Shown in pieces: positions 1 through 64,000 of a stretch of DNA of 64,000 bases. The notes beneath the pieces were generated by a model that made no database searches, was not told the DNA's origin, and saw nothing but the letters and a program-made list of their open reading frames with translations. This stretch comes from a virus (lineage: Duplodnaviria; Caudoviricetes), in the IMG/VR virus record IMGVR_UViG_3300028586_000003, positions 738 to 64,737 of that record; one strand, 5' to 3'. The position numbers and the translations under genes were made by a program. Within the stretch, counting starts at the first letter, position 1; every line of letters begins with the position of its first letter.

Positions 1-2
1 GC

Positions 3-866
3 GACGACTTCGACGTCTGGCCGAGCCAAAAGCTGATCGCGAACGACTGCGAAATCAGCGTGGCAACGGTCAAGCGTCACCTGCAGGAACTGGTCGATGA
101 GGGCTACGTCAAGGTCATCGGACAGTTCGACACACGCACGAACAGCAAGACGGTCAACCGGTATCGGATCCAAGTTCGCAACCGCGCCGTGATGCCGAAG
201 GAGTTCGTAATCATCGAGCCGGAGGGCATAGCTCAACCTGATCCGGGGTATGGTGCAGGGATGAGCTTACCCATAGCTCAATCTGAACTGGGGGGTGAGT
301 TCACTCGTGAGCTAACAGAACCTACTAAATTAAGAACCTATCCCAATGAACCTAACCCCTCTCTTCCTTCGGAAGAGACACCCCCTGATGACTTGTTCGA
401 TAGCAATCTTCCTATGGTGATCGAGTCGAAACCGTCGATCATCGAATACGTCGACTCCGAGTGGAAGAAGCTGGTCGCCGAGTATCCGCGCACGGTTGGC
501 ATCCGGGTTTGGAACGACAGTCGCCGCAAGGGCGTAGCGAAGCGGGCGCAGGAGGGCGTTCGCGCATGGGGCGGGACCGTTGACGCCTACCAGATCTGGG
601 ACATGATCTTCGCGGCCGTTCGGGGCGACCGCTTCCTTCGGGGCGAGGCGGAACCAACTAGGGATTACCCGACAGCCTTCGCCCTCGAAATTGATACCAT
701 GCTCCGCCCGAAGTTTTTCGCCCGCACCCTCGAAAAGGCCGCCACCAATGAACTCGACAACATCCGTACCAGCGACCCTCGTACCGGACGCCAATTTGGG
801 GGCGGAGAGCAGGCTGCGCGTGCTGCGATCATACGCCTTCGGGCTGCTGGGCAATCGCGAGGATGA
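3..866 (+). CDS. Phage replication initiator with N-terminal helix-turn-helix (5' truncated by window)
   Basis: Frame is open to the window start: DDFDVWPSQKLIANDCEISVATVKRHLQELVDEG is a typical HTH_36-type initiator motif; internal repeats and AT-rich patch as in lambda O. Confidence 0.75.
   Translation, partial: DDFDVWPSQKLIANDCEISVATVKRHLQELVDEGYVKVIGQFDTRTNSKTVNRYRIQVRNRAVMPKEFVIIEPEGIAQPDPGYGAGMSLPIAQSELGGEFTRELTEPTKLRTYPNEPNPSLPSEETPPDDLFDSNLPMVIESKPSIIEYVDSEWKKLVAEYPRTVGIRVWNDSRRKGVAKRAQEGVRAWGGTVDAYQIWDMIFAAVRGDRFLRGEAEPTRDYPTAFALEIDTMLRPKFFARTLEKAATNELDNIRTSDPRTGRQFGGGEQAARAAIIRLRAAGQSRG
227..360. other. Candidate replication origin (iterons plus AT-rich tract) inside initiator gene
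   Basis: CATAGCTCAAyCTGA at 227-241 and 272-286, inverted TGAGCT(A) at 262 and 308, GAACCTA at 318, 334 and 348; locally AT-rich. Confidence 0.55.
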
Positions 867-1239
867 GGACGAAGTTCGGCAAGCCATCACCCCGGCGTTG
901 CTCGACGAACTGCCTGTCGCGCTGGAATCGATCCTGACGGATATGCTCCCCGCCAATCCGGAGTTGATCGCGATCGAGCTTGGGCGAATGGTCGGCATCA
1001 TCGGCCAGAATTGGCGACAGGCGGGCCGCGATGAGTTCGTACATCTCGTGACGCAAGAGTTGGCTGACTTCCCCGGCGCGTTGGTGCTCGACGCGTTGTC
1101 GCGTGCCCGCAAGCGCGTGACTGACGGCCGGTTGCTCCTCGCGTGGGTGTGCGACGATGTCGAGCCGAAGGCCGAGAAGCTGAAGATCGAGCGCGACAAG
1201 CTCACGAAGCTGATCGATCTGGCGTTGCCGGAGTCCTGA
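748..1239 (+). CDS. Hypothetical replication accessory protein (helicase-loader/P-like position)
   Basis: Helical ORF overlapping the initiator 3' end; function by synteny only; start uncertain (691 or 748). Confidence 0.4.
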   Translation: MNSTTSVPATLVPDANLGAESRLRVLRSYAFGLLGNREDEDEVRQAITPALLDELPVALESILTDMLPANPELIAIELGRMVGIIGQNWRQAGRDEFVHLVTQELADFPGALVLDALSRARKRVTDGRLLLAWVCDDVEPKAEKLKIERDKLTKLIDLALPES

Positions 1240-1240
1240 C

Positions 1241-1912
1241 GTGGGCGCGTCACCCAACCCGAATCGTCGGAGCGACATCGCGGCGGCCCTGAAGCGGGCA
1301 AAGCCGAACGACATGATTACGCTGGAGGATCTCGCCTTCATCTACGGGACGACGAAGGGCCCGTTCGTCACAGCGAAGAAACAGATGACCGGCATGCCCG
1401 CGCCGGTCCTGCAGGGGACGGTGCATACCTACCCGGCGCGCGCCGCTCTGCAGGCAATGCTCAACTACGAGAAGCGGAACGACGCGATCGCTGACGATCG
1501 GGCGAAGCGGACGAACGCCATCTTGGGCAACCTGGTCAAAGACCGGATGGATGAGACCGCATCGAACGCCCTGCCCGCGCGCGAACTGCAGATCCTCAAT
1601 CGCATGGCAACGGAGATCGAGGAGCGCGAGCGCAACCAACGCCTCTACATCCACGCGAGCGAGGTGTCGCAGACCGCCGGCGAGGTATTCAGCGAGCTTT
1701 CCGAATTTATGGCGGGCCTGTCGAACAAGATCGATCCGAACGGATTGCTCGATCCTGCCCTGCGCGCGGTGATCGATACGAACGGATCTGAAGCGCTGCT
1801 TGGCTTCCATAAGCGGTTGAAGCTATTGCTCGACGCCGATGTTCTCGCCGGATCTCCTGGAAGAGCGCATGATAGCGCTCGGAAACCACGCTCACGACGG
1901 AAGCGCACGTAG
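1241..1912 (+). CDS. Terminase small subunit (putative, Nu1-like)
   Basis: Immediately upstream of gpA; N-terminal HTH-like segment, helical C-terminus. Confidence 0.6.
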   Translation: MGASPNPNRRSDIAAALKRAKPNDMITLEDLAFIYGTTKGPFVTAKKQMTGMPAPVLQGTVHTYPARAALQAMLNYEKRNDAIADDRAKRTNAILGNLVKDRMDETASNALPARELQILNRMATEIEERERNQRLYIHASEVSQTAGEVFSELSEFMAGLSNKIDPNGLLDPALRAVIDTNGSEALLGFHKRLKLLLDADVLAGSPGRAHDSARKPRSRRKRT

Positions 1913-1934
1913 CGCATTCGCCTCTCGTCTGGAT

Positions 1935-3998
1935 ATGGCACTGCCTGTCCAGACGATTACGACCAAGGAATATGCGCGCACCAAGCGCATGATGGTCAAC
2001 CAGGGCGGCGAGCCGTTCAAATACGACGCGGCGAAGACCCCGTATTCGGACGGCATCATGGATGCCCTGGATCACCCGATGGTCCGGCTGGTCCTGGTCA
2101 AGGGCAACACCCGATCCGGTAAGACCGTAGCCGCCGAGAACTTCGCACTGAAGCGGTGGACCTACGGCCCGGCAACGAACGTCCTCTGGTTCGCGCAGGA
2201 CGAAGACAGCCTCAACGATTACATCGACGAACGCGGCGAAGAGATGCTGCGCATTCATCCCGAAGTGAACGAAAAGGTAAATTGGGGCGACCGCAAGTCC
2301 GGCCGTAAGCGCCGCGACATCGGTCGGTCGAAGATTTTCTACCGCCCTGCCACGATGCGCGCGCTGCGCATGAAGGCCGCGCCGCTGATCGTCGGGGATG
2401 AAATCGATGCGTGGACGCCGAAGGCGCGCGACGCCGCGCCGACGCTGCTCACCTCCCGCCAGGAAGAGTTCGGTTCGGCGGCGAAGGCGTTCCTCGCCAG
2501 TCACGCGGACGCCGGGCCGGACGGCGGCATCGACAAGCATCTGAAGGACTCGCTCCTTCACCTGTGGTGGGTCAACTGCCCGCACTGCAAGAATTCGATG
2601 TCGCCGGCGCAGGAGGCCGAAGAGACCGGCAAGCGCCTGTCGTGGAACGTCCCCGCGCTGATGGGGATGGCCGAAGGTATGGAGCGCCTCGACTTCCTCG
2701 AGATGGTTGCGAAGGAAGTTCGCCTCATCTGCCCGCACGACCAGTGCAAGGCACGATTCGACGCCGACCAGCGCAAGGAACTGATGGCGGGCGGCATGTG
2801 GCTACAGCCGCATCAACGTCTGATGCCCGACGGCACCGTGGAAGGCACGGCGCGGATGTCGACCATCATGGGCTTCGTCATTCACGCGTTCATGGCGCCG
2901 TTCGTGAAGCTCGGCGAAACCGCGCGCGACTGGGCCGCCGGCACGCTGGCGTTCGACGACACCGGGAACGACGTGCAGCTTCGCGAAGCCATCGTGAAGA
3001 AATTGGGCGAGACGTATTTCGGCGCCAAGGAAGACGAGATCGTCGAAGGGTTCAAAACGATCCAGGCTCGCCTCTCCTCGCGCTACGAACTCAAGACCGT
3101 GCCGTCCGGCGTGAAGTTCCTGACCGCGTTCGTCGACGTCCAGGGCGATCGATTCGAGGTGCGCGTCATCGGGTGGGATCTCGGCAAGCAGTCGTGGCTC
3201 ATCGACGCGTACGCAATCAAGCAGTGGCCGCGGTTCGGCGAGCACGGCGCGTTCGACAACATAGATCCCGGCGGCAAGCTGTCCGACTGGGATATCATCG
3301 AAGAGGCGGTGCTGACCAAGTCGTATCCGCTCGCAAGCAATCCGGAGCGGCTGGCGCGCGGCGAGCAGTCTCTGTTCATGCCGATCGCGCGCACGATGGT
3401 CGACGGCGTGGGTGTGCCAGGCGTGACCGCCAATGCTCGAGCATGGCTGTCGAACCTGATGGCGCGCAAGCCCGGCGGCACGAAGCGCGTCATCCCCGGC
3501 TACCGCGTGCAGCTAGTCCACGGCGCATCTTCGAAGAAGGCCCCGCTCTACGGCAAGCCTATGCCGGTCGAGGTCGACGACGTCGGCAAGCAGCGCACGA
3601 TCAAGATCTTCGAGCGCTATCCGAACGTGCATGAGATCAAGCGGATGATCTCTCGCCGCATGAAGGTCGAGACGCCGGGCCCGGGCCGCATGCACCTGCC
3701 CGCCACGATCTCGAAAAGGTACGCACGTGAGCTGGTCTCGGAACGCCTGACGAACGGCGACTGGCGCAAGATGCACCGCGACAACGAAACGTGGGATGCC
3801 TGGGTCATGTGCGAGGTCGCGCGCGAAACGCTGAAGCCTGACCGGCCCGAGCTTTGGAGCGACAACCAGAACCTGCCGGAGTGGGCGGATCCACGCCCGA
3901 AGGGGCAGGGCATCGACAATGAGCCGGTGGACGCGGTAAATCCGTTCGACCGTCTGGCCGCCATCAACGCCGGCATATCTGGGGAACTTGAACGATGA
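1935..3998 (+). CDS. terL: Terminase large subunit, lambda gpA family
   Basis: Walker A NTRSGKT, Walker B LIVGDEID, CPHC/CPHDQC zinc motifs, nuclease motifs LTAFVDVQGDRFEVRVIGW and NETWD; alternative start 1839. Confidence 0.92.
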   Translation: MALPVQTITTKEYARTKRMMVNQGGEPFKYDAAKTPYSDGIMDALDHPMVRLVLVKGNTRSGKTVAAENFALKRWTYGPATNVLWFAQDEDSLNDYIDERGEEMLRIHPEVNEKVNWGDRKSGRKRRDIGRSKIFYRPATMRALRMKAAPLIVGDEIDAWTPKARDAAPTLLTSRQEEFGSAAKAFLASHADAGPDGGIDKHLKDSLLHLWWVNCPHCKNSMSPAQEAEETGKRLSWNVPALMGMAEGMERLDFLEMVAKEVRLICPHDQCKARFDADQRKELMAGGMWLQPHQRLMPDGTVEGTARMSTIMGFVIHAFMAPFVKLGETARDWAAGTLAFDDTGNDVQLREAIVKKLGETYFGAKEDEIVEGFKTIQARLSSRYELKTVPSGVKFLTAFVDVQGDRFEVRVIGWDLGKQSWLIDAYAIKQWPRFGEHGAFDNIDPGGKLSDWDIIEEAVLTKSYPLASNPERLARGEQSLFMPIARTMVDGVGVPGVTANARAWLSNLMARKPGGTKRVIPGYRVQLVHGASSKKAPLYGKPMPVEVDDVGKQRTIKIFERYPNVHEIKRMISRRMKVETPGPGRMHLPATISKRYARELVSERLTNGDWRKMHRDNETWDAWVMCEVARETLKPDRPELWSDNQNLPEWADPRPKGQGIDNEPVDAVNPFDRLAAINAGISGELER

Positions 3999-4273
3999 AC
4001 TTGTGGGGCCCCGAATTCTTCGACGACGACGGGTTGATCGCGGAGATTAAACAGTATGCTTCCGCCCGACGCGAAGTGCGCGGCGGCAATCCTGCGCAGA
4101 TCGTTCGCAAGATCCAGGGCGAGGGGCGCTTGCTCGAATTCGCGGCTGTCGCTGACTCGATGAAGGGTCTCGACGCTGATCTTCGGGAGATGCTCGCTGA
4201 AGCCCGTCGCCGCGGGCTGGCAATCGGTGGTACGGGCGGCGGTGCTATCGCAGTGGAGATCGGTTACCCATGA
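3995..4273 (+). CDS. Head-tail joining protein, gpW-like
   Basis: 92 aa between terL and portal as in lambda. Confidence 0.55.
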   Translation: MNLWGPEFFDDDGLIAEIKQYASARREVRGGNPAQIVRKIQGEGRLLEFAAVADSMKGLDADLREMLAEARRRGLAIGGTGGGAIAVEIGYP

Positions 4274-6000
4274 ACATTACCTCGCCGATCGTCGACGGCG
4301 GCACCGCGCTAACTCTCGGGGTCGCGACCGCCAAGCCCGTCGCCGCCGAGACCGAGTCCATGATCTCCACAGTAAGCGGGATCGGAGCGCCTTGGGGCGG
4401 TTCGTTTGGCGGCGGTGGCAGCCTGTTCAAGAACATGGAGACCTTCCCCGGACAGGTGCTCTACACCCCGCCGAAGATGTCGGCGAAGCGCGAGGGGCAA
4501 ATCGCTCGCCGCGATTCCGTACGCGCCGGCCGCCATGCCGAGCGGACCAGCGAACACATCCGCGGCGGTATCGATCGTAAGACCGACATGGTGGTCGGCG
4601 CCACGCTCCGCGTCCACCCGCAACCGGACTGGGATCTGCTCGGTCTCAATGATGGTGAGGACGGTTGGAAAAAGAAGAAGCCGTTCGCGCAAGCATGCGC
4701 CCGGGAGTTCAATAACTGGGCGTACGATTCGCGCCTACTCCAGGACGCGGAGGGGCACTACAATTTCGGTGGCCTGATGTGGCTCGCGTTCCGCAACATC
4801 GTCGGCCCGGACGCCGAGTGTGCAGGGATCATCCACTACGACGAAGCGCGTATGGCGGCTTACAAAGCGCGGTGGGCAACCTACGTCACGATCCTCGATC
4901 CCGATCGCATTCAGACCCCCGCGGACCAGGTCGGCAACCCGAATGTCTTCGAGGGTAAGAAGCTCGATAAGGACGGGCGCATGGTCGGCTTTTGGGTGAC
5001 GAAGGATCACCCGAGCGACGGCATCACGTCGATCGAGGACTCGAAGCCGGTCTACGTTCCGCGCGAAACCGACTGGGGGCGCGCGATCGGCTTCCACTGG
5101 TTCATGAAGACTCGCGGCGGTCAGATGCGAGGGGTGACCAACCTCACGACGGTCATGCGCAAGACGGGCATGCTTGACGGGTTCGACGATGCCTATCTCG
5201 GCGCGGCCGTCGTCAACCAGGTGCTGTCCAACTACATCGAAACGATGGCTTCGCCGGAGACGGTGGCGGAGCAACTTGCGCCGCAGGGCGGGGGCGTGTC
5301 GGCGTGGGATAGCAAGCTCGGCTACTACGAGAAGGCCAAGATCCGGATTGGCGGCGTCCGCATCCCCGTGATGCCGCCGGGCGACAAGGTCATGATGACG
5401 GCGGTCAACCGCGCCATCGGCGACCCGTCGGCGTTCCGCAATGGCTTCCTGCGCGAGTTCGCGTCCGCGCTCGGGATCTCCTTCGAGCAGCTTTCGCTCA
5501 ACTTCAGTGATGCCAACTACAGCGCGGCCCGTGCGGCGCTCCTCGAGGTGTGGCGCGGCGTCCTGACACAGCGCAAGTTCTTCACCGCTCACGTTGCGAG
5601 CCTGATCTATGCCGCCGTCATCGAAGAAGCGATCGCCCGCGGCCGGATCGAGATGCCGGAAGGCGCTCCGCCGTTCCAGGAGAACCGCGCCGCCTACACC
5701 GCCTGTTCGTGGACCGGACCCGGCATGGGCTGGATCGATCCGCAGAAGGAGGCGAACGCGATCAAGACGATGCTCGAGATCAAGCTGAAGAGCCGCCAGC
5801 AAGCCGCGGCCGAGATGGACGGCGGCGACTATCTCGAGACGTTCGACCAGATCGAGCAGGAGCGCTTCGAGGCGGAGGAACGCGGGTTCGACCTCGACCC
5901 GCTGGCGCCGGGCACGCCAGACTCCGCGGCGGCCGAAGAGGACGATGACGACGATGAGATCAAGCCCACGCCGAAGCCGGCTCCGGCCAACCAGGAGTAA
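4270..6000 (+). CDS. Portal protein, lambda gpB family
   Basis: NYSAARAALLE and GMGWIDPQKEA motifs; position. Confidence 0.92.
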   Translation: MNITSPIVDGGTALTLGVATAKPVAAETESMISTVSGIGAPWGGSFGGGGSLFKNMETFPGQVLYTPPKMSAKREGQIARRDSVRAGRHAERTSEHIRGGIDRKTDMVVGATLRVHPQPDWDLLGLNDGEDGWKKKKPFAQACAREFNNWAYDSRLLQDAEGHYNFGGLMWLAFRNIVGPDAECAGIIHYDEARMAAYKARWATYVTILDPDRIQTPADQVGNPNVFEGKKLDKDGRMVGFWVTKDHPSDGITSIEDSKPVYVPRETDWGRAIGFHWFMKTRGGQMRGVTNLTTVMRKTGMLDGFDDAYLGAAVVNQVLSNYIETMASPETVAEQLAPQGGGVSAWDSKLGYYEKAKIRIGGVRIPVMPPGDKVMMTAVNRAIGDPSAFRNGFLREFASALGISFEQLSLNFSDANYSAARAALLEVWRGVLTQRKFFTAHVASLIYAAVIEEAIARGRIEMPEGAPPFQENRAAYTACSWTGPGMGWIDPQKEANAIKTMLEIKLKSRQQAAAEMDGGDYLETFDQIEQERFEAEERGFDLDPLAPGTPDSAAAEEDDDDDEIKPTPKPAPANQE

Positions 6001-6003
6001 GCT

Positions 6004-6915
6004 ATGACGTTCTACACCCCCCGGGCGGCGCGCACGCTCCTCAACACACCAGTTGCAATGCACGATCGCCAGGTGATGATGCTCCGCTCCGCACTACTCG
6101 GCGAGAACGGAGGCTTGTCGCGCGTGCGCGGTACGGCGACGATTCCGGAAGTCGAGGCATCGGCCGCGCTCGCATCGATCCGCGGGTTCGGCGGCGCTGA
6201 CAGCGCGGGTCGCAGTCGGCCGTATCAGATATCGACGACCGGCATCGCGCTCCTCGAGGTCGTCGGGGATCTCGTGCCGACGTGCGACATTTGGGATCGG
6301 ATCTTCGGTGGCGTCACCAGCTACGACGACATCAAGCATCAGATCCTGTTCGCCAATGAGGACAGCGAATGCCGCGGGATCTTCATCAAGTTCAAGAGCG
6401 GCGGCGGCCTGGTCGATGAGATGATCGAGTGCGGCGACTTCATCCACGCCATGTCGGCGCGCAACGGCGGGAAGCCGATCTACGCGTACGCCGCAGACTC
6501 CGCCTACAGCGCGGCGTATCTCCTGTTCGCCGCGTGCGACAAGGGTTTCTGTGGTGAGACCGGGGGTGTCGGATCGATAGGCGTGAAGGCGATGTATTTC
6601 GATCTCTCGCGCCACCTCACAGAGGAAGGGATCGACGTTACCGTGTTCCGGTCGACTCCCGGCAAGGCGCTGGCGAGCGGTGTCGAACCCCTCGACGAAA
6701 CCGAAGAAGAGCGCATCCAGGGCCAGATTGATTATCTCGGGAGCGTCTTCGTTAAGCGGGTCGCGACGTATATGCCGAGCCTCACACAACAGGCTGTAGC
6801 GCAAACGCTCGGATACGATTATCTAGGGCCTCGCGCCAAGGCCATCGGCTTAGTAAATGATGTTATGTCCATGCCCGAAGCGTGGGCGAAACTAGAGCGT
6901 CGTATCGCTCGCTAA
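6004..6915 (+). CDS. Head maturation protease, S49 family (gpC-like)
   Basis: SGGG, AYSAAY and GSIGV motifs. Confidence 0.88.
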   Translation: MTFYTPRAARTLLNTPVAMHDRQVMMLRSALLGENGGLSRVRGTATIPEVEASAALASIRGFGGADSAGRSRPYQISTTGIALLEVVGDLVPTCDIWDRIFGGVTSYDDIKHQILFANEDSECRGIFIKFKSGGGLVDEMIECGDFIHAMSARNGGKPIYAYAADSAYSAAYLLFAACDKGFCGETGGVGSIGVKAMYFDLSRHLTEEGIDVTVFRSTPGKALASGVEPLDETEEERIQGQIDYLGSVFVKRVATYMPSLTQQAVAQTLGYDYLGPRAKAIGLVNDVMSMPEAWAKLERRIAR

Positions 6916-6930
6916 CGAAGGGCCTGTTCA

Positions 6931-7518
6931 ATGTCTCATAAGCTTCTGTCTGCCGCCGCGCTCAAGCTCCCCGCCGCGGGTGCCGCTGCTCCGGCGCTTG
7001 TTGTTCCGACCGCGCCGGCGGCTGCTGCCGCTCCTGCAGCTTCCGCAGACGGCGAGATCGATGTCGTGACCGTCGCCGACGCACAGAATGCAATCCGCGA
7101 AGCCGAAGTCAACGCCGCTACCGCCGAGCGCACGCGCACTTCGACCGTGCTCGCCAGCGCAAGCGGCGTGAAGCATCCGGCGATGGCCGCGTTCATGCTG
7201 GCGAACAATCCGAACGCCAGTGCTGACGCGATCGTCGCTCACCTCGACAAGCTCCCGGAGCCGACGGCCGCTGCACCTGCGCCGGCACCTGCGCCCGCGC
7301 CAGCGCCGGTCCCTGCTCCGGCTCCCGGTGCGATGACGACCCCGCTTGCGAACACGCCGATCCTAGACGTCGGTGCCGCCCCGAATTTGGGCGAGACCGG
7401 TGCATCGCAGACGGACATCGACAAGGGTTGGGATACGGCCATCGCCGGCACCGCCGCTGGCAACACCAACAAGTTCGGCGCGGATATCGCCCCGGGTCTA
7501 CCGCGCACCGGCAACTGA
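6931..7518 (+). CDS. Capsid scaffolding protein (Nu3-like)
   Basis: Ala/Pro-rich with PAPAPAP linker, between protease and decoration protein. Confidence 0.55.
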   Translation: MSHKLLSAAALKLPAAGAAAPALVVPTAPAAAAAPAASADGEIDVVTVADAQNAIREAEVNAATAERTRTSTVLASASGVKHPAMAAFMLANNPNASADAIVAHLDKLPEPTAAAPAPAPAPAPAPVPAPAPGAMTTPLANTPILDVGAAPNLGETGASQTDIDKGWDTAIAGTAAGNTNKFGADIAPGLPRTGN

Positions 7519-7549
7519 TCGCCGCGGCTAACTCTAGAAGGGACTGAAC

Positions 7550-7939
7550 ATGGCACTGCCAATTCGCGACAATATCCCGCTCGATGGCATGGGCGACGGC
7601 GCCTATCTCATCGGCAATTTCGACAACAACCGTACCAACGCGCAGGTCATGCTTGGCGTGAAGGCTACGGACTATTTGCCCGGCACCGTGCTCGGCAAGA
7701 TCACGGCTACCGGCATCTACGTGCCGCTGGCTCCCGCCGCCGCCGATGGCTCGCAGAACTTTGCGGGCATCAACTATTCGCGTCGTCCGGCCGCTACGGT
7801 CGCGCAGCGCGGTGCGGCAACGGTCCGTGAGGCCACGCTGAATTCGAACCTGCTCTACTACGAGAACGCGGTCACCGCGGCGCAGAAGACGGCGATCGAA
7901 GCGCAGATGGCAGTGCAGGGCATCATCACCGGCTACTAG
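7550..7939 (+). CDS. Head decoration protein (gpD-like)
   Basis: YLPGTVLGKITATGIYVPLAPAAADGSQ motif; precedes capsid gene. Confidence 0.82.
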   Translation: MALPIRDNIPLDGMGDGAYLIGNFDNNRTNAQVMLGVKATDYLPGTVLGKITATGIYVPLAPAAADGSQNFAGINYSRRPAATVAQRGAATVREATLNSNLLYYENAVTAAQKTAIEAQMAVQGIITGY

Positions 7940-8007
7940 GTTCGCCTGGTAGCAACACAGGGGCTTTGTCGCGGGGAGGTTCCTCCGACAGCACAAGGAA
8001 AGACTAA

Positions 8008-9072
8008 ATGGACCTCTCTCTCGACATCCTCCGTAACGACACGTTCTCGTATGTGAACCTGCAGCGTGTCGCCGGCTCCACCACTTACGTCCCCCAGACG
8101 CTCGGGCGTATGGCGCTGTTCACGCCACAGCCGATCGTCGGCAACATCGTGCATCTGTACGAGGAAGACAGCGTGATCCGCCTGGTCCCGACGACCGAGA
8201 TGGGCACGCCAGACATCCGCATCATCCCGGATGTCGGCCGGATGCGCGCCCTGAAGACGACTCGCCTCGCGCAGGTCACTTCGGTCCGTGCAGCCGAGCT
8301 AGTCGGTATTGCCAACACCAATCTGCCCGACGCGATCCGCGTTCGGAATGCGCAGCAGATCCTCACCAAGCGCACCGCCAAGATGAAGAGCAACCTGGAA
8401 TATACGAAGGAGCTTCACCGCTTCGGCGCGATCCAGGGCAAGTTGCTCGACGCCGACGGCACCCGCGTCATCGCCGACTATTTCGACCTGTTCGGCTTGT
8501 CGCAGCCCGCGCTGATTGACGTCGATTTCCCGAACATCCCGGAAGAGCAGTTGCTGCAGTTTTTCCAGGACACGTTCTTGCGTCCGAGCCTGATCGCGCT
8601 TCAGGATGGCGGTCGCGCCACCCCGGGCATGTATTACGCCTCGATCGTTGGCGACGGCTTCTGGGCCAAGCTGATGACGCACAAGGGCTTCCGCGAGATC
8701 TACAAGCTGCAGATGAACGCGCAGGCTGTAGCGCGTGCGGCGAACCCGCTGGTTGTTCCGAATATGTGGATGGAAGTCGACTTCGCCGGTATCCGGTGGA
8801 TCAACTACCAGGGCACCCGGACGACCGATATCGCCGTACCGTTCAACGAAGCTCGCTTCTTCCCGGTCGGTGCGCAGGACGTGTTCGAAGTCTACTGGGG
8901 TTCGGGCGAAACCCTGCAGGATGCAACGGAGCCCGGTCAGCCCGAGTTCCTCTACATCCAGCCCGATACGCGTGACCAGATGCCGTCGTTCGTCGACGCG
9001 TTCCTGCGCGCATATCCGCTGTATGCCTGCATCTTCCCGAAGGCGCTCGCCCGCGCTCGCGTGAAGCCGTAA
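8008..9072 (+). CDS. Major capsid protein, lambda gpE family
   Basis: 354 aa; ELHRFGAIQGKLLDADGT and DYFDLFG motifs. Confidence 0.9.
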   Translation: MDLSLDILRNDTFSYVNLQRVAGSTTYVPQTLGRMALFTPQPIVGNIVHLYEEDSVIRLVPTTEMGTPDIRIIPDVGRMRALKTTRLAQVTSVRAAELVGIANTNLPDAIRVRNAQQILTKRTAKMKSNLEYTKELHRFGAIQGKLLDADGTRVIADYFDLFGLSQPALIDVDFPNIPEEQLLQFFQDTFLRPSLIALQDGGRATPGMYYASIVGDGFWAKLMTHKGFREIYKLQMNAQAVARAANPLVVPNMWMEVDFAGIRWINYQGTRTTDIAVPFNEARFFPVGAQDVFEVYWGSGETLQDATEPGQPEFLYIQPDTRDQMPSFVDAFLRAYPLYACIFPKALARARVKP

Positions 9073-9073
9073 G

Positions 9074-9145
9074 CATCCATCTGATGGATGGTAGCATCGA
9101 TGCTATGATCCGTTGAAACGAGGCCCGGGTGCGCGCAACATCCGG
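9074..9145 (+). promoter_or_regulatory. Palindrome/hairpin cluster after capsid gene (terminator or mRNA stabiliser)
   Basis: CATCCAT/ATGGATG 9074-9090, perfect 14-bp palindrome TAGCATCGATGCTA 9092-9105, GAGGCCCGGGTG/CATCCGGGCCTC stem. Confidence 0.5.
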
Positions 9146-9172
9146 GCCTCTCTCGTAAGGAAGGAGCGCATC

Positions 9173-9727
9173 GTGATCGTCAACGCAACTCAACTCCCAG
9201 GCGAAGGCCGGAGCATGATCCCCAAGATCGCAACGAAGGCGAAGGCTTTCGGCGTGTTCAACAGCCCGACGGATGGTCAGATGATCTACGTCGATCCGAA
9301 CCACGACGACGAAAAGCATCACTCGCCCAAGCTCACCGAAGCCGAAGCGAAGGTCGCATTCGAGCGCGGCCTGATCGAGGATCCGGCCGAAGCGTCGAAG
9401 GTCGAGGAAGACGAAGAGAAGGAAGCCGGCGAAGGTACGGATCCGAACTCGATCGAGAACATCGGCGCCGCCAAGTCGGAAGAATTCTCCGGCGAGGATA
9501 CCAAGGGCCCCGGCGGCGATGTCGTCGCTACGCGCAGCACGACCGCATGGCCGGACGCTGCTCGCGTCGAAGGTGGCGCAGAGGGCTTCACCGACAACGT
9601 CCGCGTTGCCGAGACGCCGCCGGCGCCGACTGACATCGATACGGACAGCGGGGACGCTGATGCACCTCCCGCCCCGACGCGGCGTCGTGCAGCGGCACCG
9701 AAGACCAACACCGCGCCGACCAGCTAA
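9173..9727 (+). CDS. Acidic hypothetical protein (gpFI-like position)
   Basis: Low-complexity ORF after capsid; start 9173 (GTG after AGGAG) or 9215. Confidence 0.5.
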   Translation: MIVNATQLPGEGRSMIPKIATKAKAFGVFNSPTDGQMIYVDPNHDDEKHHSPKLTEAEAKVAFERGLIEDPAEASKVEEDEEKEAGEGTDPNSIENIGAAKSEEFSGEDTKGPGGDVVATRSTTAWPDAARVEGGAEGFTDNVRVAETPPAPTDIDTDSGDADAPPAPTRRRAAAPKTNTAPTS

Positions 9728-9753
9728 ACGCTCGGTCCAAGTCGTGTTATGGG

Positions 9754-9786
9754 AAGCCGTCGGGGGAAACTCCGGCGGCTTTTTCT
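9754..9786 (+). terminator. Rho-independent terminator
   Basis: AAGCCGTCGG/CCGGCGGCTT stem, GAAA loop, U tract. Confidence 0.8.
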
Positions 9787-9798
9787 ATGGAGACGAAG

Positions 9799-11082
9799 AT
9801 GCTTCGCAAACTACTACTCGCGGCGGTGATGCTTCTGGCGCCGCCTGTCGCCGCGCAGGACACGTTCAAGCCGGGCTTGCCCATCACCGACACCAACCCC
9901 GCGCCGCGCAAGAATATGTGCTGGAGCGGAACGGCCTACGTCATCTGTCCGACCGCGGGCACCACGCCGCGGCCGAGCGGCGCATCGGCCGACCAGGTGC
10001 AGGGAACGTCTGCAACTGGTGCGGCACCTGTCGGCAATCCCGACAGCATCGCCGGCATCGATATCAACGGCGCGACCCGGCCGATCCGTACAACGGTAGC
10101 CGGCGCCCCGTTGCTTGGGTCCAATGGTACACTTGCCGATGGTATCAATCTGTCCGTTGCATCAGGCATTGACGTCGCCGGGACATATCGTCCGCTCGGC
10201 GCTGCTTCGATGGTTTTCAACGGGTCCGGCTTTTTCTATTCGCGCGACGGCAACAGCGCCAGCGGAACTAGCGGAACCGGCCTGTTGGGCGTCGCAAATC
10301 TCGGTTGGGATGGCCTTGCCTATCGGCGCTTCCGAACGCTGGTAGATGGCTCGCAGGTCGTCGCCGAGATCGACGGCGGTGCTGTCACAGTCACTCCGTT
10401 GACCGCCGCTGGCGTCCTCTTCAGCGTGCAAACGACCGGCTATGCGGGTGTCAGCTACATCACGAACACCGGCTGGTCGGGGAGCACGATCCAGTTCGAA
10501 GGATCAAACGATTCGACCACCGGGACCGACGGTTTGTGGGTGACGATCGGGGCGCAAATCATTGCGAATGCTACGCCCGGCGGGTCGACGCAAAGTGCAG
10601 GCGCGGCGTTCTTTCTCCCGGCCGTGACGACGTGGGTTCGCGCTCGCGTCTCCGCTTATACATCCGGCACGATCGGCGGTAGTGCGGCTCTTCGTTCGCT
10701 GGCGCCGTTCTCAACGAACAACACGATCAATAACAATAAGGCTCTCTGGTTCACAGAAAGCAACGGCACGGTTTCGGTCGCTACTGGCACCAATCTTAAC
10801 GGCCTGTCGCGTGATACGGGCGTTGCTGGATCCGACTATCGCTATGCGAACTGGTCGTGCTTCGCCAACCCGACGGTCTCGAGCACCGGTGCGTTGCTGG
10901 TCGCGCAGGGCAGTCTCGATAACAGCAACTGGGTGACTACGCAGGTAGTTGCGGCCGCCACCGCGGGGCAAGCTTCGACGACGCAGAACGGTATTTTCTT
11001 CCGTTACAATCGCTGCATGTTTAACAATACCGGCGGCGGCGCGGCGACCAACGTATATCTCAACGGTCGCTACAGCGAATAA
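9799..11082 (+). CDS. Gly/Thr/Ser-rich protein with signal-peptide-like N-terminus
   Basis: MLRKLLLAAVMLLAPPVAA-QD; beta-rich composition; function unknown. Confidence 0.6.
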   Translation: MLRKLLLAAVMLLAPPVAAQDTFKPGLPITDTNPAPRKNMCWSGTAYVICPTAGTTPRPSGASADQVQGTSATGAAPVGNPDSIAGIDINGATRPIRTTVAGAPLLGSNGTLADGINLSVASGIDVAGTYRPLGAASMVFNGSGFFYSRDGNSASGTSGTGLLGVANLGWDGLAYRRFRTLVDGSQVVAEIDGGAVTVTPLTAAGVLFSVQTTGYAGVSYITNTGWSGSTIQFEGSNDSTTGTDGLWVTIGAQIIANATPGGSTQSAGAAFFLPAVTTWVRARVSAYTSGTIGGSAALRSLAPFSTNNTINNNKALWFTESNGTVSVATGTNLNGLSRDTGVAGSDYRYANWSCFANPTVSSTGALLVAQGSLDNSNWVTTQVVAAATAGQASTTQNGIFFRYNRCMFNNTGGGAATNVYLNGRYSE

Positions 11083-11106
11083 GAGACTTTGCCAGGGAGA
11101 AATGTG

Positions 11107-11631
11107 ATGAAATCGTTCTTAATTGCGGTTGCAGCATTGCTCGCGACAGCGCCTGCTAGTGGACAGGCTCTCGTCAATGGCGTCGCTCCTCTGTCCCCCG
11201 AAACGGCGGCGCGAATTGCGGACATCGAAAACAAGATCCCGGTTGCCGCTGATACTGTGCCACCGACAGAAATGCCCGGCGGCGCTCCAGGCGCCACGAT
11301 GACGTTTCGTCGCGGCGATGCGGCAAACCCGCGCATCACTCGCTCGGGTATATTTACCGTCTCCGGAACGACGGGATTGATCGGCGGCACCTGGTCGACG
11401 CCGCTACCCGCGGGCGCGTCGTCCTACCCGATGTTTTTCACCGGCATCGGTCCCGCCGGATCAATGGCGATCGACTGTATCGTGATCTCCTCGACCAACA
11501 CGGCGTTCTCGGCCCAATGCAGGCAGGGGATATTGACCCTCTCTCTGCTTAGTTCGCCGATCTCAATCCTCGCGCCAAATGGGACACAGGTCTATGCATT
11601 GGCGCTTCCAGCGACGCAGGTATCTCAATAA
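11107..11631 (+). CDS. Hypothetical protein with signal-peptide-like N-terminus
   Basis: MKSFLIAVAALLATAPASG-QA. Confidence 0.6.
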   Translation: MKSFLIAVAALLATAPASGQALVNGVAPLSPETAARIADIENKIPVAADTVPPTEMPGGAPGATMTFRRGDAANPRITRSGIFTVSGTTGLIGGTWSTPLPAGASSYPMFFTGIGPAGSMAIDCIVISSTNTAFSAQCRQGILTLSLLSSPISILAPNGTQVYALALPATQVSQ

Positions 11632-11647
11632 GCCGTATCTCGTCACG

Positions 11648-11683
11648 AAGGGCCGCCTGCGCTATGCGTCGGCGGCCTTTTTT
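11648..11683 (+). terminator. Rho-independent terminator
   Basis: GGCCGCC/GGCGGCC stem followed by TTTTTT. Confidence 0.8.
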
Positions 11684-11696
11684 GTGAGACGCGCCC

Positions 11697-12068
11697 ATGT
11701 CCCCGTTCGACAGCCTCTGGGATAAGTATTCGAAGATCCTAGACGACAACGTCGATCGAGGCGTCGGCGACCGGATCCGCTACCAGCGCGCGGGCGTGTG
11801 GCTCGGCGACACAGACCTTCCGCCGGCCGAACGCAGCATCCCCGGGTTCGTCCTGTTCTTCGGTGCGCCTCGCAACATTGACGAGATCGACGAAGGGCTC
11901 GGATCCCGGACGCGCGTCAAGGTGTCGATGGATCTCATCGGCACGGACGAACCGCTCCGGTCGGATCGGATCCAGCATCCCAAGCTCGGGCCGGGATCGT
12001 TCCAGCCCTCCGGAAGTATCCCCGAAACTGAAGGCCGCTACTGGATCTTCGACGTGCAGAAAGCTTGA
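11697..12068 (+). CDS. Head closure / head-tail joining protein (gpFII-like)
   Basis: Size, position, beta-rich ending EGRYWIFDVQK. Confidence 0.55.
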   Translation: MSPFDSLWDKYSKILDDNVDRGVGDRIRYQRAGVWLGDTDLPPAERSIPGFVLFFGAPRNIDEIDEGLGSRTRVKVSMDLIGTDEPLRSDRIQHPKLGPGSFQPSGSIPETEGRYWIFDVQKA

Positions 12069-12589
12069 TGATGATGCTGCAGACCCCGCCGCCTATCCGC
12101 CTCCTTCGCATGATGGCCGATCGCGGCCGTGCCGCCGACTTCCGCCAGGCGGGCATTGTCAGCAAGGCGGTCAAGGTGCGCCACGCGCGCAATCGCAATC
12201 CTGTCCGCGGCGAGAAGCCCGCGGTAACTCTCATCCTGGTATCCGACGAGCCGCAACCGACCGAGCTACAGCGCAATGAGTGGGAGCTTGTGCGCGAGAT
12301 GGTCGTCGACGTGCAGGCAGACGTAGATCTCGAAACTGAAGAGAGCGGCGTAGACGACACCGGGATGGAAGTCCTGATGCTTGTCATCGCCGTATTCGTC
12401 GACTCTCTCCGCGATCAAAATGTCCCTTCGTGGCTCGGCGGCTACTGCGACTGGATTAGCATCGGGGCGCTCGAGCCGGACGATCGCAGCACGCCAGATG
12501 AAGGGCGCATGACGCGCGCATTGTCTGTGCTATATCGCGTGCGCTCGGACGATGAGAACGTCCTTCTAGCCGCAGGAGAAAACGGATGA
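12065..12589 (+). CDS. Tail terminator/completion protein (putative)
   Basis: Acidic 174 aa upstream of tail tube; synteny. Confidence 0.5.
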   Translation: MMMMLQTPPPIRLLRMMADRGRAADFRQAGIVSKAVKVRHARNRNPVRGEKPAVTLILVSDEPQPTELQRNEWELVREMVVDVQADVDLETEESGVDDTGMEVLMLVIAVFVDSLRDQNVPSWLGGYCDWISIGALEPDDRSTPDEGRMTRALSVLYRVRSDDENVLLAAGENG

Positions 12590-12951
12590 GCGACCCAAAT
12601 TCCAGCCCGGTGACCCTGCCGGCTGGCAGCTATGACATGGAGGCCCTGCAAAAGGATCTCGATCGTGCTGCGAAGGGCAAGGCCGCCGACTATACGGAGA
12701 ACGTCGAAAAGGCGATCGACACCGCGTCGGATAACGTCGCCAAAGAGCAAGACGCTCGGGACATCCCCGGGTACAAGTTCGTCGAGGTCGCCAATAAGGA
12801 TCTCGGCGTGAAGGAAACGATCCAGGTCTACGACGCCAAGAAGGCGGATAAGCTTGGGCTCGACGGTAGCGACGAACGCGCCGACCTCACCAACCAACAG
12901 GCAGAGGTTGCCGCTGATGCGGTTGCCGTCGCCGACAGCCCGAAGGAGTAA
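12586..12951 (+). CDS. Hypothetical virion-module protein
   Basis: Overlapping start, genome-typical codon usage. Confidence 0.55.
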   Translation: MSDPNSSPVTLPAGSYDMEALQKDLDRAAKGKAADYTENVEKAIDTASDNVAKEQDARDIPGYKFVEVANKDLGVKETIQVYDAKKADKLGLDGSDERADLTNQQAEVAADAVAVADSPKE

Positions 12952-12956
12952 GTAAC

Positions 12957-14162
12957 TTGGCTTGGAACCATCGCTCTCGTGTCGTTGCGATGGCGGTCGC
13001 TTTGCAGGCGACCGTCGGCACGTTCGTACAGCCGGCGGTCGCGACCGACCTGCTCGCCGTCTCGGCACCCACCAACACCACGGCCGTAATCTCGGTAGAC
13101 GATCCCACGTCGACCGGCGCCATCTGGGAATCGGCTCGCGTCTATCTCGGCAAGCAGTCGACGCTCGGCGCTACGTTCCCGATGCGCGGTCCGGGCGGTG
13201 CGGCACCTCCGGCCGCAAACGCGTGGCCGATGGGCCGCATCATGCAGACGGCGGGTTGGGCCGAACAGCGACTGGCGGCGGCTCGCACCGCGGCGGTTGC
13301 GGGCGGCACCACCACGACGTTCCTGCTCGCTAACACGGAGTCCGCGGTCGACGACTTCCTGCTCGGCGCTCCGCTGCAGCACACCACGACCGGCCCGGGT
13401 AACGGCGCGGCGGGGACGACGATCATCCGCGACTATATCGGTGCGTCGAAGACCGCGCTGCTTGGCGAGACCTTGGCATCAGCACCGGCCGCCGCGTCCA
13501 ACTACACCATCCCGGCGTATCTGTCGTACGTGCTCGGCACCCTGACCACGCCGCCGCCTGTCGCGTCGGTGTCCATCTGGCGTGACAAGAAGCGGTACGA
13601 CTACCGCGACTGGGCCCCCGCCTCGCTCGCCGTGACCATCCCGGTTGCGAACGAAGCCAACACCAGCTTCCCGGACATTACGTTCTCTGGGCGCGGTACG
13701 GTCGTGGCGATCGTCGACGACACCACGCCGGTCCTGCCGACGTCGATCCTCGCGGTCCCTGTGGCACCTGCCCGCAACGGCAAGTTCTACCTCGACCGCG
13801 TGAAGCTCGGTCATCAGTCGCTGTCCTTTACGGAAGCGACGACCCTCGCGGCGGCTTCGAACCAGAACCAGGCCGCCGGCCAGGACGGGTTCGACATCAT
13901 CTCGGGTTCGCGCACCACGGCGCTCGACCTCAACCAGATGGCGGTCACCGACTTCGACCTCCACGGCCGAGAGGATCTTCAGACGGTCATGCCGGTCATG
14001 TCCACCTGGGGTCTCGGCTCGGGGAACAACTGGGGCTTCATCGAGCCGAACATCGTGCTCAACCCCTTCAGCCCTGGCGACCGCAACGGCTACGTCAACC
14101 TGACCGGCGACGCCGTGACGGTGGACGTCGACAAGGCGGCGGCGCTGACGCTCTGGTGGTGA
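12957..14162 (+). CDS. Major tail tube protein
   Basis: 401 aa Thr/Ala-rich, followed by stabilising hairpin and the chaperone gene. Confidence 0.7.
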   Translation: MAWNHRSRVVAMAVALQATVGTFVQPAVATDLLAVSAPTNTTAVISVDDPTSTGAIWESARVYLGKQSTLGATFPMRGPGGAAPPAANAWPMGRIMQTAGWAEQRLAAARTAAVAGGTTTTFLLANTESAVDDFLLGAPLQHTTTGPGNGAAGTTIIRDYIGASKTALLGETLASAPAAASNYTIPAYLSYVLGTLTTPPPVASVSIWRDKKRYDYRDWAPASLAVTIPVANEANTSFPDITFSGRGTVVAIVDDTTPVLPTSILAVPVAPARNGKFYLDRVKLGHQSLSFTEATTLAAASNQNQAAGQDGFDIISGSRTTALDLNQMAVTDFDLHGREDLQTVMPVMSTWGLGSGNNWGFIEPNIVLNPFSPGDRNGYVNLTGDAVTVDVDKAAALTLWW

Positions 14163-14207
14163 TTTATTATCGCTAGTGCCGACTCGGCCAGCGATCTAGT
14201 AATGCCG

Positions 14208-14236
14208 GGCCCGGTGGAGCAATCCGCCGGGCCTTC
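14208..14236 (+). terminator. GCAA-capped hairpin after tail tube gene
   Basis: GGCCCGGTGGA-GCAA-TCCGCCGGGCC; weak U tract. Confidence 0.55.
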
Positions 14237-14254
14237 GCACATCAGGAGGCCATA

Positions 14255-15433
14255 TTGACCACAGCACCATACATTCACGCGACGGCACTGCAGCCGATCG
14301 AGTTCATTCCGAGCGTGCAGGACGTCGACGCATTTACCCGCCGACGCATGGCGATCGTCGAGAAGGATGAGCAGGCGATCGCGCGCCGCATCACCGCTCT
14401 AAACATTAAGCGGCGCGAAGGCCGCATTGACAGCGAGCGGGACAATCCCGGTTGCGAGGAAGAAGCCGACGCGATCGAGAAGGAGAAGATGCGCATCGCT
14501 GACGATCGTCTCTACGTCGAGAGCAGCATCATCAGCATGCGCGAGAAGTACCCGACGCCGCAGCGGTTCACGATCGCGGTGCCGACGACCGTAGAGCGTG
14601 AACAGATTAGCTCGCGCCTAGTGTCGATGGGACTCACACAGGTCACGCAAGAGCAGATCCGCGCGACCATGATCGAGGAACTCTATAACGTCGACTGGCG
14701 GCCAGAAGGTCACGAAGGCGAGTGGGATCCGCTGGAGAACGAAGCGGTCGCCGAAGACAAGGCGAACTTCCTCGACGGGTGCTGGCTCCGCCAGACGGCG
14801 CACGACAACGCGATCGATCAATGGAACGAACAAGAGATCGAGCGCATCACCGATGAGGCAGAGGGTGCGCCGCCGCGCCCGCGTGCCGAACTACCGCCGA
14901 AGATCATTACCGTCCGTGAGAGCGCCCGCATGGAGCTCACTGTCGCGGACATGATGATGCGTAGTCAGAAGCTCCGGAACCTCGCCGCGGCGAACATGGA
15001 TTTCTCGCGCCGCAACGCGATGCTCCTGCTCCGGATCCACGTCATGGCGGTGAACTTCGAGACGGGCGTGCCGATCGAGCGCGACCGGTTCACGCGTGCG
15101 ATCTCCCTCGAGGCGGTCAACGCCCTCCGGGAGAAGGTCGACGATACGTCTTGGGATGAACTGGTGACGTTCGTGAACCGGCTCTACATCCTGGATGGGG
15201 GTGAGGAAAAAAACTCCGGCTCGCGGCACGAGAATCTGCCGCTCCCCAGTGGTTCGACCGAACCGAGCGTAGGCCAGGCCGACAGTGGTGGGAGTTCGAC
15301 GACATCGTCTTCTACACCAGCCCCCGACGTCGGATCCGAGAAGACCACCGACAGGTCGTCCGACTCTACCATCGCCTCCGAAGCGGCACCGGAATCGAGT
15401 CCGGCGAAGCCTTCCCTGACGGTCGTGGACTGA
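14255..15433 (+). CDS. Tail assembly chaperone (gpG-like)
   Basis: TTG start after GGAGG; contains slippery site A_AAA_AAC. Confidence 0.7.
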   Translation: MTTAPYIHATALQPIEFIPSVQDVDAFTRRRMAIVEKDEQAIARRITALNIKRREGRIDSERDNPGCEEEADAIEKEKMRIADDRLYVESSIISMREKYPTPQRFTIAVPTTVEREQISSRLVSMGLTQVTQEQIRATMIEELYNVDWRPEGHEGEWDPLENEAVAEDKANFLDGCWLRQTAHDNAIDQWNEQEIERITDEAEGAPPRPRAELPPKIITVRESARMELTVADMMMRSQKLRNLAAANMDFSRRNAMLLLRIHVMAVNFETGVPIERDRFTRAISLEAVNALREKVDDTSWDELVTFVNRLYILDGGEEKNSGSRHENLPLPSGSTEPSVGQADSGGSSTTSSSTPAPDVGSEKTTDRSSDSTIASEAAPESSPAKPSLTVVD

Positions 15434-15513
15434 TCCACCAACCGGTGCGCCTGCTCCGCGCCCTGGACATAGTCGCCAACTATTTCGAGGCGGAGCCGGA
15501 GCCACGGGAATGA
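15208..15513 (+). other. Programmed -1 frameshift site and gpT-like extension
   Basis: In-frame heptamer A AAA AAC (15208-15214), hairpin GCGGCA/TGCCGC 8 nt downstream; -1 frame open to TGA 15511-15513 (KKLRLAARESAAPQWFD...AFPDGRGLIHQPVRLLRALDIVANYF). Confidence 0.85.
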
Positions 15514-16208
15514 AGTTCACTGCAGGTATCAAGATAGACCCGGGCAAGGTCTACACAGGGGCGGCGGCGGCGTACCGAAAGGATCTACGCGCCGCCGCCA
15601 TTATCGCAACTGACCGCGCGTCCAAGGATGCGCAGCGCGGGGTGCAGGAGAGGATCCAGAGCGTCGGTCTCGGACGCCTCTCCCGCGCCGTCGGACAGAC
15701 CAGCACCAAGCGAGAGCGGAACAAGGGCGATCCCTACGGCGTGATCTTCGCGCGCGGCGGGGACGAAAGCCTCGCGGGCGGCGCGCTCGAATCCTACAGC
15801 CGCGGATCCACGATCCGCCCCGGGCCCGGCAAGCAGTGGCTGACGTTCCCGACGAAGGCCGTGCCGCGGTTCGTCATGTCGGGCGGCCGTCGCGTTCGCA
15901 CGACGCCGGAGACCTATCGTAACAGCGGCCTCACCACGACGATCGGACCGCTGGAGTTCCGGCCGCTCGGCGACAACAAGGCCATCTGGGTTATCAAGCG
16001 CGTGTCGCTGTCACCGAAGACCGGGCGCGCAAAAGCGCTCGGACCTCGCCGCACGCGAACGCGAATCGTCGCCAAGGAAGTGATCGCGTTCGTCGGCATC
16101 CGGGTCACACGACGGGCGGCGCGGTTCAACAAGGATGGTGTCGTCGGCTTCTACGCGCGCCGGGTGCCGCAATACATGCAGGAAGCTCTTGCGGAATTGC
16201 GCAAGTAG
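15510..16208 (+). CDS. Basic tail completion protein (gpZ / HK97 gp10-like, putative)
   Basis: Arg-rich, ATGA-coupled to the gpT-frame stop; TIRPGPGKQWLTFPT segment. Confidence 0.5.
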   Translation: MKFTAGIKIDPGKVYTGAAAAYRKDLRAAAIIATDRASKDAQRGVQERIQSVGLGRLSRAVGQTSTKRERNKGDPYGVIFARGGDESLAGGALESYSRGSTIRPGPGKQWLTFPTKAVPRFVMSGGRRVRTTPETYRNSGLTTTIGPLEFRPLGDNKAIWVIKRVSLSPKTGRAKALGPRRTRTRIVAKEVIAFVGIRVTRRAARFNKDGVVGFYARRVPQYMQEALAELRK

Positions 16209-16296
16209 AGCGCATATCGTGCGCAGCAGCGGGTGGCGGTGTCCCATGACGGTCACCCGATGTCAGCACCGGTGGATGCTTCCCACTGACGTAGCG

Positions 16297-16331
16297 CGGG
16301 CCCCGAGTTGATCCGGGGCCCGTTTCGTATT
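16297..16331 (+). terminator. Rho-independent terminator
   Basis: CGGGCCCCG/CGGGGCCCG stem then TTTCGTATTT. Confidence 0.7.
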
Positions 16332-16359
16332 TGCATAATTCACCGGGGTTTTGCATAAA
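16331..16359 (+). promoter_or_regulatory. Candidate sigma70-type promoter with direct repeat
   Basis: TTGCAT-N17-CATAAA; TTGCATAA repeated at 16331 and 16351. Confidence 0.35.
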
Positions 16360-16442
16360 GCCACAGCGGATGATGTCTGTAGGGCTCCCTGCGGGAGACA
16401 TCACGGGAGGGGGTATGGACGCCCCCGACTGGCCCACCTCAT

Positions 16443-16529
16443 GCCGCGGTAGTTCAGTCCGGTAGAACACAACGGCCGCTTTCGGGCGGTGTCAGTAGGG
16501 GGCCGGCGGTTCAAATCCGCCTCGCGGCA
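16443..16529 (+). ncRNA. tRNA-like RNA lacking a canonical anticodon arm
   Basis: Acceptor GCCGCGG/TCGCGGC, U8-A9, D arm GTTC-AGTCCGGTA-GAAC, T arm GGCGG-TTCAAAT-CCGCC, G15/C48, discriminator A, no CCA; 35-nt central part folds as an irregular helix capped by UUCG. Confidence 0.85.
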
Positions 16530-16534
16530 AACAG

Positions 16535-16562
16535 ACGGCGTCACTGGCAACGGTGGCGCCGT
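16535..16562 (+). promoter_or_regulatory. 12-bp GNRA-capped hairpin in tape measure leader
   Basis: ACGGCGTCACTG-GCAA-CGGTGGCGCCGT. Confidence 0.6.
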
Positions 16563-16604
16563 TCGCGTATCCCGACATAGCCATCGACCGCGTACCAGGG
16601 AGCT

Positions 16605-19600
16605 ATGCCTGTGCGCGCCGCTACGTTCACGACCTACATCAATGCCCAAGAAGATCCCGGTCTCGAGGCGGCCTTCAAGCGCCAGGCGACGATTGCCACC
16701 TCGAGCTATGCCACCATCACGCGCGCCGCAGAGCAGGCCACCCGTGCGACTGCCAATCTTCTAGGTGGGCGCGGCACCACGGGCGCGGCGGCGGCGACCA
16801 CCGCCCTCACACAGCGCACGGCAGCGACCCGGACGATGGTCACCGCGGCGGCGGAAGCGGAGCGCGCGACGACCCGGCTGGCGACTGCCACGCGCCGGCA
16901 AGCGAGCGAGACCACCACCGCCGCCAATCGACAGCGCGGGTTCGCCGCCAGCCTGACCACCACGTCGACCGCGTTGAACGTGGTGTCCGGTCGACTCGAT
17001 CCGGTCTCGAGCCGCATCAGTACGCTCGCCCGGGCGGTCACGGATCTCACCGGCCTGCAGCTTGGTCTAGCGGCGTTCGGCGCCACCGTGTTCGCGCTCG
17101 GCCGCACCGCCAGCACCTATGCGAACCTCGAGGCGCGGGTGCGCCCGTTCTTCGATACGCAGAAGTCCGTCAACACGGCGATGAACGACATCATCGGGAT
17201 CGCGCAGCGGTCGCGCAGCGCGCTCGAGCCCGTCGTCGACGTCTACACCCGCCTGACCACCGTCGGGCAAAACATTGGTCTCACGCGGCGCAGCATCGGG
17301 CAGGTCACCGAACTCGCCACGAAGGCGACGGCTGTCGGCGGCGGTAGCTCCCAGGCGCGCGACGCGGCGCTAACACAGTTCGGCCAGGCACTGTCCGGCG
17401 ACTTCAAGTCCGCGGGCCAGGAGATCAACTCGCTGAAGGAGCAGGCGCCCGTCCTCTTCCAAGCGATCCTGAAGGGCTACAAGGATGCCGATGGGACGAT
17501 CGGTGTCTCGCTAGGCAAGTTCAAACAACTTGCCGAAGCCGGGAAGCTGTCAACGGAACAAGTGCTGGATGCGCTGCGCCGCTCGGCATCGTACATCGAC
17601 CAGATGGCGGCGCGCGTGCCGAACACGCTGTCGAAGGCGGGGACGGACTTCAGCAACTCGCTCACGGTGCAGGTCGGCCGGATCGACCAGACCATCGGCT
17701 TCACCTCGACCCTCGCCGATGGTTTGACGCTGGTCGCGCAGAACCTGCGCGTCATCATCGCCCTCGCCGGCGGCGCGATCACCGCGTTCGCTGCGATCAA
17801 GCTCGGCGGGCTGGTTTCGGAGGGTGCCACCGCGGCGCAATCGTTCCTCGCCCTGCGCGCCAATGCCGTAGCGCTTGCCGAGACGCGCAAGGTATCCGCC
17901 GCGGCATCCCTCGCGCAGCATCAGCGTGAGATCGCCGCGCTTGCCGCGGAGCAGGTGCAGATCACCGAAGCGATAGCGCTCGAGCGGCAACGTCAGGCGC
18001 TCGCCCGCACCGATATCCGCCGCGCCACGTTCGACGTTGTGCCTGGACAGGTGGGGCCTTCACGTCAGCAGATCGCGGCCGAAAAGGAGCTTGGATCTTC
18101 GCTGAAGGAGTCGGCCGCTCTTCGCCAGCGCGCGACCGTCATCACCGAAGCAAGCGTAGCAGCGAATGCGCGCGCCGCCGCCTCAACGCAGTCGCTTGCC
18201 CGCGCATCGTCGTTCGCCGGTAAGCAGGTCGGCCTACTGCGCGGAGCCGCCGGCGGTCTCGTGTCGTTCCTTGGTGGCCCGTGGGGCATCGCATTCGCTC
18301 TCGCCGCGACCGCCGTCTACCTCCTCGCCACCGCGGAGTCGGCGGCGGAGATCGCAACGCGCAAGCATGAGGACGCGCAGCGGAGCTTCGCCAACGTCAT
18401 CGATCGCGGCACCGGTAAGATCTACGACCAGGTGGGCGCACTGCAGCGTCTGGCCGTGCAGCAGAAGGTCACGGACAGCGGCCGCGCATCGATCGCGCAG
18501 TTCAACTCCAACCGGACCACTATCGGCACGACCGTCGCACGCGCGGCCAACCTGTCGAACACGCAAGAGAACGATCGCACGCCCGAGCAGCGTCGCGTCG
18601 CCGCCGCGCTTGCCGCATTCCAGCGTGGCGAGAAGGGATCCCTTCCGGCCCTTCAGGGTGTGTTGGCAGACCAAGGCGTTCGCCGTGCGGTCCCCGGGCT
18701 GGCGGGTGCAACGCAGGATCTCGGCGGTCTCTTCGACAACCTGCGCAAGAACATCGACGACGTCGGGCAGGCGGCGGCATCGCGGCGCGTCATTCAGGGG
18801 CGTGCGCGTGACGGGGATCTCAACCGTGCGTTCGGCGAGCCGGTCAAGACCACCGGCAACGGAACGAAGGCGCGTTCGAAGTCACAGATCGATGCGGATG
18901 CCCGGGCGGAGGCGGCGCAGACCGAAGTGCAGCGTGCTCGCGCCGCGCTCGCGCAGACCAAGGCGAACGGCAAGAACGCGGGCGAGGATGACGCCGCGTA
19001 TCAACACCGTCTCGCGGCGGCCTATCAGGCTGTCACATCGGCGGTCTCCAGCCAGGCCGCGGCCCGCAAGTCTGCATCGGAGGGGCGCACGGCGGAGCGA
19101 AAGGCCGCACGCGATGCCGTCCAAGACGCGAAGGATGAAGCGCTCGCGCGGCGCGACGCGGCCAGCGAAGCGCTCCTGAAGTCAAATCCTGACACGAACT
19201 CGCAGGCGTTTCTCGATGCGCGCATCAAGATCCTCCAGACCTATGACGATGAGATCAACAAGATCGACGCGTCAGCGGCGGCGTCGCATAGCGCATCCAG
19301 TCAGCGGCTTGCCGACCTCGAGCGCGAAGAGAAGGCCGCGCCCGGCCGCGGTGAGAAGCGTCGCGACATTCTCGGCAACTATGACGAAGCCCCGAAGGCG
19401 ATCGACAAGGCGCGGGACCAGATCGACGACCTGCAGAAGAACATCGGTCATCTGGTCGACGGCATCGCAGAGGTATCGGACGCCAACCCGCTCGGCCGTG
19501 GTCTCTACACGAAGGAGATCGCGGACGCCGATGCGCAGCGGATCCAGCAAGGTCTCCGTAAGCCGATCAACGACCTGTTCCGCGACCAGGAGCGCGCGAT

Positions 19601-21758
19601 CGCGGTTGCAACGCTGCAGCTTCAGGGTCGCGACGTCGAGGCGGCCGCCCTCGAGAAGCGCAACCAGTTGCTCGACGGCGGGAATGAGCTGTCGAACGCG
19701 GAGTATCAGACGCTCATCGCCAATGAGCGCCAGCAACTCCGGATCAACGATGCGCTCGCGGCACGTCAGCGTGTGGTCAGCACCATCACCGGCGCGCTCG
19801 ACAATGCCCGTGACACCGCCGAGCAACTAATCGTCGGCCTGCAGACGGGCGCGAACCCGAAGAACCTGTTCAAGTCCGCGCTCGCCGACTTCCGCACACA
19901 GTTCGCTCGGATCAACGCGCGCCAGTTGGTTGAGAAGCTGTTCGCCGGGAGCGATGAGAAGCTCCGCGCCATGCTGTCGGGCAAGTCGTCCGTCGACGTC
20001 GCGATCGACAAGTTCGGATCGTCGGTGGACAACCTCACCAGCGGGAGTAGCCGCGGCGTGTCCGCGCTGGAGCAGTTCACGGCGGCGGCAACGGGTGCGG
20101 CCGCGCGGCTCGACGGCATCCAGGCGCCGGGCGGCTTGGGCATCCCGAGCAACGATAACGACGCACCGGCCAGCGGCTCGGAGAGCGCGGAGATCTTGGT
20201 CGTCGGGCGCAAGCTCGCGAAGGGGATCCTCGACGCGCCGAACATCGGGGGAACGCCCACCGCAACCGGCGGTCCGTTCCTGCCGAACCTCGCCGGCGGC
20301 CTGCCCAACGCAAAGCAGGTCTACAACACGGTCGGCTCCAGCTTCCTCGCTCCTGTCGCCAAGGGTCTCGACGGCATCGTCAACAAGATCACTGGCAAGG
20401 GGATCACGAACGCGGACGGCACGGTCGTCGGCGGCTCGCAGTTCTTCCGCAAGATCGGCGACAGCTTCGGCACCGCGCTGCAGGGCGCAGGACAGGGCGC
20501 GTTCGCCTCGAGCATCGCCGAGAAGGTCGGGATCAAGCAGTCTAAGACCGGCGCGCAGGTCGGCGGCGCGATCGGGGGGCTGACAGGCATCCCGGGCGGC
20601 GGCTTCATCGGCGGGCTGATCGGCGGTACAATCGGCGGCCTGTTCAAGAAGACCAAGCAGGCGTCGTCGACGATCGGGACCGACCAGTACGGCGTGCTCG
20701 AGGGGCGCAGCGCGGTCGGCACCGGTAGCGCGGCGAAGGCGCAGGCTGATGCGCTCGGCGGATCCGTCGCGTCTGGTCTCCAGTCGATCGCGGAATCGCT
20801 CGGCGCCAAGATCGGCGACTTCGGTGTCTCGATTGGTTACCGGCCCGGCCACAAGGCGGGCGCGTACCGCGTCGACACGTCGGGATCCGGCAAGCTCACG
20901 GGCGTACAGGCATTCGAGACCGAAGAGGAAGCGGTCAACTTCGCCATCCAGGACGCGATTAAGGATGGCGTGCTGAAAGGGATCTCTGCCGCAAGTCAGA
21001 AGATCCTCGCCAGTGGTCAGAACCTGTCGCGTGCGCTCGCGAAGGCTACCGCGATCGAGTCCATTCCGAAGCGGCTCCTGCAGATCACCGATCCGGTTAA
21101 GTACGCGGTTAGCGAGTTGAACGATGAGTTCACGAACCTGATCTCGTACCTGAAGGAGGGCGGCGCATCGGCCGCGCAGTTCGCAGACGCGCAGAAGCTC
21201 TACGACCTCGAGCGCGAGGCGGCGATCAAGCAGGCTACCAACCAGGCGGCCGACGCGATCAATAGCTTCCTGAAGGACATGGTCGGTGGCGCGTCGTCCC
21301 CGCTCAACAAGCGCACCACGTACGACAACGCGGCGAGCGAACTGGGCAAGTTCAAGGCGGATATCGCATCGGGCAAGGCGGTCGACCAAAACGACCTGCT
21401 CGCCGCGGCACGCAATTTCCAGGACGCCAGCCGGGCTATCTACGGATCGAGCCAGTCGTTCTTCAACGACTTCGAGTCCCTACGCACCCTGCTCACGAAG
21501 GCACGCGACAACGCCGGATCGACCGACATCAGCACGTTGCCCGCGTCGCCATTCACACAGGACAACTCGGTCGCGTCGACGATCGCTGGCCTTAGCGGTG
21601 GGCAGCGTGAGACCACGTCGGCGGTGCAGAGCGGGACGGATGCCCTGGTCGGAAAGCTCAATGAGTTGATCGGCGCGGTCAACAATGGCGGCGGCGCAAC
21701 CGAGAGCGGCCGCGGCTACTCGGCGATTGACCTACTGCCAGCGGCCGCGGGACGATGA
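16605..21758 (+). CDS. Tail tape measure protein
   Basis: 1717 aa Ala-rich helical; QFGQALSGDFKSAGQEINSLKEQAP motif; Gly-rich hydrophobic stretches. Confidence 0.93.
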   Translation: MPVRAATFTTYINAQEDPGLEAAFKRQATIATSSYATITRAAEQATRATANLLGGRGTTGAAAATTALTQRTAATRTMVTAAAEAERATTRLATATRRQASETTTAANRQRGFAASLTTTSTALNVVSGRLDPVSSRISTLARAVTDLTGLQLGLAAFGATVFALGRTASTYANLEARVRPFFDTQKSVNTAMNDIIGIAQRSRSALEPVVDVYTRLTTVGQNIGLTRRSIGQVTELATKATAVGGGSSQARDAALTQFGQALSGDFKSAGQEINSLKEQAPVLFQAILKGYKDADGTIGVSLGKFKQLAEAGKLSTEQVLDALRRSASYIDQMAARVPNTLSKAGTDFSNSLTVQVGRIDQTIGFTSTLADGLTLVAQNLRVIIALAGGAITAFAAIKLGGLVSEGATAAQSFLALRANAVALAETRKVSAAASLAQHQREIAALAAEQVQITEAIALERQRQALARTDIRRATFDVVPGQVGPSRQQIAAEKELGSSLKESAALRQRATVITEASVAANARAAASTQSLARASSFAGKQVGLLRGAAGGLVSFLGGPWGIAFALAATAVYLLATAESAAEIATRKHEDAQRSFANVIDRGTGKIYDQVGALQRLAVQQKVTDSGRASIAQFNSNRTTIGTTVARAANLSNTQENDRTPEQRRVAAALAAFQRGEKGSLPALQGVLADQGVRRAVPGLAGATQDLGGLFDNLRKNIDDVGQAAASRRVIQGRARDGDLNRAFGEPVKTTGNGTKARSKSQIDADARAEAAQTEVQRARAALAQTKANGKNAGEDDAAYQHRLAAAYQAVTSAVSSQAAARKSASEGRTAERKAARDAVQDAKDEALARRDAASEALLKSNPDTNSQAFLDARIKILQTYDDEINKIDASAAASHSASSQRLADLEREEKAAPGRGEKRRDILGNYDEAPKAIDKARDQIDDLQKNIGHLVDGIAEVSDANPLGRGLYTKEIADADAQRIQQGLRKPINDLFRDQERAIAVATLQLQGRDVEAAALEKRNQLLDGGNELSNAEYQTLIANERQQLRINDALAARQRVVSTITGALDNARDTAEQLIVGLQTGANPKNLFKSALADFRTQFARINARQLVEKLFAGSDEKLRAMLSGKSSVDVAIDKFGSSVDNLTSGSSRGVSALEQFTAAATGAAARLDGIQAPGGLGIPSNDNDAPASGSESAEILVVGRKLAKGILDAPNIGGTPTATGGPFLPNLAGGLPNAKQVYNTVGSSFLAPVAKGLDGIVNKITGKGITNADGTVVGGSQFFRKIGDSFGTALQGAGQGAFASSIAEKVGIKQSKTGAQVGGAIGGLTGIPGGGFIGGLIGGTIGGLFKKTKQASSTIGTDQYGVLEGRSAVGTGSAAKAQADALGGSVASGLQSIAESLGAKIGDFGVSIGYRPGHKAGAYRVDTSGSGKLTGVQAFETEEEAVNFAIQDAIKDGVLKGISAASQKILASGQNLSRALAKATAIESIPKRLLQITDPVKYAVSELNDEFTNLISYLKEGGASAAQFADAQKLYDLEREAAIKQATNQAADAINSFLKDMVGGASSPLNKRTTYDNAASELGKFKADIASGKAVDQNDLLAAARNFQDASRAIYGSSQSFFNDFESLRTLLTKARDNAGSTDISTLPASPFTQDNSVASTIAGLSGGQRETTSAVQSGTDALVGKLNELIGAVNNGGGATESGRGYSAIDLLPAAAGR

Positions 21759-21770
21759 TATGAGGCAAGG

Positions 21771-24056
21771 ATGTTCCCCATCCTTGTCCTCATCCGCCCC
21801 CTGGATCTCGTCACGAAACAACGGGTCGACGTCCGCATAGGATCTGCACCGTCCTCCCCTGCGATGGGGCTCGGCGGTTTCGAGTGGGAGCCGGCGTTCG
21901 CCAAGACGGGGCGGCCGAGCGGATCGATCGAACTGATGTCACTGGATATGTCGGCGGGGATCCGGCCGGCGACGTCGACGATGAAGCTGGCGACTAACAG
22001 CATCCGCAAGGTCGACGCCAAGTCCCTCTATTGGGTCGGCGCCCCGATCACGATCTACCGCGCCGACGAACTGGTATGGCCCGCCCCGATCGAGTTCGAC
22101 GGGCTGGTTACCCGCCCGCAACTGTCCCTCGCCGACGGGTCTCTCACCCTGAATAGCACGACGTCGGCGCGGCGGCTGGATGTCGACCTGCTCACCGCCA
22201 CCTTTAGCGGCGACGGCGGGGAGGGCGGGGATCCGGAGAAGTACGGCACGCTCCGCCCCTATGGCGCAGGCAAGTGCGACAGCGTCGAGGTGACGTTCTT
22301 CGATACGATCCGGAACATCGGGCAGATCGACGGCTACAACAATACGATCGCGATTGACGCGCTGTTCGAAGGCGGGTCGGACTTCGGTCCATCGGCCGGC
22401 GATTATCCGACGTGGGGCGCGCTCGCCGCCGCGATTGACAGCAAGGCGGTCAAGGAAGGGCAGTGGGCCACCTGCATTGCGCAAGGTCTGATCGGTCTCG
22501 GCGCTCCGGCGACCGGCGTCATCACCTGCAACGCGCAGTTCCGGAACGGATCCCCCGGGCAGCTACTACGCAACCTGATGCTGGTACGCGCCGCCGTGCC
22601 TGCCGCGCTGGTGATCGATGCGACGCTGTCCGCGCTGGATAAGGCGGTGCCCTTCCCGCTCCACTACTGGACGGCTGACCAGGTGAAGGTGAAGGACGTC
22701 GTCGAACTGGTCGCCGACACCTGCAACGCGGTCCCGATCGTCACCTTCCAGGGCAAGTTCGCGGTCACGCGGCCCTTCGGTGGCAAGACGGTCGCGACGC
22801 TCACCCGCGACGGCTACAACGAACCCGACGTGACCGACTGGCAGGTTGCGGATCCGATCGATCCCATCTGGCAGATGAAGGTGCGGACCGCGCGCCCCGT
22901 GCGCGTGCTCGGGCGAGACGAGATCCTGTTCGAAGACGACTTCGTCCCCCGCGGTCTCTACGACAACGGCGACATCTACCGCGCCGGGCACACCGTATGG
23001 ACCGATGACGGCGCGGAGTGGCTTTACATCAACGCGGATCCATCGGCGGGGCACCGGCCGCCGGCGGATCCTGTGGTGAAAGACGCGTACTGGGAACGGC
23101 TGAAGCCGCCGACGAAGGAGCAACTGGCGAACTCCTATGCGGCGACGTCGACGTACGATCCGCAGGCCAACTACGCGAAGGGCGACCAGGTACGATCACA
23201 GGGCGCGCGCTGGATCCGCATCGGCGACCTCGCATGGGATCACGCCACTGCGCCGCCGCAGTTGCCGGAGGAGACGAACGCGTTCTGGACGCTGTTGCGC
23301 GACGCCTCGACGGCCACGCTGAAGACAACCATTAGCGCGGTCACGTTCCAGGCCAACTACATGAACGTGCCGAACGACGGACAGCTTCCGTACGGCGGCC
23401 GTGCCACGCTGGTCGTCGGATCCGCGGACGTGACGGGCGCTGTCGCCTGGTCGGTGGTTACGTCGGGTTGCGATGCCACGATCGATGCCGACGGATCCTT
23501 CCGGATCAACGCTGTCCGGACCAGCGGGTACGTCGACATCCGCGGCGTCTACAACAACAAGACATACACCGGCCGCGTGCTGGTGACTTTGAACGCGGCG
23601 GCGCCCCCTGCAGGCGGCGGGGGTGTCGGTCCGCAGTCGGCGAACATCACACAGTTCGCCAGTGTGGGGACCGCCACCTATCCCGCGGCGCCCGCCTTCA
23701 CCGCGCAGGTGCCCGCGACGGAAGCGGGACTGAAGTTCTCCGCCTCGCTCAACTACTCCGCCTCGCCTATCGGGGGCGGCAAGCAGCGCGGATCCGCCAC
23801 GCTGTTCGTCAAGGTCGTCTACCGCGTGGCCGGATCCGGTAGCGGGTGGACGGACGCGAGCGGCGAGGAATACGGGAACGAAGCGTACAGCAACGGCTCG
23901 CCGGACTTCGACAGTCAGGACGGCTACCTGCAGTTCGCCGACATCCTGCTCTCCGGACTGGTCACCGGCACCATGTATGAGTTCGGCATCATCACCCGCC
24001 GGGTGGGCAACAGCGCCACCACGCCGAGCGGCGTCGTCACAGGATCCGGTCGATGA
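21771..24056 (+). CDS. Tail tip/baseplate protein with carbohydrate-binding-like repeats
   Basis: Follows tape measure; YDNGDIYRAGHTVW and YDPQANYAKGDQVRSQGARW resemble CBM5/12-type repeats. Confidence 0.65.
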   Translation: MFPILVLIRPLDLVTKQRVDVRIGSAPSSPAMGLGGFEWEPAFAKTGRPSGSIELMSLDMSAGIRPATSTMKLATNSIRKVDAKSLYWVGAPITIYRADELVWPAPIEFDGLVTRPQLSLADGSLTLNSTTSARRLDVDLLTATFSGDGGEGGDPEKYGTLRPYGAGKCDSVEVTFFDTIRNIGQIDGYNNTIAIDALFEGGSDFGPSAGDYPTWGALAAAIDSKAVKEGQWATCIAQGLIGLGAPATGVITCNAQFRNGSPGQLLRNLMLVRAAVPAALVIDATLSALDKAVPFPLHYWTADQVKVKDVVELVADTCNAVPIVTFQGKFAVTRPFGGKTVATLTRDGYNEPDVTDWQVADPIDPIWQMKVRTARPVRVLGRDEILFEDDFVPRGLYDNGDIYRAGHTVWTDDGAEWLYINADPSAGHRPPADPVVKDAYWERLKPPTKEQLANSYAATSTYDPQANYAKGDQVRSQGARWIRIGDLAWDHATAPPQLPEETNAFWTLLRDASTATLKTTISAVTFQANYMNVPNDGQLPYGGRATLVVGSADVTGAVAWSVVTSGCDATIDADGSFRINAVRTSGYVDIRGVYNNKTYTGRVLVTLNAAAPPAGGGGVGPQSANITQFASVGTATYPAAPAFTAQVPATEAGLKFSASLNYSASPIGGGKQRGSATLFVKVVYRVAGSGSGWTDASGEEYGNEAYSNGSPDFDSQDGYLQFADILLSGLVTGTMYEFGIITRRVGNSATTPSGVVTGSGR

Positions 24057-24613
24057 GCGAGAAGTGGTTTGTGATCCTGGACGGCGACGTCGTTCGACAG
24101 GTGAGCTCGCTCGAGGGCGAGGACGTCGAGGGCAAGCAGGTGATCGAGGCGGTGCGGCGCGGCGACCTGCAGGTGGAGACGATCGCGGAGGACGGGACGT
24201 GGACGTGCGACGTCGACGCCGTTCGCGGCCGGGCGATGGAGGTGATCGACCAGGAGCGCGAGCAGCGGCAACAGGTGGTGCTCACCGCCGGCACCGCAAA
24301 GGCGATCGTCTATGCGCAGAAGGGCAGAGAGGTCGACCGCTACGCCCGCATGGCGCGCGAAGACGTGGAAAACCTATCCCCCTCCCAAGCATGGGAGCGG
24401 TTCCCGGCGGCGATGGCGGAGCAAGAGGAAGGCGGCGGCACGCTGATCGAGATCCTCGACCGCTTCACCGCTGGCGCCGCCCGTGCGAACGCTGTCGTGT
24501 TCCAGATCGAGGCGGTCGCGACGGCCGCCAAGCGTGCTATCCGCTCCGCCGTCACGCCCGAATCCATTAAGGCGGCGGCGAACGTGACATGGCCTGCAGG
24601 AGTTGACGCGTGA
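24053..24613 (+). CDS. Tail-associated hypothetical protein (fibre assembly-like)
   Basis: Position; KRAIRSAVTPESIKAAANVTW C-terminus. Confidence 0.5.
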   Translation: MSEKWFVILDGDVVRQVSSLEGEDVEGKQVIEAVRRGDLQVETIAEDGTWTCDVDAVRGRAMEVIDQEREQRQQVVLTAGTAKAIVYAQKGREVDRYARMAREDVENLSPSQAWERFPAAMAEQEEGGGTLIEILDRFTAGAARANAVVFQIEAVATAAKRAIRSAVTPESIKAAANVTWPAGVDA

Positions 24614-25068
24614 CCGCCAAGCCCGACGACATCGCCCGCTTCACCAATGACGGTGTGGTGCTGACCGTGGAGAGCCAGGACATCCACGCCAGCCATCCGG
24701 ACGCGGACAGCGTCGAGTATGAGAGCATGTTCGACAGTCGGGAACACGGGCTTATCATGCTCCAGGAGCGGTTTGCAGTTCGATCGATGGTCGGTCGCGT
24801 TCACGAGTCCGTCGAGCTTGCGGATCGACTAGGGCTCGGCACCGACGTCCCGATCGCGCCGACCGTCCCCGCGTTCACGGTCGTCGACGACAGTCGTGGG
24901 ATCACCGCCCGAACGGTGGTGCGCGCTTACAGCTTCCTGTTCGAAATGAACAAGTATGCGGTTGAGCTAGTGGGCATGCCGCCGCTCCCGCCGCCCGCCA
25001 CGCGCGCCACCGCGGACTCGACGATCATCCACGTCGACAACACCTCGCACACCTCCGACGAAACGTGA
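24610..25068 (+). CDS. Tail tip protein (putative)
   Basis: Synteny; ends in TADST-type motif seen upstream of fibre genes. Confidence 0.45.
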   Translation: MTAKPDDIARFTNDGVVLTVESQDIHASHPDADSVEYESMFDSREHGLIMLQERFAVRSMVGRVHESVELADRLGLGTDVPIAPTVPAFTVVDDSRGITARTVVRAYSFLFEMNKYAVELVGMPPLPPPATRATADSTIIHVDNTSHTSDET

Positions 25069-25103
25069 TACGCCGCGCCGAGTAGATCGGCGGAGATTTC
25101 GGG

Positions 25104-27674
25104 ATGCCTATTTTTCGGGAAGAGATTAACACAGGCACGTTCGACGACGACGGCACGGGTGATCCGCTTCGGACGTTTGCCGCTAAGTCCAACCGGAACT
25201 TCAAGCAGCTATTCGAGACGCATGTCACGGCCGAAGCGGAGGGCTTCACCGCCGCCGAGTATGCTCGCAACCAGGGTGATCGAGCAGGGATCCAGGGCAC
25301 TCGCGCGCAGGCCGCCGCCGATGCCGGTGTCGCGATCGCAGGGTGGCGTGACCAGGCGCAGACGGCGGCCGTTACCGCGCAGGTATTCGTCAACGGCGTG
25401 CTCTATGCCAACACAGCAAGCGGCGTCGCGGCAACCGCGGCGAACGGATACTTCGCTGTCGTCGGCGACAACATCTCGACCGCCTCGATCATCTACCAGA
25501 AGGTCAACGGTGTCGCTGTCGAGGTGACGCGCGTGCCCGGCGGCTATGCCGTTGCCGCCGCGCTGTCCCGTACCAGCAAGATCTTCAACGTCGCGGATGC
25601 ACAGTACGCCGGCGGCGCGAAGGGCGATGGTGTCACGAACGACTCCGCCGCGTTCAAGATGGCGAACGCGATGTGCGCCCTCAACGGCGGCGGCACCGTG
25701 TTCGTGCCTTTCACCGGCAACCCGTACATCCTCGCGGACGATGAGTTCGTGTTCGGGTCGTTCACGCTTGCCGACAACAGCACCGTTCCTTTCAAGCGCG
25801 GGATCATCAAGACGCTCCCCGGCGTGAGTTGGGCATCGGACGGTGCAGAGGTGAAGATGAGTGGCGGCCGGGCATACCCGGGCGGTATCTTCTATCACCC
25901 GTGGTGGGAACTGACCGTCCTGCGCGACATCAGCTTCTTCGGCCTCGTGCTCAACGGCAACATGCCCGCGCAGAACAAGGCCATCTACCCGGCCAACACA
26001 AACGACGGCCGCATCTGGCAGCACGGGCACGGCGTCACGTTCGGCCAGTGGGAGCGCGTCTCCTTCCAGTCGTGCGAGTTCTTCGGGTTCGTCGGCAACG
26101 GCATCAGCATGTTCGACAACTACGGCGCGAAGGTGAACAACAACATCCTCGCACCCGTCGTCAGCAACACGTTGATGGTCGACACCTGCAGCTTCCACGA
26201 CCTGTTCGGCATCGGTGTCGGCATCGGTGTCTCGCGCAACTGCGAGATCAAATACTGCCGCTTCTATGGCGATGGCTTTTGGGTTGGGGCTATCACGCCG
26301 GAGGTGCTCACCCCCGACGGCCTGCTCATTGACCACTGGTATCACCACAACACGTTCGACTTCCGCGGCGGCCGACTGCCGCCGGAGAGCTACCCGCAGT
26401 TCGCCAGCAACTCGCAACAGGCGGAGGACGCCCGCAAGCACCTTCGGCGCGCGGTGTGCGGCATCGTCTACACGGGCTATCCGAACAACCAGTATAACGA
26501 GAGCCTTCGCGGCCTCGTGTTCGAGTCGAACCTGATCTACCAGGGCATCTTCCAGTCGTACAATTACGGCTACGTCGAAGTCCTCAACAACAAGTTCTAT
26601 AACTACTACGAGGACATGAACGGGACGTACATCTCGGGTACGGACTGCATCGTCATCTCGCTCGGCGACACGAAGGGTGTGCGCGGCGGCCGCGTTGTGG
26701 GCAACACGGTGGAGAGCGACCTAGTCGGCTACGGGCTCTTCCTGCATGGCAGTGAGGACATCTTCGTCGCCGACAATACGGTGAAGTTCTGCCGCAAGGG
26801 TGCGCTCCGCCTCGAGGTGACGTCCGGCATCGTCACGAACAATCGTCTCATCAACGTCGGCGTGCCTGTCACGGCGGCGCAGTTGCAGGCCGATCCGGCA
26901 ACCTCGAGCGCGATCCAGATCTTCGGTTGCGGCGACACCCCGCTCGATATCATCGAGAACACCTGCGCCGACAAGCGCACCGGGGCGAACAAGGGTACGC
27001 AGCATATGGTGCATGCGAACCTGCCCTCGTCGCCGCGCTGCTCGATCATCGGCAACCAGGCGCAGGGGATCCTTGGCAAGGTCGTCAACGATACCGGCAA
27101 CGCCGGCTTTCACTATGGCAACGCCCAAGACGGGGATCGCACGTTCCGAACCAACATCGGCATGGCGGCGCCTCTCGGGTCGTTCGATGCCTTGGTCGGC
27201 AACATCGGTCCGCATCGCCTCACCGGCGACCTGCAGCTTGGCGACCAGGTCAACGGCAACGGTAACGCGCTTACACAATACTTCGTCGGCAAGAAGTTCC
27301 GCTACCAGATGGGGGCGCTCGCCGACGGGTCGTTCACGTTCCAGTCGTTCGGCGCGGACGGATCCTATCAGGGTGCGCCGTTCTACGTCGGGCCCACCGG
27401 CCGCCTCAACTATACGCAGGACTGGACGCGGCCGATCATCTACGGCGATCGCCTTCGTCTCTGGGCCGACTACAGCACCGGCAATCTCCGGGTGAAGTTC
27501 AACGCGGATCCGACCGCGCAGGACGACGGCGACCTGCTCGGCCGGGTGGTCAACGCCGCGCCTGCATCCGCTACCGCGGCTGGCACAAGGGGGCAGTCGT
27601 TCGCCGATGAGAACTGGCTGTACGTCTGCATCGATACGAACAAGTGGCGGCGCACACAGGTAGTGGCCTGGTAG
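25104..27674 (+). CDS. Tailspike / beta-helix depolymerase
   Basis: N-terminal DGTGDPLRT anchor, GAKGDGVTNDSAAF pectate-lyase-3-type motif, Asn/Gly-rich beta-helix repeats, C-terminal PASATAAGTRGQ...LYVCIDTNKWRR. Confidence 0.82.
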   Translation: MPIFREEINTGTFDDDGTGDPLRTFAAKSNRNFKQLFETHVTAEAEGFTAAEYARNQGDRAGIQGTRAQAAADAGVAIAGWRDQAQTAAVTAQVFVNGVLYANTASGVAATAANGYFAVVGDNISTASIIYQKVNGVAVEVTRVPGGYAVAAALSRTSKIFNVADAQYAGGAKGDGVTNDSAAFKMANAMCALNGGGTVFVPFTGNPYILADDEFVFGSFTLADNSTVPFKRGIIKTLPGVSWASDGAEVKMSGGRAYPGGIFYHPWWELTVLRDISFFGLVLNGNMPAQNKAIYPANTNDGRIWQHGHGVTFGQWERVSFQSCEFFGFVGNGISMFDNYGAKVNNNILAPVVSNTLMVDTCSFHDLFGIGVGIGVSRNCEIKYCRFYGDGFWVGAITPEVLTPDGLLIDHWYHHNTFDFRGGRLPPESYPQFASNSQQAEDARKHLRRAVCGIVYTGYPNNQYNESLRGLVFESNLIYQGIFQSYNYGYVEVLNNKFYNYYEDMNGTYISGTDCIVISLGDTKGVRGGRVVGNTVESDLVGYGLFLHGSEDIFVADNTVKFCRKGALRLEVTSGIVTNNRLINVGVPVTAAQLQADPATSSAIQIFGCGDTPLDIIENTCADKRTGANKGTQHMVHANLPSSPRCSIIGNQAQGILGKVVNDTGNAGFHYGNAQDGDRTFRTNIGMAAPLGSFDALVGNIGPHRLTGDLQLGDQVNGNGNALTQYFVGKKFRYQMGALADGSFTFQSFGADGSYQGAPFYVGPTGRLNYTQDWTRPIIYGDRLRLWADYSTGNLRVKFNADPTAQDDGDLLGRVVNAAPASATAAGTRGQSFADENWLYVCIDTNKWRRTQVVAW

Positions 27675-27686
27675 GAGCACGATAGA

Positions 27687-29030
27687 ATGATGGGTCTCGG
27701 ATCTCTCAACCTTGCCGGCGGGTCGGCGATGCCGTTCGATGGCTTTGCTTTGGCAATGGACTTCAAGAACGGCCTCTACCGTTCGGGTCCGATCGTCACG
27801 AAAGACGTCAGCAAACTACCGACTTACTCGTTTGCTCGCGCTGGCGCGAAGTATGAGCAGAACGCGTTCGGTGGGTATGATGGTGTGCCCGCGGATAGCC
27901 CCGCGATCGTTCCCGGCGTTGGCTACATTCCGCGTCAGAACGCTACTAACACTGCGCTCAACTCTATGTGGGCAGGTGCAGCGGTCGGCGTCGCGCCGAC
28001 TAATCTATCCACCTGGGGGACAAACACCACTAACGGTATCACGCGTACGATCGTCGGTATCGGTATGGAAAACGGCCTCCCCTATATCGACTACCGGTAT
28101 TCGGGAACTGCCACTGCAACGTATAACAACTACCCGATGATTAACGGTCAGGCGGCCGCCGCGTACCCAAACTGCGCTCCCGGGGAGGTTTGGACGCTGA
28201 CGGGTAATGTCCGGATCTTGCCAGGCTATACCCTCGTGCCCGGTGTCAGCGTGAACTATCAACTTAGTCCCCGCAGCCTTGACGGGAACACGATCTACGG
28301 CGGCTATACGATCGTAACAATTACGAACGGGGTGCTGTCATCGACCCAAGGGTTGCGCTCTGTTACCTCCAGCCCGCTGCCCGCAAATAGCGCCAAAATG
28401 TGGTCCTACTTCAACGTCACGATCCCCAATGGCGCCACAGTTGACTATGTGATGCGAATGTCAGCGTTTTCCGTAACGAGGACGGCGTTTCAAACTGCAT
28501 TCATTCCAACCACGGGAGCGCCCGCTGATATTGCAGCAGACGCAATGGAACTGCGCTCCCCCATCCCGTTGAACGAAGACTGGATGTTCGTCGCAGCAGT
28601 CAACTTCAAGCTGCTTGCGACAATCAATGGAGGGCAATGGCTGGCCTTCATCAGCGGGCAGGGGGACAACTACATCTATTTGCAGCGTCAGAACGATGGC
28701 GCCATGAAGTTCGTCATCAACGCGAACGGCGGTGGCCGCGCAGTGCAGACAGCCGCCAACTATATGAACGGCCTCGGCCGAGTGGTGGTGGCGGCTGGTA
28801 TCCAGGGGAATATCGCAACCATCGCTGCGCTAACTGCAGCAGGTGCCGCAAGCGGTGTCATCCGCGGGCCCGGCGGCGGGTATCCGTCGAACCTAGACCG
28901 CATATCGGTAGGACAGCGGGACATTCCGAACTTCGCCGCCGAAAGCCCAATCGAGTTTCTCGGCTATCGGCGCGGCACGTTCTCTGATGACCAGATCCGC
29001 ACTATGGTTGCCGCGCTCTCGCAGTTCTAG
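27687..29030 (+). CDS. Second receptor-binding protein, lectin/ConA-like C-terminus (putative)
   Basis: LAMDFKNGLY N-terminus; beta-sandwich composition; lower GC than neighbours. Confidence 0.55.
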   Translation: MMGLGSLNLAGGSAMPFDGFALAMDFKNGLYRSGPIVTKDVSKLPTYSFARAGAKYEQNAFGGYDGVPADSPAIVPGVGYIPRQNATNTALNSMWAGAAVGVAPTNLSTWGTNTTNGITRTIVGIGMENGLPYIDYRYSGTATATYNNYPMINGQAAAAYPNCAPGEVWTLTGNVRILPGYTLVPGVSVNYQLSPRSLDGNTIYGGYTIVTITNGVLSSTQGLRSVTSSPLPANSAKMWSYFNVTIPNGATVDYVMRMSAFSVTRTAFQTAFIPTTGAPADIAADAMELRSPIPLNEDWMFVAAVNFKLLATINGGQWLAFISGQGDNYIYLQRQNDGAMKFVINANGGGRAVQTAANYMNGLGRVVVAAGIQGNIATIAALTAAGAASGVIRGPGGGYPSNLDRISVGQRDIPNFAAESPIEFLGYRRGTFSDDQIRTMVAALSQF

Positions 29031-29039
29031 GATCCGCCG

Positions 29040-30128
29040 ATGCCGACGACCATCACCTATGACAACCAGTATCCGACGACGATCGTCATCGGCATCGGGC
29101 AGTACGACAACGGCGCGGTGCAGATCGAGGTGCAGTACGGCGAGCACCTCGATCGTGGCATCTGTCCCCTCGTACAGTTTCAGATTGCCGGTCAGCTTGT
29201 GCTCAACGGGATGAACCAAACGGGTCGCTACAGGATCCGAGCGCGGTCCGTCTTTGCTAACGGTGATCGAGGGAAGTGGAGCAACATCCTCAACGTCTTC
29301 ACCCCGTCCGTTCAAGCTCGCGACCTCTCGCCCGCCAACATCATGATCCAGCCGGCGATGATCGTGATCCCCGAGCGGGTCGAGTGGTCCTGCCCATCTC
29401 CGGAGGCTGGGCACCCGGCTCGCCTGCTCTCGATCGATGCTCCCACCGCGGCGCTCTGGATCCGTCAGAACGGCGACGGCTATGTTATGGAGTGCGAGAC
29501 GGCATCGTTGCCCATCGACACGGTCGCGCTACTGGCGACCAATGCCAGTGAGGAATGCACGGTCACAATTAGCGCTGGCGGGAGTTGGGACAACGCTCGA
29601 AGCGCCAACCCCGACTTCCGCTATGGGCCAGTGCCCTTCCGAGCTTCCGCTAACCTCGACCAGCGGCCCGGGTATCACGGCCTGTTCCGTCTCCCCGCGG
29701 CTCCGATCAAGCGGTACTGGCGCATCGTCGTGAAGGGTCAGACGCCCGGCAACTTGATGGTCGTCACCTACGCGGTGATGGGCCTCGCAATGGTGACCCG
29801 GAACATCGCGACCAATTCGTTGAACGAAGTCCCGTTGGACCGGTCGACGCTGGAGCGCGATCGCTTCGGATCACCGGACCGTATGCGCGGCGAGCGCGGC
29901 CGCACGGTCGACTTCGAACTGCAGAACCTGCGCGAGGGCGAGGCGGAGACCTACCGCCGCCTGTTCTCCGCCATCGGGACGACGTCGCCAGCGCTGGTGG
30001 TGCCCAACACAAAGGCGGGTGCGTTCCTGCACGACCGGATCCTGTTCGGGGAGGTGACGAAACAGTCGTTCCTCAACAAGGCGTCGCCGCTCTACGATCG
30101 CAGCTTCACGGTGCAATCTCTGATTTGA
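29040..30128 (+). CDS. Tail protein with FN3-like N-terminal domain
   Basis: YRIRARSVFANGDRGKWS motif; last gene of tail block. Confidence 0.5.
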   Translation: MPTTITYDNQYPTTIVIGIGQYDNGAVQIEVQYGEHLDRGICPLVQFQIAGQLVLNGMNQTGRYRIRARSVFANGDRGKWSNILNVFTPSVQARDLSPANIMIQPAMIVIPERVEWSCPSPEAGHPARLLSIDAPTAALWIRQNGDGYVMECETASLPIDTVALLATNASEECTVTISAGGSWDNARSANPDFRYGPVPFRASANLDQRPGYHGLFRLPAAPIKRYWRIVVKGQTPGNLMVVTYAVMGLAMVTRNIATNSLNEVPLDRSTLERDRFGSPDRMRGERGRTVDFELQNLREGEAETYRRLFSAIGTTSPALVVPNTKAGAFLHDRILFGEVTKQSFLNKASPLYDRSFTVQSLI

Positions 30129-30214
30129 GTGAGACGTGGTGCGCAACGCATCGAAAACGCAACACGAAACGATCGGCAGTGGCGCGCAACACCTAAACTT
30201 CGTATCGGTTCCCG

Positions 30215-30243
30215 GCGGGGTGCGATCCTCGCGCCCTGCTTTT
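30215..30243 (+). terminator. Rho-independent terminator before lysis cassette
   Basis: GCGGGGTGCG/CGCGCCCTGC stem plus TTTT. Confidence 0.7.
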
Positions 30244-30259
30244 ACGGAGGCGATTAGGC

Positions 30260-30511
30260 ATGGATGCAAAGGCTACGGCAACGGGGATCGCGGAAGCGCT
30301 AGCCGATGTTCACACCGCGATCGACGAGTCTGATCGCGACGCGGTAATCGAGGCGGCGACAGTTCTACATAAGCGCATGCGAGCCGGGCTCTATCGTCAC
30401 GGCGAAGCGTTGGGCCTATCGTCGGAGGACATTGCCGAGATCGACAACCTGGGCCCGCAGCGTCGCGGCGGCGAGCCGAAGGAACAGATGCCAACGGCCG
30501 GAGGCGAGTAA
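30260..30511 (+). CDS. Hypothetical protein
   Basis: GGAGG RBS, 83 aa. Confidence 0.6.
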   Translation: MDAKATATGIAEALADVHTAIDESDRDAVIEAATVLHKRMRAGLYRHGEALGLSSEDIAEIDNLGPQRRGGEPKEQMPTAGGE

Positions 30512-30512
30512 G

Positions 30513-31028
30513 ATGACGGCAGCATGGATCCTCGAGGCGGTTGCCTACGCCATGATGGCGATGGCGGTGATCGCCGTGAACCGTCACCGGTCGGCAACGC
30601 GCCTCGCAGGGGCCATGCTGCTGATCTTCACACTGGTATCGTCGGCGTCCTTCTTCGCGGGCCTGCCCTTCCACCTCCGGGTACTGCGAGAACTATTCCT
30701 CATCGCGCCTACCGCGGGCCTATTCGCCTACCTATTCTCGATTGGCGACGGCAACCGCTGCTACCGTTGGGCGCTTGTCATCTGTCTGTTCGACGTCGCG
30801 TTTTGCGGCGCGACCTTCCTTCACGGTTCGACCGAGCTTGGCATCCGGTCGCTCTTCGGTTGGGTGGTCAACGGCTGTTTCATTGGGCTTTGCGGATGCG
30901 TCTCGGCGCCAGGGATACGGGATGCTTATCGCGATTGGATTGCTTCTATCGACAGCGCTAGGCGTCTGGTTGGTTCGGATCCTGATATGGACTGGGCAAT
31001 CCGCACGCTCGATCGGTCGGACTGGTGA
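30513..31028 (+). CDS. Multi-pass membrane protein
   Basis: About 5 hydrophobic segments. Confidence 0.65.
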   Translation: MTAAWILEAVAYAMMAMAVIAVNRHRSATRLAGAMLLIFTLVSSASFFAGLPFHLRVLRELFLIAPTAGLFAYLFSIGDGNRCYRWALVICLFDVAFCGATFLHGSTELGIRSLFGWVVNGCFIGLCGCVSAPGIRDAYRDWIASIDSARRLVGSDPDMDWAIRTLDRSDW

Positions 31029-31570
31029 ACGTAGACCTCCCCCGCCAGGCCGTTGACGCGATCTCGAGCCCGTATCCCGGCAGCTTCGACGGATCGACGG
31101 TGCAGTTTCAGTTGGCGTTGTTCTCCCTGATGACGATCTCTGTCGTCGGAAGCATGCTCTTCGGGTGGATGTGCTCCGAGATCTGGCAGGGCCGAAAGGA
31201 GTCGTATCCGTACGAACCGCTGTTCGCGATGCGTATGGTATTCCTGCTCGCATCTCTGGCGGCCGTGATCGGCTCGGCTCCGGAGGTCGCAGTGATGATA
31301 ACGTGGAAAGAGAACCCGGCTCTGGCGGCGTCCTTCATGGTCATCAAACGCTGGATCGACTCGTTTCGCGTGGTCCCTGCGCTCGGCTGGATCGGTATAG
31401 TCTTCGTGTTCTACCCTGCGATCTGCATGGGCATGGTCCGCATCGCCGCGCTCGACGGCATGCCTGTATCCAGCCCCAAAAAGATACGCGCCCGGATGAC
31501 GAAGCTATTCCGGGTCACTACGATGATCTTCGCGGTGACCCTGTGCATCGCGTTGGGGAAGCGGTGGTAG
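31025..31570 (+). CDS. Multi-pass membrane protein
   Basis: About 4 hydrophobic segments. Confidence 0.65.
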   Translation: MNVDLPRQAVDAISSPYPGSFDGSTVQFQLALFSLMTISVVGSMLFGWMCSEIWQGRKESYPYEPLFAMRMVFLLASLAAVIGSAPEVAVMITWKENPALAASFMVIKRWIDSFRVVPALGWIGIVFVFYPAICMGMVRIAALDGMPVSSPKKIRARMTKLFRVTTMIFAVTLCIALGKRW

Positions 31571-31571
31571 A

Positions 31572-32009
31572 ATGTATGGGGCAAAGATCTACGGAGCCGC
31601 ATCGACAGTTGTAGGAATGACGACCTTGGCGCCGGTGGTTGCGCAGAAGGACGCCGTAGCTCCGACCGTAATCCCCTTCATCGGCCCGGTCCCCGTCTTC
31701 GCGGTGGCCGTTGGTTTCTTCACGGTCCTTCTGGTCCGTGAGATCACGCGCGCGAGCGATAAGTATAAGCTCTGGCGCTACAACGCGGCCGTCACCGGGC
31801 TCGCGATCGTCGGCGCTGTCACCTTCATCATCGATCACCAGGTCGGTGCAGGCAACGCGTTCTGGGTCGGCGGCAGCTTCGGCGCGGCCGGTGCTGGCAC
31901 GGTGTCCATCATGCGATCCAAGATCTTCATGGCGATCATCGACGGCATCAAGGGCGGCTTCCTGAAAGGCATGACGCCACCGAATGACGGCGGCGCGAAA
32001 AGCGAGTAG
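31572..32009 (+). CDS. Holin-like membrane protein
   Basis: 145 aa, 3 hydrophobic segments, upstream of endolysin. Confidence 0.5.
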   Translation: MYGAKIYGAASTVVGMTTLAPVVAQKDAVAPTVIPFIGPVPVFAVAVGFFTVLLVREITRASDKYKLWRYNAAVTGLAIVGAVTFIIDHQVGAGNAFWVGGSFGAAGAGTVSIMRSKIFMAIIDGIKGGFLKGMTPPNDGGAKSE

Positions 32010-32037
32010 CAATCGGCCTCCAACAACGGAGGCCATC

Positions 32038-33069
32038 ATGCCGACTCCAATCGAACCGACGGCGAACAACACGCCGAAATATGTTGTCGACGACAGCCCA
32101 CTAAAGGCTTCCCTCATCACCGTGATGTCGCTGATGTTCTTCGGCATCATGCTCGCCGGTGCCGTGCTCCGCCTCGCCAGTGCTCACGATCTCAACGGGA
32201 TCCGAGCGCTGATGATGAAGGACGATACGATCGGGTGGGCTATCACGTTCTGGACAGTCGTCGGTGCGCCGGCTTGGCTGTGGATCCGGTCGAAGCGGTC
32301 GTGGTTCAAGAAGACGAGGGACGTCGAGATCGCTGACGCCTCGCCGATTGCGACACTGAAGAGCCAGGTCGTCGCCGAGTCTTCGTTCCCGGCGCCCCCT
32401 CCTACGCGCGCGCGCGAAATGACAACGCGTCTCGTAGATCCGATCATCCTGCACCGCGGCGGCGTGCTCGCTCCACGCGCGCCGGAGCCGGAGGTCATCA
32501 TCACGCACGACGCGGGTGACCCGGCTTCCGCACAGTTGGAAAATCTGACGCGTATCAAGGCCGGAATGCAGGAGGCTCTCGACGACGATTCGCGCAAGCG
32601 CATGGCGGATACAGCGGTTCGCGCCTTGAACCCGTCGACTCCGCTTTCGGCCGTCGACTTCCTCGAGACAACGACGCGCAAGGTTGAGTTCGACAAGCCG
32701 ACGGTCGTCACCAGCCGGCACCTCGACCAGTTCCTGCATGGATTGCCCGTCGACGGCGCGGCCGACGTCCCGAAGGAATTCAGTCTGCCCGGATCGACGA
32801 CGATGACGGCCTACGCCACGAACCTCGAGCCGCTCCCGGCGCCCGCGCCGAGCGAAGCGCTGGTGGTGCCAGCACCTGATCCTGCACCGACGTCGCCTGC
32901 CCTACCCGTGCCGCCGCGTCAGACGTTCGACCAGGTAGAGCACGAGTATGCGACCAGCGGCTCGCAGGATTCGTTCCTGGACTATCTCGGCGCAAAGGGC
33001 TGGCGATGGGACCAGGGCAAGCGGGCGTGGGTAGGACCGGGCACCCCGCCGCCGGCCGATGAGGACTAG
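32038..33069 (+). CDS. Membrane protein with two N-terminal TM segments and long Pro-rich tail
   Basis: GGAGG RBS before 32038; hydrophobicity pattern. Confidence 0.6.
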   Translation: MPTPIEPTANNTPKYVVDDSPLKASLITVMSLMFFGIMLAGAVLRLASAHDLNGIRALMMKDDTIGWAITFWTVVGAPAWLWIRSKRSWFKKTRDVEIADASPIATLKSQVVAESSFPAPPPTRAREMTTRLVDPIILHRGGVLAPRAPEPEVIITHDAGDPASAQLENLTRIKAGMQEALDDDSRKRMADTAVRALNPSTPLSAVDFLETTTRKVEFDKPTVVTSRHLDQFLHGLPVDGAADVPKEFSLPGSTTMTAYATNLEPLPAPAPSEALVVPAPDPAPTSPALPVPPRQTFDQVEHEYATSGSQDSFLDYLGAKGWRWDQGKRAWVGPGTPPPADED

Positions 33070-33071
33070 CT

Positions 33072-33254
33072 ATGGCTTGGGGACAGAAGAATCCGAACAA
33101 CACGCCGGAGTTCGAAGAGATGCACCGGCAGTGGCAAGCGGCCGGTGAGCCGGAAAGCTTCAAGCAATTCCTGATCGACGGCGGCTGGAAATATGTCGAC
33201 GGGCGATGGGAACATCCGAACGGCACGCCCGCCGTGACACCTCGAGGAGAGTAA
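33072..33254 (+). CDS. Small hypothetical protein
   Basis: SFKQFLIDGGWKYVDGRW resembles the upstream C-terminus SFLDYLGAKGWRWDQG. Confidence 0.5.
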   Translation: MAWGQKNPNNTPEFEEMHRQWQAAGEPESFKQFLIDGGWKYVDGRWEHPNGTPAVTPRGE

Positions 33255-33255
33255 G

Positions 33256-33759
33256 ATGACGTTCATTCTAGGTAGCCGCTCGCTTGCCGAGCTAAAGGGG
33301 GTCCATCCGGATCTCATCGAACTGGCGCAGGCGACGATCGCGTTCTCGCCCGTGGACTTCGCAGTGCATGACGGCCTGCGCACCGAAGCCGAGCAGCGCG
33401 CGTACGTGAAGAGCGGCGTGTCGCAGACGATGGACTCGAAGCATCGTGAGCAGAGCGACGGGCTCGGTCACGCGATGGATCTCGTGCCCTACATCAACGG
33501 CAAGCTCCGGTGGGAGTGGGATCCGATCTACGAGATCGCCGCCGCACTCGGCCGCGCACTCATCAAGATCAACGCCGAGCGCGAGATCACGAGGAAGAAG
33601 CCGCTGAAGATCCGGTGGGGCGGATGCTGGCGCGACATCTCCGAGATCACGCCGGCGGCGGCGTCGATGGAAAAGGCAGTCGCGGATTACGGGGCCGCAC
33701 GTCGCAAGGCGGGCAAGAAGGCATTCACCGACGGCCCTCACTTCGAGATCTTGGAATAG
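33256..33759 (+). CDS. Endolysin, M15 family (L-Ala-D-Glu peptidase-like)
   Basis: GVHPDL, DGLRTEAEQ, SKH...GHAMDL, DGPHFE zinc motifs. Confidence 0.9.
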   Translation: MTFILGSRSLAELKGVHPDLIELAQATIAFSPVDFAVHDGLRTEAEQRAYVKSGVSQTMDSKHREQSDGLGHAMDLVPYINGKLRWEWDPIYEIAAALGRALIKINAEREITRKKPLKIRWGGCWRDISEITPAAASMEKAVADYGAARRKAGKKAFTDGPHFEILE

Positions 33760-33781
33760 CCAGCGGCGCGGCGGCGTGTCA

Positions 33782-33818
33782 CTATCGAGTTGTACGAACG
33801 CATCGTACGACTCGATAG
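33782..33818 (+). promoter_or_regulatory. 16-bp hairpin overlapping RBS of lipoprotein gene
   Basis: CTATCGAGTTGTACGA/TCGTACGACTCGATAG; SD AGGAG at 33817-33821. Confidence 0.6.
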
Positions 33819-33827
33819 GAGACATCC

Positions 33828-34256
33828 ATGCGCAGATTTCTAGGCGCCTTCAGCCTGATCGCAGTTGCCACTCTCGCGGCCTGCGGTCCATCCGGCGGGA
33901 TCGCGACGGCTTCCACATTGCCGGTCAATTCCTCGCCATCCCCCACATTGTCGAACCCGGTCACCGCCTCCGATATCACGACGGTCTCGGGTAGCGTGGT
34001 CGTCAAGGCCGATGCCGCGGTCTCGATCGCCGAGAAAGCCTACACGGCGGCGCGCGAAGTCGCGAAGGTCGGCATCGACAGCGGCCTCATCAACGGCCCG
34101 GCGGTCATCTTGCTGAAGGAACTGGACGAACGCGCCTCGACGGCGCTGTTCTTCGCACGAACGGCCACCACGCGAGCCGAGCAGGCGCAGGCCGCGGCGA
34201 AGCTCCTGACCATCGTGACGAAGATCCAGGCGGCGGCTCCAGCCCCCGCACCCTGA
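33828..34256 (+). CDS. Lipoprotein, spanin-like
   Basis: Lipobox LAAC; directly after endolysin. Confidence 0.65.
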   Translation: MRRFLGAFSLIAVATLAACGPSGGIATASTLPVNSSPSPTLSNPVTASDITTVSGSVVVKADAAVSIAEKAYTAAREVAKVGIDSGLINGPAVILLKELDERASTALFFARTATTRAEQAQAAAKLLTIVTKIQAAAPAPAP

Positions 34257-34287
34257 CCATCTTCCCGACGTCGGGAGATAGGTACAG

Positions 34288-34327
34288 AAAAGGGCCCGGT
34301 GGATCTCTCCCCCGGGCCCTTCCTTTT
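34288..34327. terminator. Bidirectional terminator between convergent operons
   Basis: AAAAGGGCCCGG/CCGGGCCCTTCCTTTT. Confidence 0.8.
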
Positions 34328-34408
34328 GCGGGTCGCACCGCATCGTCAAGACGACACAGAGGCCATCGACCGCGCTGCATCTATGGCAGTGCGGCGGCCT
34401 CTCCGCAA

Positions 34409-34648
34409 TCAGTTCAAGCGCTTCATCTCCGGCTGATGTTCGATGGCGCTTGAGCCCTCCACGATCGGCCCGCCGACTGCTCGATCGTACGGGGTGGCGG
34501 TATAGATCACCTGCCCATTCGCCGGATCGTCACGCTGATGCAGGCGAATGTGCTTCGCCTGGTCGATCATGCGCAGCGGAACCCGGATCTCACCGCCGGC
34601 GGCGAGCACGAGGACGGCGGCCATGCGGGACACGCGATCGTCACCCAC
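34409..34648 (-). CDS. Hypothetical protein
   Basis: Last ORF of coupled minus-strand operon. Confidence 0.5.
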   Translation of the reverse strand: MGDDRVSRMAAVLVLAAGGEIRVPLRMIDQAKHIRLHQRDDPANGQVIYTATPYDRAVGGPIVEGSSAIEHQPEMKRLN

Positions 34649-34874
34649 TGACCGACATCCTCGACGGCGTATCGAAGAAGTATGAGAGCATCCCCGGCGG
34701 GTGGGCCCTCTTCCACGCGCGACGCGTCCCCTTCCGTCCCTTCGCCTTGGACGGCACGCGGTTGAGGTTCATGTAGACGCTGAAGGACGACACACGCACG
34801 AACTCGCCGTCGGCGTTGCGGATGTTATACACCTCATCGCGCGGGCGCAGGTGCCGGTAGGTTGCCTTATTCAT
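34641..34874 (-). CDS. Hypothetical protein
   Basis: Overlap-coupled ORF. Confidence 0.5.
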   Translation of the reverse strand: MNKATYRHLRPRDEVYNIRNADGEFVRVSSFSVYMNLNRVPSKAKGRKGTRRAWKRAHPPGMLSYFFDTPSRMSVSG

Positions 34875-35296
34875 CGTTTGAACTCCTCTCTAAACAGTCT
34901 CAATCCGCGCTTGCGCTTCCGCCTGTCAGGCGACTGCAGCAAATGGATCAGGCGCAGGATCCGCTCTTGCGTCATGCCCACGGCGTCGCGCGTGACGCGC
35001 AGCGCGGGGAGGTCGCTTCCGCTATCCGGCGGCAACAGGATCCTCATCGTCATGCGCGAGTTGGTGACGATCAACGGAGGACTGTAGAGTTCCAGATAAG
35101 AGCGGCCCTGCCTGCGACCTGCTCGGCTTACGATCTGCTCACCGAAGCCCAACCTGTCGAAGTGATAGGGAGGATCCATAACTACCGGGCTCGGGTTAGA
35201 GCCGTAATACTTATCCACGAACTCGGCGACGCTGGTCGTGCGTGCGCGAACCATCACCGGATTGTTGTCGTCATCCATCGGAACGGCTCCGAGCAA
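34871..35296 (-). CDS. Hypothetical protein, possible C-terminal HTH
   Basis: DAVGMTQERILRLI resembles a sigma region-4-type HTH; weak. Confidence 0.4.
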   Translation of the reverse strand: MLGAVPMDDDNNPVMVRARTTSVAEFVDKYYGSNPSPVVMDPPYHFDRLGFGEQIVSRAGRRQGRSYLELYSPPLIVTNSRMTMRILLPPDSGSDLPALRVTRDAVGMTQERILRLIHLLQSPDRRKRKRGLRLFREEFKR

Positions 35297-35783
35297 CGGC
35301 GCGCAGCTTGACCGTGAACTGGTGGCCGTACACCGCTTGAATGTGCCCGTTTATGCTCCGCGGATACGACTCGAGTCCGTCTATCACCCACCGGATCCCG
35401 CGGAACGACACCAACTCGCGGTGCCGCCACCTGCCATCCATCGCGTCAGCCAAACTCTCGGTCATCTCGAAAGCAATGAGGTCGACGTCGGCGGTGCGCT
35501 CCACCTCATACATCTTGTCGGCGCGCTTGTGATCGCTGGTGTCGCGGAACCCGCGCACGTTCTCTTCGGGGATCATCCACAGTTCTTCGCCAGTAGCGAC
35601 GCGGAACACGCTCCCCAACTCGGCGATGAGTGCCCGCTGTGTATCGTGAAGCTGCTTGGTCAGCCTCTTCGCTTCCTCTGTGACGGCGGCGAGCAGGGAC
35701 GTTGCATTCTTCGTCGCCTCGACAGCGATAGAATACCGCTCCTGTAGTTTGCGGCGCTGGTTGCGCCCGAATCGTTTGCTCAT
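35271..35783 (-). CDS. Hypothetical protein
   Basis: MSKRFGRNQRRK start. Confidence 0.55.
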   Translation of the reverse strand: MSKRFGRNQRRKLQERYSIAVEATKNATSLLAAVTEEAKRLTKQLHDTQRALIAELGSVFRVATGEELWMIPEENVRGFRDTSDHKRADKMYEVERTADVDLIAFEMTESLADAMDGRWRHRELVSFRGIRWVIDGLESYPRSINGHIQAVYGHQFTVKLRAVARSRSDG

Positions 35784-35799
35784 GGTCGATGGCCTTTGG

Positions 35800-36222
35800 T
35801 TAGCGCCGGCGTGGCCGGCGGCGGTGGTTTTTGGTCGGATCATGCTTCAGGTAATCCCGCTCGCGCGGCGGCCCGGAAGCAACCAGCTTCGGATAGAACA
35901 TTTCGTCATGCAGCATTGCGCTTGCGGGCCCGAGATCTAGCGACTTCGTGCTGACGTAGACGACGCCGATGCCTGCCTCCTGCGCCAGGCGAAGAAGCTC
36001 ATCAACGTCGACGACATCCTCACCCATCCGAATAAGCCGGTAGATGAGTTGCTCGCGCTCGGTGAGCGTGTCCCAATACTCATCCGCCCACTCATTGAAG
36101 CGGCGCTGGATCTCCTGCCCGATAGGAACGATCATCGTCGACGGCGGCAAGCCTGTTTGCGTTTGCGTCCATCCGCACGCTGTCAGCATCCGGCGGATGT
36201 TCGGGTGCTCCACTTCAGCCAT
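35800..36222 (-). CDS. Hypothetical protein
   Basis: 3' part of the 35800..36555 frame starting MAEVEHP. Confidence 0.5.
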   Translation of the reverse strand: MAEVEHPNIRRMLTACGWTQTQTGLPPSTMIVPIGQEIQRRFNEWADEYWDTLTEREQLIYRLIRMGEDVVDVDELLRLAQEAGIGVVYVSTKSLDLGPASAMLHDEMFYPKLVASGPPRERDYLKHDPTKNHRRRPRRR

Positions 36223-36574
36223 CGGCGCGCGCCATCTCATAAGGACAGCCAGGGCCGTGCATCCGTTCGGCCATGCTCCCGCCGCACACGATGCAGACGC
36301 CGACCTGTGCCTCTGTCGGCCGGACGGCCATCCGCATGCGCGACCGCTGGAGGTGACCGGTGACCGGGTTGATCTCGGTACGCATGCCGCACTTGATGTC
36401 CTCGCCAGCGATGCCGGAGCCGCCGTACGATCCGGGCTCGGAGTTGAGCATCTGGTCGACGGCCTCGATCCAGCCCGCGCGCTTGCCCTGCGCGTGACCG
36501 TGGCGGAACGCCTCGAATGAGATGACGAAGCCCACAACGACGGCAACGATCGCACTCCCGATATAATGCAGCAT
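36215..36574 (-). CDS. Membrane-anchored protein with C-terminal CxxC
   Basis: N-terminal TM segment; CIVCGG...HGPGC. Confidence 0.5.
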   Translation of the reverse strand: MLHYIGSAIVAVVVGFVISFEAFRHGHAQGKRAGWIEAVDQMLNSEPGSYGGSGIAGEDIKCGMRTEINPVTGHLQRSRMRMAVRPTEAQVGVCIVCGGSMAERMHGPGCPYEMARADG

Positions 36575-36822
36575 CAGATCTCTCCTCTTTGATTTTCCAG
36601 AACGTAGGCCAGTGCGGCGGCCTGCGCATGCGCCCGACACAACACGCGGCCGTCGACGGTGAAGTCCCCGCGGTGCCCGCACTGGTCGACGGGGTGGCCC
36701 TTGCGCTTCGCCACGTAGGCTCGGCGTTGAGCTGTCCCCGTCTTCATGCCTGCGGCGACGCGCACGGTCTCGACACAGAGCGCGCGGTAAGCACCGATCT
36801 CCTTCAGCGGATCGATCTTCAT
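36574..36822 (-). CDS. Small zinc-finger-like protein
   Basis: C...C...H pattern; coupled. Confidence 0.5.
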   Translation of the reverse strand: MKIDPLKEIGAYRALCVETVRVAAGMKTGTAQRRAYVAKRKGHPVDQCGHRGDFTVDGRVLCRAHAQAAALAYVLENQRGEI

Positions 36823-37346
36823 GACTTCCTCCGTTTCTCGCGTTCCAGTTGGGGCAGTTTGCCGGTGCTTTCGAAGCGCTTCTGATCCGCCTTCACCAGA
36901 TCGTTGATGAGGCGCACCCGCTCGGGCTTGCGGACGCGGCCGGAGATCATCAGCGCCCTGTAATCCGCGCGATACTCCAGAGGGATATGCGCGAGCGTCG
37001 TTGCCGTGACCTTCTGACCAGCGAGCTTGCGCGACTCCGATCCCTTCACGCTCCCCCCGTATTTCTGGCCTACGCGGCGCATGTGCTCCCGATTGCGCGC
37101 CGTGAACTCTTCGTTAGCCGCAAGCTTTCGGCCGGCGGCGGCACACGACGGCGCGCGCAGTGCCTTCCACTGGGGATCCGCGTGCTTCTCGGTCATGGCC
37201 TTCGACAGCTTCGCGTTGCGCGCCGGATCCTGCGCGAACAGTGCGGACGCGTGCTGGCGACACAGGGTCGTCTTGCGCCGTGGATCGATCGCATAGGTCC
37301 GCTCGCACCCATCCTCGGTGCAGGGAGCACGGGCGCCGCGCGTCAT
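36819..37346 (-). CDS. Basic hypothetical protein with N-terminal Cys/His motif
   Basis: CTEDGC...LCRQH. Confidence 0.5.
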   Translation of the reverse strand: MTRGARAPCTEDGCERTYAIDPRRKTTLCRQHASALFAQDPARNAKLSKAMTEKHADPQWKALRAPSCAAAGRKLAANEEFTARNREHMRRVGQKYGGSVKGSESRKLAGQKVTATTLAHIPLEYRADYRALMISGRVRKPERVRLINDLVKADQKRFESTGKLPQLEREKRRKS

Positions 37347-37693
37347 CCTTCGCTCCGCTTCGACAGGGTACGCGACAGCAGGTCGTCGGCGTCCTTCACC
37401 ATCTGGTTCGCGGTCTCGAGCATGGCTTCCCCGAGCGCGCGCAGTTCGTCCGCGTTGGGCGCGAACACAAGCGCCGTCGCACCGAAGGCGTAATCGATCC
37501 GGATCGTCGGCTGGTACTCCGCACTGCCCTCCGTACGCATGGAGCCGAGCGTGAGCGCCGATGCGGGATGCACCATACGCGGGCGGCCTTCGTCCATGAT
37601 CCAGTGACGCGCGAACATCAGGCGGTCGTCACCTGGTTGCGAGCGCACCTCACGGAAGTTGGGCGTGTTCTGGTTGGGGATGAAGTCGGGCAT
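37343..37693 (-). CDS. Hypothetical protein
   Basis: Coupled ORF. Confidence 0.5.
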   Translation of the reverse strand: MPDFIPNQNTPNFREVRSQPGDDRLMFARHWIMDEGRPRMVHPASALTLGSMRTEGSAEYQPTIRIDYAFGATALVFAPNADELRALGEAMLETANQMVKDADDLLSRTLSKRSEG

Positions 37694-37956
37694 CAGATCG
37701 ATCCTTCCGCAAATGCCGGGTCAGCAGCTTCAGCTTCGCGATATGCTTCGGTCGCGGCTGCAAGCGACGCCTCCATTTCGTTGCGAGCCCGGCGCATCGT
37801 CCGATTGTATGCCGCCTGCGCCCGCTCGGACTGTCCTTCGAAGCGGCGTTGCGCCCGCTTCACCGATGCCACCCGCCGCGCTTCGGCAATCCGCTGGTAT
37901 TCGCTCATCGCCTGCCAGCACTGCGCATCGAAGCCCTTCGGCTTACGCGCGGCCAT
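37693..37956 (-). CDS. Coiled-coil hypothetical protein
   Basis: MAARKPKGF start, TGATG coupling. Confidence 0.5.
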   Translation of the reverse strand: MAARKPKGFDAQCWQAMSEYQRIAEARRVASVKRAQRRFEGQSERAQAAYNRTMRRARNEMEASLAAATEAYREAEAADPAFAEGSI

Positions 37957-38156
37957 CACGCGTCCCCTGTGTAGACCGCCACCGCGAGCGCGATGCCGGA
38001 GAGGAACGCGAGCAAGCTCACAACGGTCACCAGAATAATGACGGGCAGCCCCGGCGCATCGGGCGCGATCGTCACGCCCAAGATCCCGAGCAGGGAGATG
38101 AGGAAGCAAAACGTATATTTGACCATCAGGAAGAGGATCTTGCCGAGCCTGCTCAT
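37956..38156 (-). CDS. Small two-TM membrane protein
   Basis: MSRLGKILFLMVKY...; hydrophobic. Confidence 0.55.
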   Translation of the reverse strand: MSRLGKILFLMVKYTFCFLISLLGILGVTIAPDAPGLPVIILVTVVSLLAFLSGIALAVAVYTGDA

Positions 38157-38314
38157 CAGTACCCACTCCCGAAGTTGTTGAGCCCCTCCAGGACGAACCG
38201 GAGCACGGAGAGCAGCGGCCGCGCCCAGAGGGGGAAGGTGAAGAAGAACAGCATCGTCGACACGGCCCACCAGCGCGCACCGCCAGCGACGACAGCAGAG
38301 ATAGACTTGCTCAC
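38156..38314 (-). CDS. Small membrane protein (52 aa, not in ORF track)
   Basis: MSKSISAVVAGGARWWAVSTMLFFFTFPLWARPLLSVLRFVLEGLNNFGSGY; coupled at both ends. Confidence 0.5.
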   Translation of the reverse strand: MSKSISAVVAGGARWWAVSTMLFFFTFPLWARPLLSVLRFVLEGLNNFGSGY

Positions 38315-39279
38315 GATACGGACTCCTTGCCACCAAGCATGCGGATCCAGCGGGCCCCACGGATCGAGCGGGTTGTGCCCACGGTCAGTTCAAAGTCGAT
38401 TTCCACGACCATCGGCGTGCCCTCGTGATTGCGCTGCTCGATCAAGCGGCCTTCTGTCGGTGACCAGCCGCCCGTGATCTTCAGCGGCTTGCTCCCGCTC
38501 GGTTCCGGACCGCGCAGCATCACCGAATGGAGCTTGCCCGCCTTGTGCAGCACGTCGATCACCGAACACGGCGCGCGGAACCGTTCTTTGATCTTCATCC
38601 AGCCCGCCGAGCGGCGGCGTTCGAACGGGCTTCCGGGTTCCTTCGACACCAGCCCTTCGAAGCCAGCCGCCCAAACCTCTCGTGCTTTCGCTAACGTCGC
38701 GGGCCCGTCGAGGAGCCAGAAGTCGAGGAAGCCGACGAAGAGACCCGTTTCGCACCGCACGAACGCCTCGCGCAGGGCCTCCAGCCGCTGTTCGATCGGG
38801 ACAAGGTAATCCTTGCCGGTGACCCACGCGCCATGCGGGATCGCGTCGTAAATCCAGAACGTGCCCTCGCCGCGGCCTGCCTTGAACTCGGCAAGCGTAT
38901 CGGTGAAGCCGTCGTGCGCGGAGTATTCGCCAAAGAATACCATCGGGCACCCCATGAACTCCTCCAGCCGCGCTAGACCGGGCTGGCAGTGCAGGGCGCA
39001 ATCCATCGGCCCGCCTTCGCGCCCACCGATCACAGAGCCGTCAACGTAGATGCCGTTGAGCCCGTCGACCTTGATCTGTGTGACGCGCTTGTGCGTCTTG
39101 GTGGAGCGGCCCCAGTCCTCGAAGCTCGCGGCCTCCCACGTCGTCGACAGCATGCACAACTCGGGCGCGGCGGCGGCTCCGTGGATCATGCGCGGCGGCG
39201 TCGCGGCTGGCGTCTCGAAGCGCGGGGCGTCTTCGTGCGGGATCATGAACCCGGTGAGGGCGTTGAGGAACTTAACCAC
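38311..39279 (-). CDS. ATP-dependent DNA ligase
   Basis: Motif I QIKVDG, III FGEY, IIIa FWIYD, IV FEGLVSK, V WMKIK; start uncertain. Confidence 0.8.
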   Translation of the reverse strand: MVKFLNALTGFMIPHEDAPRFETPAATPPRMIHGAAAAPELCMLSTTWEAASFEDWGRSTKTHKRVTQIKVDGLNGIYVDGSVIGGREGGPMDCALHCQPGLARLEEFMGCPMVFFGEYSAHDGFTDTLAEFKAGRGEGTFWIYDAIPHGAWVTGKDYLVPIEQRLEALREAFVRCETGLFVGFLDFWLLDGPATLAKAREVWAAGFEGLVSKEPGSPFERRRSAGWMKIKERFRAPCSVIDVLHKAGKLHSVMLRGPEPSGSKPLKITGGWSPTEGRLIEQRNHEGTPMVVEIDFELTVGTTRSIRGARWIRMLGGKESVS

Positions 39280-39502
39280 GGGCGAACTCCTGCAATGCGG
39301 CGATGAGGCCGGGGACGGATGCGTGATCGACAATCACGGTCTCATGACCAGTCGCCGCGCTGTTTTGGGTGATCGCAATTCCGCCGTTCTCCATGTCGTC
39401 AACCGACAGATCGAACCACGGCGCGTTCGTCACAGTGATGGGGCCATCAACCACGGGCGTTGTCCTTCTCCATTGCCTTCTGGAAAGCGATGCGATCCAC
39501 AA
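39272..39502 (-). CDS. Hypothetical protein
   Basis: ORF in operon; start uncertain. Confidence 0.4.
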   Translation of the reverse strand: MWIASLSRRQWRRTTPVVDGPITVTNAPWFDLSVDDMENGGIAITQNSAATGHETVIVDHASVPGLIAALQEFARG

Positions 39503-39998
39503 AGGGCAGGAGCGCGCGCAGCGGGATCATCACTTCGCGCCCGCCCGCCAACGCCTGCCGCATGGTCGACTCCCCCTTGCCGAGCGCCTTGCCGACAGCG
39601 CGCAGGGAAAGAGCATCAGGGCTATCGAGCCCGAAGAGCCACGCCAGCGCGGCGCGGTCGTCGTCGGGGATCACCTGGCGGCCCGGACGGCGGCCCGCGA
39701 TGCCTTCGTCTTCCGCATACTCGCGCGCGGCTTCCGACACGGCGCGGCCCAGATCGCTATCGTCGAACAGGCCCAGAGCCCGCTCTAGGCTCGCGCTATG
39801 CAAGCGGCGCGTCTTCGTGCGTTCGCCTTCACGCGCCGAGCAAGCCCGGATCTCCGCCACCCACACCTTGCCGCCGAGCATGCCGTCCGCGAAGTGATAG
39901 ACGGCCAGTTCGGTCCACCGCCCGCGCCCGTCGTGCTCGGATGATGTAGCGGCCACGCGGCGCGCGTTGGTCAGGTCGAGTTGCATGGGGTCGGTCAA
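39447..39998 (-). CDS. Protein with C-terminal HTH
   Basis: LSLRAVGKALGKGESTMRQALAG. Confidence 0.55.
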   Translation of the reverse strand: MTDPMQLDLTNARRVAATSSEHDGRGRWTELAVYHFADGMLGGKVWVAEIRACSAREGERTKTRRLHSASLERALGLFDDSDLGRAVSEAAREYAEDEGIAGRRPGRQVIPDDDRAALAWLFGLDSPDALSLRAVGKALGKGESTMRQALAGGREVMIPLRALLPFVDRIAFQKAMEKDNARG

Positions 39999-40225
39999 TT
40001 TGCGTCTCCGGTGGTAAAGGTTGCGCCCTTAGCGGCGTTGTGAACTGCATCGGTGAGAGCTTCGGGCGAGCATGCCGCGCTGTCTTCAGCGTCTAGCGCG
40101 TCCTCCAGTGCGGCGGCTTCATCGCGAAGCCAATCGATAGGCATTCCGCCCAGTGCATCGAGCAGGGCCCGAGCGGCGGCGTTGACGGTCATCGGCATGT
40201 GCGGGCCTTCAGCGTGCGAGGACAA
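39995..40225 (-). CDS. Hypothetical protein
   Basis: Coupled ORF. Confidence 0.45.
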   Translation of the reverse strand: MSSHAEGPHMPMTVNAAARALLDALGGMPIDWLRDEAAALEDALDAEDSAACSPEALTDAVHNAAKGATFTTGDAN

Positions 40226-40772
40226 GCGAGGGGACGGGCGGAGCCATCAGGGCCGCACCTGCGAACCGTGCGGCGCGCTTCCCCTCCAGACGACGGGCAA
40301 GGGCGGCGGCTTCAGCGCGAGCACCGGCCAAATCGGCCCGGAGACGTGCGTTCTCCGCCTCCACGGCCTCCAGACGTGCCAACAGGTCAGGGGACACCGT
40401 CGCGGCGGCTGGCGATGCCTTAGCGCGCGTTTTGCGGGCGGGCGTGATGCCGGTCCATTCCTTCACCTGTGCGGCGGTCATCGGAAGCTTGCCCGACTTG
40501 TCCACCGGCAAGGGCAGGGTGCGCACGACGTTGCCGCCGTCGTCGAGGATCTCGCACGTTACCGTCTGCGACTGTCCATAACCCGGCATCTCCAGCACGA
40601 GCGCATTGCAGTCGAAAACGCCCTGCGCTGCAAAGCGTGCATCCGGGGAGAGGCACAAGCCACGCGAGCGCGCCAGCCATCGGAGATAGAATTCGCGCTC
40701 CGCCGTGTTCGCGTCGCGTGCCTTCGGGTCAATCGTGTCGATGTAGGGGGTAACGTCCATAATCGTGCTCAT
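40209..40772 (-). CDS. Early hypothetical protein (first gene after hammerhead 1)
   Basis: ATG 40772 after conserved AAACGAAAGAACACACG leader. Confidence 0.6.
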   Translation of the reverse strand: MSTIMDVTPYIDTIDPKARDANTAEREFYLRWLARSRGLCLSPDARFAAQGVFDCNALVLEMPGYGQSQTVTCEILDDGGNVVRTLPLPVDKSGKLPMTAAQVKEWTGITPARKTRAKASPAAATVSPDLLARLEAVEAENARLRADLAGARAEAAALARRLEGKRAARFAGAALMAPPVPSLVLAR

Positions 40773-40798
40773 CGTGTGTTCTTTCGTTTCTGTGCCTT

Positions 40799-40852
40799 GC
40801 CTCATCAGCACCGGAGCGGCGGCCCGGTGGACGCCCTTGCGGGCGTTTCGGC
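40799..40852 (-). ncRNA. Hammerhead ribozyme, type II (copy 1)
   Basis: GCC-GAAAC-GCCC(GCAA)GGGC-GTC^-CACCGG/CCGGTG-CTGATGA-GGC; cleavage predicted between 40830 and 40829. Confidence 0.93.
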
Positions 40853-40853
40853 T

Positions 40854-41126
40854 TCACCAATCGTATGTAGGCAAACCCTCCAGCGTGGGGCCGTCGTTAT
40901 CGAGCATCAGCCAATCGGCACCCGCCTTGCTCGCCATCTCCAGCACGTCGCGCAGGTCGTCCGGGTCACCCTCATGCGGGGCGGAGACGTGCAGGAAGTG
41001 CCCATAATCGCCCTTCAGGTAACAGGACGCGCGGTGGTCCGGTAAATACGAGTTGCACGTCTGGTTAGTGATGTGCGCAGTCGAGATAACGAGCATGCGG
41101 GCGAATTCGAAAGTTGGGCGTGCCAT
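40854..41126 (-). CDS. Early hypothetical protein (STAH-motif family)
   Basis: MLVISTAHIT motif, recalled from mobile-element proteins (DUF5983-like, unverified). Confidence 0.55.
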   Translation of the reverse strand: MARPTFEFARMLVISTAHITNQTCNSYLPDHRASCYLKGDYGHFLHVSAPHEGDPDDLRDVLEMASKAGADWLMLDNDGPTLEGLPTYDW

Positions 41127-41128
41127 GA

Positions 41129-41482
41129 TTAGTCCTCTCCACGATCTGCGATAACGGCGGCGCACGGGGCGCGACTGCAATCGATGCTAGGGCGGTGGCA
41201 TGCCGTGCAATCCTCACCATCAGCCGCCGCCGCGAGGTCGTCGTCCCCCTCTTCGTCCTCTTCGTGCTCCATATCGTGCATCAGCGCGCGGGCCTTCGCC
41301 CACTCCTCCGCATCAAAGGGCTTGCCCGTCGCTTCGTCACGGCGGCGTTGCAGGTGCATCAGATTGGTTACGAGGTCCGGGATGCCGTCGCATTCGTCCG
41401 TGCCGCCCAGTTGCATGAATGCGTCTAGCGCGACCTGTGCCCAGTTAGCGCGGTCCGAGTTGGTGGGTGCTCCGTAGATCAT
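41129..41482 (-). CDS. Early hypothetical protein
   Basis: NSDRANWAQVALDAF...DLVTNLMH; C-terminal CxxC...C. Confidence 0.6.
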   Translation of the reverse strand: MIYGAPTNSDRANWAQVALDAFMQLGGTDECDGIPDLVTNLMHLQRRRDEATGKPFDAEEWAKARALMHDMEHEEDEEGDDDLAAAADGEDCTACHRPSIDCSRAPCAAVIADRGED

Positions 41483-41485
41483 CGT

Positions 41486-42418
41486 TCAACCCTCCTTCGC
41501 GGTGTCGGTGATGGCCTCGACATCGACAGCGCCTTCAATGTCGAAGCGGACATCGTCGATAGTGGGGCGGCCTTCAGCACTGGAGACAGAGTTCCACCCG
41601 TCTAGCGCTGCATCGGGGCTCATGAGGTCCGTGACGCGCAACGCTTCAGCCTTCGCGGCGGCGGCGTTCGGTGCGGTAACCTCGACAGTGACGCACAGGG
41701 TTAGCGAGACATCGAAGCGCTTCACCGGCGGCAACACGAAGTCGGCGAGCGCGCCACACGCCGCGCCTACTGCCATGCGCAGGGTTACCGCCTGTTGATC
41801 GCTCACGAAGTCTAGAATGCTGTCGCTGTCGCTGTCGCGATACGTGCCCACCTGCCAACTATCCGGGGAAGGCATGCCGCCGCCGCCCTCGCACGTCACG
41901 AGCACATAGGAACCGTGCGGCCCTTCGTGGCGGAGATACAGACACCCGCCGCCGCCGTGCTCAACCTGCATGCCCATTTCATCGACCAGCCAAGCGCGCA
42001 AACCAGCGTCGAGGTCGTCGAGGGGCGAACGAAACTCAATCTTCGTGCCGGGGAAGAGGTGCGGAATGCGCGAGGCGCTACGGATGCGCGGGGAATTGTC
42101 GCTCCAGTCGATATTCGCGACGATCCAATCCGGGATGAATTCCCAGTCAAAGCTCCGCCCGTACTGCCCGCCATCAGGGAACTTGCCGCCGTCCGTGTCG
42201 GCATCCTTCCACGCGGCTTCTACGGCGTCCGTCCACCCTATTGCGGTCATGCGCAGGGCGGCGGCTCCGATGGCTTCGCGGGTGGCGCGGATGGCCTTAG
42301 CGGACGGTGCGAGTTCGCCCGCGATCTCGACGCGCTCCATATCGAGCACGGCTTCCCAGATGCTTGCGGCAGTCTCCAGCGCGGCGGCGGGATAGATAAG
42401 GCGTGGGGTGATCGGCAT
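41486..42418 (-). CDS. Early multi-domain hypothetical protein (first gene after hammerhead 2)
   Basis: 310 aa, mosaic of short segments. Confidence 0.6.
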   Translation of the reverse strand: MPITPRLIYPAAALETAASIWEAVLDMERVEIAGELAPSAKAIRATREAIGAAALRMTAIGWTDAVEAAWKDADTDGGKFPDGGQYGRSFDWEFIPDWIVANIDWSDNSPRIRSASRIPHLFPGTKIEFRSPLDDLDAGLRAWLVDEMGMQVEHGGGGCLYLRHEGPHGSYVLVTCEGGGGMPSPDSWQVGTYRDSDSDSILDFVSDQQAVTLRMAVGAACGALADFVLPPVKRFDVSLTLCVTVEVTAPNAAAAKAEALRVTDLMSPDAALDGWNSVSSAEGRPTIDDVRFDIEGAVDVEAITDTAKEG

Positions 42419-42444
42419 CGTTCAATCTTTCGTTTCTAGGGGCT

Positions 42445-42500
42445 GGCTCATCAGCACCCGGACGCCCTGCCCGGATGGACCCGCTTGCGCGGGTTTCGCC
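42445..42500 (-). ncRNA. Hammerhead ribozyme, type II (copy 2)
   Basis: GGC-GAAAC-CCGC(GCAA)GCGG-GTC^-CATCCGG/CCGGGTG-CTGATGA-GCC; cleavage between 42478 and 42477. Confidence 0.93.
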
Positions 42501-42827
42501 TTATGCGACGAACGCCGGGGGGCCGTGGCGCACTGCCCAGATTGCCGCCGGGTGGTTGTAGGGCATGATATCGCCGGGGATCATGCGCCGTTGCACGGCA
42601 TCCGCTGGCACCTGCACATAACGGTGCCGAGCGTCGTGCGCGTTGTGCGTTAATTCGGTAAGCTGGCGAACGCTGGCGACGACGAAGCCCGCGCCGGTCG
42701 TTCCGCTAAGGTCCGGAACCAATGCAATCGCGGAGCCTGCGGGGAGGGTGAAGGGATAGCCGCCGCGTGTGACGTTCGCCCACGCGACTAGATCGAGGTC
42801 GCGGGTGGTGGTGTGCGTGACGCGCAT
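42501..42827 (-). CDS. Early hypothetical protein
   Basis: MRVTHTTTRDL start; TAA abuts hammerhead 2. Confidence 0.55.
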   Translation of the reverse strand: MRVTHTTTRDLDLVAWANVTRGGYPFTLPAGSAIALVPDLSGTTGAGFVVASVRQLTELTHNAHDARHRYVQVPADAVQRRMIPGDIMPYNHPAAIWAVRHGPPAFVA

Positions 42828-42828
42828 T

Positions 42829-43320
42829 TTAGAGCCCCTCCACGCCGAGCGCGGCGCGCATGTTGATGAGTAGGGCGGATATGCCCTCTTGCAGTTCGTC
42901 ACCCTCGAAACCCTCCACGAAGCGCAGGGCGTCACGTAGGGCGGCAATCATCTCGGGGACGCGGGCGATGGCCTCCCCATTGCGGAGCTTGTCCGTAGCG
43001 GCGTCCGCGCCCGCCAGTGAGGCGACACAATAGTTTTGCGGAACCGTGCGGATGGTGTCGGTCTGCGGCTCATACGTCCACTTCGTCGCCATCGGGCTTG
43101 CGGCGAGGCGTGCGGCGCGCTGTTCGTCGTTCTCCGCCTGGCATACGCCGTTGGTGACATATACGCGCTTCAGCACGTCGCGGGGCTGGAGGACGCCAAC
43201 GGCCTCGCGCGCTTGCCGAGCTTCCCGGACGATGCGGGCGCTTTCCTCGCTCTTGCCGTGGATGCCCGAGCGCTGGAGGGCGACGTGCGCGCCCGAGATG
43301 GTGAAAGCATGCCGAGCCAT
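42829..43320 (-). CDS. Early hypothetical protein
   Basis: Coupled ORF. Confidence 0.55.
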   Translation of the reverse strand: MARHAFTISGAHVALQRSGIHGKSEESARIVREARQAREAVGVLQPRDVLKRVYVTNGVCQAENDEQRAARLAASPMATKWTYEPQTDTIRTVPQNYCVASLAGADAATDKLRNGEAIARVPEMIAALRDALRFVEGFEGDELQEGISALLINMRAALGVEGL

Positions 43321-43745
43321 TATGCGTCACCCCCATTGAGCACGCGCAGGGCCGACAGCACCTCTTCGAGGCTATGGCACGCCTTCGACAAGTCCCAATC
43401 GCGTTCGCGCCCGCCGGGGAGAACGTGATAGACGGTGACGCCGTACAGAGCATCGCCCATGAATTCGCCCGCCGACACCTCGACAATGAGGGGGCCCGCG
43501 CCAGTGCCAGCCATCGAGCGAATAGCGATGAGGTCCGGGCTCATCACGTTGGCGGCGCTAAGGCTCTTGTGCTGCTCGCCGCTCAACTGGCGGAGCGCTT
43601 CGGGCTTAGTGACCGCAACGCCGTATTCAGACGACGCGGTGCTTTTGATGGCGGCGCGAGCGGCCGCGAGGTCGCGGTCATACTGGCAACCCGAGGAGAT
43701 GCGCTTATCGACGAAGTGCCCGAGCAGGCGGTTTGCGTGTGCCAT
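43320..43745 (-). CDS. Early hypothetical protein
   Basis: MAHANRLLGHF start; EVSAGEFMGDALYGVTV segment. Confidence 0.55.
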   Translation of the reverse strand: MAHANRLLGHFVDKRISSGCQYDRDLAAARAAIKSTASSEYGVAVTKPEALRQLSGEQHKSLSAANVMSPDLIAIRSMAGTGAGPLIVEVSAGEFMGDALYGVTVYHVLPGGRERDWDLSKACHSLEEVLSALRVLNGGDA

Positions 43746-43749
43746 GTGA

Positions 43750-43896
43750 TTAAGCCTCGAATGCGAGCGAGAGGAACTTGCGGGCGGATGCGACCCGGCG
43801 AGCACGGTTCATGTAGACCGTGTGGAGCTTCGCGCCGTTGGTGCGCGTGCGGTCGCGCTTCTGGAGGTCAACGGGCTTTGCGAGAGATACGGACAT
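43750..43896 (-). CDS. Small basic early protein (first gene after hammerhead 3)
   Basis: 48 aa after conserved AAACGAAGGAACACACG leader. Confidence 0.55.
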   Translation of the reverse strand: MSVSLAKPVDLQKRDRTRTNGAKLHTVYMNRARRVASARKFLSLAFEA

Positions 43897-43921
43897 CGTG
43901 TGTTCCTTCGTTTCAGGGTCT

Positions 43922-43985
43922 AGGCTCATCAGCGGGGGGACGACCAAGCCACCCCGGACACCCGCGCTAGGCGGGCGTTTCGCCT
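43922..43985 (-). ncRNA. Hammerhead ribozyme, type II (copy 3)
   Basis: AGGC-GAAAC-GCCCGC(CTAGC)GCGGGT-GTC^-CGGGG/CCCCG-CTGATGA-GCCT; cleavage between 43957 and 43956. Confidence 0.92.
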
Positions 43986-44422
43986 TACGATTTAGGCCAG
44001 ATCGAACATTCGGCCGCGTGCATGACGCACCCGCCGAGTTCCCTTGCTGCATCCTCAAAAGTGAGGCCGTCGCGATACTGGAAACCATAGATGACGGTGA
44101 AGCGGTCCGGCCCTTGCTGATAGAGGCTAACGCCGAATCGCGGCCCGCCATCGCTCCAAACCTTCACGCCCTTAGCGGACCTGCGCAGGGTGGCGGATAC
44201 CATCGCCTGCGGTACGCCATCCTGCATCGGGTGGTGGTTAAAGAATGCCAGTTCGTGCCCAAGCTCGGGCATCTTACCGGGCTTCAGGGGGGCGGTATTC
44301 TCGCGACCATACACAAGGGCGGATTGCCCTGCATTGGTGGTCACGTAGCACGCGCCCGGATAGCGCCCCATGCAGGAGCTAACGGCCTTGATGCGGGTGG
44401 GATACTTGCCACGGTAGGTCAT
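43985..44422 (-). CDS. Early hypothetical protein
   Basis: FTVIYGFQYRDGLTFEDAARELGGCVMHA C-terminus; TAA abuts hammerhead 3. Confidence 0.6.
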   Translation of the reverse strand: MTYRGKYPTRIKAVSSCMGRYPGACYVTTNAGQSALVYGRENTAPLKPGKMPELGHELAFFNHHPMQDGVPQAMVSATLRRSAKGVKVWSDGGPRFGVSLYQQGPDRFTVIYGFQYRDGLTFEDAARELGGCVMHAAECSIWPKS

Positions 44423-44508
44423 GCGTAAGGGCCCTTGATGATAGCGGTGATGCGGGTGCTGGAGGCGGCGAGCGCGGCCAGTGCGAGGAGGGGAAGCGCG
44501 AGCACGGG

Positions 44509-44793
44509 TTAGGCTTCCGGCTCAAAGGTTGCGCCGACGAATACGGGCGTAAAGCCAGCGCGCGGGGCGTGGACCTTCACGAACCAATCGCGCGCATTGC
44601 TCGCCGCAACCGTATCCATATCGGCAACCCGCATAGGGGCGGTCACAAGGTGGTCAGTCTTTGCATCGTCGCCAACGTAGAAATCGCGGCCATCCTGAAA
44701 GACTTTTGCAGTGGGCAGGGACACAGGGCTGGCCTCACCGGTCACATGGTTCCAAGCGCAGAGCGCGCCGTTGCTATCGCGATAGGTCAGCAT
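44509..44793 (-). CDS. Early hypothetical protein
   Basis: MLTYRDSNG start, TGATG-coupled to upstream ORF. Confidence 0.55.
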   Translation of the reverse strand: MLTYRDSNGALCAWNHVTGEASPVSLPTAKVFQDGRDFYVGDDAKTDHLVTAPMRVADMDTVAASNARDWFVKVHAPRAGFTPVFVGATFEPEA

Positions 44794-44945
44794 CAGCGTG
44801 CAACCCGCGTATCGCGTGCCATCAGAAACAGAGCAGGCGAGAGGCAGGCGACGACAGCCGCGCCGAGCGCATCGCCATCGTGTGCGAGGCAGAGTGCAAG
44901 GCCAAGCTTGCATAGGGTGGAGAGGGTAGCGAGGGCGTATGCCAT
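44793..44945 (-). CDS. Small hydrophobic protein, first ORF of early operon (not in ORF track)
   Basis: MAYALATLSTLCKLGLALCLAHDGDALGAAVVACLSPALFLMARDTRVAR after GAAGGAACGAAC leader. Confidence 0.5.
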   Translation of the reverse strand: MAYALATLSTLCKLGLALCLAHDGDALGAAVVACLSPALFLMARDTRVAR

Positions 44946-45200
44946 GTTCGTTCCTTCGGTTCAGGCCAGTTGCGAACGGGCATCCCGTCGGCTGGCGAAT
45001 CAGTCTTTGGCATGAATGCACGGGGCGCGCAATAGTTGCGCACATCATCGGCAAAAAGATTGAGACAGATCGCACGCGCGCAGGCGACGACGACGCCAGG
45101 CGGGCACGCGCGGGGCTGGTATCTGCGCGCGAATCGGGCGCGGCGCGTGGGTCGCGATCGGTCAGGATGTCAAGCCCTCGAGGGCACCCCCCCCGGGTCT

Positions 45201-45384
45201 GGGTCCTCCCCCCGCGCCCGAATGGGCATAGCGGTGAAGGACCGCTTATTTAGTCAGATCGAGTTCTGGAAATTATTTGCGAAACGACAACGGCCCGTCG
45301 ACTCCACGTTAATTTCCCGCCCCACGAATGAGGCGGCGGAAATTAACGCGGGTCGGAATTGCGAAATTGCGCAAATTCGCAATT
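45201..45384 (+). other. Candidate cos site (cosQ-cosN-cosB arrangement)
   Basis: GGGTCCT 45201-45207 (identical to lambda cosQ), 23 nt, dyad GCGGT-GAAGG-ACCGC 45231-45245, then AT-rich tract with inverted repeats 45307-45348 and 45357-45384. Confidence 0.6.
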
Positions 45385-47207
45385 TAGACGCCTTCGCCCT
45401 CGTGCTCTGCGCAGAGGAACCAGATGTTTTCGGGTCCGAAGAGCGCTTCCCGCTCCGGTCCGGCCGGATAGTCGTCGGCATCGGCAAGCGGGACGATGTT
45501 GAGCGCCTTGCCGGTGCTCGGCTTGCCGCAGATGGCGCATCCGCTGTCGGCCGGCGCTTCCTGCTCGAGCACGTACTTCGCCAGCCGCTTGATCCGGCTC
45601 TCATCCGTAAAGCGCGCCGCCTGGATCACGCCCGGGTCATGGATCCCGCGCGCCTGATCGCTCTTAATGCCGTTGATCTCCATCAGCACCGGATCGCTTC
45701 CGTGGTCGACATAGGGGAAGTGGGCGTTGACCTGCAGCATCTGTCCAGGGCGGCGCACGCGGCCGATGACTTGGTGGTGGACCTGTGGCGACCAATCGAA
45801 CTCGCCGATCACGACCTCATTGCAATACTGCTGAAGGCCGTCGAGCCCGGCGCCGGAGCGAAGCGAGATCATCATGACCCTGCTCCTGCCGACCGTGAAA
45901 TTGTTGATCGACCGGATCTTCTTCGCCGAGTCCTCGCTCCCCGTGTAGAGCACCGGGTTGAAGTCGGCCAAAGCCTTCAGCCAAAGCGCGTAGACGTCAC
46001 GGTGCCAGCCCGCGAGCAGCACGCGCGGTGCATCCTGGAGCAGAAGGCGGACATAGGCGGCAACCGACCTAGCCTTCCCCACGCCAGTCATCTTGCGCAT
46101 GTGCATGTCTAGTTCGCGCGCCGCACTGCCGGCGGTGGCGAAACTTCCGCCCATCACTCGCATCGCGAGCTTGCGGGTCAACTCGGCATCATCCTCCGCG
46201 TCGTCGTCGTTCCAATCGAGCTCTATCGGGATGATGTTGGGCTTCGGCATAGATTGTTGGACGGTTGGATCGTCCTCGGTACGGCGGAGCATCCATCCGC
46301 TATCCTTCAGGAACTCGCCGAGCGCGTCAGGCTCCTTCACAATACGGCCAGCGGCGCACCACTCGCGCACGAACTCCTCGCGCTCGCCGAGTAGATCCGG
46401 GTTGAGGAATTCCATGATCGTATGGATTTCGTCGCCGTAGTTGTACGTCGCGGTGGCAGTCAGCCCCATCTTGAACTTGGCGCGCGCACTGATGATCGCG
46501 CAGCACTTGCCCTTCGCCGTCTCGGTCCCCGTGCGAAGCTCCTGGATCTCATCGTACCCGATGGATTTCAGAAATCCGTTTTTCAGGAAGTCGATCCAGC
46601 CCCCGACGTTGGAGTAGCGGAAGATGTAAATGTCGGCGGGCGGCAATGTGTACGGCGTCGTCGAATAGATGATGTGGCAGGTGTAATTCGTGAAGCTTTC
46701 GATCCGTTGCGCCCACTGTTGCGTGAGATGAGCCTGCACGACGACGCCGGCGGGAAACGGCGCTCCCATTGCCAGGGCGGTGAGATAAGAGTTGGTCTTG
46801 CCCAAACCGACCTCATCGGCGAGCAGGAGCCCGCCCTGGTCGACAGCGATCTTGGCGGCCTGCGACTGGTAGAGGTAGGGAGACTGCCCATCCTTGATGC
46901 CCTTCGCCGGCGCCGGCCGCCACTCGGGGGACAGGATCTCCCCGCGCAGCGCCATCCGATCCTTCAGCGCTTTGTCGCCCGCCTTCAGCATCGCGGCGTG
47001 CATGGTCTCCAGCGGGTAGCGCTGCATGAACCAGTGGAGATCCGCGCGGACATTATCGTTGTCCGACAGGAAGTGCTTCACGTCGTAGGAGGCGACCCGC
47101 GGGAACAGCCGCTTGAAAGCGAGCGCGACGTGCGGCGCCAAGTTGTCGACGACCCACCGGGCATTCTTACCGGGCTCGAGCATCACCCGGCCGTACGTCT
47201 TCAGCAT
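45384..47207 (-). CDS. SNF2-family helicase/ATPase
   Basis: ADEVGLGKT, YDEIQ, GLTAT, GAGLDGLQ, QVIGRVRRPGQ. Confidence 0.88.
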   Translation of the reverse strand: MLKTYGRVMLEPGKNARWVVDNLAPHVALAFKRLFPRVASYDVKHFLSDNDNVRADLHWFMQRYPLETMHAAMLKAGDKALKDRMALRGEILSPEWRPAPAKGIKDGQSPYLYQSQAAKIAVDQGGLLLADEVGLGKTNSYLTALAMGAPFPAGVVVQAHLTQQWAQRIESFTNYTCHIIYSTTPYTLPPADIYIFRYSNVGGWIDFLKNGFLKSIGYDEIQELRTGTETAKGKCCAIISARAKFKMGLTATATYNYGDEIHTIMEFLNPDLLGEREEFVREWCAAGRIVKEPDALGEFLKDSGWMLRRTEDDPTVQQSMPKPNIIPIELDWNDDDAEDDAELTRKLAMRVMGGSFATAGSAARELDMHMRKMTGVGKARSVAAYVRLLLQDAPRVLLAGWHRDVYALWLKALADFNPVLYTGSEDSAKKIRSINNFTVGRSRVMMISLRSGAGLDGLQQYCNEVVIGEFDWSPQVHHQVIGRVRRPGQMLQVNAHFPYVDHGSDPVLMEINGIKSDQARGIHDPGVIQAARFTDESRIKRLAKYVLEQEAPADSGCAICGKPSTGKALNIVPLADADDYPAGPEREALFGPENIWFLCAEHEGEGV

Positions 47208-47581
47208 CCAAGCATTCCCATTCCGACTGATATGATGAAGACGGGCTTGCCGTTGATCTCGCTCGGCATGCCCATCGCTGTTCCGGTTACCAGCACGATC
47301 GCGGACACCCGTTCGTGCTCCGAGTATCGCTCCAGTTGCTTGTAGATCTTCTTTTTCGGATACCGCGCCTTCGCCTCGAGGACGATGTCGCCAACCATGA
47401 AGTCCGGCCGGTCGCGCCGGCTAAGTGAATGCTCCCGACCATAATCGAGACCCGCGGTGTCGAGTGTCTCTTGTATCGATAGCTGAAGAGCCGCCTCGGT
47501 GCTGACACGCAACCGGGCGGCCTTCAGGACGCTCAACAGGTCAGAAAGGTGCTCATTCATTGGTCCATCCAAACATCTCAT
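47201..47581 (-). CDS. PD-(D/E)XK nuclease-like protein
   Basis: RPDFMVGDIVLEAK; adjacent to SNF2. Confidence 0.65.
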   Translation of the reverse strand: MRCLDGPMNEHLSDLLSVLKAARLRVSTEAALQLSIQETLDTAGLDYGREHSLSRRDRPDFMVGDIVLEAKARYPKKKIYKQLERYSEHERVSAIVLVTGTAMGMPSEINGKPVFIISVGMGMLGC

Positions 47582-47846
47582 GTATCCTTGTGACCTCGGC
47601 CGCTTCGAAAGCGTCCCGAGCTTCTATCGCCTTGGCGGATCTCACCAGCGTTTCCCAAAACCGCCAGAATTGAGCCGTGCGACGCTCGGTCCACCCATGT
47701 TTCTTCGCATCTCGGAAAAACCGGTGATAGGCGCGACGTCGAAGCGAACGCGGCGGGCAATGTCGGCGCCAGTGGGTTCCGCAAAGCCACGGCCCGCTGT
47801 ACCGAGACGTTTCCGCTTCGCAGCCGTCGATCGCGCATCGCGTCAT
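47553..47846 (-). CDS. Small Cys/His-motif protein
   Basis: CAIDGC...LCGTHW. Confidence 0.5.
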   Translation of the reverse strand: MTRCAIDGCEAETSRYSGPWLCGTHWRRHCPPRSLRRRAYHRFFRDAKKHGWTERRTAQFWRFWETLVRSAKAIEARDAFEAAEVTRIHEMFGWTNE

Positions 47847-48031
47847 AGCAGTGGTCGGATCGCCGCGTTTTGGTCGAACTCATCGCCGGGCTCGACGCCG
47901 CAATCGCGCAGGCACTCGCCACACGGCTTGCATCCCACGGAAACGGTATAGCAGGGTGGATCCCCGAACCCTGCGCACCGTTCCGTGCAGGCGTTGCGCA
48001 TCTTCTGGTCGAGGAAGGTTGGAAAGGTCAC
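47843..48031 (-). CDS. Cys-rich small protein
   Basis: GTG start overlapping upstream TGA; 7 Cys in 62 aa. Confidence 0.4.
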   Translation of the reverse strand: MTFPTFLDQKMRNACTERCAGFGDPPCYTVSVGCKPCGECLRDCGVEPGDEFDQNAAIRPLL

Positions 48032-48345
48032 AGCAGGCGTCCTCCGGGCGAAGGGGGTGGGGGCGAAGAGCGTGAACTGGTAGGAGCCGGGCCAGCCCTG
48101 GAGGCGGGCGGGGAGGGCGTCGCCGGCTCGGCACTCCGCGCACTGGCAGCGAGGGGGAGTGATGCGCTCCACGACGGCCACATCGCCGCCAACGCATCCA
48201 TCGCCTCCCGATCGAGATCCAGTCGCCTTTCGTTTCCGGACCGGTCGAGGCTCACCAGTTGAAATCCCTTTTCCGTCGACCAGCGGACTCGAGTCCTTCC
48301 GCTTGGCGTTTCGTGGATCTGCTCGGCGCTTGATATGATCCCCAT
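48028..48345 (-). CDS. Hypothetical protein
   Basis: Coupled ORF; Pro/Ser-rich tail. Confidence 0.45.
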   Translation of the reverse strand: MGIISSAEQIHETPSGRTRVRWSTEKGFQLVSLDRSGNERRLDLDREAMDALAAMWPSWSASLPLAASARSAEPATPSPPASRAGPAPTSSRSSPPPPSPGGRLL

Positions 48346-48831
48346 TCACCGCGCACCCGCGGCGTCGATCAACGCAACCAGGTGGGATAGGGAGGGATTA
48401 TCGTGCGCGGCGTCATCGGCCATCACGATGCCGAATTCGTTCTCGATGCAGCACAACATCTCGCTTTGGTCGGTTGCATCGCCGAGAAAACGCCGACCAT
48501 CGTTTTCCCCGGCGTCATCGAACACGCCTTCGTCGTCCCCACGCGTCGCGAGGTGCGCGTAGCCGAAGTGCTCGACCAGAGCCTCCCGCAACCGCTGCAT
48601 TGTCGTCTTCATCGCCTCTTCCTTGTTGCACATCCGGCAGAAGCCCCGCCCCGCGCAGGCGAGCCATCGCCCATTCGCCTGCAGGAACTCGTGCTGGAGA
48701 TTGTGAAAATGCGGGTTCGCCGTGATCCGGACACCCTCCGGCATATCGAACAGCACCGTGATCCGGGGCCAGCGGAAGAACGCCTTGCCGCCGACCCGTC
48801 GCGTAGCTGGTTTCGTGGGCCCGTAGGTCAC
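48346..48831 (-). CDS. Acyl carrier protein-like domain (48346-48612) lacking the DSL serine, in frame with a 73-aa N-terminal extension
   Basis: TTMQRLREALVEHFG...LGDATDQSEMLCCIENEFGIVMADD aligns by eye with ACP helices I-III. Confidence 0.6.
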   Translation of the reverse strand: MTYGPTKPATRRVGGKAFFRWPRITVLFDMPEGVRITANPHFHNLQHEFLQANGRWLACAGRGFCRMCNKEEAMKTTMQRLREALVEHFGYAHLATRGDDEGVFDDAGENDGRRFLGDATDQSEMLCCIENEFGIVMADDAAHDNPSLSHLVALIDAAGAR

Positions 48832-50579
48832 GCCGCCATCTTCATTTCGATGCCCGGCTGATTAGCCGCGACCAGGGCGCACGCGACGTCCGGACACACG
48901 CTGTTGCCGATCATGCGGATCTGCGCCGCCTTCGTCAGCGGCTTGCTCACCCACTTACCGCGGATCAACTGGGGGACGATCGGATCGAGGATGTAATCCT
49001 CCGGGAAGCCCTGCGCCCGCGCAAGCTCGCGCGGGGTGAGCATTCGCATGCCGATGTCGACGATGACGTAGGTCGTCGCGTCGATCGTCACGGTCACGAC
49101 CGCATAGCGCGCCTTGGTCGTCAGAGCGTCAAACGGGGCATCTGCAGGCCGCGCTACGCCGCTCTTGTAGTATTTGACCAGGAACGCCGCGACGCGGACC
49201 GCCTTCGCCATCATCTCCGGTGGCAGCGAGCCCTCTTCGATCAACGTGGTCTCGACAATCCGCTGTGTGCAGCCCTTGCCCACGATCGTCGACAGCGGCT
49301 TGCGGGCGTCGCGACCGACCATGCCCGTGTTGGCCTGCTCGATATGCGCTGCGACTACCGCGTGATGCTGACCGTTCGCCATCACCGCGCCAAGCGGCTC
49401 CTGCAGCGTTCCCCGGCCGCCGTTCGTGTTCGACGTATGGAAGCGAGAGAGGAAGGCCGACACCTGCGCGTGCTTGTTGCCCTGCGCAACGACGGTGCCG
49501 AGCGGCTTGGTGATGTCCAGGGCGCGAGGAGCCTGCCCTTTCCGCTCGCCGTACCCGATCTGCACCATGCTGGCGGCCGCGAGCCCAAGTGGCATTGCAC
49601 CCGCCGGCCGAGCCGGGTTCCCGTTGCCGGTGACCGTCGGCATCGGCTCATCTGCACCGGATCCAATCGATCCGCTGTGGAACTTGGTGATGTGCGGCGC
49701 GAGCGCGACATCCACGGCGGCGAACTCTCCCCCGTTGGCGGTCGTGATGGTGCGCAGGGGATCGGCGGTGTCATAGCTCCGAACGTCGCCGCTATGGGTG
49801 ACCGGGATGAGGAACGGTCGGGCGGCGTTGACGACGTAGCGCATGACACCGTGCGCGATGCGGCGCTCGGTATTCTCCTTCAGGTCGCGCGGGCGATCGA
49901 AGATGGAATTGGTCGGTATCGTCCAGTCGATGCACTCGGCGGCCGTACGGTAGGGCAGGAGTCGACCAGCGAGCACCTCATTGTCATTCGCCGGGCCGTG
50001 CGTGCGCTTCGGCCAGACAATCGGGAGCTTGTCGTTCCGCATGACGATGTAGAGGCGCTTGCGCGACGTCGGGGCGCCGTAATCGCAGGCGCGAAGCTCA
50101 CGCCAGTCGACGCGGTAGCCAAGCGCTCGAATCGCACGGATCCACTTCTGGAATTCCTTGCCGCGCAGTTCCTTGATGACGTGGCCCTGCTCATTCAGCG
50201 GGCCCCACATCTGCATCTCCTCGACGTTCTCGATATAGCCGCACGTCGGGCGCGTATCCTTCAGCCACGGCAGGATCTCCCACGGTAGTTGCCGGATGTT
50301 CCGATCCTTTACCGGCCCGCCCTTCGCCTTGCTGTGCTCTTTGCAGTCGGGCGAGAACCACACCCCTTCCACCCGGCGCAACCGCGTCGCGGACGTCGGC
50401 CAGACGATCCGGATGTCTTGGCAGTGGTGCTCGGTATGCGGGTGGTTGGCCTTGTGGATCGCGATCGCGAACGGGTCGTGGTTGATCGCGATATCGACGT
50501 CGCGACCGATGGCGCGCTTGACGCCCGTGCTCGCGCCGCCACCGCCCGCGAATCCGTCGACGAATAGTCCCTGAAACAT
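48828..50579 (-). CDS. C5 DNA cytosine methyltransferase
   Basis: FAGGGG, WFSPDC, IENV, RKRLY, RMLTPRELARAQGFP, IGNSVCP. Confidence 0.92.
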   Translation of the reverse strand: MFQGLFVDGFAGGGGASTGVKRAIGRDVDIAINHDPFAIAIHKANHPHTEHHCQDIRIVWPTSATRLRRVEGVWFSPDCKEHSKAKGGPVKDRNIRQLPWEILPWLKDTRPTCGYIENVEEMQMWGPLNEQGHVIKELRGKEFQKWIRAIRALGYRVDWRELRACDYGAPTSRKRLYIVMRNDKLPIVWPKRTHGPANDNEVLAGRLLPYRTAAECIDWTIPTNSIFDRPRDLKENTERRIAHGVMRYVVNAARPFLIPVTHSGDVRSYDTADPLRTITTANGGEFAAVDVALAPHITKFHSGSIGSGADEPMPTVTGNGNPARPAGAMPLGLAAASMVQIGYGERKGQAPRALDITKPLGTVVAQGNKHAQVSAFLSRFHTSNTNGGRGTLQEPLGAVMANGQHHAVVAAHIEQANTGMVGRDARKPLSTIVGKGCTQRIVETTLIEEGSLPPEMMAKAVRVAAFLVKYYKSGVARPADAPFDALTTKARYAVVTVTIDATTYVIVDIGMRMLTPRELARAQGFPEDYILDPIVPQLIRGKWVSKPLTKAAQIRMIGNSVCPDVACALVAANQPGIEMKMAA

Positions 50580-51157
50580 CAGTTCGCCTCCGCGTCGAGG
50601 AGGTCGAACACGGCCTCGCCAAGCGGGGTGAGCATCTGCCCGCGGCTCCGTTCCGTTCCGAGCCCGAGCGTCTGCATTGCCTCGCCAACGATCTCGCGGT
50701 GAGCAGCGGTCAGCCACATCTTGCCGTCATTGCTCGGCACCGCGACGTGAAGCGCCTGGCGGATCTCGTCATTGAGAGAGGGGATCATCTCCGCCGCGCG
50801 CTCATCACGCTCACCGACGTCTTCGCCCTCGAGCCACTGGATGCGGTCGAGCACCCACTGCACGTTGACCGGACAGTCGATCACCAGACCGGCTTCAGCA
50901 TCGCGGCCGGTGATGATCGAGATGCCCGCGGTGTCGTCGGTCCCCGGCAGGCGCCAGCCCTTCATAGCTTCGTCGACCTCGAGGCCGCCGATCACCATCA
51001 TCGGCTTGTCGTCGATCTTCATGATTTCGCGCGAGCCGATGTTGTTGGTGCGGATCATCCGACGGATATGCGGGGTGGCGTCGCGCACGCCCTTCAGCAT
51101 CAAGGCGGCAACGGTGCGGCGATAGGGATCTACGCGAAGGATGCGAACGGATTTCAC
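50579..51157 (-). CDS. Hypothetical protein
   Basis: 192 aa, coupled. Confidence 0.55.
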   Translation of the reverse strand: MKSVRILRVDPYRRTVAALMLKGVRDATPHIRRMIRTNNIGSREIMKIDDKPMMVIGGLEVDEAMKGWRLPGTDDTAGISIITGRDAEAGLVIDCPVNVQWVLDRIQWLEGEDVGERDERAAEMIPSLNDEIRQALHVAVPSNDGKMWLTAAHREIVGEAMQTLGLGTERSRGQMLTPLGEAVFDLLDAEAN

Positions 51158-51219
51158 GGAATTCTCCTGGCTAAGTTGAAGTTCGGGGCGGCAGGATCTC
51201 CCGCCGCCCTCTGGTCAAC

Positions 51220-51711
51220 TTAGACGTCGTCGCGCGACCGCGGCGGTATGGTCGCGCCGGGCTTGCGGCCGAGCCCGATCTTCTTCGCCATCGCGCGGCG
51301 GCTCTCGCTGTAGTTGGGAGCGACCATCGGATAGTCCGGCTTCAGGCCGAATTCCTCACGGTACGATTCGGGCGTCATGCCGTGCGTCGTCAGATGCCGG
51401 CGGAGCGTCTTGTACGACTTGCCGTCGATGAGCGAGATGATGAAGTCGGGCGATGCCGTCGACTTGCGCACCGATACGGCCGGCTCGCGCGGACCGCTGG
51501 TAGGAGGTGACGACGGGATCGGCGCAGTCGCCAGTTCCGGTTGCGGCATCACGGACGCATTGAGCACCGAACGATGCACGCCCTCGATCAAGGTGCGGGC
51601 TTCCTCCGGCTTCAAGTCGCGGCCCTGCGCGGCGATGATCGCGACGGTGATGCTCGCCGACATCGCCATCAGCGGCGCGGAAGTGGTGAAGTGGGTACGG
51701 GTATCGGTCAT
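51220..51711 (-). CDS. mucR: MucR/Ros family transcriptional regulator
   Basis: IISLIDGKSYKTLRRHLTTHGMTPESYREEFGLKPDYPMVAPNYS. Confidence 0.92.
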   Translation of the reverse strand: MTDTRTHFTTSAPLMAMSASITVAIIAAQGRDLKPEEARTLIEGVHRSVLNASVMPQPELATAPIPSSPPTSGPREPAVSVRKSTASPDFIISLIDGKSYKTLRRHLTTHGMTPESYREEFGLKPDYPMVAPNYSESRRAMAKKIGLGRKPGATIPPRSRDDV

Positions 51712-51808
51712 TGCAGGTCTCCGTTGTTGGCAGATGCGCCATCCTCGGGGTGGACTATGTTCACGCGGCCACTGGCAGCTAGTCCACCCTCCGGTAGTGC
51801 TTCAGCGA

Positions 51809-52612
51809 TTAGAAGCGGCGGGGACGCCCGAACACGCCTTCGAAGGTGTCAGTCGGAATTGCGGTCGTGTAGCGCCAACTGGCCTCCTCATTCCGGCTTC
51901 CCGACTTGGGCGGGATTGCGTCGGGGATCTGCCCCAATGCAGGTCCGACCGGCGGCCGTGGCGCAGGGCGCGGGATCGACGTCGGGGCGTTGGCGACTTC
52001 CTCTTCGTCCATGACACGGTCGAGATAGCCGAGCGAGCGGTCGAGCCGCCGCTGCAGCGTGTTGCGCTGGTCGGTCATGAACGTGAGTTCGGAATTCAGC
52101 CCTTCGTTGAGCTTCAGGATCCGGTTGTTCTCGCGCTCCTGGTCGACCGTGATCTTCTGCAGCTTGTCGAGCGAAGGCTGCAGGCTATCCGCGATAACCT
52201 CGCGTAGATGATCGTTCTCGCTCCGGCGCGTGTCCAGGTGCGCGGTAAGATCCGACACGCGGATCTCGGAGTCGGAGAGCGCCGTCTGCAGGGCCGTATT
52301 CGCGGCGACCAGCGCGTTGAACGTCTGCAGGTTGTATTCGAGCGGGATGTCGCTGATCCCGCGCTCCGCGTCCGGCATATCCCCCGGGATCGCGTCCATG
52401 CCCGGCATCTGCGCCGCGTGCTCATCGGCGATGTCGGTCATATTCGCGGGCGCGGCGATCTGGGGCTGTTCGCCCTGGATCTGATGCCAATTCCCGTTCG
52501 TCCACTGATGCGTAACCTTGGCGAGGTCGTTGTCGTCGCCCTTGAAAGTGTCGCCTTCGAAGGCTCCGGCGTCGATTGGTTGTCTGAACATTATGCAGTC
52601 TCCAGGCGGCAT
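51809..52612 (-). CDS. Coiled-coil hypothetical protein
   Basis: Heptad pattern. Confidence 0.5.
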   Translation of the reverse strand: MPPGDCIMFRQPIDAGAFEGDTFKGDDNDLAKVTHQWTNGNWHQIQGEQPQIAAPANMTDIADEHAAQMPGMDAIPGDMPDAERGISDIPLEYNLQTFNALVAANTALQTALSDSEIRVSDLTAHLDTRRSENDHLREVIADSLQPSLDKLQKITVDQERENNRILKLNEGLNSELTFMTDQRNTLQRRLDRSLGYLDRVMDEEEVANAPTSIPRPAPRPPVGPALGQIPDAIPPKSGSRNEEASWRYTTAIPTDTFEGVFGRPRRF

Positions 52613-52653
52613 TGATTTCGGATCGAGCGGCCGCCGGCGCTCGCCCCACGCCG

Positions 52654-54345
52654 TTACCGGCGAAGCTGGTACAGGGCCTCCGCGAGGTCGCGCTGCGCGA
52701 TGCCTCTGTCGTGGCCGTTTGTGGTGAAACTGAAGCGGAGCGGGCTGGCCTGCGCATGGATGGCGTAGTCGGACAGTTCCTCCGGCACTTCGAAGACGGA
52801 TCCTTCGATTGCCCGATCGATCATCATCTCGCGTAGCGCCTCCGCGAAGGCGTTGGTGAAGCGAACCGCCGACAGCGTCTCCAGTTCGGCGCGCACGACC
52901 TCCGGGTGACGAATGAGCCCATCGACGATTGCGCGCTCGACGTTCTGACCGATCCCGCTCTGTCGGATGCCCTTCGACGTCGACGACTGCACGGGCGGCC
53001 GCTTGAACGGCTCGCGCTTCACCGGGGCCGCGTTCCGGATGGGCGCACGTCGCGGACCGGTGTCAGCAGCGATGTGCGCCGTGTAGCGGCGGCGGAAGTC
53101 GTCGAGGTACGCGCGTGCGACGGCGCCATCCTTGATCCGTCCGGCCTGCTCACGAAGGCGCTTCGCCAGTCCGGCGCGCTGCTCGGGGGTGTCGGTCGGT
53201 CCGGCCGAGATCTCGTGCTCCCAAACGACCTGCACCAAGGGCTTCGGTGCGGCGAGCATGGCGTCGACCGCTTCCTTGCCGCCCTTCTTCGCGACGTCGT
53301 CGGGATCCATGCCGTCGGGCGGGGTGACGAACGAAAGCGAGCGGTCGGGCCCCAGGAGTGGAAGGGCGCGCAGTGCCGCGCGAGCCGCCGCCGCCTTGCC
53401 CGCCTTGTCACCGTCGAAGCACAGGATCGGCGTGTCGGACAGCCGCCAGAGCCGCGCGATCTGATCTTCGGTTAGAGCCGTCCCGTTCGGGGCCACGACC
53501 TCATCCACGCCAACGCGCGCGAGCCCGATCACGTCCATGTAGCCTTCGACGACCAAGAGCCGCTTTGCCGCGCGCGCTGCAGGGGCGGCTCGATCGATGT
53601 TGAACAGCGACCGGCCCTTATCGAAGATGGGCGTGTCCGGGCTGTTGAGATACTTCGGCTGACCATCGCCCACCACGCGCCCGCCGAACGCGATCACGCG
53701 GCCGCGGTTGTCGCGGATGGGGAACATGACCCGCGCGCGGAAGAAGTCGAAAACCTCGCCCTTACGCTCGCCTTCGTCGTGGATCTTCGCCAGTCCGACC
53801 TTGACCAGCGTTTCCGGTGCCACGTCCTTCAGGAAGCGGTGCAGCGGCTCGGCGTTCCGGCCGCCGGGTGCCCATCCAATGTTGAAGCCGGCGGCGAGCG
53901 CATCGATCCCGCGCTCGGCGAGGAACCGCGGGCCGCCGCTCGGCGATGCCACGACAGGATCTGTCATGTTGCGCGCGAACCAATCCGCGGCGCGGCGCAT
54001 GACGTCGTAGAGCGCGGCGTGCTCGCGATCGCGCTCCGCCTGGCGCGGATCCTGCGCGGGCATGTCCATCCCGGCGGCGGCCGCCAGTTCCTTGACCGCA
54101 TCCATGAACGGCATTCCGCGCTGATCGGTCATCCACCGGATCGCGTCGCCGTGCGCGCTGCACCCGAAGCAATGGTAGAACGCCTTGTCGTCGTTGACGT
54201 AGAAGCTCGGGGACTTCTCGGTGTGAAACGGGCAGCATCCCTTCTGCTCATTCCCGGCCTTGGTGAGCTTAACCGTGCGACCGATGAGCCCGGACAGCGA
54301 CGTGCGGGCGCGGAGTTCGTCGAGGAAGGCGTTGGACAGGCTCAC
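52654..54345 (-). CDS. dnaG: DNA primase
   Basis: CHC2 finger CPFHTEKSPSF...CFGC, KYLNSPDT, TOPRIM EGYMDV and FDGDKAG. Confidence 0.95.
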   Translation of the reverse strand: MSLSNAFLDELRARTSLSGLIGRTVKLTKAGNEQKGCCPFHTEKSPSFYVNDDKAFYHCFGCSAHGDAIRWMTDQRGMPFMDAVKELAAAAGMDMPAQDPRQAERDREHAALYDVMRRAADWFARNMTDPVVASPSGGPRFLAERGIDALAAGFNIGWAPGGRNAEPLHRFLKDVAPETLVKVGLAKIHDEGERKGEVFDFFRARVMFPIRDNRGRVIAFGGRVVGDGQPKYLNSPDTPIFDKGRSLFNIDRAAPAARAAKRLLVVEGYMDVIGLARVGVDEVVAPNGTALTEDQIARLWRLSDTPILCFDGDKAGKAAAARAALRALPLLGPDRSLSFVTPPDGMDPDDVAKKGGKEAVDAMLAAPKPLVQVVWEHEISAGPTDTPEQRAGLAKRLREQAGRIKDGAVARAYLDDFRRRYTAHIAADTGPRRAPIRNAAPVKREPFKRPPVQSSTSKGIRQSGIGQNVERAIVDGLIRHPEVVRAELETLSAVRFTNAFAEALREMMIDRAIEGSVFEVPEELSDYAIHAQASPLRFSFTTNGHDRGIAQRDLAEALYQLRR

Positions 54346-54509
54346 CGGTTCACCGCCTGCACGATGAGATGCGCGTTGTCGGCCTTGCGACCGCCGCCCG
54401 CCTTCATCAGAGCCACGACGCCGCCACGGGCGTCGATGATCTGGATGGTCGTGCCGCTTTTCGCGGAGATGCTGTGGATGCTCCAGGGGCGGGGACTTGT
54501 GTCGCTCAT
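54342..54509 (-). CDS. Small hypothetical protein
   Basis: SPRPW...ADNAHLIVQAVN. Confidence 0.5.
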   Translation of the reverse strand: MSDTSPRPWSIHSISAKSGTTIQIIDARGGVVALMKAGGGRKADNAHLIVQAVNR

Positions 54510-54751
54510 ACGTCGCTCCGAATAATGCAGATGGCGCCTTCGCAGGGCAGTATGCCGGGCCACCGGGTCGCGTCGCGCAGGATCCGCCATCCGGCGGCGT
54601 TGAGCGCGTCGACACGGCCTTGCCGCCTCGGACCGGTGACCCGGACCAGCCCGGGAATGAAACAGGTGCCCGAGCAGCACACCTCGCCGTCGACGTCGTA
54701 GACGCACCCGTCGGCGGTGAGGCTTCCAGGAAGGAGGCGGCGCAGTTTCAC
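54506..54751 (-). CDS. Cys-rich hypothetical protein
   Basis: GTG start coupled to upstream stop. Confidence 0.4.
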   Translation of the reverse strand: MKLRRLLPGSLTADGCVYDVDGEVCCSGTCFIPGLVRVTGPRRQGRVDALNAAGWRILRDATRWPGILPCEGAICIIRSDV

Positions 54752-55329
54752 AGCCCGCTCTCCGCGGCGGTCGGCCAGTTCCAAAAGCCCTGCAGGCCGC
54801 GCATCGGAATGGGCTGATCCCACTCCTCGACGTCGAGCATAGGCCACGCGAAGTTCGCATGCTTACGGCGGTCGCTGTCAAAGCCCTCGAAACCCTCGAA
54901 ACCCTCCTTCCCGATAAGCGGATGCTGCGCCTCGACGCTAAGGCCGAACTCCGCCTCCGCCACGTCAATGCCGTTGCGCGGCTCGCCAAGAATGACAGTT
55001 CCCAGACCGACACCGTAGCGGAGCCACGTTCCCGAGCCGTCGTCGTTGCAAAGCGACATCGCATAGGCCGCCTCGAGGATCGGTTCGGCCTTGTCCTGAT
55101 GCAGGCAGGTGCCCGTCCACGCGTCGCCACCCTCCCGGCGCTTGTCCAAGATGAAGCCGATCTCCGACGGTTTGATCCTTCTGGTCGACGCGTGGATCAC
55201 GATGCGTTCGCCGATCATCGCCGCGTATGAACCGCCGCGTTCGCGCGGGCTCCACTTGCGAAACTCGTACGGCTTGGCGCCTGCCATGATGAGCGAGGCC
55301 CACGGCTGGTAAATGGTGAGAGCTTTCAA
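54748..55329 (-). CDS. ASCH domain protein
   Basis: MKALTIYQPWASLIMAGAKPYEFR; PIPMRGLQGFW. Confidence 0.85.
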   Translation of the reverse strand: MKALTIYQPWASLIMAGAKPYEFRKWSPRERGGSYAAMIGERIVIHASTRRIKPSEIGFILDKRREGGDAWTGTCLHQDKAEPILEAAYAMSLCNDDGSGTWLRYGVGLGTVILGEPRNGIDVAEAEFGLSVEAQHPLIGKEGFEGFEGFDSDRRKHANFAWPMLDVEEWDQPIPMRGLQGFWNWPTAAESGL

Positions 55330-55457
55330 AACTCCGACTCCTTCACGACAGGCGCGACGACCGGACAGATCTTCGGGTTGTAGATGAGGTACGTCGTGCT
55401 CACGATCGTCAGTCCGACAATGACAAAGCAGATGATGGTTGCGATGGTGTCGCGCAT
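55326..55457 (-). CDS. Small membrane protein
   Basis: 43 aa, one TM segment. Confidence 0.45.
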   Translation of the reverse strand: MRDTIATIICFVIVGLTIVSTTYLIYNPKICPVVAPVVKESEF

Positions 55458-55738
55458 TAATCCCACTCCGACTTGATCTTCTCGCCAGCGCCGTTCCAGA
55501 CGATCGTATCGCCGGAGTGCTTCAGCACCGTCGCCGCGCCTGCCATCTGGCGCCACGGATCCGGGAGTTCGGCGGGTTCGATGCAGTCGAGCGTGAAGCC
55601 AAGGATGGACTTCCGGATGCCGAAGCACTGGCCCGCCTTCTCCATGAACACGGCCTCGACCGTCTCATTCGTGAAGTCGCCCCAAAGCTGCGCCTTGTCG
55701 CCTTCGCCGTAATCAATATCGGCCTTCATTACGGGCAT
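55457..55738 (-). CDS. Hypothetical protein
   Basis: Coupled ORF. Confidence 0.5.
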   Translation of the reverse strand: MPVMKADIDYGEGDKAQLWGDFTNETVEAVFMEKAGQCFGIRKSILGFTLDCIEPAELPDPWRQMAGAATVLKHSGDTIVWNGAGEKIKSEWD

Positions 55739-56292
55739 CAGGAATTCCTATCTGCGAGCGCGGCGTCACGCGCGAGGTTGATGGTGAGGAGCTTCTGTTC
55801 GTCCCCGCCCGCGTTCTTCGCCTCACGACGGTACGCTTCCTTGATCTGCGCATCGGTTGCGCCGGGCAGGATCGAGAGCACGGTCGTAAAGTGCTCGGGC
55901 GCCGGGAGCGCCGTGAAGCCGCGGAACGTCTGGCGAACGATGTTGAGACCGCCGTGCCGCATCACGGTCCGGTGGGCGTTGATGATGAGGCTGATCGCCT
56001 GCAGGTTCGCCGCGATCGTCGCATATCGGTCAACCGCGAAGACGCGCTGCGCGCCATCCCAGTTGAACCAGACGGCCACGCCCTTGTCCTTCGGCATCGG
56101 ACCGAGACCCGCCATGTTCGTCGTCATGACCACGTCGCTGACCCGCTTGGTCGTATCGTTGCCGAACCGGCGTAGTTCGTCCTCGACGTTCTTCTGCGCG
56201 GCGGTAAGCGTCGCCTTGAACTGCCCGGCAGTGGTCGTCGTCGCGCGAGGGAGGCCATCAGGCCACGCCAGCGGATAGGGTGGGATAGACAT
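55738..56292 (-). CDS. Phage protein with C-terminal degenerate J-domain
   Basis: YPLAWPDG N-terminus; VLSILPGATDAQIKEAYRREAK...GGD; no HPD. Confidence 0.7.
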   Translation of the reverse strand: MSIPPYPLAWPDGLPRATTTTAGQFKATLTAAQKNVEDELRRFGNDTTKRVSDVVMTTNMAGLGPMPKDKGVAVWFNWDGAQRVFAVDRYATIAANLQAISLIINAHRTVMRHGGLNIVRQTFRGFTALPAPEHFTTVLSILPGATDAQIKEAYRREAKNAGGDEQKLLTINLARDAALADRNS

Positions 56293-56309
56293 GATGACCT
56301 CCGGTCGGC

Positions 56310-56627
56310 TTAGGCGAGCTTGCCTTGGTGGAACTTGATGAGGTGCTTCGACCCGACAGCGACGGCCTCGCCGGTGCCCGGATTGCGCGCCGTGCGCTCC
56401 GCGTAGAACTTGCGACGGAACGTGCCGAAGCCGCCGATCCGGACATGCTCATCGCGCTCGAGCATCGTCTGCATGCTGTCGAACACGCGGGCGACCGCCA
56501 GCTTGGCGTCCGCTTCGGTCATGGTGCTGTTCCGCGCGCGCATCTCCGCCACAAGGGCGGTGCTGGTGTGGCGGTTCAACTTTGCAATGGTCGTCATCTT
56601 CTTCTCCAGAGGGGGAATGTTAGTCAT
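56310..56627 (-). CDS. HU/IHF family DNA-binding protein
   Basis: VRIGGFGTF...ARNPGTGEAV. Confidence 0.9.
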   Translation of the reverse strand: MTNIPPLEKKMTTIAKLNRHTSTALVAEMRARNSTMTEADAKLAVARVFDSMQTMLERDEHVRIGGFGTFRRKFYAERTARNPGTGEAVAVGSKHLIKFHQGKLA

Positions 56628-57885
56628 CGTCGCCGTCCCCCGCGCCGGCGGCGTCCATCGCGAATTTGGTATTACGCTCGGTCACCTTGCTGGTGAGGCG
56701 ATCGCGTACGGCCTTCTTCGCGTGTTTCAGGACCGGACCGGCTCCGCGCCAGATCTGGTCGACCTCTTCGGCCGTCTTGGCGGCGTCGATCTTGGTCTCC
56801 AGATCGACGCCCCAGACGCTCCACGCCTGTTCGTTCTCCGGCAACTGCACCTCTGGCTCGCGCTGCTGCTGCTCGCGCGGCGCGTTCTGGCTCCGCTGCT
56901 GCTCGCGCGCGTTCTCGCGGTCCTCCGCCTCGCCGCGATCCATCTCGACACCTTCGTCATCACGACCGAGATCCAGCGGCACACCGCTTCCAGTGCCGCG
57001 CTGATCGTCGATCATGCCGCGTGTCGGGCGCGCTCCGGCCGGTGCCGAATAATGCGGAACGCTGGCGAGTTGCGGATGCGGCGCGGTGCGATCGAACTGT
57101 GGGAACATCTGCTGCGCTTCCATGTCGCGAATGAGGCTGGTTCCCGCGAGCGACTTGCGCAGACGGCGGATCACCGTCTTCTTCCACATCTCGGTCGGCC
57201 ACCGCGTCCAGACCTTGTCGGTCTTCGACTCCTTCATCACGTCCAGGACGGCGACCTTGTCCATCCACTCGTGCTTGAACACTCCGACCTGAATCTCGGC
57301 GACCGAGTAGACGCCGACCATCTCGCCCTTGTCACCGAATAGGATCGGCGAGTGGTGGATCCCCGGGTTCGTGCCCTCGAGCAGCATGAAGTGCGGCTTG
57401 CCGTCGACAGGATTGATCTCGGTCGTCTCGCGCTTGTAGACGATGACCGCCTTGACCGAGAGCGCTGCACCCGTCTGCAGGATCTGTTTGATGAGGCCGA
57501 ATACCATCGGCATGTAGCGCGCGATCAACCGCTTCTTCCAAACGGTGCCGTCTTTGTAGTTTTCCTCGGCGTCGATGATCGCGGCTTCCTTGCCGTCGAT
57601 CCGGAGGCCGTCGTACGCCGCCTTCACGCACGCATCGACGATCGAGGCGAACGTGCAGCGGAGCAGCTTGGGATTGTTGCGGAGCGCTTGGTTCACGTTC
57701 GCGAGAAAGGCGTCGAGGGTGACGTCCTTTGGCAGGACATGAGCGAGCTCCTCTCCGCGCAGATCGAGCGCGCGCAGGACCGCGTTAAGCCGCTCGCCGA
57801 GCGACTCCGCGTCATTGTTCTGCAGCGGCGCTTGCCGATCGTCCTGTCGATTGTTGCCGCCGTTGCCGCGGTTATTCTGTGCCAT
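56620..57885 (-). CDS. recT: RecT-family single-strand annealing protein
   Basis: NNPKLLRCTFASIVDACVKAAYDGL; WPTEMWKKTVIRRLRK. Confidence 0.88.
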   Translation of the reverse strand: MAQNNRGNGGNNRQDDRQAPLQNNDAESLGERLNAVLRALDLRGEELAHVLPKDVTLDAFLANVNQALRNNPKLLRCTFASIVDACVKAAYDGLRIDGKEAAIIDAEENYKDGTVWKKRLIARYMPMVFGLIKQILQTGAALSVKAVIVYKRETTEINPVDGKPHFMLLEGTNPGIHHSPILFGDKGEMVGVYSVAEIQVGVFKHEWMDKVAVLDVMKESKTDKVWTRWPTEMWKKTVIRRLRKSLAGTSLIRDMEAQQMFPQFDRTAPHPQLASVPHYSAPAGARPTRGMIDDQRGTGSGVPLDLGRDDEGVEMDRGEAEDRENAREQQRSQNAPREQQQREPEVQLPENEQAWSVWGVDLETKIDAAKTAEEVDQIWRGAGPVLKHAKKAVRDRLTSKVTERNTKFAMDAAGAGDGDDD

Positions 57886-57895
57886 CGTAACGCTC

Positions 57896-58678
57896 CTATG
57901 AGATCCGGTTGCCGGTGCTGTTCTTGACCCGGATGCCCGCCGGGATACCCATGTGCCGCGCCGTCGACCGGACGACAGTCAGGATCGCCTCGATCACGGT
58001 CGGCGACGTCATGATGTGCGCGGGAATGAGGCTGATATCCTCGATCTCGTATTCGACGATCGTCTTCTGCGTAACGGTCGCGCCGAGATCCCCGCGGATC
58101 TTCGCGCGCTTCGCCGGGAGCATCTGGGGAGACGGTGCCGCCATCACCTTCACGACCCGCGGCTCGGATGGGTTGTAGTCGATGATCGATCGCGGTTGGT
58201 GGCCGGGCAACTCGTCAGGATTGCTTGCAGGTTCGGCCGGCGCCGGATTGCGCAGTGCGGCACGCTCGCGCTGCTGCTCCGCGCGTTGGTCGGCGATCCG
58301 CTTGTCCTCGATTTCGGTGTACGCGTCGATCTGCTCGGCGAGCCCCTGCATCTGCTCCACGACGGGTTCCCAGAACTCCCGGGCGGCGGCAGTCAGCGCA
58401 AGATGCGTAGTGCGGAACGGTTCGCTACGCTCTTTCCGGTCCGCTTCGATCTCGGCCCACACCTCACCGGCGAGCTTGATCGTATCGGCCGCCGCGCCAG
58501 CGCTCTCGCGGTCCCGCACCACCTGGCGCGATGCCGACGTCAGGAACTCGGACCGGCGACGCTCGTACGTCTTGCCGCTCGGCTGCTCGACGTCATGCAA
58601 GAACGCCGTGTGCTGGTCGAGCGCGGCCCGGTGGAAGTCACCGCTGTTGTCGCCGTAAACAGCCTCGCGGGGTTGGGG
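57896..58678 (-). CDS. Coiled-coil protein (Gam/Gp157-like position)
   Basis: Helical, upstream of recT; family uncertain. Confidence 0.45.
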   Translation of the reverse strand, partial: PQPREAVYGDNSGDFHRAALDQHTAFLHDVEQPSGKTYERRRSEFLTSASRQVVRDRESAGAAADTIKLAGEVWAEIEADRKERSEPFRTTHLALTAAAREFWEPVVEQMQGLAEQIDAYTEIEDKRIADQRAEQQRERAALRNPAPAEPASNPDELPGHQPRSIIDYNPSEPRVVKVMAAPSPQMLPAKRAKIRGDLGATVTQKTIVEYEIEDISLIPAHIMTSPTVIEAILTVVRSTARHMGIPAGIRVKNSTGNRIS

Positions 58679-58692
58679 GACTTCGTCTTCGA

Positions 58693-58953
58693 TCATCGTA
58701 TGGGTTTCCGCTGCTCTTCTTCGATCAAGATGGTCCGCAGTCCCGCGCACCGAATTTGCGCAATGTCCCGCGCAAGTTCTTGCGTATCCCTCACCCGTCG
58801 ATTGTCCATATTAGTCACGACGTCCGGATTTATTGCTCCGCATAGGGCGATGAGCACACATTCCTCGTGTTCAAGGCGGGCAACAACTTGCTCCTGACGC
58901 AAGGTCAGGGGCATGGACATGGCAATGCCGGTAAGCGTTCTATTCGTAGCCAA
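58693..58953 (-). CDS. Hypothetical protein
   Basis: ORF in operon. Confidence 0.35.
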   Translation of the reverse strand: MATNRTLTGIAMSMPLTLRQEQVVARLEHEECVLIALCGAINPDVVTNMDNRRVRDTQELARDIAQIRCAGLRTILIEEEQRKPIR

Positions 58954-58963
58954 ACTAAGCCTC

Positions 58964-59365
58964 CTACATTCCGGGAAGTGTGGCGGTCATCGCGTTGATG
59001 CGCCCGCCCGGGGTTGCCATTGCGTCGTCCGGATCATGGGCCTGCGACCACGCGGCGCGCTGGATCCGGAAGGCGTAATCGGAAGCGGAGATCGGCTCGA
59101 GCCCGATGGCAGGCCAGAAGTCGGTAACCGCGGAAAAGGTGATGCCGCCGAGCGTGAGCGGCTGGTCGAACGCGACGCCTGCGATCTCGATCTGCCAGCG
59201 ATGGGAGCGGTCTAGCTCCTCGCGCGTCTCGGGATCGATCGGTGCGCCGAACCAGATCTTGACGGGGATATCCACGCGGCGGGCGCGTCGGCGCTGGATG
59301 AGGTAGCAACCCTCAACCAGCGCGTCGGCGCCGTCCTGCACACGAAGGAACGGCTCTTCGATCAC
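58964..59365 (-). CDS. Hypothetical protein
   Basis: Coupled ORF. Confidence 0.55.
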   Translation of the reverse strand: MIEEPFLRVQDGADALVEGCYLIQRRRARRVDIPVKIWFGAPIDPETREELDRSHRWQIEIAGVAFDQPLTLGGITFSAVTDFWPAIGLEPISASDYAFRIQRAAWSQAHDPDDAMATPGGRINAMTATLPGM

Positions 59366-59961
59366 TAGGCTTGCCCGGCGTGCGTCACGATTGCGCGCAC
59401 GACGTCGGCCGCGGCCATCGGCTGTTCCTCCAGGCGCGACCGTAGGCTTGCGAGCCCGCTTTCTGTCGCCGCCAGCACGGCCGCCACGTAGGTCTCATCG
59501 TCGGTGCGCGGAACGCCCGCTTCAGCCGCGACCAGCGCATCGCCAAACTCCGGCGCCCGCTCGCGCAGGACGTCGAACGTCATGAGGTCGAGTTGGCCCG
59601 TCAGGTGCGTCGAGGCGAAGAGCTTTACCGTCTCGATCGACTCGATTGAATTATCATCTGCCTCTCGGTCGAAACCAGCCCAGTCTTCGAAGAACTTGAG
59701 CGCATCTCCAGAGCGATCGCGTTCGACCGGCTTGATCTCCGACATCGTGGGATCGTCCACGGCAGTAGTCGGCTTTTCTCCCGCCAACTCGATCGTCTTG
59801 TTGCCGCGTACCCAGTTCGCGACCTCCGCACCGCGCGCCGGCCGGAGTTCGGTCACCGCCGCGCCGACGACGTGACGAACGGCCGCTGCAGGATTGGGCG
59901 CTTCGACCATGCGAGAGACGCCGTTGTAGATGATGAAATACGGGCGCGTGTTTGCCGCCAT
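59365..59961 (-). CDS. Hypothetical protein
   Basis: MAANTRPYFII start after GGAGA. Confidence 0.55.
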   Translation of the reverse strand: MAANTRPYFIIYNGVSRMVEAPNPAAAVRHVVGAAVTELRPARGAEVANWVRGNKTIELAGEKPTTAVDDPTMSEIKPVERDRSGDALKFFEDWAGFDREADDNSIESIETVKLFASTHLTGQLDLMTFDVLRERAPEFGDALVAAEAGVPRTDDETYVAAVLAATESGLASLRSRLEEQPMAAADVVRAIVTHAGQA

Positions 59962-59993
59962 GTCATTCTCCAGTTCTGTTGCGAGGTTTGCGG

Positions 59994-60122
59994 TCAGGAC
60001 CAATAGTAGAGTAGCTTCGTGAGCAGGGTTGGCCCCGCCACGAAGGCGACAGCGATGACGATCGCGCCGACGCTGTCTCGCATCCGATGAGGGATGCTGT
60101 TGTAGATCTTGGTCCAGTTCAT
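59994..60122 (-). CDS. Small membrane protein (42 aa, not in ORF track)
   Basis: MNWTKIYNSIPHRMRDSVGAIVIAVAFVAGPTLLTKLLYYWS with GGAGG RBS. Confidence 0.5.
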   Translation of the reverse strand: MNWTKIYNSIPHRMRDSVGAIVIAVAFVAGPTLLTKLLYYWS

Positions 60123-60157
60123 CGCCGATGGCCTCCGACTCGATGAGGAGTTCCGTA

Positions 60158-60236
60158 TCGCCCTATTTTACGGGGCTGACAAGCCGCTCGCGTAAAATAT
60201 ATTTGACGGCTTGTGCGGTGGAATCGGTCGCCCTAT
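60158..60236. promoter_or_regulatory. Divergent promoter/operator region
   Basis: Interleaved inverted repeats ATTTTACG/CGTAAAAT and ACAAGCCG/CGGCTTGT, direct repeat TCGCCCTAT, -35-like TTGACG (+) and TTGTCA (-). Confidence 0.6.
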
Positions 60237-60247
60237 CCCATGCGTCC

Positions 60248-60505
60248 ATGACCACATTGCATCCCGACTCGGCAGCGATCGACCGCATTGGCGCGATCGC
60301 CATACGCGAACGCTTTGGCATCACCCGGCAGGCCGTCTTTTACTGGCGGCGCAAAGGTGTGCCGAATGAGCATCGCCGAGATCTGATCGCGATGGGGAGG
60401 AAGTTGGGACACGATATGTCCGACATGCAGATTAAGACGGCGCGGAAACGCGGCCGTCCAACAACGTCCGGCACCTCGCCGACGTCGCTGGCATCGCCAG
60501 CGTAA
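60248..60505 (+). CDS. Cro-like HTH regulator
   Basis: AIRERFGITRQAVFYWRRKGVP. Confidence 0.8.
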   Translation: MTTLHPDSAAIDRIGAIAIRERFGITRQAVFYWRRKGVPNEHRRDLIAMGRKLGHDMSDMQIKTARKRGRPTTSGTSPTSLASPA

Positions 60506-60522
60506 CCCGCCAGGAGAACATC

Positions 60523-61161
60523 ATGGCAGCAAGAGCAAGCGCGGACCAAGTCCAGAGCGACATGCGTCCCGCAAACTTCCGGGGCGCCGTCCAGCGTCTC
60601 CGCACGATCAAACCGAAGAAGGAGCGGATCTCCGCGATCAATGGCGAGATCGGTGGCATCTACGACACCGTCGAAGGCTTCAAGGTCAACAAGAAGGCGG
60701 CGCGCATTTTCCTCGTGCTCGACAAGCTCGAGCCTGACGAACAGCAAGACATCTGGCGTTCGCTGATGGGGCTGATCGATGTCGCCGAATGGCAGGGCGG
60801 TGACCTTGTCGACCAGGCGGAAGGCGCTGCTCCCGGCAACGTCGTCAAGCCGAACTTCGGCCGTCGCAACAAGGTCGACGCTCCCGAGAACGCCGCGGGC
60901 GAAGACGCCGGGCTCGCCGCGGAGATGGAAGCGATCGAGCAGATGCCCACCGAGAATTCGGGTATCAGCGACGCGGAGCCGGTCGACGTCGGCGCGCAGA
61001 AGATCGACGGCGAACCCAAGCAGAAGGTGAAGCGTCTGTCACCGGCTGAAGCCAAGAAGCGGGCACAGAGCCACTTCGCTGAAGGCAAGGCTCCTCCCGC
61101 CGGCAACGAAGCCGAGCCCGAGATCTACACCGGTGACAACACGGATCTCGCGGGCGAATGA
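60523..61161 (+). CDS. GapR/DUF2312-like DNA-binding protein with acidic tail
   Basis: KERISAINGEIGGIYDTVEGFKVNKKAARIFLVLDKLEPDEQ matches the GapR pattern. Confidence 0.55.
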   Translation: MAARASADQVQSDMRPANFRGAVQRLRTIKPKKERISAINGEIGGIYDTVEGFKVNKKAARIFLVLDKLEPDEQQDIWRSLMGLIDVAEWQGGDLVDQAEGAAPGNVVKPNFGRRNKVDAPENAAGEDAGLAAEMEAIEQMPTENSGISDAEPVDVGAQKIDGEPKQKVKRLSPAEAKKRAQSHFAEGKAPPAGNEAEPEIYTGDNTDLAGE

Positions 61162-61730
61162 GACAGGCCGCCGTCTTAGCCCTGGATCTTGCGACGACGA
61201 CGGGTTGGGCGCTCCATCGACCAGGGATGGAGCGCCCGCACTTCGACTCGTTCAAGTTGCCGGGGGGGCCGAACGCCGTCGGTGAGCCGCTGCACGCGCT
61301 CGAATGCTGGCTTCGCGAAATGGCGATCGATGAGCGCGCGACCGGTGGGATCTCCCACTTCTTCTTCGAGGATCAACACGTCAGCCAAAACCCACGCACC
61401 GCATACCGTCTGATCGGTCTCGGCGCACTGGTCGAGAAGTTCGCATACCAGACGAAAGCTCACGCCTATTGCGTCGGCATTGGCGAGTGGCGGAAGCACT
61501 TCCTCGGTCGCGGCGGCGGGTTCAAGCGCGACAAGACGAAGCCGGGCAACCCATACCTTCCCGGCCACGACCCGAAGGAATTGGCGATCCAGCGGTGTGC
61601 GCAATACGGCTGGTTCACAGATGTTCACGATGCCGCGGAAGCATGCGGGATCTTGGATTACGGCCTCTCGCTATTCGAAAACTATCACCGCCCTTGGCGG
61701 GACAAAGCACTATTGGGAGGAAGCCGCTGA
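61158..61730 (+). CDS. RuvC-like Holliday junction resolvase
   Basis: LALDLATTTGW, FFEDQ, HDAAEA. Confidence 0.75.
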   Translation: MRQAAVLALDLATTTGWALHRPGMERPHFDSFKLPGGPNAVGEPLHALECWLREMAIDERATGGISHFFFEDQHVSQNPRTAYRLIGLGALVEKFAYQTKAHAYCVGIGEWRKHFLGRGGGFKRDKTKPGNPYLPGHDPKELAIQRCAQYGWFTDVHDAAEACGILDYGLSLFENYHRPWRDKALLGGSR

Positions 61731-62056
61731 TGGCTTGGACTGAAGACCAGATCGACACGCTGAAGCGGCTGTGGGGCGAAGGCCACCCGGCGTCAGCAAT
61801 CGCCGAGAAGATGGGCGGCGCACTTAGCCGGAGTTCGATCATCGGAAAGGCGCACCGGCTCGGCCTGGAGGCGCGGTTGAACCCGACGGACTTCAACGCC
61901 CTGTTCGAACGCATCGTCGACCGTGTGGTGGATGCACCGCTCAACGAACCGTGCTCGGTCGAAGAGGCCGCGCTGGCGGAAGAGGCGAACATCCGATGGG
62001 CGGAACGGATGTGGAACAGCAAGATCATCGCGACGCATGGTGGTGACCCCCGGTGA
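61730..62056 (+). CDS. gcrA: GcrA-like protein (N-terminal DNA-binding domain only)
   Basis: MAWTEDQIDTLKRLWGEGHPASAIAEKMGGALSRSSIIGKAHRLGL. Confidence 0.8.
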   Translation: MAWTEDQIDTLKRLWGEGHPASAIAEKMGGALSRSSIIGKAHRLGLEARLNPTDFNALFERIVDRVVDAPLNEPCSVEEAALAEEANIRWAERMWNSKIIATHGGDPR

Positions 62057-62703
62057 GCACTCCCGACAATCTGCCATTCCCCCCGCTCCCGGAGGGGAAG
62101 TTCACCTTTGCCAGCATCGATCCGCCTTGGACGTTCGCTATTCGCGGTGCGCCAGCGCAGGTCGGTGATCGCAGGCCAGACGCGCACTATCCGACGGCCA
62201 GTATCGAGCACCTGAAGACGCTTCCCGTCTCCGAGATGATGGAGAAGGATGCGCTGATCGCGATGTGGATCACCGGGCCCCTTCTCATCCAGGCGGTGCA
62301 TAACGAACTGTTTCCGGCGTGGGGATTCGAGCCTTCGTCGCTGATGTTCGTTTGGATTAAGACCTGGAATAAGTTCGCGACCAAGACGCTGACCGGCACT
62401 GCGCTGCTCGACAGCGATCTCGCGATGGGCGGCGGCTACACTACGCGCGCCAATGCCGAGATGGTCGTGCTCGGCCGTCGTGGAAAGGCAGGCCGCGAGC
62501 GCGCAGACATTCGTCAAGTCATCGTGTCGAATCGCCGTGAGCATAGCCGCAAGCCGGAGGAATTCTATCGGCGGTGTGAGGCGTACATCTCCGGTCGCAA
62601 GATCGACATCTTCGGCGGCGCACCACGCGAAGGATGGACGCACTACGGGTATGGGCACCGTGAGGGTGAGGCGGAGCCAATGCGCGCAGGTAACGCGATA
62701 TGA
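62053..62703 (+). CDS. MT-A70 family N6-adenine methyltransferase
   Basis: DPPW, FVWIK, HSRKPEEFY, IDIFGG..REGW. Confidence 0.9.
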   Translation: MSTPDNLPFPPLPEGKFTFASIDPPWTFAIRGAPAQVGDRRPDAHYPTASIEHLKTLPVSEMMEKDALIAMWITGPLLIQAVHNELFPAWGFEPSSLMFVWIKTWNKFATKTLTGTALLDSDLAMGGGYTTRANAEMVVLGRRGKAGRERADIRQVIVSNRREHSRKPEEFYRRCEAYISGRKIDIFGGAPREGWTHYGYGHREGEAEPMRAGNAI

Positions 62704-64000
62704 GCGGTTACGAAGAGCATAACGAACAGGGCCCGCCGGATCTCCTGACCAACATCGACGCGGAGGCCGCGCTGCTCGGCGCGATGCTCACCGACAATCG
62801 GATCATCGTCGAGTGGGCTGACCGCCTGCGCGCGGACGACTTCGCCGAACCGCTGCACTCTCGCATCTACAACGCTCTGCTCCGCTTCAGCGCGAAGGGA
62901 ATGCGCGCGACCGCGATCGCGATGAAGCCGATATTCCAGTTGGATGAGGATGCCGGATACGGATCCTACCTCGACCGGCTGGTGGAATCGCCTGCCGTCG
63001 TGGTGGGCGCGTCGGAATATGCGGGGCAGGTGATCGACCTCTCCGACCGTCGCGTTACGCGCGCGGCCATCCAGGCGGCGGCCGATGAGATCCTAAATGA
63101 TCTCGACATCCCGATCATGGAGATCACGGGGCGCGTCGAGGCCGCCGGGTGGGCGGTCAGCACACGCGCTACGGTCAAGCCTGTGCGGACGCTGTCCGAG
63201 ATGATCGGCTTGACCGACGATCGCATTACCCGGATCCAGGACGAAGGCGAGATCATTGGGATGTCGAACCGGCTGGTTCCGGATCTCGACAAGATCCTCG
63301 GTCCGCTGGAGACCGGGTATCACCTGCTCGCCGGTCGTCCTGGTATGGGCAAGACGACCCTCGCGATGTCCGCGGCGATGGGATACTCGCTGAACGGCAA
63401 CCCGGGGATCTACTGCTCCGCCGAGATGACCGATGAGCAGTTGTCCATGCGTGCGACGACCGATCTCGCGTTCGCCCACGGGCACAAGGTCAAGCACGAG
63501 GATCTCCGCACCGGCAAACTGACGCCGGGTGAGCGCGCGGTCGTGCGCAACATGATGGAGAAGGCCAAGCTGATCCCGATCGACTTCGTGGACCTGCGCG
63601 GCGCCAACATTCGCCGGGTGTGGAGCGAGGTCGCGCGGCGCAAAGCGTACTATGCCGCGATGGGCAAGACGCTGAAGTTCGCGGTCATCGATTCGCTCGC
63701 TCTCTACTCGGCTGACATCGACGGCCGGATGATCGAGGACGACCGCAAGCGGATCAACTTCATCTCGACGTTCGTGAACACGATGGCGCACACGCTCGAC
63801 ATTGCAGTGATCGCCCTCAACCAGCTATCTCGCGGCGTCGAATCGCGCCCGAACAAGCGCCCGCTCCTCTCCGACTTGAAGGAGTCCGGGAACCTGGAGC
63901 AGGATGCCGACTCGGTCACGTTCATCTACCGGGACGAATACTACCTGGAGCAATCCGAACCGAAGAAGGGAGACAAGGATGCGAAGGGCGCCGACCTGCA
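62700..64000 (+). CDS. dnaB: Replicative DNA helicase (3' truncated)
   Basis: AEAALLGAML, AGRPGMGKT, QLSRGVESRPNKRPLLSDLKESGNLEQDAD. Confidence 0.95.
   Translation, partial: MSGYEEHNEQGPPDLLTNIDAEAALLGAMLTDNRIIVEWADRLRADDFAEPLHSRIYNALLRFSAKGMRATAIAMKPIFQLDEDAGYGSYLDRLVESPAVVVGASEYAGQVIDLSDRRVTRAAIQAAADEILNDLDIPIMEITGRVEAAGWAVSTRATVKPVRTLSEMIGLTDDRITRIQDEGEIIGMSNRLVPDLDKILGPLETGYHLLAGRPGMGKTTLAMSAAMGYSLNGNPGIYCSAEMTDEQLSMRATTDLAFAHGHKVKHEDLRTGKLTPGERAVVRNMMEKAKLIPIDFVDLRGANIRRVWSEVARRKAYYAAMGKTLKFAVIDSLALYSADIDGRMIEDDRKRINFISTFVNTMAHTLDIAVIALNQLSRGVESRPNKRPLLSDLKESGNLEQDADSVTFIYRDEYYLEQSEPKKGDKDAKGADL

What the first reader, a model, noticed from the sequence alone, without database searches (positions are those of the whole stretch)
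16443..16529. Anticodon-less tRNA mimic upstream of the tape measure gene
Seen: 7-bp acceptor stem, U8/A9, D arm with A14-G15 and G18G19, T arm with TTCAAAT, Levitt pair G15-C48 and A73 are all canonical. The 35 nt between the D and T arms give no 5-bp stem with a 7-nt loop; they form an irregular helix capped by a UUCG tetraloop. No CCA is encoded. Intact elbow and acceptor features argue for selection rather than decay. Hypotheses (inference): (a) a cis RNase P/3'-processing signal cutting the late mRNA just before the tape measure gene, echoing the ribozyme processing of the early operon; (b) an uncleavable decoy for tRNA-binding or anticodon-nuclease defences; (c) an uncharged-tRNA mimic acting on stringent-response sensors.
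Basis: partly seen in the sequence, partly recalled or inferred. Interest (0 to 1): 0.82.

Follow-up and report, generated by a model that had tools for sequence, protein, structure and literature searches.

The report
Phage tRNA look-alike lacking an anticodon
Just before its tail-length gene, this phage carries a gene that looks like a tRNA in every part except the codon-reading arm, so it cannot translate; it is most likely a disabled passenger tRNA that tRNA-processing enzymes still cut out, and nothing yet shows it is kept for a purpose.

Summary
Window 16443-16529 (+) is a tRNA-derived gene (Rfam tRNA 43.7 bits against a cut-off of 29). It has a perfect 7-bp acceptor stem, D arm, T arm and A73, and no encoded CCA. 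The 35 nt between the D and T arms give no 5-bp/7-nt anticodon arm in any register, even after removing any one contiguous segment. ARAGORN's "tRNA-Lys(UUU)" is a forced call. The UUCG-capped helix is only one of several folds and is about 5 kcal/mol worse than the best.

The element sits in a 204-nt cassette (16330-16533) in a hypervariable slot before the tape measure gene. Three of 22 relatives hold ordinary tRNA-Met or tRNA-Cys genes there, all with CCA. Its body matches viral tRNA-Phe(GAA) genes (identical acceptor and T stems).

No second copy was found anywhere, and the nearest relative differs in this slot, so selection cannot be tested.

Best reading (0.55): a non-decoding derivative of a cargo tRNA, still excised by RNase P and 3' processing, which cuts the leader off the tape measure message. 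A selected processing signal (0.2) or a trans-acting mimic (0.12) remain possible.

The closest known RNA is phage T5 RNA1. This scan has noted anticodon-free tRNA look-alikes in other phages.

The parts
16296..16323 (+). Intrinsic terminator hairpin (10 pairs, then a T-rich tail) closing the upstream tail-gene block. Homology with the closest relative (L039) ends just after it, at 16329.
16331..16358 (+). Two direct copies of TTGCATAA, 20 nt apart, found nowhere else in the genome. Possible weak promoter (TTGCAT, 17 nt, CATAAA) or regulator site. This is the left end of the cargo cassette. A similar TTGCATAATTCA motif lies in the slot of relative L040.
   Evidence: the promoter reading is inference (the strict scan found none)
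16371..16431 (+). Two leader hairpins. The first (16371-16403) lies within a 42-nt stretch (16366-16407) that is 93% identical to relatives L102/L103, with one compensatory pair change. Those relatives have the hairpins but no tRNA-like gene.
16443..16529 (+). The tRNA-like gene, 87 nt. Acceptor 16443-16449/16522-16528, D arm 16452-16468, T arm 16505-16521, discriminator A16529, no CCA.
16470..16504 (+). Central 35 nt that replace the 17-nt anticodon arm and 5-nt variable loop. No canonical arm is possible and several competing folds exist. The region contains GTGTC, the variable-loop sequence of tRNA-Phe.
16534..16563 (+). 13-bp hairpin with a GCAA tetraloop, 5 nt after the tRNA-like gene. 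Homology with relatives resumes here. Relative L040 keeps the hairpin through pair-preserving changes. It belongs to the tape measure leader, not to the cargo.
16605..21758 (+). Tape measure protein gene. The start conserved in relatives is the GTG at 16611, preceded by GGAG.

Best explanation
The element is a non-decoding derivative of a passenger ('cargo') tRNA gene with a tRNA-Phe/Met-type body. It sits in a fast-turnover slot between the last tail-assembly gene and the tape measure gene. Its anticodon arm and variable region have been remodelled into 35 nt of weakly structured sequence, and it encodes no CCA, so it cannot read a codon.

Inferred mechanism: it is transcribed as part of the tape measure leader. 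Its intact acceptor/T-arm stack and D/T elbow are still recognised by RNase P, which would cut between U16442 and G16443. A 3' tRNA-processing nuclease would cut after A16529. The result would be an RNA of about 87 nt and a tape measure message that starts a few bases before a conserved GNRA hairpin.

I see no evidence that the element is maintained by selection. It is best viewed as one stage in the turnover of tRNA cargo at this site.
For: Shown:
- It is tRNA-derived, with an intact body (Rfam 43.7 bits with the centre skipped).
- It has no canonical anticodon arm under any register or single deletion.
- The centre folds no better than shuffles (z -0.96) and has at least three competing folds.
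- Homology with relatives stops at 16329 and resumes at 16534, so the element lies in a discrete 204-nt cassette.
- The slot ranges from 75 to 2078 nt across 22 distinct relatives. Three of them hold ordinary tRNAs there: L005 Met, and L042 and L101 Cys, the Cys genes ending 72 nt before the tape measure start against 81 nt here.
- All those tRNAs encode CCA.
- The closest relative (93% identical neighbouring protein, L039) has different sequence after the terminator.
- The acceptor stem, T stem and A73 are identical to viral tRNA-Phe(GAA) genes L110/L116, and the Phe variable-loop sequence GTGTC survives inside the centre.
- 24 of 26 bases of the variable-loop/T-arm region match host-family tRNA-Met.
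- No second copy was found in IMG/VR pattern scans, 50,697 phage records or 201 Sphingomonadaceae genomes.
- The nearest full-length tape measure homologue is 76% identical.

Established knowledge: RNase P, RNase Z and the CCA-adding enzyme need only the acceptor/T-arm domain. U at -1 is the favoured RNase P context.
Against: All 16 stem pairs and all universal tertiary bases are intact, while the centre bears almost no trace of an anticodon arm. Read against tRNA-Phe, the centre needs several separate changes: 3 extra nt after position 26, a changed loop, and about 11 extra nt after GTGTC. Damage confined to the two parts needed for translation (anticodon and CCA) is not what random decay predicts. 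It hints at selection on the body.

Two relatives carry other tRNA-like genes with intact ends and enlarged centres (L042 3935-4045, L021 1457-1545). That scan required intact ends, so the sample is biased.

No RNA data exist, so transcription and cleavage are inferred.
Confidence: 0.55

Rival explanations
1. A selected cis-acting processing signal, a phage counterpart of the plant mitochondrial 't-element'. The tRNA body is kept because the RNase P / 3'-nuclease cut separates the leader from the tape measure message and leaves it with a protective 5' hairpin. Decoding ability was dispensable and was lost.
For: The body is intact and U is at -1. A tRNA or tRNA-like gene lies directly upstream of the same roughly 75-nt tape measure leader in 4 of 23 slots. 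The conserved GNRA hairpin begins 5 nt downstream and shows pair-preserving changes in L040. The same phage punctuates another operon with type II hammerhead ribozymes (two Rfam hits). t-elements are a documented precedent (PMC1920247).
Against: Most relatives (19 of 23 slots) express the tape measure gene with no tRNA or tRNA-like element, and they keep the same hairpin. The cut is therefore not required. The element is a singleton, so no conservation can be shown. An ordinary tRNA would do the same job.
Confidence: 0.2
2. A trans-acting tRNA mimic. The excised, uncharged, anticodon-less RNA would bind a host or phage protein that recognises the tRNA body or acceptor end. Candidates are an acceptor-end-modifying toxin, a tRNA-modifying enzyme or a nuclease. 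It would act as a sponge or decoy.
For: Loss is confined to the anticodon arm and CCA, with a perfect body. Phage T5 RNA1 shows the same architecture: a tRNA-Leu-type body with an enlarged central arm, annotated as a stable tRNA-like RNA. My narrow IMG/VR pattern found about 18 distinct other viral tRNA-like genes with fully paired acceptor stems and non-canonical centres.
Against: No partner is suggested. No tRNA-related enzyme, Ro60/TROVE protein or integrase appears among the 40 ORFs and 2 families checked. The centre has no significant structure. Known anticodon nucleases need the anticodon loop. The element is a singleton. The IMG/VR set is heterogeneous and probably includes intron-bearing tRNAs of archaeal or eukaryotic viruses.
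Confidence: 0.12
3. A working decoding tRNA with an unusual anticodon arm, for example ARAGORN's tRNA-Lys(UUU) or a tRNA with a short intron.
For: ARAGORN calls tRNA-Lys(ttt). With introns allowed it calls tRNA-Arg(tcg) with a 5-nt intron.
Against: The two ARAGORN calls disagree. The Lys model has a G-G mismatch, C33 and C37, three extra bases at the 26/27 junction and a 15-nt unpaired variable region. No single excision restores a canonical arm. Bacteria have no machinery for such short tRNA introns (established knowledge).
Confidence: 0.03
4. A DNA-level relic that is not expressed as RNA, such as a recombination scar or the remnant of an attachment site copied from a tRNA gene.
For: 20 nt of the T-arm region are identical to host-family tRNA-Met genes. 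The slot is a recombination hotspot.
Against: Both halves of the tRNA are present and pair perfectly, unlike an attachment core that holds only the 3' part. No tyrosine integrase is present. The 5' half is absent from 31 host-family genomes searched. The element lies between a promoter-like motif and an essential late gene on the coding strand.
Confidence: 0.05

Closest known systems
Phage T5 RNA1 (NC_005859 30501-30644, annotated 'tRNA-like stable RNA with unknown functions')
   Same: A phage-encoded RNA with a tRNA-type acceptor stem, D arm and T arm, and an enlarged irregular arm where the anticodon arm belongs. It lies among tRNA genes and its function is unknown.
   Different: T5 RNA1 is 144 nt with a tRNA-Leu-type body, a separate variable-arm hairpin and a much longer centre. 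I did not look for sequence similarity. The T5 RNA is documented as a stable RNA, whereas expression of this element is not shown.
t-elements of plant mitochondria (PMC1920247)
   Same: These are non-canonical tRNA-like folds embedded in mRNA leaders or trailers. They are thought to direct RNase P and RNase Z cuts that define mRNA ends. The predicted behaviour here is the same.
   Different: They occur in an organelle, not a phage, and there is no homology. Their ends were mapped experimentally; here nothing is mapped.
Ordinary cargo tRNAs in the same slot of related phages (L042 and L101 tRNA-Cys, L005 tRNA-Met) and viral tRNA-Phe(GAA) genes L110/L116
   Same: They hold the same position just upstream of the tape measure leader. 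Acceptor stem, T stem and A73 are identical to L110/L116 tRNA-Phe, and the GTGTC variable-loop sequence is shared.
   Different: They have a canonical 17-nt anticodon arm and an encoded CCA and score 49-63 bits. This element has 35 nt in place of 22, no CCA, and scores 43.7 bits.
YrlA (bacterial and phage Y RNA-like RNA with a tRNA-like domain, Rfam RF02553)
   Same: It is a tRNA mimic without an anticodon. A sub-threshold YrlA-like match occurs in a related phage (L019 946-1016, 31.9 bits).
   Different: YrlA has a permuted order (T arm, closed acceptor hairpin, D arm) and a Ro60-binding stem. This element has the normal order, gives no YrlA match, and the phage has no TROVE protein.
mascRNA / MEN-beta tRNA-like RNAs (Rfam RF01684)
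   Same: They are tRNA-like, lack a functional anticodon, and are released by RNase P and RNase Z from a longer transcript.
   Different: They are eukaryotic. The match here is only 15.2 bits against a cut-off of 42.5.

Membership tests
tRNA (Rfam RF00005), by homology | Score at or above the curated gathering threshold of 29 bits | tested here: met
   43.7 bits, E 5.4e-6 in the window.
tRNA, as a working decoder | 7-bp acceptor stem, 4-bp D stem with G18G19, 5-bp T stem with a TTCRANY loop | tested here: met
   All pairs and conserved bases are present.
tRNA, as a working decoder | Anticodon arm: 5-bp stem and 7-nt loop with U33 and a purine at 37 | tested here: not met
   No register or single excision gives it. 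ARAGORN's model has a mismatch, C33 and C37.
tRNA, as a working decoder | 3' CCA, encoded as in all tRNAs of this phage clade and of the host family, or added after transcription | tested here: inconclusive
   CCA is not encoded: the sequence after A73 is AAC. The relatives' tRNAs and a host tRNA-Met all encode it. Post-transcriptional addition cannot be tested here.
t-element-like processing signal | Non-canonical tRNA-like fold within an mRNA leader, next to the mRNA end | tested here: met
   The element lies 81 nt upstream of the tape measure start, on the same strand, between a terminator and the gene.
t-element-like processing signal | Transcript ends coincide with the boundaries of the element | not testable with these tools
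YrlA (RF02553) | Permuted tRNA-like domain, a Ro60-binding helix, and usually a neighbouring rsr/TROVE gene | tested here: not met
   No YrlA match even at E up to 10. No TROVE domain in the genome. The arms are in the normal order.
tmRNA | tRNA-like domain joined to a tag reading frame and pseudoknots | tested here: not met
   ARAGORN and Rfam report no tmRNA. The element is only 87 nt.
Phage tRNA-like stable RNAs (T5 RNA1 type) | tRNA body with an enlarged central arm in place of the anticodon arm | tested here: met
   The architecture was compared by folding.
Phage tRNA-like stable RNAs (T5 RNA1 type) | Accumulates as a stable processed RNA | not testable with these tools
   No expression data.
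Phage attachment site within a tRNA gene | Only the 3' part of a host tRNA, next to an integrase gene | tested here: not met
   Both halves are present. No PF00589 integrase. The D arm is not found in 31 host-family genomes.

The most novel reading that the evidence does not exclude
The element is one member of a broad, undescribed class of phage RNAs: tRNA bodies that have deliberately lost the anticodon arm and CCA. They would be kept either as RNase P/Z punctuation marks for late messages or as uncharged tRNA-body decoys. In favour are the damage confined to the two translation-specific parts, two further enlarged-centre tRNA-like genes in the same phage clade, about 18 distinct similar genes from one narrow IMG/VR pattern, and T5 RNA1.
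Probability: 0.2. Interest if true: 0.7.

Novelty: new member of a known kind. Interest (0 to 1): 0.36.

Why it matters
Practical: standard pipelines will annotate this gene as tRNA-Lys(UUU), which is wrong. Codon-usage or host-range arguments built on that call would be misleading.

Biological: the locus shows that the site just upstream of the tape measure gene is a landing place for tRNA cargo in a clade of sphingomonad phages, and this copy has lost decoding. If such anticodon-less bodies prove to be conserved, they would join T5 RNA1 and the T4 stable RNAs as phage tRNA mimics whose function has been open for decades. This locus predicts a simple assay: one RNase P cut, one 3' cut, and a defined mRNA 5' end. 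As it stands, the element is a single copy with no evidence of selection, so its weight is modest.

Tried and rejected
Searches for a second copy, all negative:
- Exact and degenerate DNA patterns in IMG/VR.
- megablast and blastn against 50,697 phage records.
- BLAST against 201 Sphingomonadaceae genomes, which gave only partial T-arm hits to tRNA-Met.
- The scan's own index.

Closer relatives through neighbouring proteins:
- The upstream 232-aa protein has 148 homologues. Its slot was read in 22 distinct loci, and none carries the element.
- The tape measure N-terminus has no homologue above 76% identity and no fragment hits.

Alternative identities rejected:
- YrlA, tmRNA and mascRNA: no match or far sub-threshold.
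- Attachment site: no integrase, and both tRNA halves are present.
- Intron-bearing tRNA: no excision restores an arm.
- Copy of a host tRNA: the D arm was not found in 31 host-family genomes searched.

Other points:
- Derivation from tRNA-Met was my first reading, from the T-arm identity. I revised it to a Phe-type body after finding identical acceptor and T stems and GTGTC in viral tRNA-Phe genes. The isotype of the ancestor remains uncertain.
- I considered that the loop sequence UUUC (a Phe codon) could pair with the tRNA-Phe anticodon. I dropped it because a self-isotype codon in a 7-nt loop is expected by chance about one time in six.
- Folding the whole leader did not keep the cloverleaf. 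That is uninformative for GC-rich sequence.
- A strict sigma-70 scan found no promoter.
- No complex or structure prediction was run, because no protein partner is proposed.

Full report
WHAT IS THERE

The window is almost the whole of a complete 64.7-kb viral record with direct terminal repeats. It has a lambda-like head module: gpA-type terminase, lambda-family portal, decoration protein D and E-type capsid protein. It also has a 1,717-aa tape measure protein and a replication module with DnaG-type primase, RecT, an SNF2 helicase, a C5 methylase, HU and a Ros/MucR regulator.

Ros/MucR points to an alphaproteobacterial host. Homologues of a neighbouring protein are named from Sphingomonas and occur in a Sphingomonadaceae MAG, which narrows the likely host to that family.

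THE ELEMENT

At 16443-16529 on the + strand lies an 87-nt tRNA-like gene. ARAGORN finds it (16442-16530, 'tRNA-Lys ttt'). It is the only tRNA hit in the window for Rfam (43.7 bits, cut-off 29, E 5.4e-6).

The Rfam alignment covers the acceptor stem, D arm, T arm and discriminator with high posterior probability. It skips 28 nt where the anticodon arm should be. The sequence after A73 is AAC, so no CCA is encoded.

THE CENTRE CANNOT DECODE

I enumerated every way of reading the 35 nt between position 26 and the T stem. The model was a 17-nt anticodon arm plus a variable region, after removing any single contiguous segment of 0-25 nt. No solution has five stem pairs together with U33 and a purine at 37.

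ARAGORN's Lys model has a G-G mismatch, C at 33 and at 37, three extra bases after position 26, and a 15-nt unpaired variable region. With introns allowed, ARAGORN changes its call to tRNA-Arg(tcg). Neither call is credible.

With the three tRNA arms held fixed, the energies are as follows:
- No central structure: -23.3 kcal/mol.
- A CUUU-loop helix starting at position 27: -31.5.
- ARAGORN's arm: -29.8.
- A long irregular arm pairing GGCC 16474-16477 with GGCC 16501-16504: -37.9.

The centre alone folds no better than shuffled sequence (z -0.96). The shape of the centre is therefore undetermined, and the tetraloop is not the favoured fold.

CONTEXT

A strong terminator (16296-16323) closes the preceding gene block. 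Next come:
- Two copies of TTGCATAA, unique in the genome.
- Two leader hairpins.
- The tRNA-like gene.
- A 13-bp GCAA-capped hairpin (16534-16563).
- The tape measure start (GTG 16611 after GGAG).

Through the 232-aa protein encoded just upstream (148 homologues), I collected related loci from IMG/VR, JGI metagenomes, GTDB and Logan/ENA assemblies.

BLAST of the intergenic region against them shows that homology stops at 16329 and resumes at 16534. The tRNA-like gene therefore lies in a discrete 204-nt cassette.

Across 22 distinct relatives the same slot ranges from 75 to 2,078 nt:
- Distant relatives have no cargo.
- Closer relatives have small ORFs.
- Three have ordinary tRNAs. L005 has tRNA-Met. 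L042 and L101 have tRNA-Cys ending 72 nt before the tape measure start, against 81 nt here. All three encode CCA.

The first leader hairpin recurs in L102/L103 (a 42-nt stretch, 93% identical, one compensatory pair) without a tRNA-like gene. The downstream GNRA hairpin is part of the conserved tape measure leader and keeps its pairs in L040 through G-C to U-G and U-G to C-G changes.

The closest relative of all (L039, 93% identical neighbouring protein) already diverges right after the terminator. This is a hotspot for cargo turnover, and tRNA genes are a recurrent cargo there.

ANCESTRY

Within Sphingomonadaceae genomes, the only matches are partial ones to the T-arm side of tRNA-Met genes (24 of 26 bases). 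The D-arm sequence was not found in 31 genomes at up to two mismatches.

A pattern built on the acceptor stem found 13 viral tRNAs with the same acceptor: Phe(GAA), Ile(UAU) and Thr(CGU). The tRNA-Phe genes L110/L116 share three things with this element:
- An identical acceptor stem and A73.
- An identical T stem.
- The variable-loop sequence GTGTC, which occurs inside the centre of this element.

Read against tRNA-Phe, the centre shows three extra bases after position 26, a changed stem and loop, the old variable loop, and about 11 extra bases before the T stem. The match of a 5-mer is only mildly significant (about 0.03 by chance, and noticed after the fact), so I treat the Phe ancestry as probable, not shown.

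NO SECOND COPY

No second copy appeared in any of these searches:
- Exact and degenerate pattern scans of 2.9 million viral contigs.
- 50,697 phage records.
- 201 host-family genomes.
- The scan's own index.

The nearest full-length tape measure homologue among 5.8 billion protein clusters is 76% identical, and no fragments of closer relatives exist.

HOW IT MOST LIKELY WORKS

Shown: the gene has an intact acceptor/T-arm stack and D/T elbow, U at -1, no anticodon arm and no CCA. It sits on the coding strand in the tape measure leader.

From established knowledge: bacterial RNase P, RNase Z and the CCA-adding enzyme recognise the acceptor/T-arm domain and do not need the anticodon arm. MetRS and PheRS need the anticodon. 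AlaRS needs G3-U70, which is absent here (C3-G70). RelA needs a codon-paired A-site tRNA.

Inferred: the RNA is cut out like the ordinary tRNAs that occupy this site in relatives, and it remains uncharged. The tape measure message is left starting just before its conserved hairpin.

Whether the cut is useful or incidental is open:
- For incidental (0.55): the element is a singleton, the slot turns over quickly, the centre is unstructured, and 19 of 23 slots lack any tRNA yet keep the same leader hairpin.
- For selected (0.2 for a cis signal, 0.12 for a trans-acting mimic): the damage is confined to the two parts needed only for translation, apparently through several separate changes, while all 16 stem pairs and the universal bases survive.

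WIDER PATTERN (leads, not proof)

In the same clade, L042 has a tRNA-Cys paralogue just upstream of its real tRNA-Cys. It has a 7-bp acceptor stem extended by three further pairs (10 bp in all) and a 53-nt centre. L021 has an 89-nt tRNA-like gene with a 36-nt centre. My scan required intact ends, so these two cannot be used to argue against decay.

One narrow IMG/VR pattern (a specific D loop and T loop, 36-48 nt apart) returned 40 loci. About 18 distinct sequences have fully paired acceptor stems and non-canonical, often hairpin-extended centres. The set is heterogeneous and probably includes intron-bearing tRNAs of archaeal or eukaryotic viruses.

Phage T5 RNA1, annotated as a tRNA-like stable RNA of unknown function, folds as a tRNA-Leu-type body with an enlarged central arm. 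It is the closest described precedent. Plant mitochondrial t-elements are the closest functional analogue for the processing model. Earlier notes of this scan report anticodon-free tRNA look-alikes in other phages. I checked only the T5 lead.

VERDICT

The element is real and the description is accurate apart from the favoured fold of the centre. It is a new member of a known kind: a phage tRNA-like RNA or disabled cargo tRNA.

Interest is moderate to low as a single case (0.36). It would rise if a body-only covariance-model survey shows conserved families of such RNAs.

Noticed in passing
window 40791-40853 (-) and 42437-42501 (-): Two type II hammerhead ribozymes score above the Rfam gathering threshold (41.7 and 49.5 bits).
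   Followed up: partly
window 16331-16358 and 16371-16431 (+): TTGCATAA occurs twice, 20 nt apart, and nowhere else in the genome. Two leader hairpins follow. The first lies in a 42-nt stretch (16366-16407) that is 93% identical to relatives L102/L103 (3073-3114) with one compensatory pair. This may be a portable promoter/leader module used with different downstream cargo.
   Followed up: partly
window 16534-16563 (+): A 13-bp hairpin with a GCAA tetraloop lies in the tape measure leader. It falls within the leader stretch that aligns with L040, L099, L100, L104 and L023, and shows pair-preserving substitutions in L040. It is a candidate 5' stabiliser or attenuator of the tape measure message.
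   Followed up: partly
L019 946-1016 (IMGVR_UViG_3300044445_000048): A sub-threshold YrlA (Y RNA-like) match (31.9 bits, E 0.0011) lies between tRNA-Met and tRNA-Trp. The order is the permuted one: T arm, closed acceptor-like hairpin, D arm. I did not check whether that phage encodes a Ro60/TROVE protein.
   Followed up: partly
L019 667-860 and L021 1240-1440: Conserved blocks follow tRNA-Met in two related phages: a GAGC-GAAA-GCUC hairpin and the motif GCGAGUGAGUAGG. They lie within a stretch of about 200-300 nt that ends in a T-arm/acceptor-like closure. This may be an undescribed structured RNA. No Rfam family matched it.
   Followed up: partly
L042 3935-4045 (Logan SRR33299894 contig): A tRNA-Cys paralogue lies directly upstream of a normal tRNA-Cys, in the same slot before the tape measure gene. 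It has a 7-bp acceptor stem extended by three further pairs (10 bp in all), a Cys-type D arm, a 53-nt hairpin-extended centre and a normal T arm. Fold z is -3.0, and Rfam tRNA scores only 19.6 bits.
   Followed up: partly
L021 1457-1545 (IMGVR_UViG_3300034069_000954): An 89-nt tRNA-like gene with a 7-bp acceptor stem, a D-like arm with GG, a T arm and a 36-nt centre. ARAGORN misses it. The best Rfam hit is tRNA-Sec at 23.7 bits, below threshold.
   Followed up: partly
L063, L064, L066, L076, L080, L087 (IMG/VR contigs): A family of viral tRNA-like genes with a fully paired acceptor stem and canonical D/T loop motifs. Their anticodon arm is replaced by a 28-nt hairpin built round the perfect 14-nt palindrome CCATGGGCCCATGG. 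ARAGORN calls them tRNA-Pro or tRNA-Thr with a 10-11-nt intron. The host domain is unknown.
   Followed up: no
window 16442-16530: ARAGORN labels the element tRNA-Lys(UUU). Automated annotation would therefore record a decoding tRNA that the sequence cannot support.
   Followed up: yes
window 16416-16452 (+): A 12-codon ORF (ATG after GGGAGGGGG) ends with a TAG that overlaps positions 8-10 of the tRNA-like gene. It is not conserved in L102/L103 and is probably fortuitous.
   Followed up: no

Follow-up and report, generated by a model that had tools for sequence, protein, structure and literature searches.

[quoted passage not shown]

Multiple hammerhead ribozymes are often found on either side of a single gene or a short block of genes in prophages, as described by Perreault et al. 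in 2011 (PMC3088659). The triple arrays of Agrobacterium tumefaciens, Azorhizobium caulinodans and Clostridium scindens cleave, those of alphaproteobacterial prophages doing so both in vitro and in E. coli, and the proposal made at the time was that processing turns the long transcripts of phages into mRNAs of operon or gene length (PMC3088659). Three type II hammerheads also cleave in vivo in Desulfovibrio vulgaris (PMC8782182), and a 2019 review repeats the processing idea while describing the purpose of the hammerheads as still undefined (PMC6765202). An earlier note on the DNA analysed here had singled out the repeated use of hammerheads as operon punctuation as unusual, a point on which it was anticipated by the 2011 work (PMC3088659).

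The array layout has thus been known in phages since 2011, and the present locus is a clean new example of it and not a new kind of system. Like the arrays of Perreault et al., it consists of several same-strand hammerheads within a few kb that are intergenic and flank variable, mostly unknown phage genes; the alphaproteobacterial triples of A. tumefaciens and A. caulinodans are particularly comparable, and the processing proposal is the same. It differs in residing in another phage, uncultivated and with a 64.7-kb genome, and in the comparative data added here. These data are the orthologous positions of ribozymes around a hypervariable gene island, the reassortment of blocks at the middle ribozyme, a fixed distance to the stop codon and to the start codon, and a common leader. 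In phage T7, a long early transcript is cut by host RNase III at structured intercistronic sites, which leaves a 5′-phosphate and a 3′-OH, and the 3′ ends of the mRNAs are hairpins. The outcome predicted here is similar, with one transcript cut at intercistronic structures into discrete hairpin-ended mRNAs, whereas cleavage would here be by the RNA itself, with a 5′-OH and a 2′,3′-cyclic phosphate as the resulting ends; the analogy is therefore one of outcome and not of family.

The host genome of the array is that of a siphovirus-like tailed phage with a complete, 64,737-bp record, which encodes terminase, portal, major head and tape-measure genes and for which no close cultured relative was found. 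Within the window, the 64,000-nt stretch of this record that was analysed, the earlier note had placed three minus-strand type II hammerheads, and a search with the Rfam type II model Hammerhead_II (RF02276, gathering score 37 bits) together with a direct parse confirmed all three at those sites (HH1, HH2 and HH3; Table 1). The Rfam check that the note had suggested was clear for HH2 (49.5 bits) and HH1 (41.7 bits) and fell just under the cut-off for HH3 (33.7 bits), the core of which is complete. The HH3 match had an E-value of 0.0027 over 34 kb and 1.2e-6 per genome, and the same site scored 62.1 bits with a model built in the present analysis (R1); we attribute its low RF02276 score to a loop I of 13–14 nt and a stem I of 5 bp. 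The RF02276 search revealed no fourth hammerhead in the whole 64,737-bp record. The elements share with the RF02276 family the core, the helix order, the open stem II and a putative pseudoknot between loop I and the sequence following stem II, and differ from it in the sub-threshold score of HH3 and in a stem II of just 3 bp in all copies.

Table 1. The hammerhead array and its surroundings, listed from upstream to downstream on the minus strand
Feature	Position	Strand	Description
Gene-free region	44963..45383	minus	~420 nt; after SNF2 helicase gene
Ribozyme-free leader GAACCGAAGGAACGAAC	44946..44962	minus	same kind as the hammerhead leaders; before first small ORF (ATG 44945, 50 aa)
145-aa ORF	43985..44422	minus	last gene of block 0; TAA directly at HH3
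HH3	43919..43985	minus	most upstream copy; predicted cut after C43957, new 5′ end 43956; stem II GGC/GCC; stem III 8 bp; stem I 5 bp; loop I GGUC : flank GACC
HH3 leader GAAACGAAGGAACACACG	43897..43914	minus	purine-rich, SD-like initiation region; before ATG 43896
48-aa very basic protein	43750..43896	minus	first gene of block 1
Rest of block 1	42501..43745	minus	overlapping or abutting ORFs: 141 aa (43320-43745), 163 aa (42829-43320), 108 aa (42501-42827)
HH2	42437..42501	minus	predicted cut after C42478, new 5′ end 42477; stem II GGC/GCC; stem III 6 bp, GCAA loop; stem I 7-9 bp; loop I GGGC : flank GCCC
HH2 leader GAAACGAAAGAUUGAACG	42419..42436	minus	before ATG 42418
Block 2	40854..42418	minus	310 aa (41486-42418), 117 aa (41129-41482), 90 aa (40854-41126)
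HH1	40791..40853	minus	most downstream copy; predicted cut after C40830, new 5′ end 40829; stem II GCC/GGC; stem III 6 bp, GCAA loop; stem I 6-7 bp; loop I GCC : flank GGC
HH1 leader GAAACGAAAGAACACACG	40773..40790	minus	before ATG 40772
187-aa ORF	40209..40772	minus	first gene of block 3

In each of the three copies, GAAA, the A15.1-U16.1 pair, the GUC cleavage triplet with C17 and CUGAUGA are intact, and closed stems III and I with an open 3-bp stem II give the type II order. Direct reading and the parse bore out the stem sequences quoted in the note, and parsing of the cleavage triplets reproduced the three 5′ ends that it had predicted. Folded in their context, HH3 and HH1 are predicted to form the canonical three-way junction, and HH2 is predicted to have its core partly paired with the 3′ flank. 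The claimed pseudoknot between loop I and the 3′ flank fared less uniformly: the pairings, 3–4 bp each, are present and vary in sequence, but each is weak by itself, equalled by 16–81% of shuffled loops and not significant alone. Their summed length over six copies was reached by 1.1% of shuffles, the same pairing in other sequences was seen by eye in eight related copies, and Watson-Crick matches of 3–5 bp between loop I and flank, differing in sequence and none significant singly, occur in 11/11 aligned copies.

Thirteen additional hammerhead copies were found in six related records, bringing the total to 16. Four of these records are sisters, each with an array of two or three hammerheads, and the remaining two are a contig with hammerheads on both flanks and a Sphingomonadaceae MAG with a single copy. 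CUGAUGA, GAAA and the GUC triplet are kept in 12 of the 13, the exception being L096 503-567, where A instead of U at the variable position 7 (N7) gives CUGAAGA, and UC replaces GUC before the cut. The copies are ~65–75% alike. Covariation was evaluated on an alignment of 11 copies against 500 shuffles: 95.8% of cells were paired versus 79.3% in shuffles, and the covariation score was 0.478 versus 0.151, neither value being reached by any shuffle (0/500 each), while compensatory changes at 7 of 13 pairs were matched in number by 4/500. Sliding the register by 1–3 columns left just 31–41% paired. RNAalifold recovered the three-way junction from 8 sequences, and this junction served as the consensus of the 11-sequence model. 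The stem covariation noted previously among the window copies is thereby upheld.

The array spans 3.2 kb, and the three ribozymes delimit blocks of 4 and 3 genes. Genes within the blocks overlap or abut, the ribozyme sites are the only intergenic gaps in the stretch read (about 38.3–44.9 kb), and no terminator-like or promoter-like sites above chance were detected between the genes. The note had placed a stop codon 0–1 nt before each element and an ATG about 25 nt after it, which agrees with measurement: the stop codons (TAA, TAA and TGA) end 0, 0 and 1 nt ahead of stem II, and the ATG follows the end of stem II by 25 nt at each window copy. Among the 12 copies measured here and in the relatives, the distance from the end of the stop codon to stem II is always -1 to +2 nt, and that from the cut to the next AUG always 53–60 nt. 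The leaders share GAAACGAARGA, for which the three hammerheads are the only sites of an exact match; six matches are found when up to one mismatch is allowed, a number that 0/100 shuffles reach. The predicted accessibility of the ribosome-binding region is 0.54–0.74 whether the RNA is cut or uncut, so that no translational benefit of cleavage is visible in silico.

Since intact type II hammerheads sit at the intercistronic junctions of one packed same-strand gene series, cutting into four blocks is the most economical reading, and we consider it quite probable that three active ribozymes in one minus-strand polycistronic mRNA would cut it into four RNAs. To this extent the operon self-processing put forward in the earlier note is supported, its supposed rarity being the part that is not (PMC3088659). 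We infer that this strand would be transcribed and its RNA cleaved in vivo, with early timing and an effect on stability or translation. The mRNA probably starts in or around the gene-free region, which is likely to be the beginning of the transcription unit; an equivalent region lies between divergent genes in three relatives (L004, L045 and L046), and no convincing sigma-70 match was found within it. Each ~60-nt motif would fold as it emerges, aided by the putative loop I–3′-flank pseudoknot, and would cut itself after the GUC triplet. The two products should separate immediately, being held together by just the 3-bp stem II. The upstream RNA would then end 23–28 nt past its last stop codon, in a G+C-rich stem III hairpin with one further nucleotide, according to the predicted fragment, and a 2′,3′-cyclic phosphate. 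The downstream RNA would begin directly in the stem I hairpin with a 5′-OH, followed by a leader of 57–60 nt that contains the common purine-rich region for ribosome binding and would lead into the first AUG of a set of translationally coupled genes. Blocks in a fast-changing accessory region would then likely be expressed and degraded independently of their neighbours.

That the region changes fast is apparent from the related records. The first and last hammerheads occupy conserved positions flanking a hypervariable gene island. The first precedes the conserved small basic protein, homologues of which (C-terminus ..FLxLAF..) are encoded after the first hammerhead in L004, L030, L046 and L093; this 48-aa protein belongs to no Pfam or PHROGs family, and the protein atlas gave no useful match. 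On the other side of the first hammerhead, the C-terminus of the 145-aa ORF is homologous to the gene preceding the first hammerhead in L004. The last hammerhead precedes a conserved gene of 187, 306, 396 or 540 aa, represented in the window by the 187-aa ORF, with homologues after the last hammerhead in L004, L030 and L046. Genes between the two show no similarity among the window, L004 and L030, and the 141-, 163- and 108-aa ORFs of block 1 have no relatives in the sister phages. In block 2, homologues of the 310-aa protein also adjoin hammerheads in L046, L096 and L093, and the 90-aa ORF is a DUF5983 protein (PF19419, E 1.8e-20).

These observations raise the possibility, which we regard as tentative, that the ribozyme and its standard leader form the junction module of a gene-cassette system and act as a natural insulator, a role that would add to self-cleavage and not exclude it. 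If so, a uniform processed 5′ end and ribosome-binding region would allow blocks to be swapped between phages without retuning of expression. Besides the conserved flanking positions around unrelated genes, L046 speaks for such exchange: its block 1 genes resemble those of L004 (50% and 72% identity), its block 2 opens with a gene resembling that of the window (48%), and the switch falls at the middle hammerhead. HH2 and its L004 counterpart HHb have a common stem I, flank and leader variant (GAUUG.AC), though both neighbouring genes differ. DNA contigs of relatives lose similarity at hammerhead or leader edges (X6, joint 42503 to 43742 and loose end 42425; X3, loose end 40780), but these joints were placed at 80% likeness with short sides. 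Moreover, breakpoints in phage mosaics fall at gene boundaries anyway, so that their coincidence with ribozymes is expected; copies only ~65–75% alike are a poor substrate for homologous recombination; and the leader is generic, being found also before ribozyme-free ATGs in the window and in other high-GC phages. The engineered insulator RiboJ, reportedly introduced by Lou et al. in 2012, is said to combine a satellite-RNA hammerhead with an added hairpin and to be placed after promoters. It resembles the phage elements in that a hammerhead stands just ahead of a standard ribosome-binding region, with RiboJ removing the upstream RNA context; the phage elements, unlike this engineered, post-promoter device, lie between natural cistrons, and their insulator role is only putative.

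Two related contigs, L045 and L094, have in these slots a three-way junction of the same topology that covaries but lacks GAAA and most of CUGAUGA, which suggests that self-cleavage is perhaps dispensable for the role of the slot. We would give a fairly low probability to the idea that the interval from stop codon to leader is a module with two fillings, an active hammerhead or the core-less junction. Were the core-less form under selection, the RNA might be cleaved differently, for instance by a host nuclease or through an unrecognised ribozyme core, or else the job of the slot might be to provide terminal hairpins and to insulate reassorting blocks instead of self-cleavage. On this view, the array of the window would represent one state of an exchangeable module for intercistronic processing at the joints where cassettes are swapped.

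Cleavage coupled to translation, occurring only if the upstream gene is untranslated or the ribosome gone, appears improbable. A ribosome that has reached a stop codon protects roughly the next 12 nt, and with the stop codon abutting stem II (-1 to +2 nt in all 12 measured copies) both stem II and the GAAA strand would lie beneath the ribosome during termination. However, tight packing is also expected from economy of space, termination is brief, and no alternative pairing between tail and core was found (summed probability 0.03–1.5 of 10).

Rather less probable still is that the motifs are relics, or structural hairpin pairs serving as 3′-end stabilisers or host RNase sites, that have lost cleavage. 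The core-less junction of L045 and L094 does show that a non-hammerhead structure can fill the slot, but the stems have diverged and the catalytic core is nevertheless kept in 16/16 copies, with departures in L096 503-567 alone, a pattern that marks selection on catalysis.

RtcB acts on 5′-OH and 2′,3′-cyclic phosphate ends, which the internal blocks would bear, and a chimeric stem II could arise by pairing of GCC, from the 3′ half of HH3, with GGC, from the 5′ half of HH2. Even so, the joining of blocks end to end into circular or spliced RNAs, by a reverse hammerhead or an RtcB-type ligase, is highly improbable: the HH2-to-HH1 block sets GCC against GCC, making stem II impossible, the blocks are 1.4–1.6 kb long with several ORFs each and ordinary stops, RNA ligase and end-healing families were not found among the 40 window ORFs scanned (a divergent ligase-like gene at 38311-39333 has no Pfam match), and Perreault et al. 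sought spliced or circular products and found none (PMC3088659).

The locus leaves the picture of bacterial and phage hammerhead function unchanged, but it offers a clean case for experiments. Its assets are three intact ribozymes, a defined geometry (stop codon, cut, leader of 53–60 nt, AUG) and natural comparison material. The latter, consisting of block-swapped sister arrays and two core-less contigs, can address whether cleavage serves the stability of mRNAs, the insulation of new genes, or both.

The three minus-strand elements that an earlier note had read as type II hammerhead ribozymes were all matched by the Rfam type II hammerhead model (RF02276), two of them at or above its gathering score of 37. 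The third, HH3, was recovered in a permissive search; a long loop I and a short stem I keep it under the cut-off, yet no part of its core is missing. In all three copies the core is intact and the parts follow the type II order, from the 5′ strand of stem II through GAAA, stem III (closed, 6-8 bp on parsing of the sequence), GUC, stem I (closed, 5-9 bp) and CUGAUGA to the 3′ strand of stem II. The stems, the stop-codon positions and the 5′ ends expected after cleavage (40829, 42477 and 43956) also proved right when the sequence was parsed and its geometry measured. An RF02276 search of the whole record (64,737 bp, with terminal repeats, rated 100% complete in IMG/VR and nearly all contained in the window) found no hammerheads beyond these three.

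Coordinates of the hammerheads, associated elements and neighbouring genes (copies are hammerheads unless stated otherwise)
Feature	Record	Position	Strand	Remarks
HH3	window	43919-43985	minus	RF02276 33.7 bits, E 0.0027
HH2	window	42437-42501	minus	RF02276 49.5 bits
HH1	window	40791-40853	minus	RF02276 41.7 bits
Three copies	L004 (IMGVR_UViG_3300034069_000992)			via SNF2 helicase / ligase-like protein
Two copies	L030 (IMGVR_UViG_3300034069_001421)			via SNF2 helicase / ligase-like protein
Three copies	L046			via 310-aa protein homologues
Two copies	L096			via 310-aa protein homologues
Two copies	L093			via 310-aa protein homologues
One copy, type II	L044 (Sphingomonadaceae MAG contig, G012:C140)	1501-1581		Rfam 28 bits; 37.4 bits with own model
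Leaders GAA(A/C)CGAA(A/G)GAAC..ATG	window	44946-44962, 43897-43914, 42419-42436, 40773-40790	minus	operon's first ORF and after each ribozyme
Arginine-rich small protein	window	43750-43896	minus	
Arginine-rich small protein	L004	15163-15393		
Arginine-rich small protein	L030	6160-6300		
Arginine-rich small protein	L046	5006-5149		
Arginine-rich small protein	L093	about 1185-1330		
Core-less element	L045	4557-4640, 5701-5793, 6330-6412		three of five copies
Core-less element	L094	401-492, 1646-1732 (also given as 1646-1736)		two of five copies
Ros/MucR gene	window	51220-51711		
SNF2 helicase	window	45384-47207		
Gene-free stretch	window	44963-45383		~420 nt
Inverted repeat and AT-rich tract	window	45300-45340	minus	
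90-aa ORF (DUF5983)	window	40854-41126		
Ligase-like protein	window	38311-39333	minus	340 aa
tRNA match	window	16443-16529	plus	Rfam 43.7 bits
359-aa protein (P0010)	L047	6001-7080		

Relatives were sought through the neighbouring proteins, namely the SNF2 helicase, the ligase-like protein and homologues of the 310-aa protein encoded after HH2. Hammerheads were located in six further records, for a total of 16 copies in seven records, window included. The core (CUGAUGA, GAAA and GUC) is kept in 15 of the 16; the exception, at 503-567 of L096, has CUGAAGA, with variable position 7 changed, and UC replacing GUC. RNAalifold recovered the three-way junction. Across 11 aligned copies, standard pairs occupy 95.8% of cells compared to 79.3% in shuffles and the covariation score is 0.478 compared to 0.151, neither value being reached by any of 500 shuffles, while compensatory changes affect 7 of 13 pairs (3.9 in shuffles; 4 of 500 reach 7) and sliding the register by 1-3 columns drops the paired fraction to 31-41%. 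Stem II covaries as GGC/GCC, GCC/GGC and GUC/GAC. The pseudoknot between loop I and the 3′ flank is weak in any single copy, with a summed length over six copies reached by 1.1% of shuffles; by eye, the pairing was read in all 11 aligned copies, with differing sequences (GCC:GGC, GUCC:GGAC, GGGC:GCCC, GGGU:ACCC, GGUC:GACC, UGGCA:UGCCA and GUGCG:CGCAC).

Hammerheads were absent from nine IMG/VR phages and nine metagenome loci with helicases 39-59% identical, and the phage collection held no close relative. Searches with the ligase-like alignment (A2) gave no match among metagenome contigs and one short Sphingomonadaceae MAG contig among genome contigs, and RF02276 had one match across 151 Sphingomonadaceae genomes, a figure that, given the strict filters, is little guide to frequency. 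The pattern CTGATGAG..GAAACGAARGA had a sister phage as its sole true match in IMG/VR, ten other records being chance matches without a hammerhead.

The placement of the ribozymes is regular. Measured in 12 copies, the distance from the end of the preceding stop codon to stem II is -1 to +2 nt; the cut site lies 23-38 nt past that codon, and the next AUG follows 53-60 nt beyond the cut site. The hammerhead of L044 overlaps a TGA stop codon, with an ATG ~25 nt downstream. Each window ribozyme is followed by a purine-rich leader consisting of GAAACGAARGA, 7 nt and the ATG, and the exact motif occurs in the window at the three hammerheads only. We ruled out that the GAAAC of this leader is a piece of a second hammerhead-like core, as it is unconserved and sister copies carry CGAAUGAAAGA, CGAACGAAGGA or ACGAAGGAAG. 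The leader of the first small-ORF start (ATG 44945) is GAACCGAAGGAACGAAC, and the 16-mer GAACGAAGGAACGAAC is also present ahead of ribozyme-free start codons in the window, L045, L046 and other high-GC IMG/VR phages; its 40 IMG/VR matches are mostly due to chance, a few standing directly before a ribozyme-free ATG. Because it precedes ATGs without a ribozyme, we read the leader as a generic site of translation initiation and not as a ribozyme component, the 16-mer looking like a strong initiation region specific to the host group.

In two sister contigs, L045 and L094 (L095 being a duplicate sample of the latter), the slots between stop codon and leader hold a different element, a G+C-rich three-way junction of 80-90 nt with the helix order of a type II hammerhead. 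These slots flank homologues of genes beside the L046 hammerheads, and the L045 copy at 5701-5793 sits between homologues of the genes flanking the middle one. GAAA is absent, CUGAUGA is reduced to a remnant CUGAUG in one copy (GCUGAUGCCC, the second in L094), and the junction strands are just 2, 0 and 5 nt. Over the five copies, 14 of 25 consensus pairs show compensatory changes and 93.6% of cells are paired, compared to 77% in shuffles, none of 500 of which reach this value. No Rfam family matches the element, a search with its covariance model (R2) gave no additional match, in the window or in 34 other loci, and a sequence pattern returned chance matches only. It is probably a decayed hammerhead that has retained its hairpins, or possibly another kind of processing element.

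The plus strand of the phage carries the terminase, portal, major head and 1717-aa tape-measure genes; just upstream of the last, the tRNA match has a 28-nt insertion at the expected anticodon-arm position. A long minus-strand series includes RecT, a DnaG-type primase, a Ros/MucR regulator, a C-5 methylase and the SNF2 helicase, and the Ros/MucR gene together with the MAG match weakly suggests that the host is an alphaproteobacterium, perhaps a sphingomonad. The helicase is followed by the gene-free stretch. Within it, upstream of the ribozyme operon, an AT-rich tract (AAATTGCGAATTTGCGCAATTTCGCAATT) accompanies a perfect inverted repeat of 13 bp (GTTAATTTCCGCC .. GGCGGGAAATTAAC); a role as operator, terminator or origin-like feature is possible. 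Then come small ORFs and a 145-aa ORF, HH3, ORFs of 48, 141, 163 and 108 aa, HH2, ORFs of 310, 117 and 90 aa, HH1, a 187-aa ORF and further genes. Genes overlap or abut within these blocks, the apparent gap ahead of the ligase-like gene is occupied by a small ORF, and terminator-like and promoter-like sites show no excess over chance.

The flanked genes are nearly all orphans in Pfam and PHROGs, the sole family match being DUF5983 in the 90-aa ORF and the others weak. The apparently bacterial contig L047 encodes, beside MarR and toxin-antitoxin genes, a protein distantly related to the 310-aa one (E 2.6e-11, covering about one third of it) that itself carries DUF5983, the family of the 90-aa ORF in the block of the 310-aa protein. 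The ligase-like protein is conserved on the downstream side of the array in every sister phage; it has a KxDG-type motif (QIKVDG) and no Pfam match. DNA-ligase domains match its L045 homologue weakly, and a divergent ATP-dependent ligase is its probable identity.

Both ends of the array are anchored by conserved genes. In each of the window, L004, L030, L046 and L093, the gene that follows the first hammerhead encodes a small, very basic protein of 46-76 aa. This protein is arginine-rich with a conserved C-terminus (..ARKFLxLAFEA, ..FLxLAF..) and belongs to no Pfam or PHROGs family, and its 48-aa window member has no useful protein atlas match. The last hammerhead is likewise always followed by a homologous gene, of 187, 306, 396 or 540 aa. 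Between these anchors, the genes of the window, L004 and L030 have no detectable similarity. In L046, block 1 consists of L004-like genes (50% and 72% identity) and block 2 opens with a window-like gene (48%), the switch point being the middle hammerhead, and HH2 has flank and leader variants in common with its L004 counterpart, with both neighbouring genes different. In DNA contigs of closer relatives, drawn from four sequencing runs, similarity is lost at the edges of hammerheads or leaders. One contig, of the DNA run X6, joins 42503 to 43742 (80% likeness), and the 141-, 163- and 108-aa ORFs that in the window lie between the 48-aa ORF and HH2 are therefore missing or replaced. The conserved anchors, variable cargo, L046 switch and contig breaks would fit ribozyme-leader units acting as joints of a reassorting accessory island, an idea we hold to be rather doubtful because joints in phage mosaics coincide with gene boundaries anyway.

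The earlier interpretation is upheld in part: the ribozymes are genuine, and self-processing of the transcript at them is probable. The view that their repeated use as operon punctuation is unusual is contradicted by the literature: Perreault et al. had already described arrays flanking phage genes, noting that the genes beside them vary and suggesting that processing of long phage transcripts may take place in this way, and cleavage was demonstrated for triple arrays of two alphaproteobacterial species and one Clostridium (PMC3088659). Type II hammerheads near phage-like genes of Desulfovibrio vulgaris cleave in vivo (PMC8782182), and a 2019 review still called their purpose undefined (PMC6765202). 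The locus is a further example of the phage hammerhead arrays already described. RNase III processing in T7 is a fitting comparison as far as the outcome goes, and RiboJ-type synthetic ribozyme insulators offer another analogy.

We infer transcription, cleavage and timing from sequence features; expression may be early, judging from genes near a likely promoter and from the equivalent operon beginning at a divergent intergenic region in three relatives. Cleavage as a means of unmasking the ribosome-binding region was ruled out, the predicted unpaired probability being about equal in cleaved and uncleaved RNA, and folding predicted no masking of the catalytic core by the 3′ tail. The motif would fold during transcription and cut after GUC, and the two products, bridged only by the 3-bp stem II, would be expected to separate, the upstream RNA ending one nucleotide after stem III in a cyclic phosphate and the downstream RNA beginning with a 5′-OH directly in stem I. 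A hairpin at the 3′ end impedes 3′ exonucleases, and decay that depends on a 5′-monophosphate acts poorly on a 5′-OH end embedded in a hairpin. With ends of these two kinds, the blocks could reasonably be expected to have longer or independent lifetimes.
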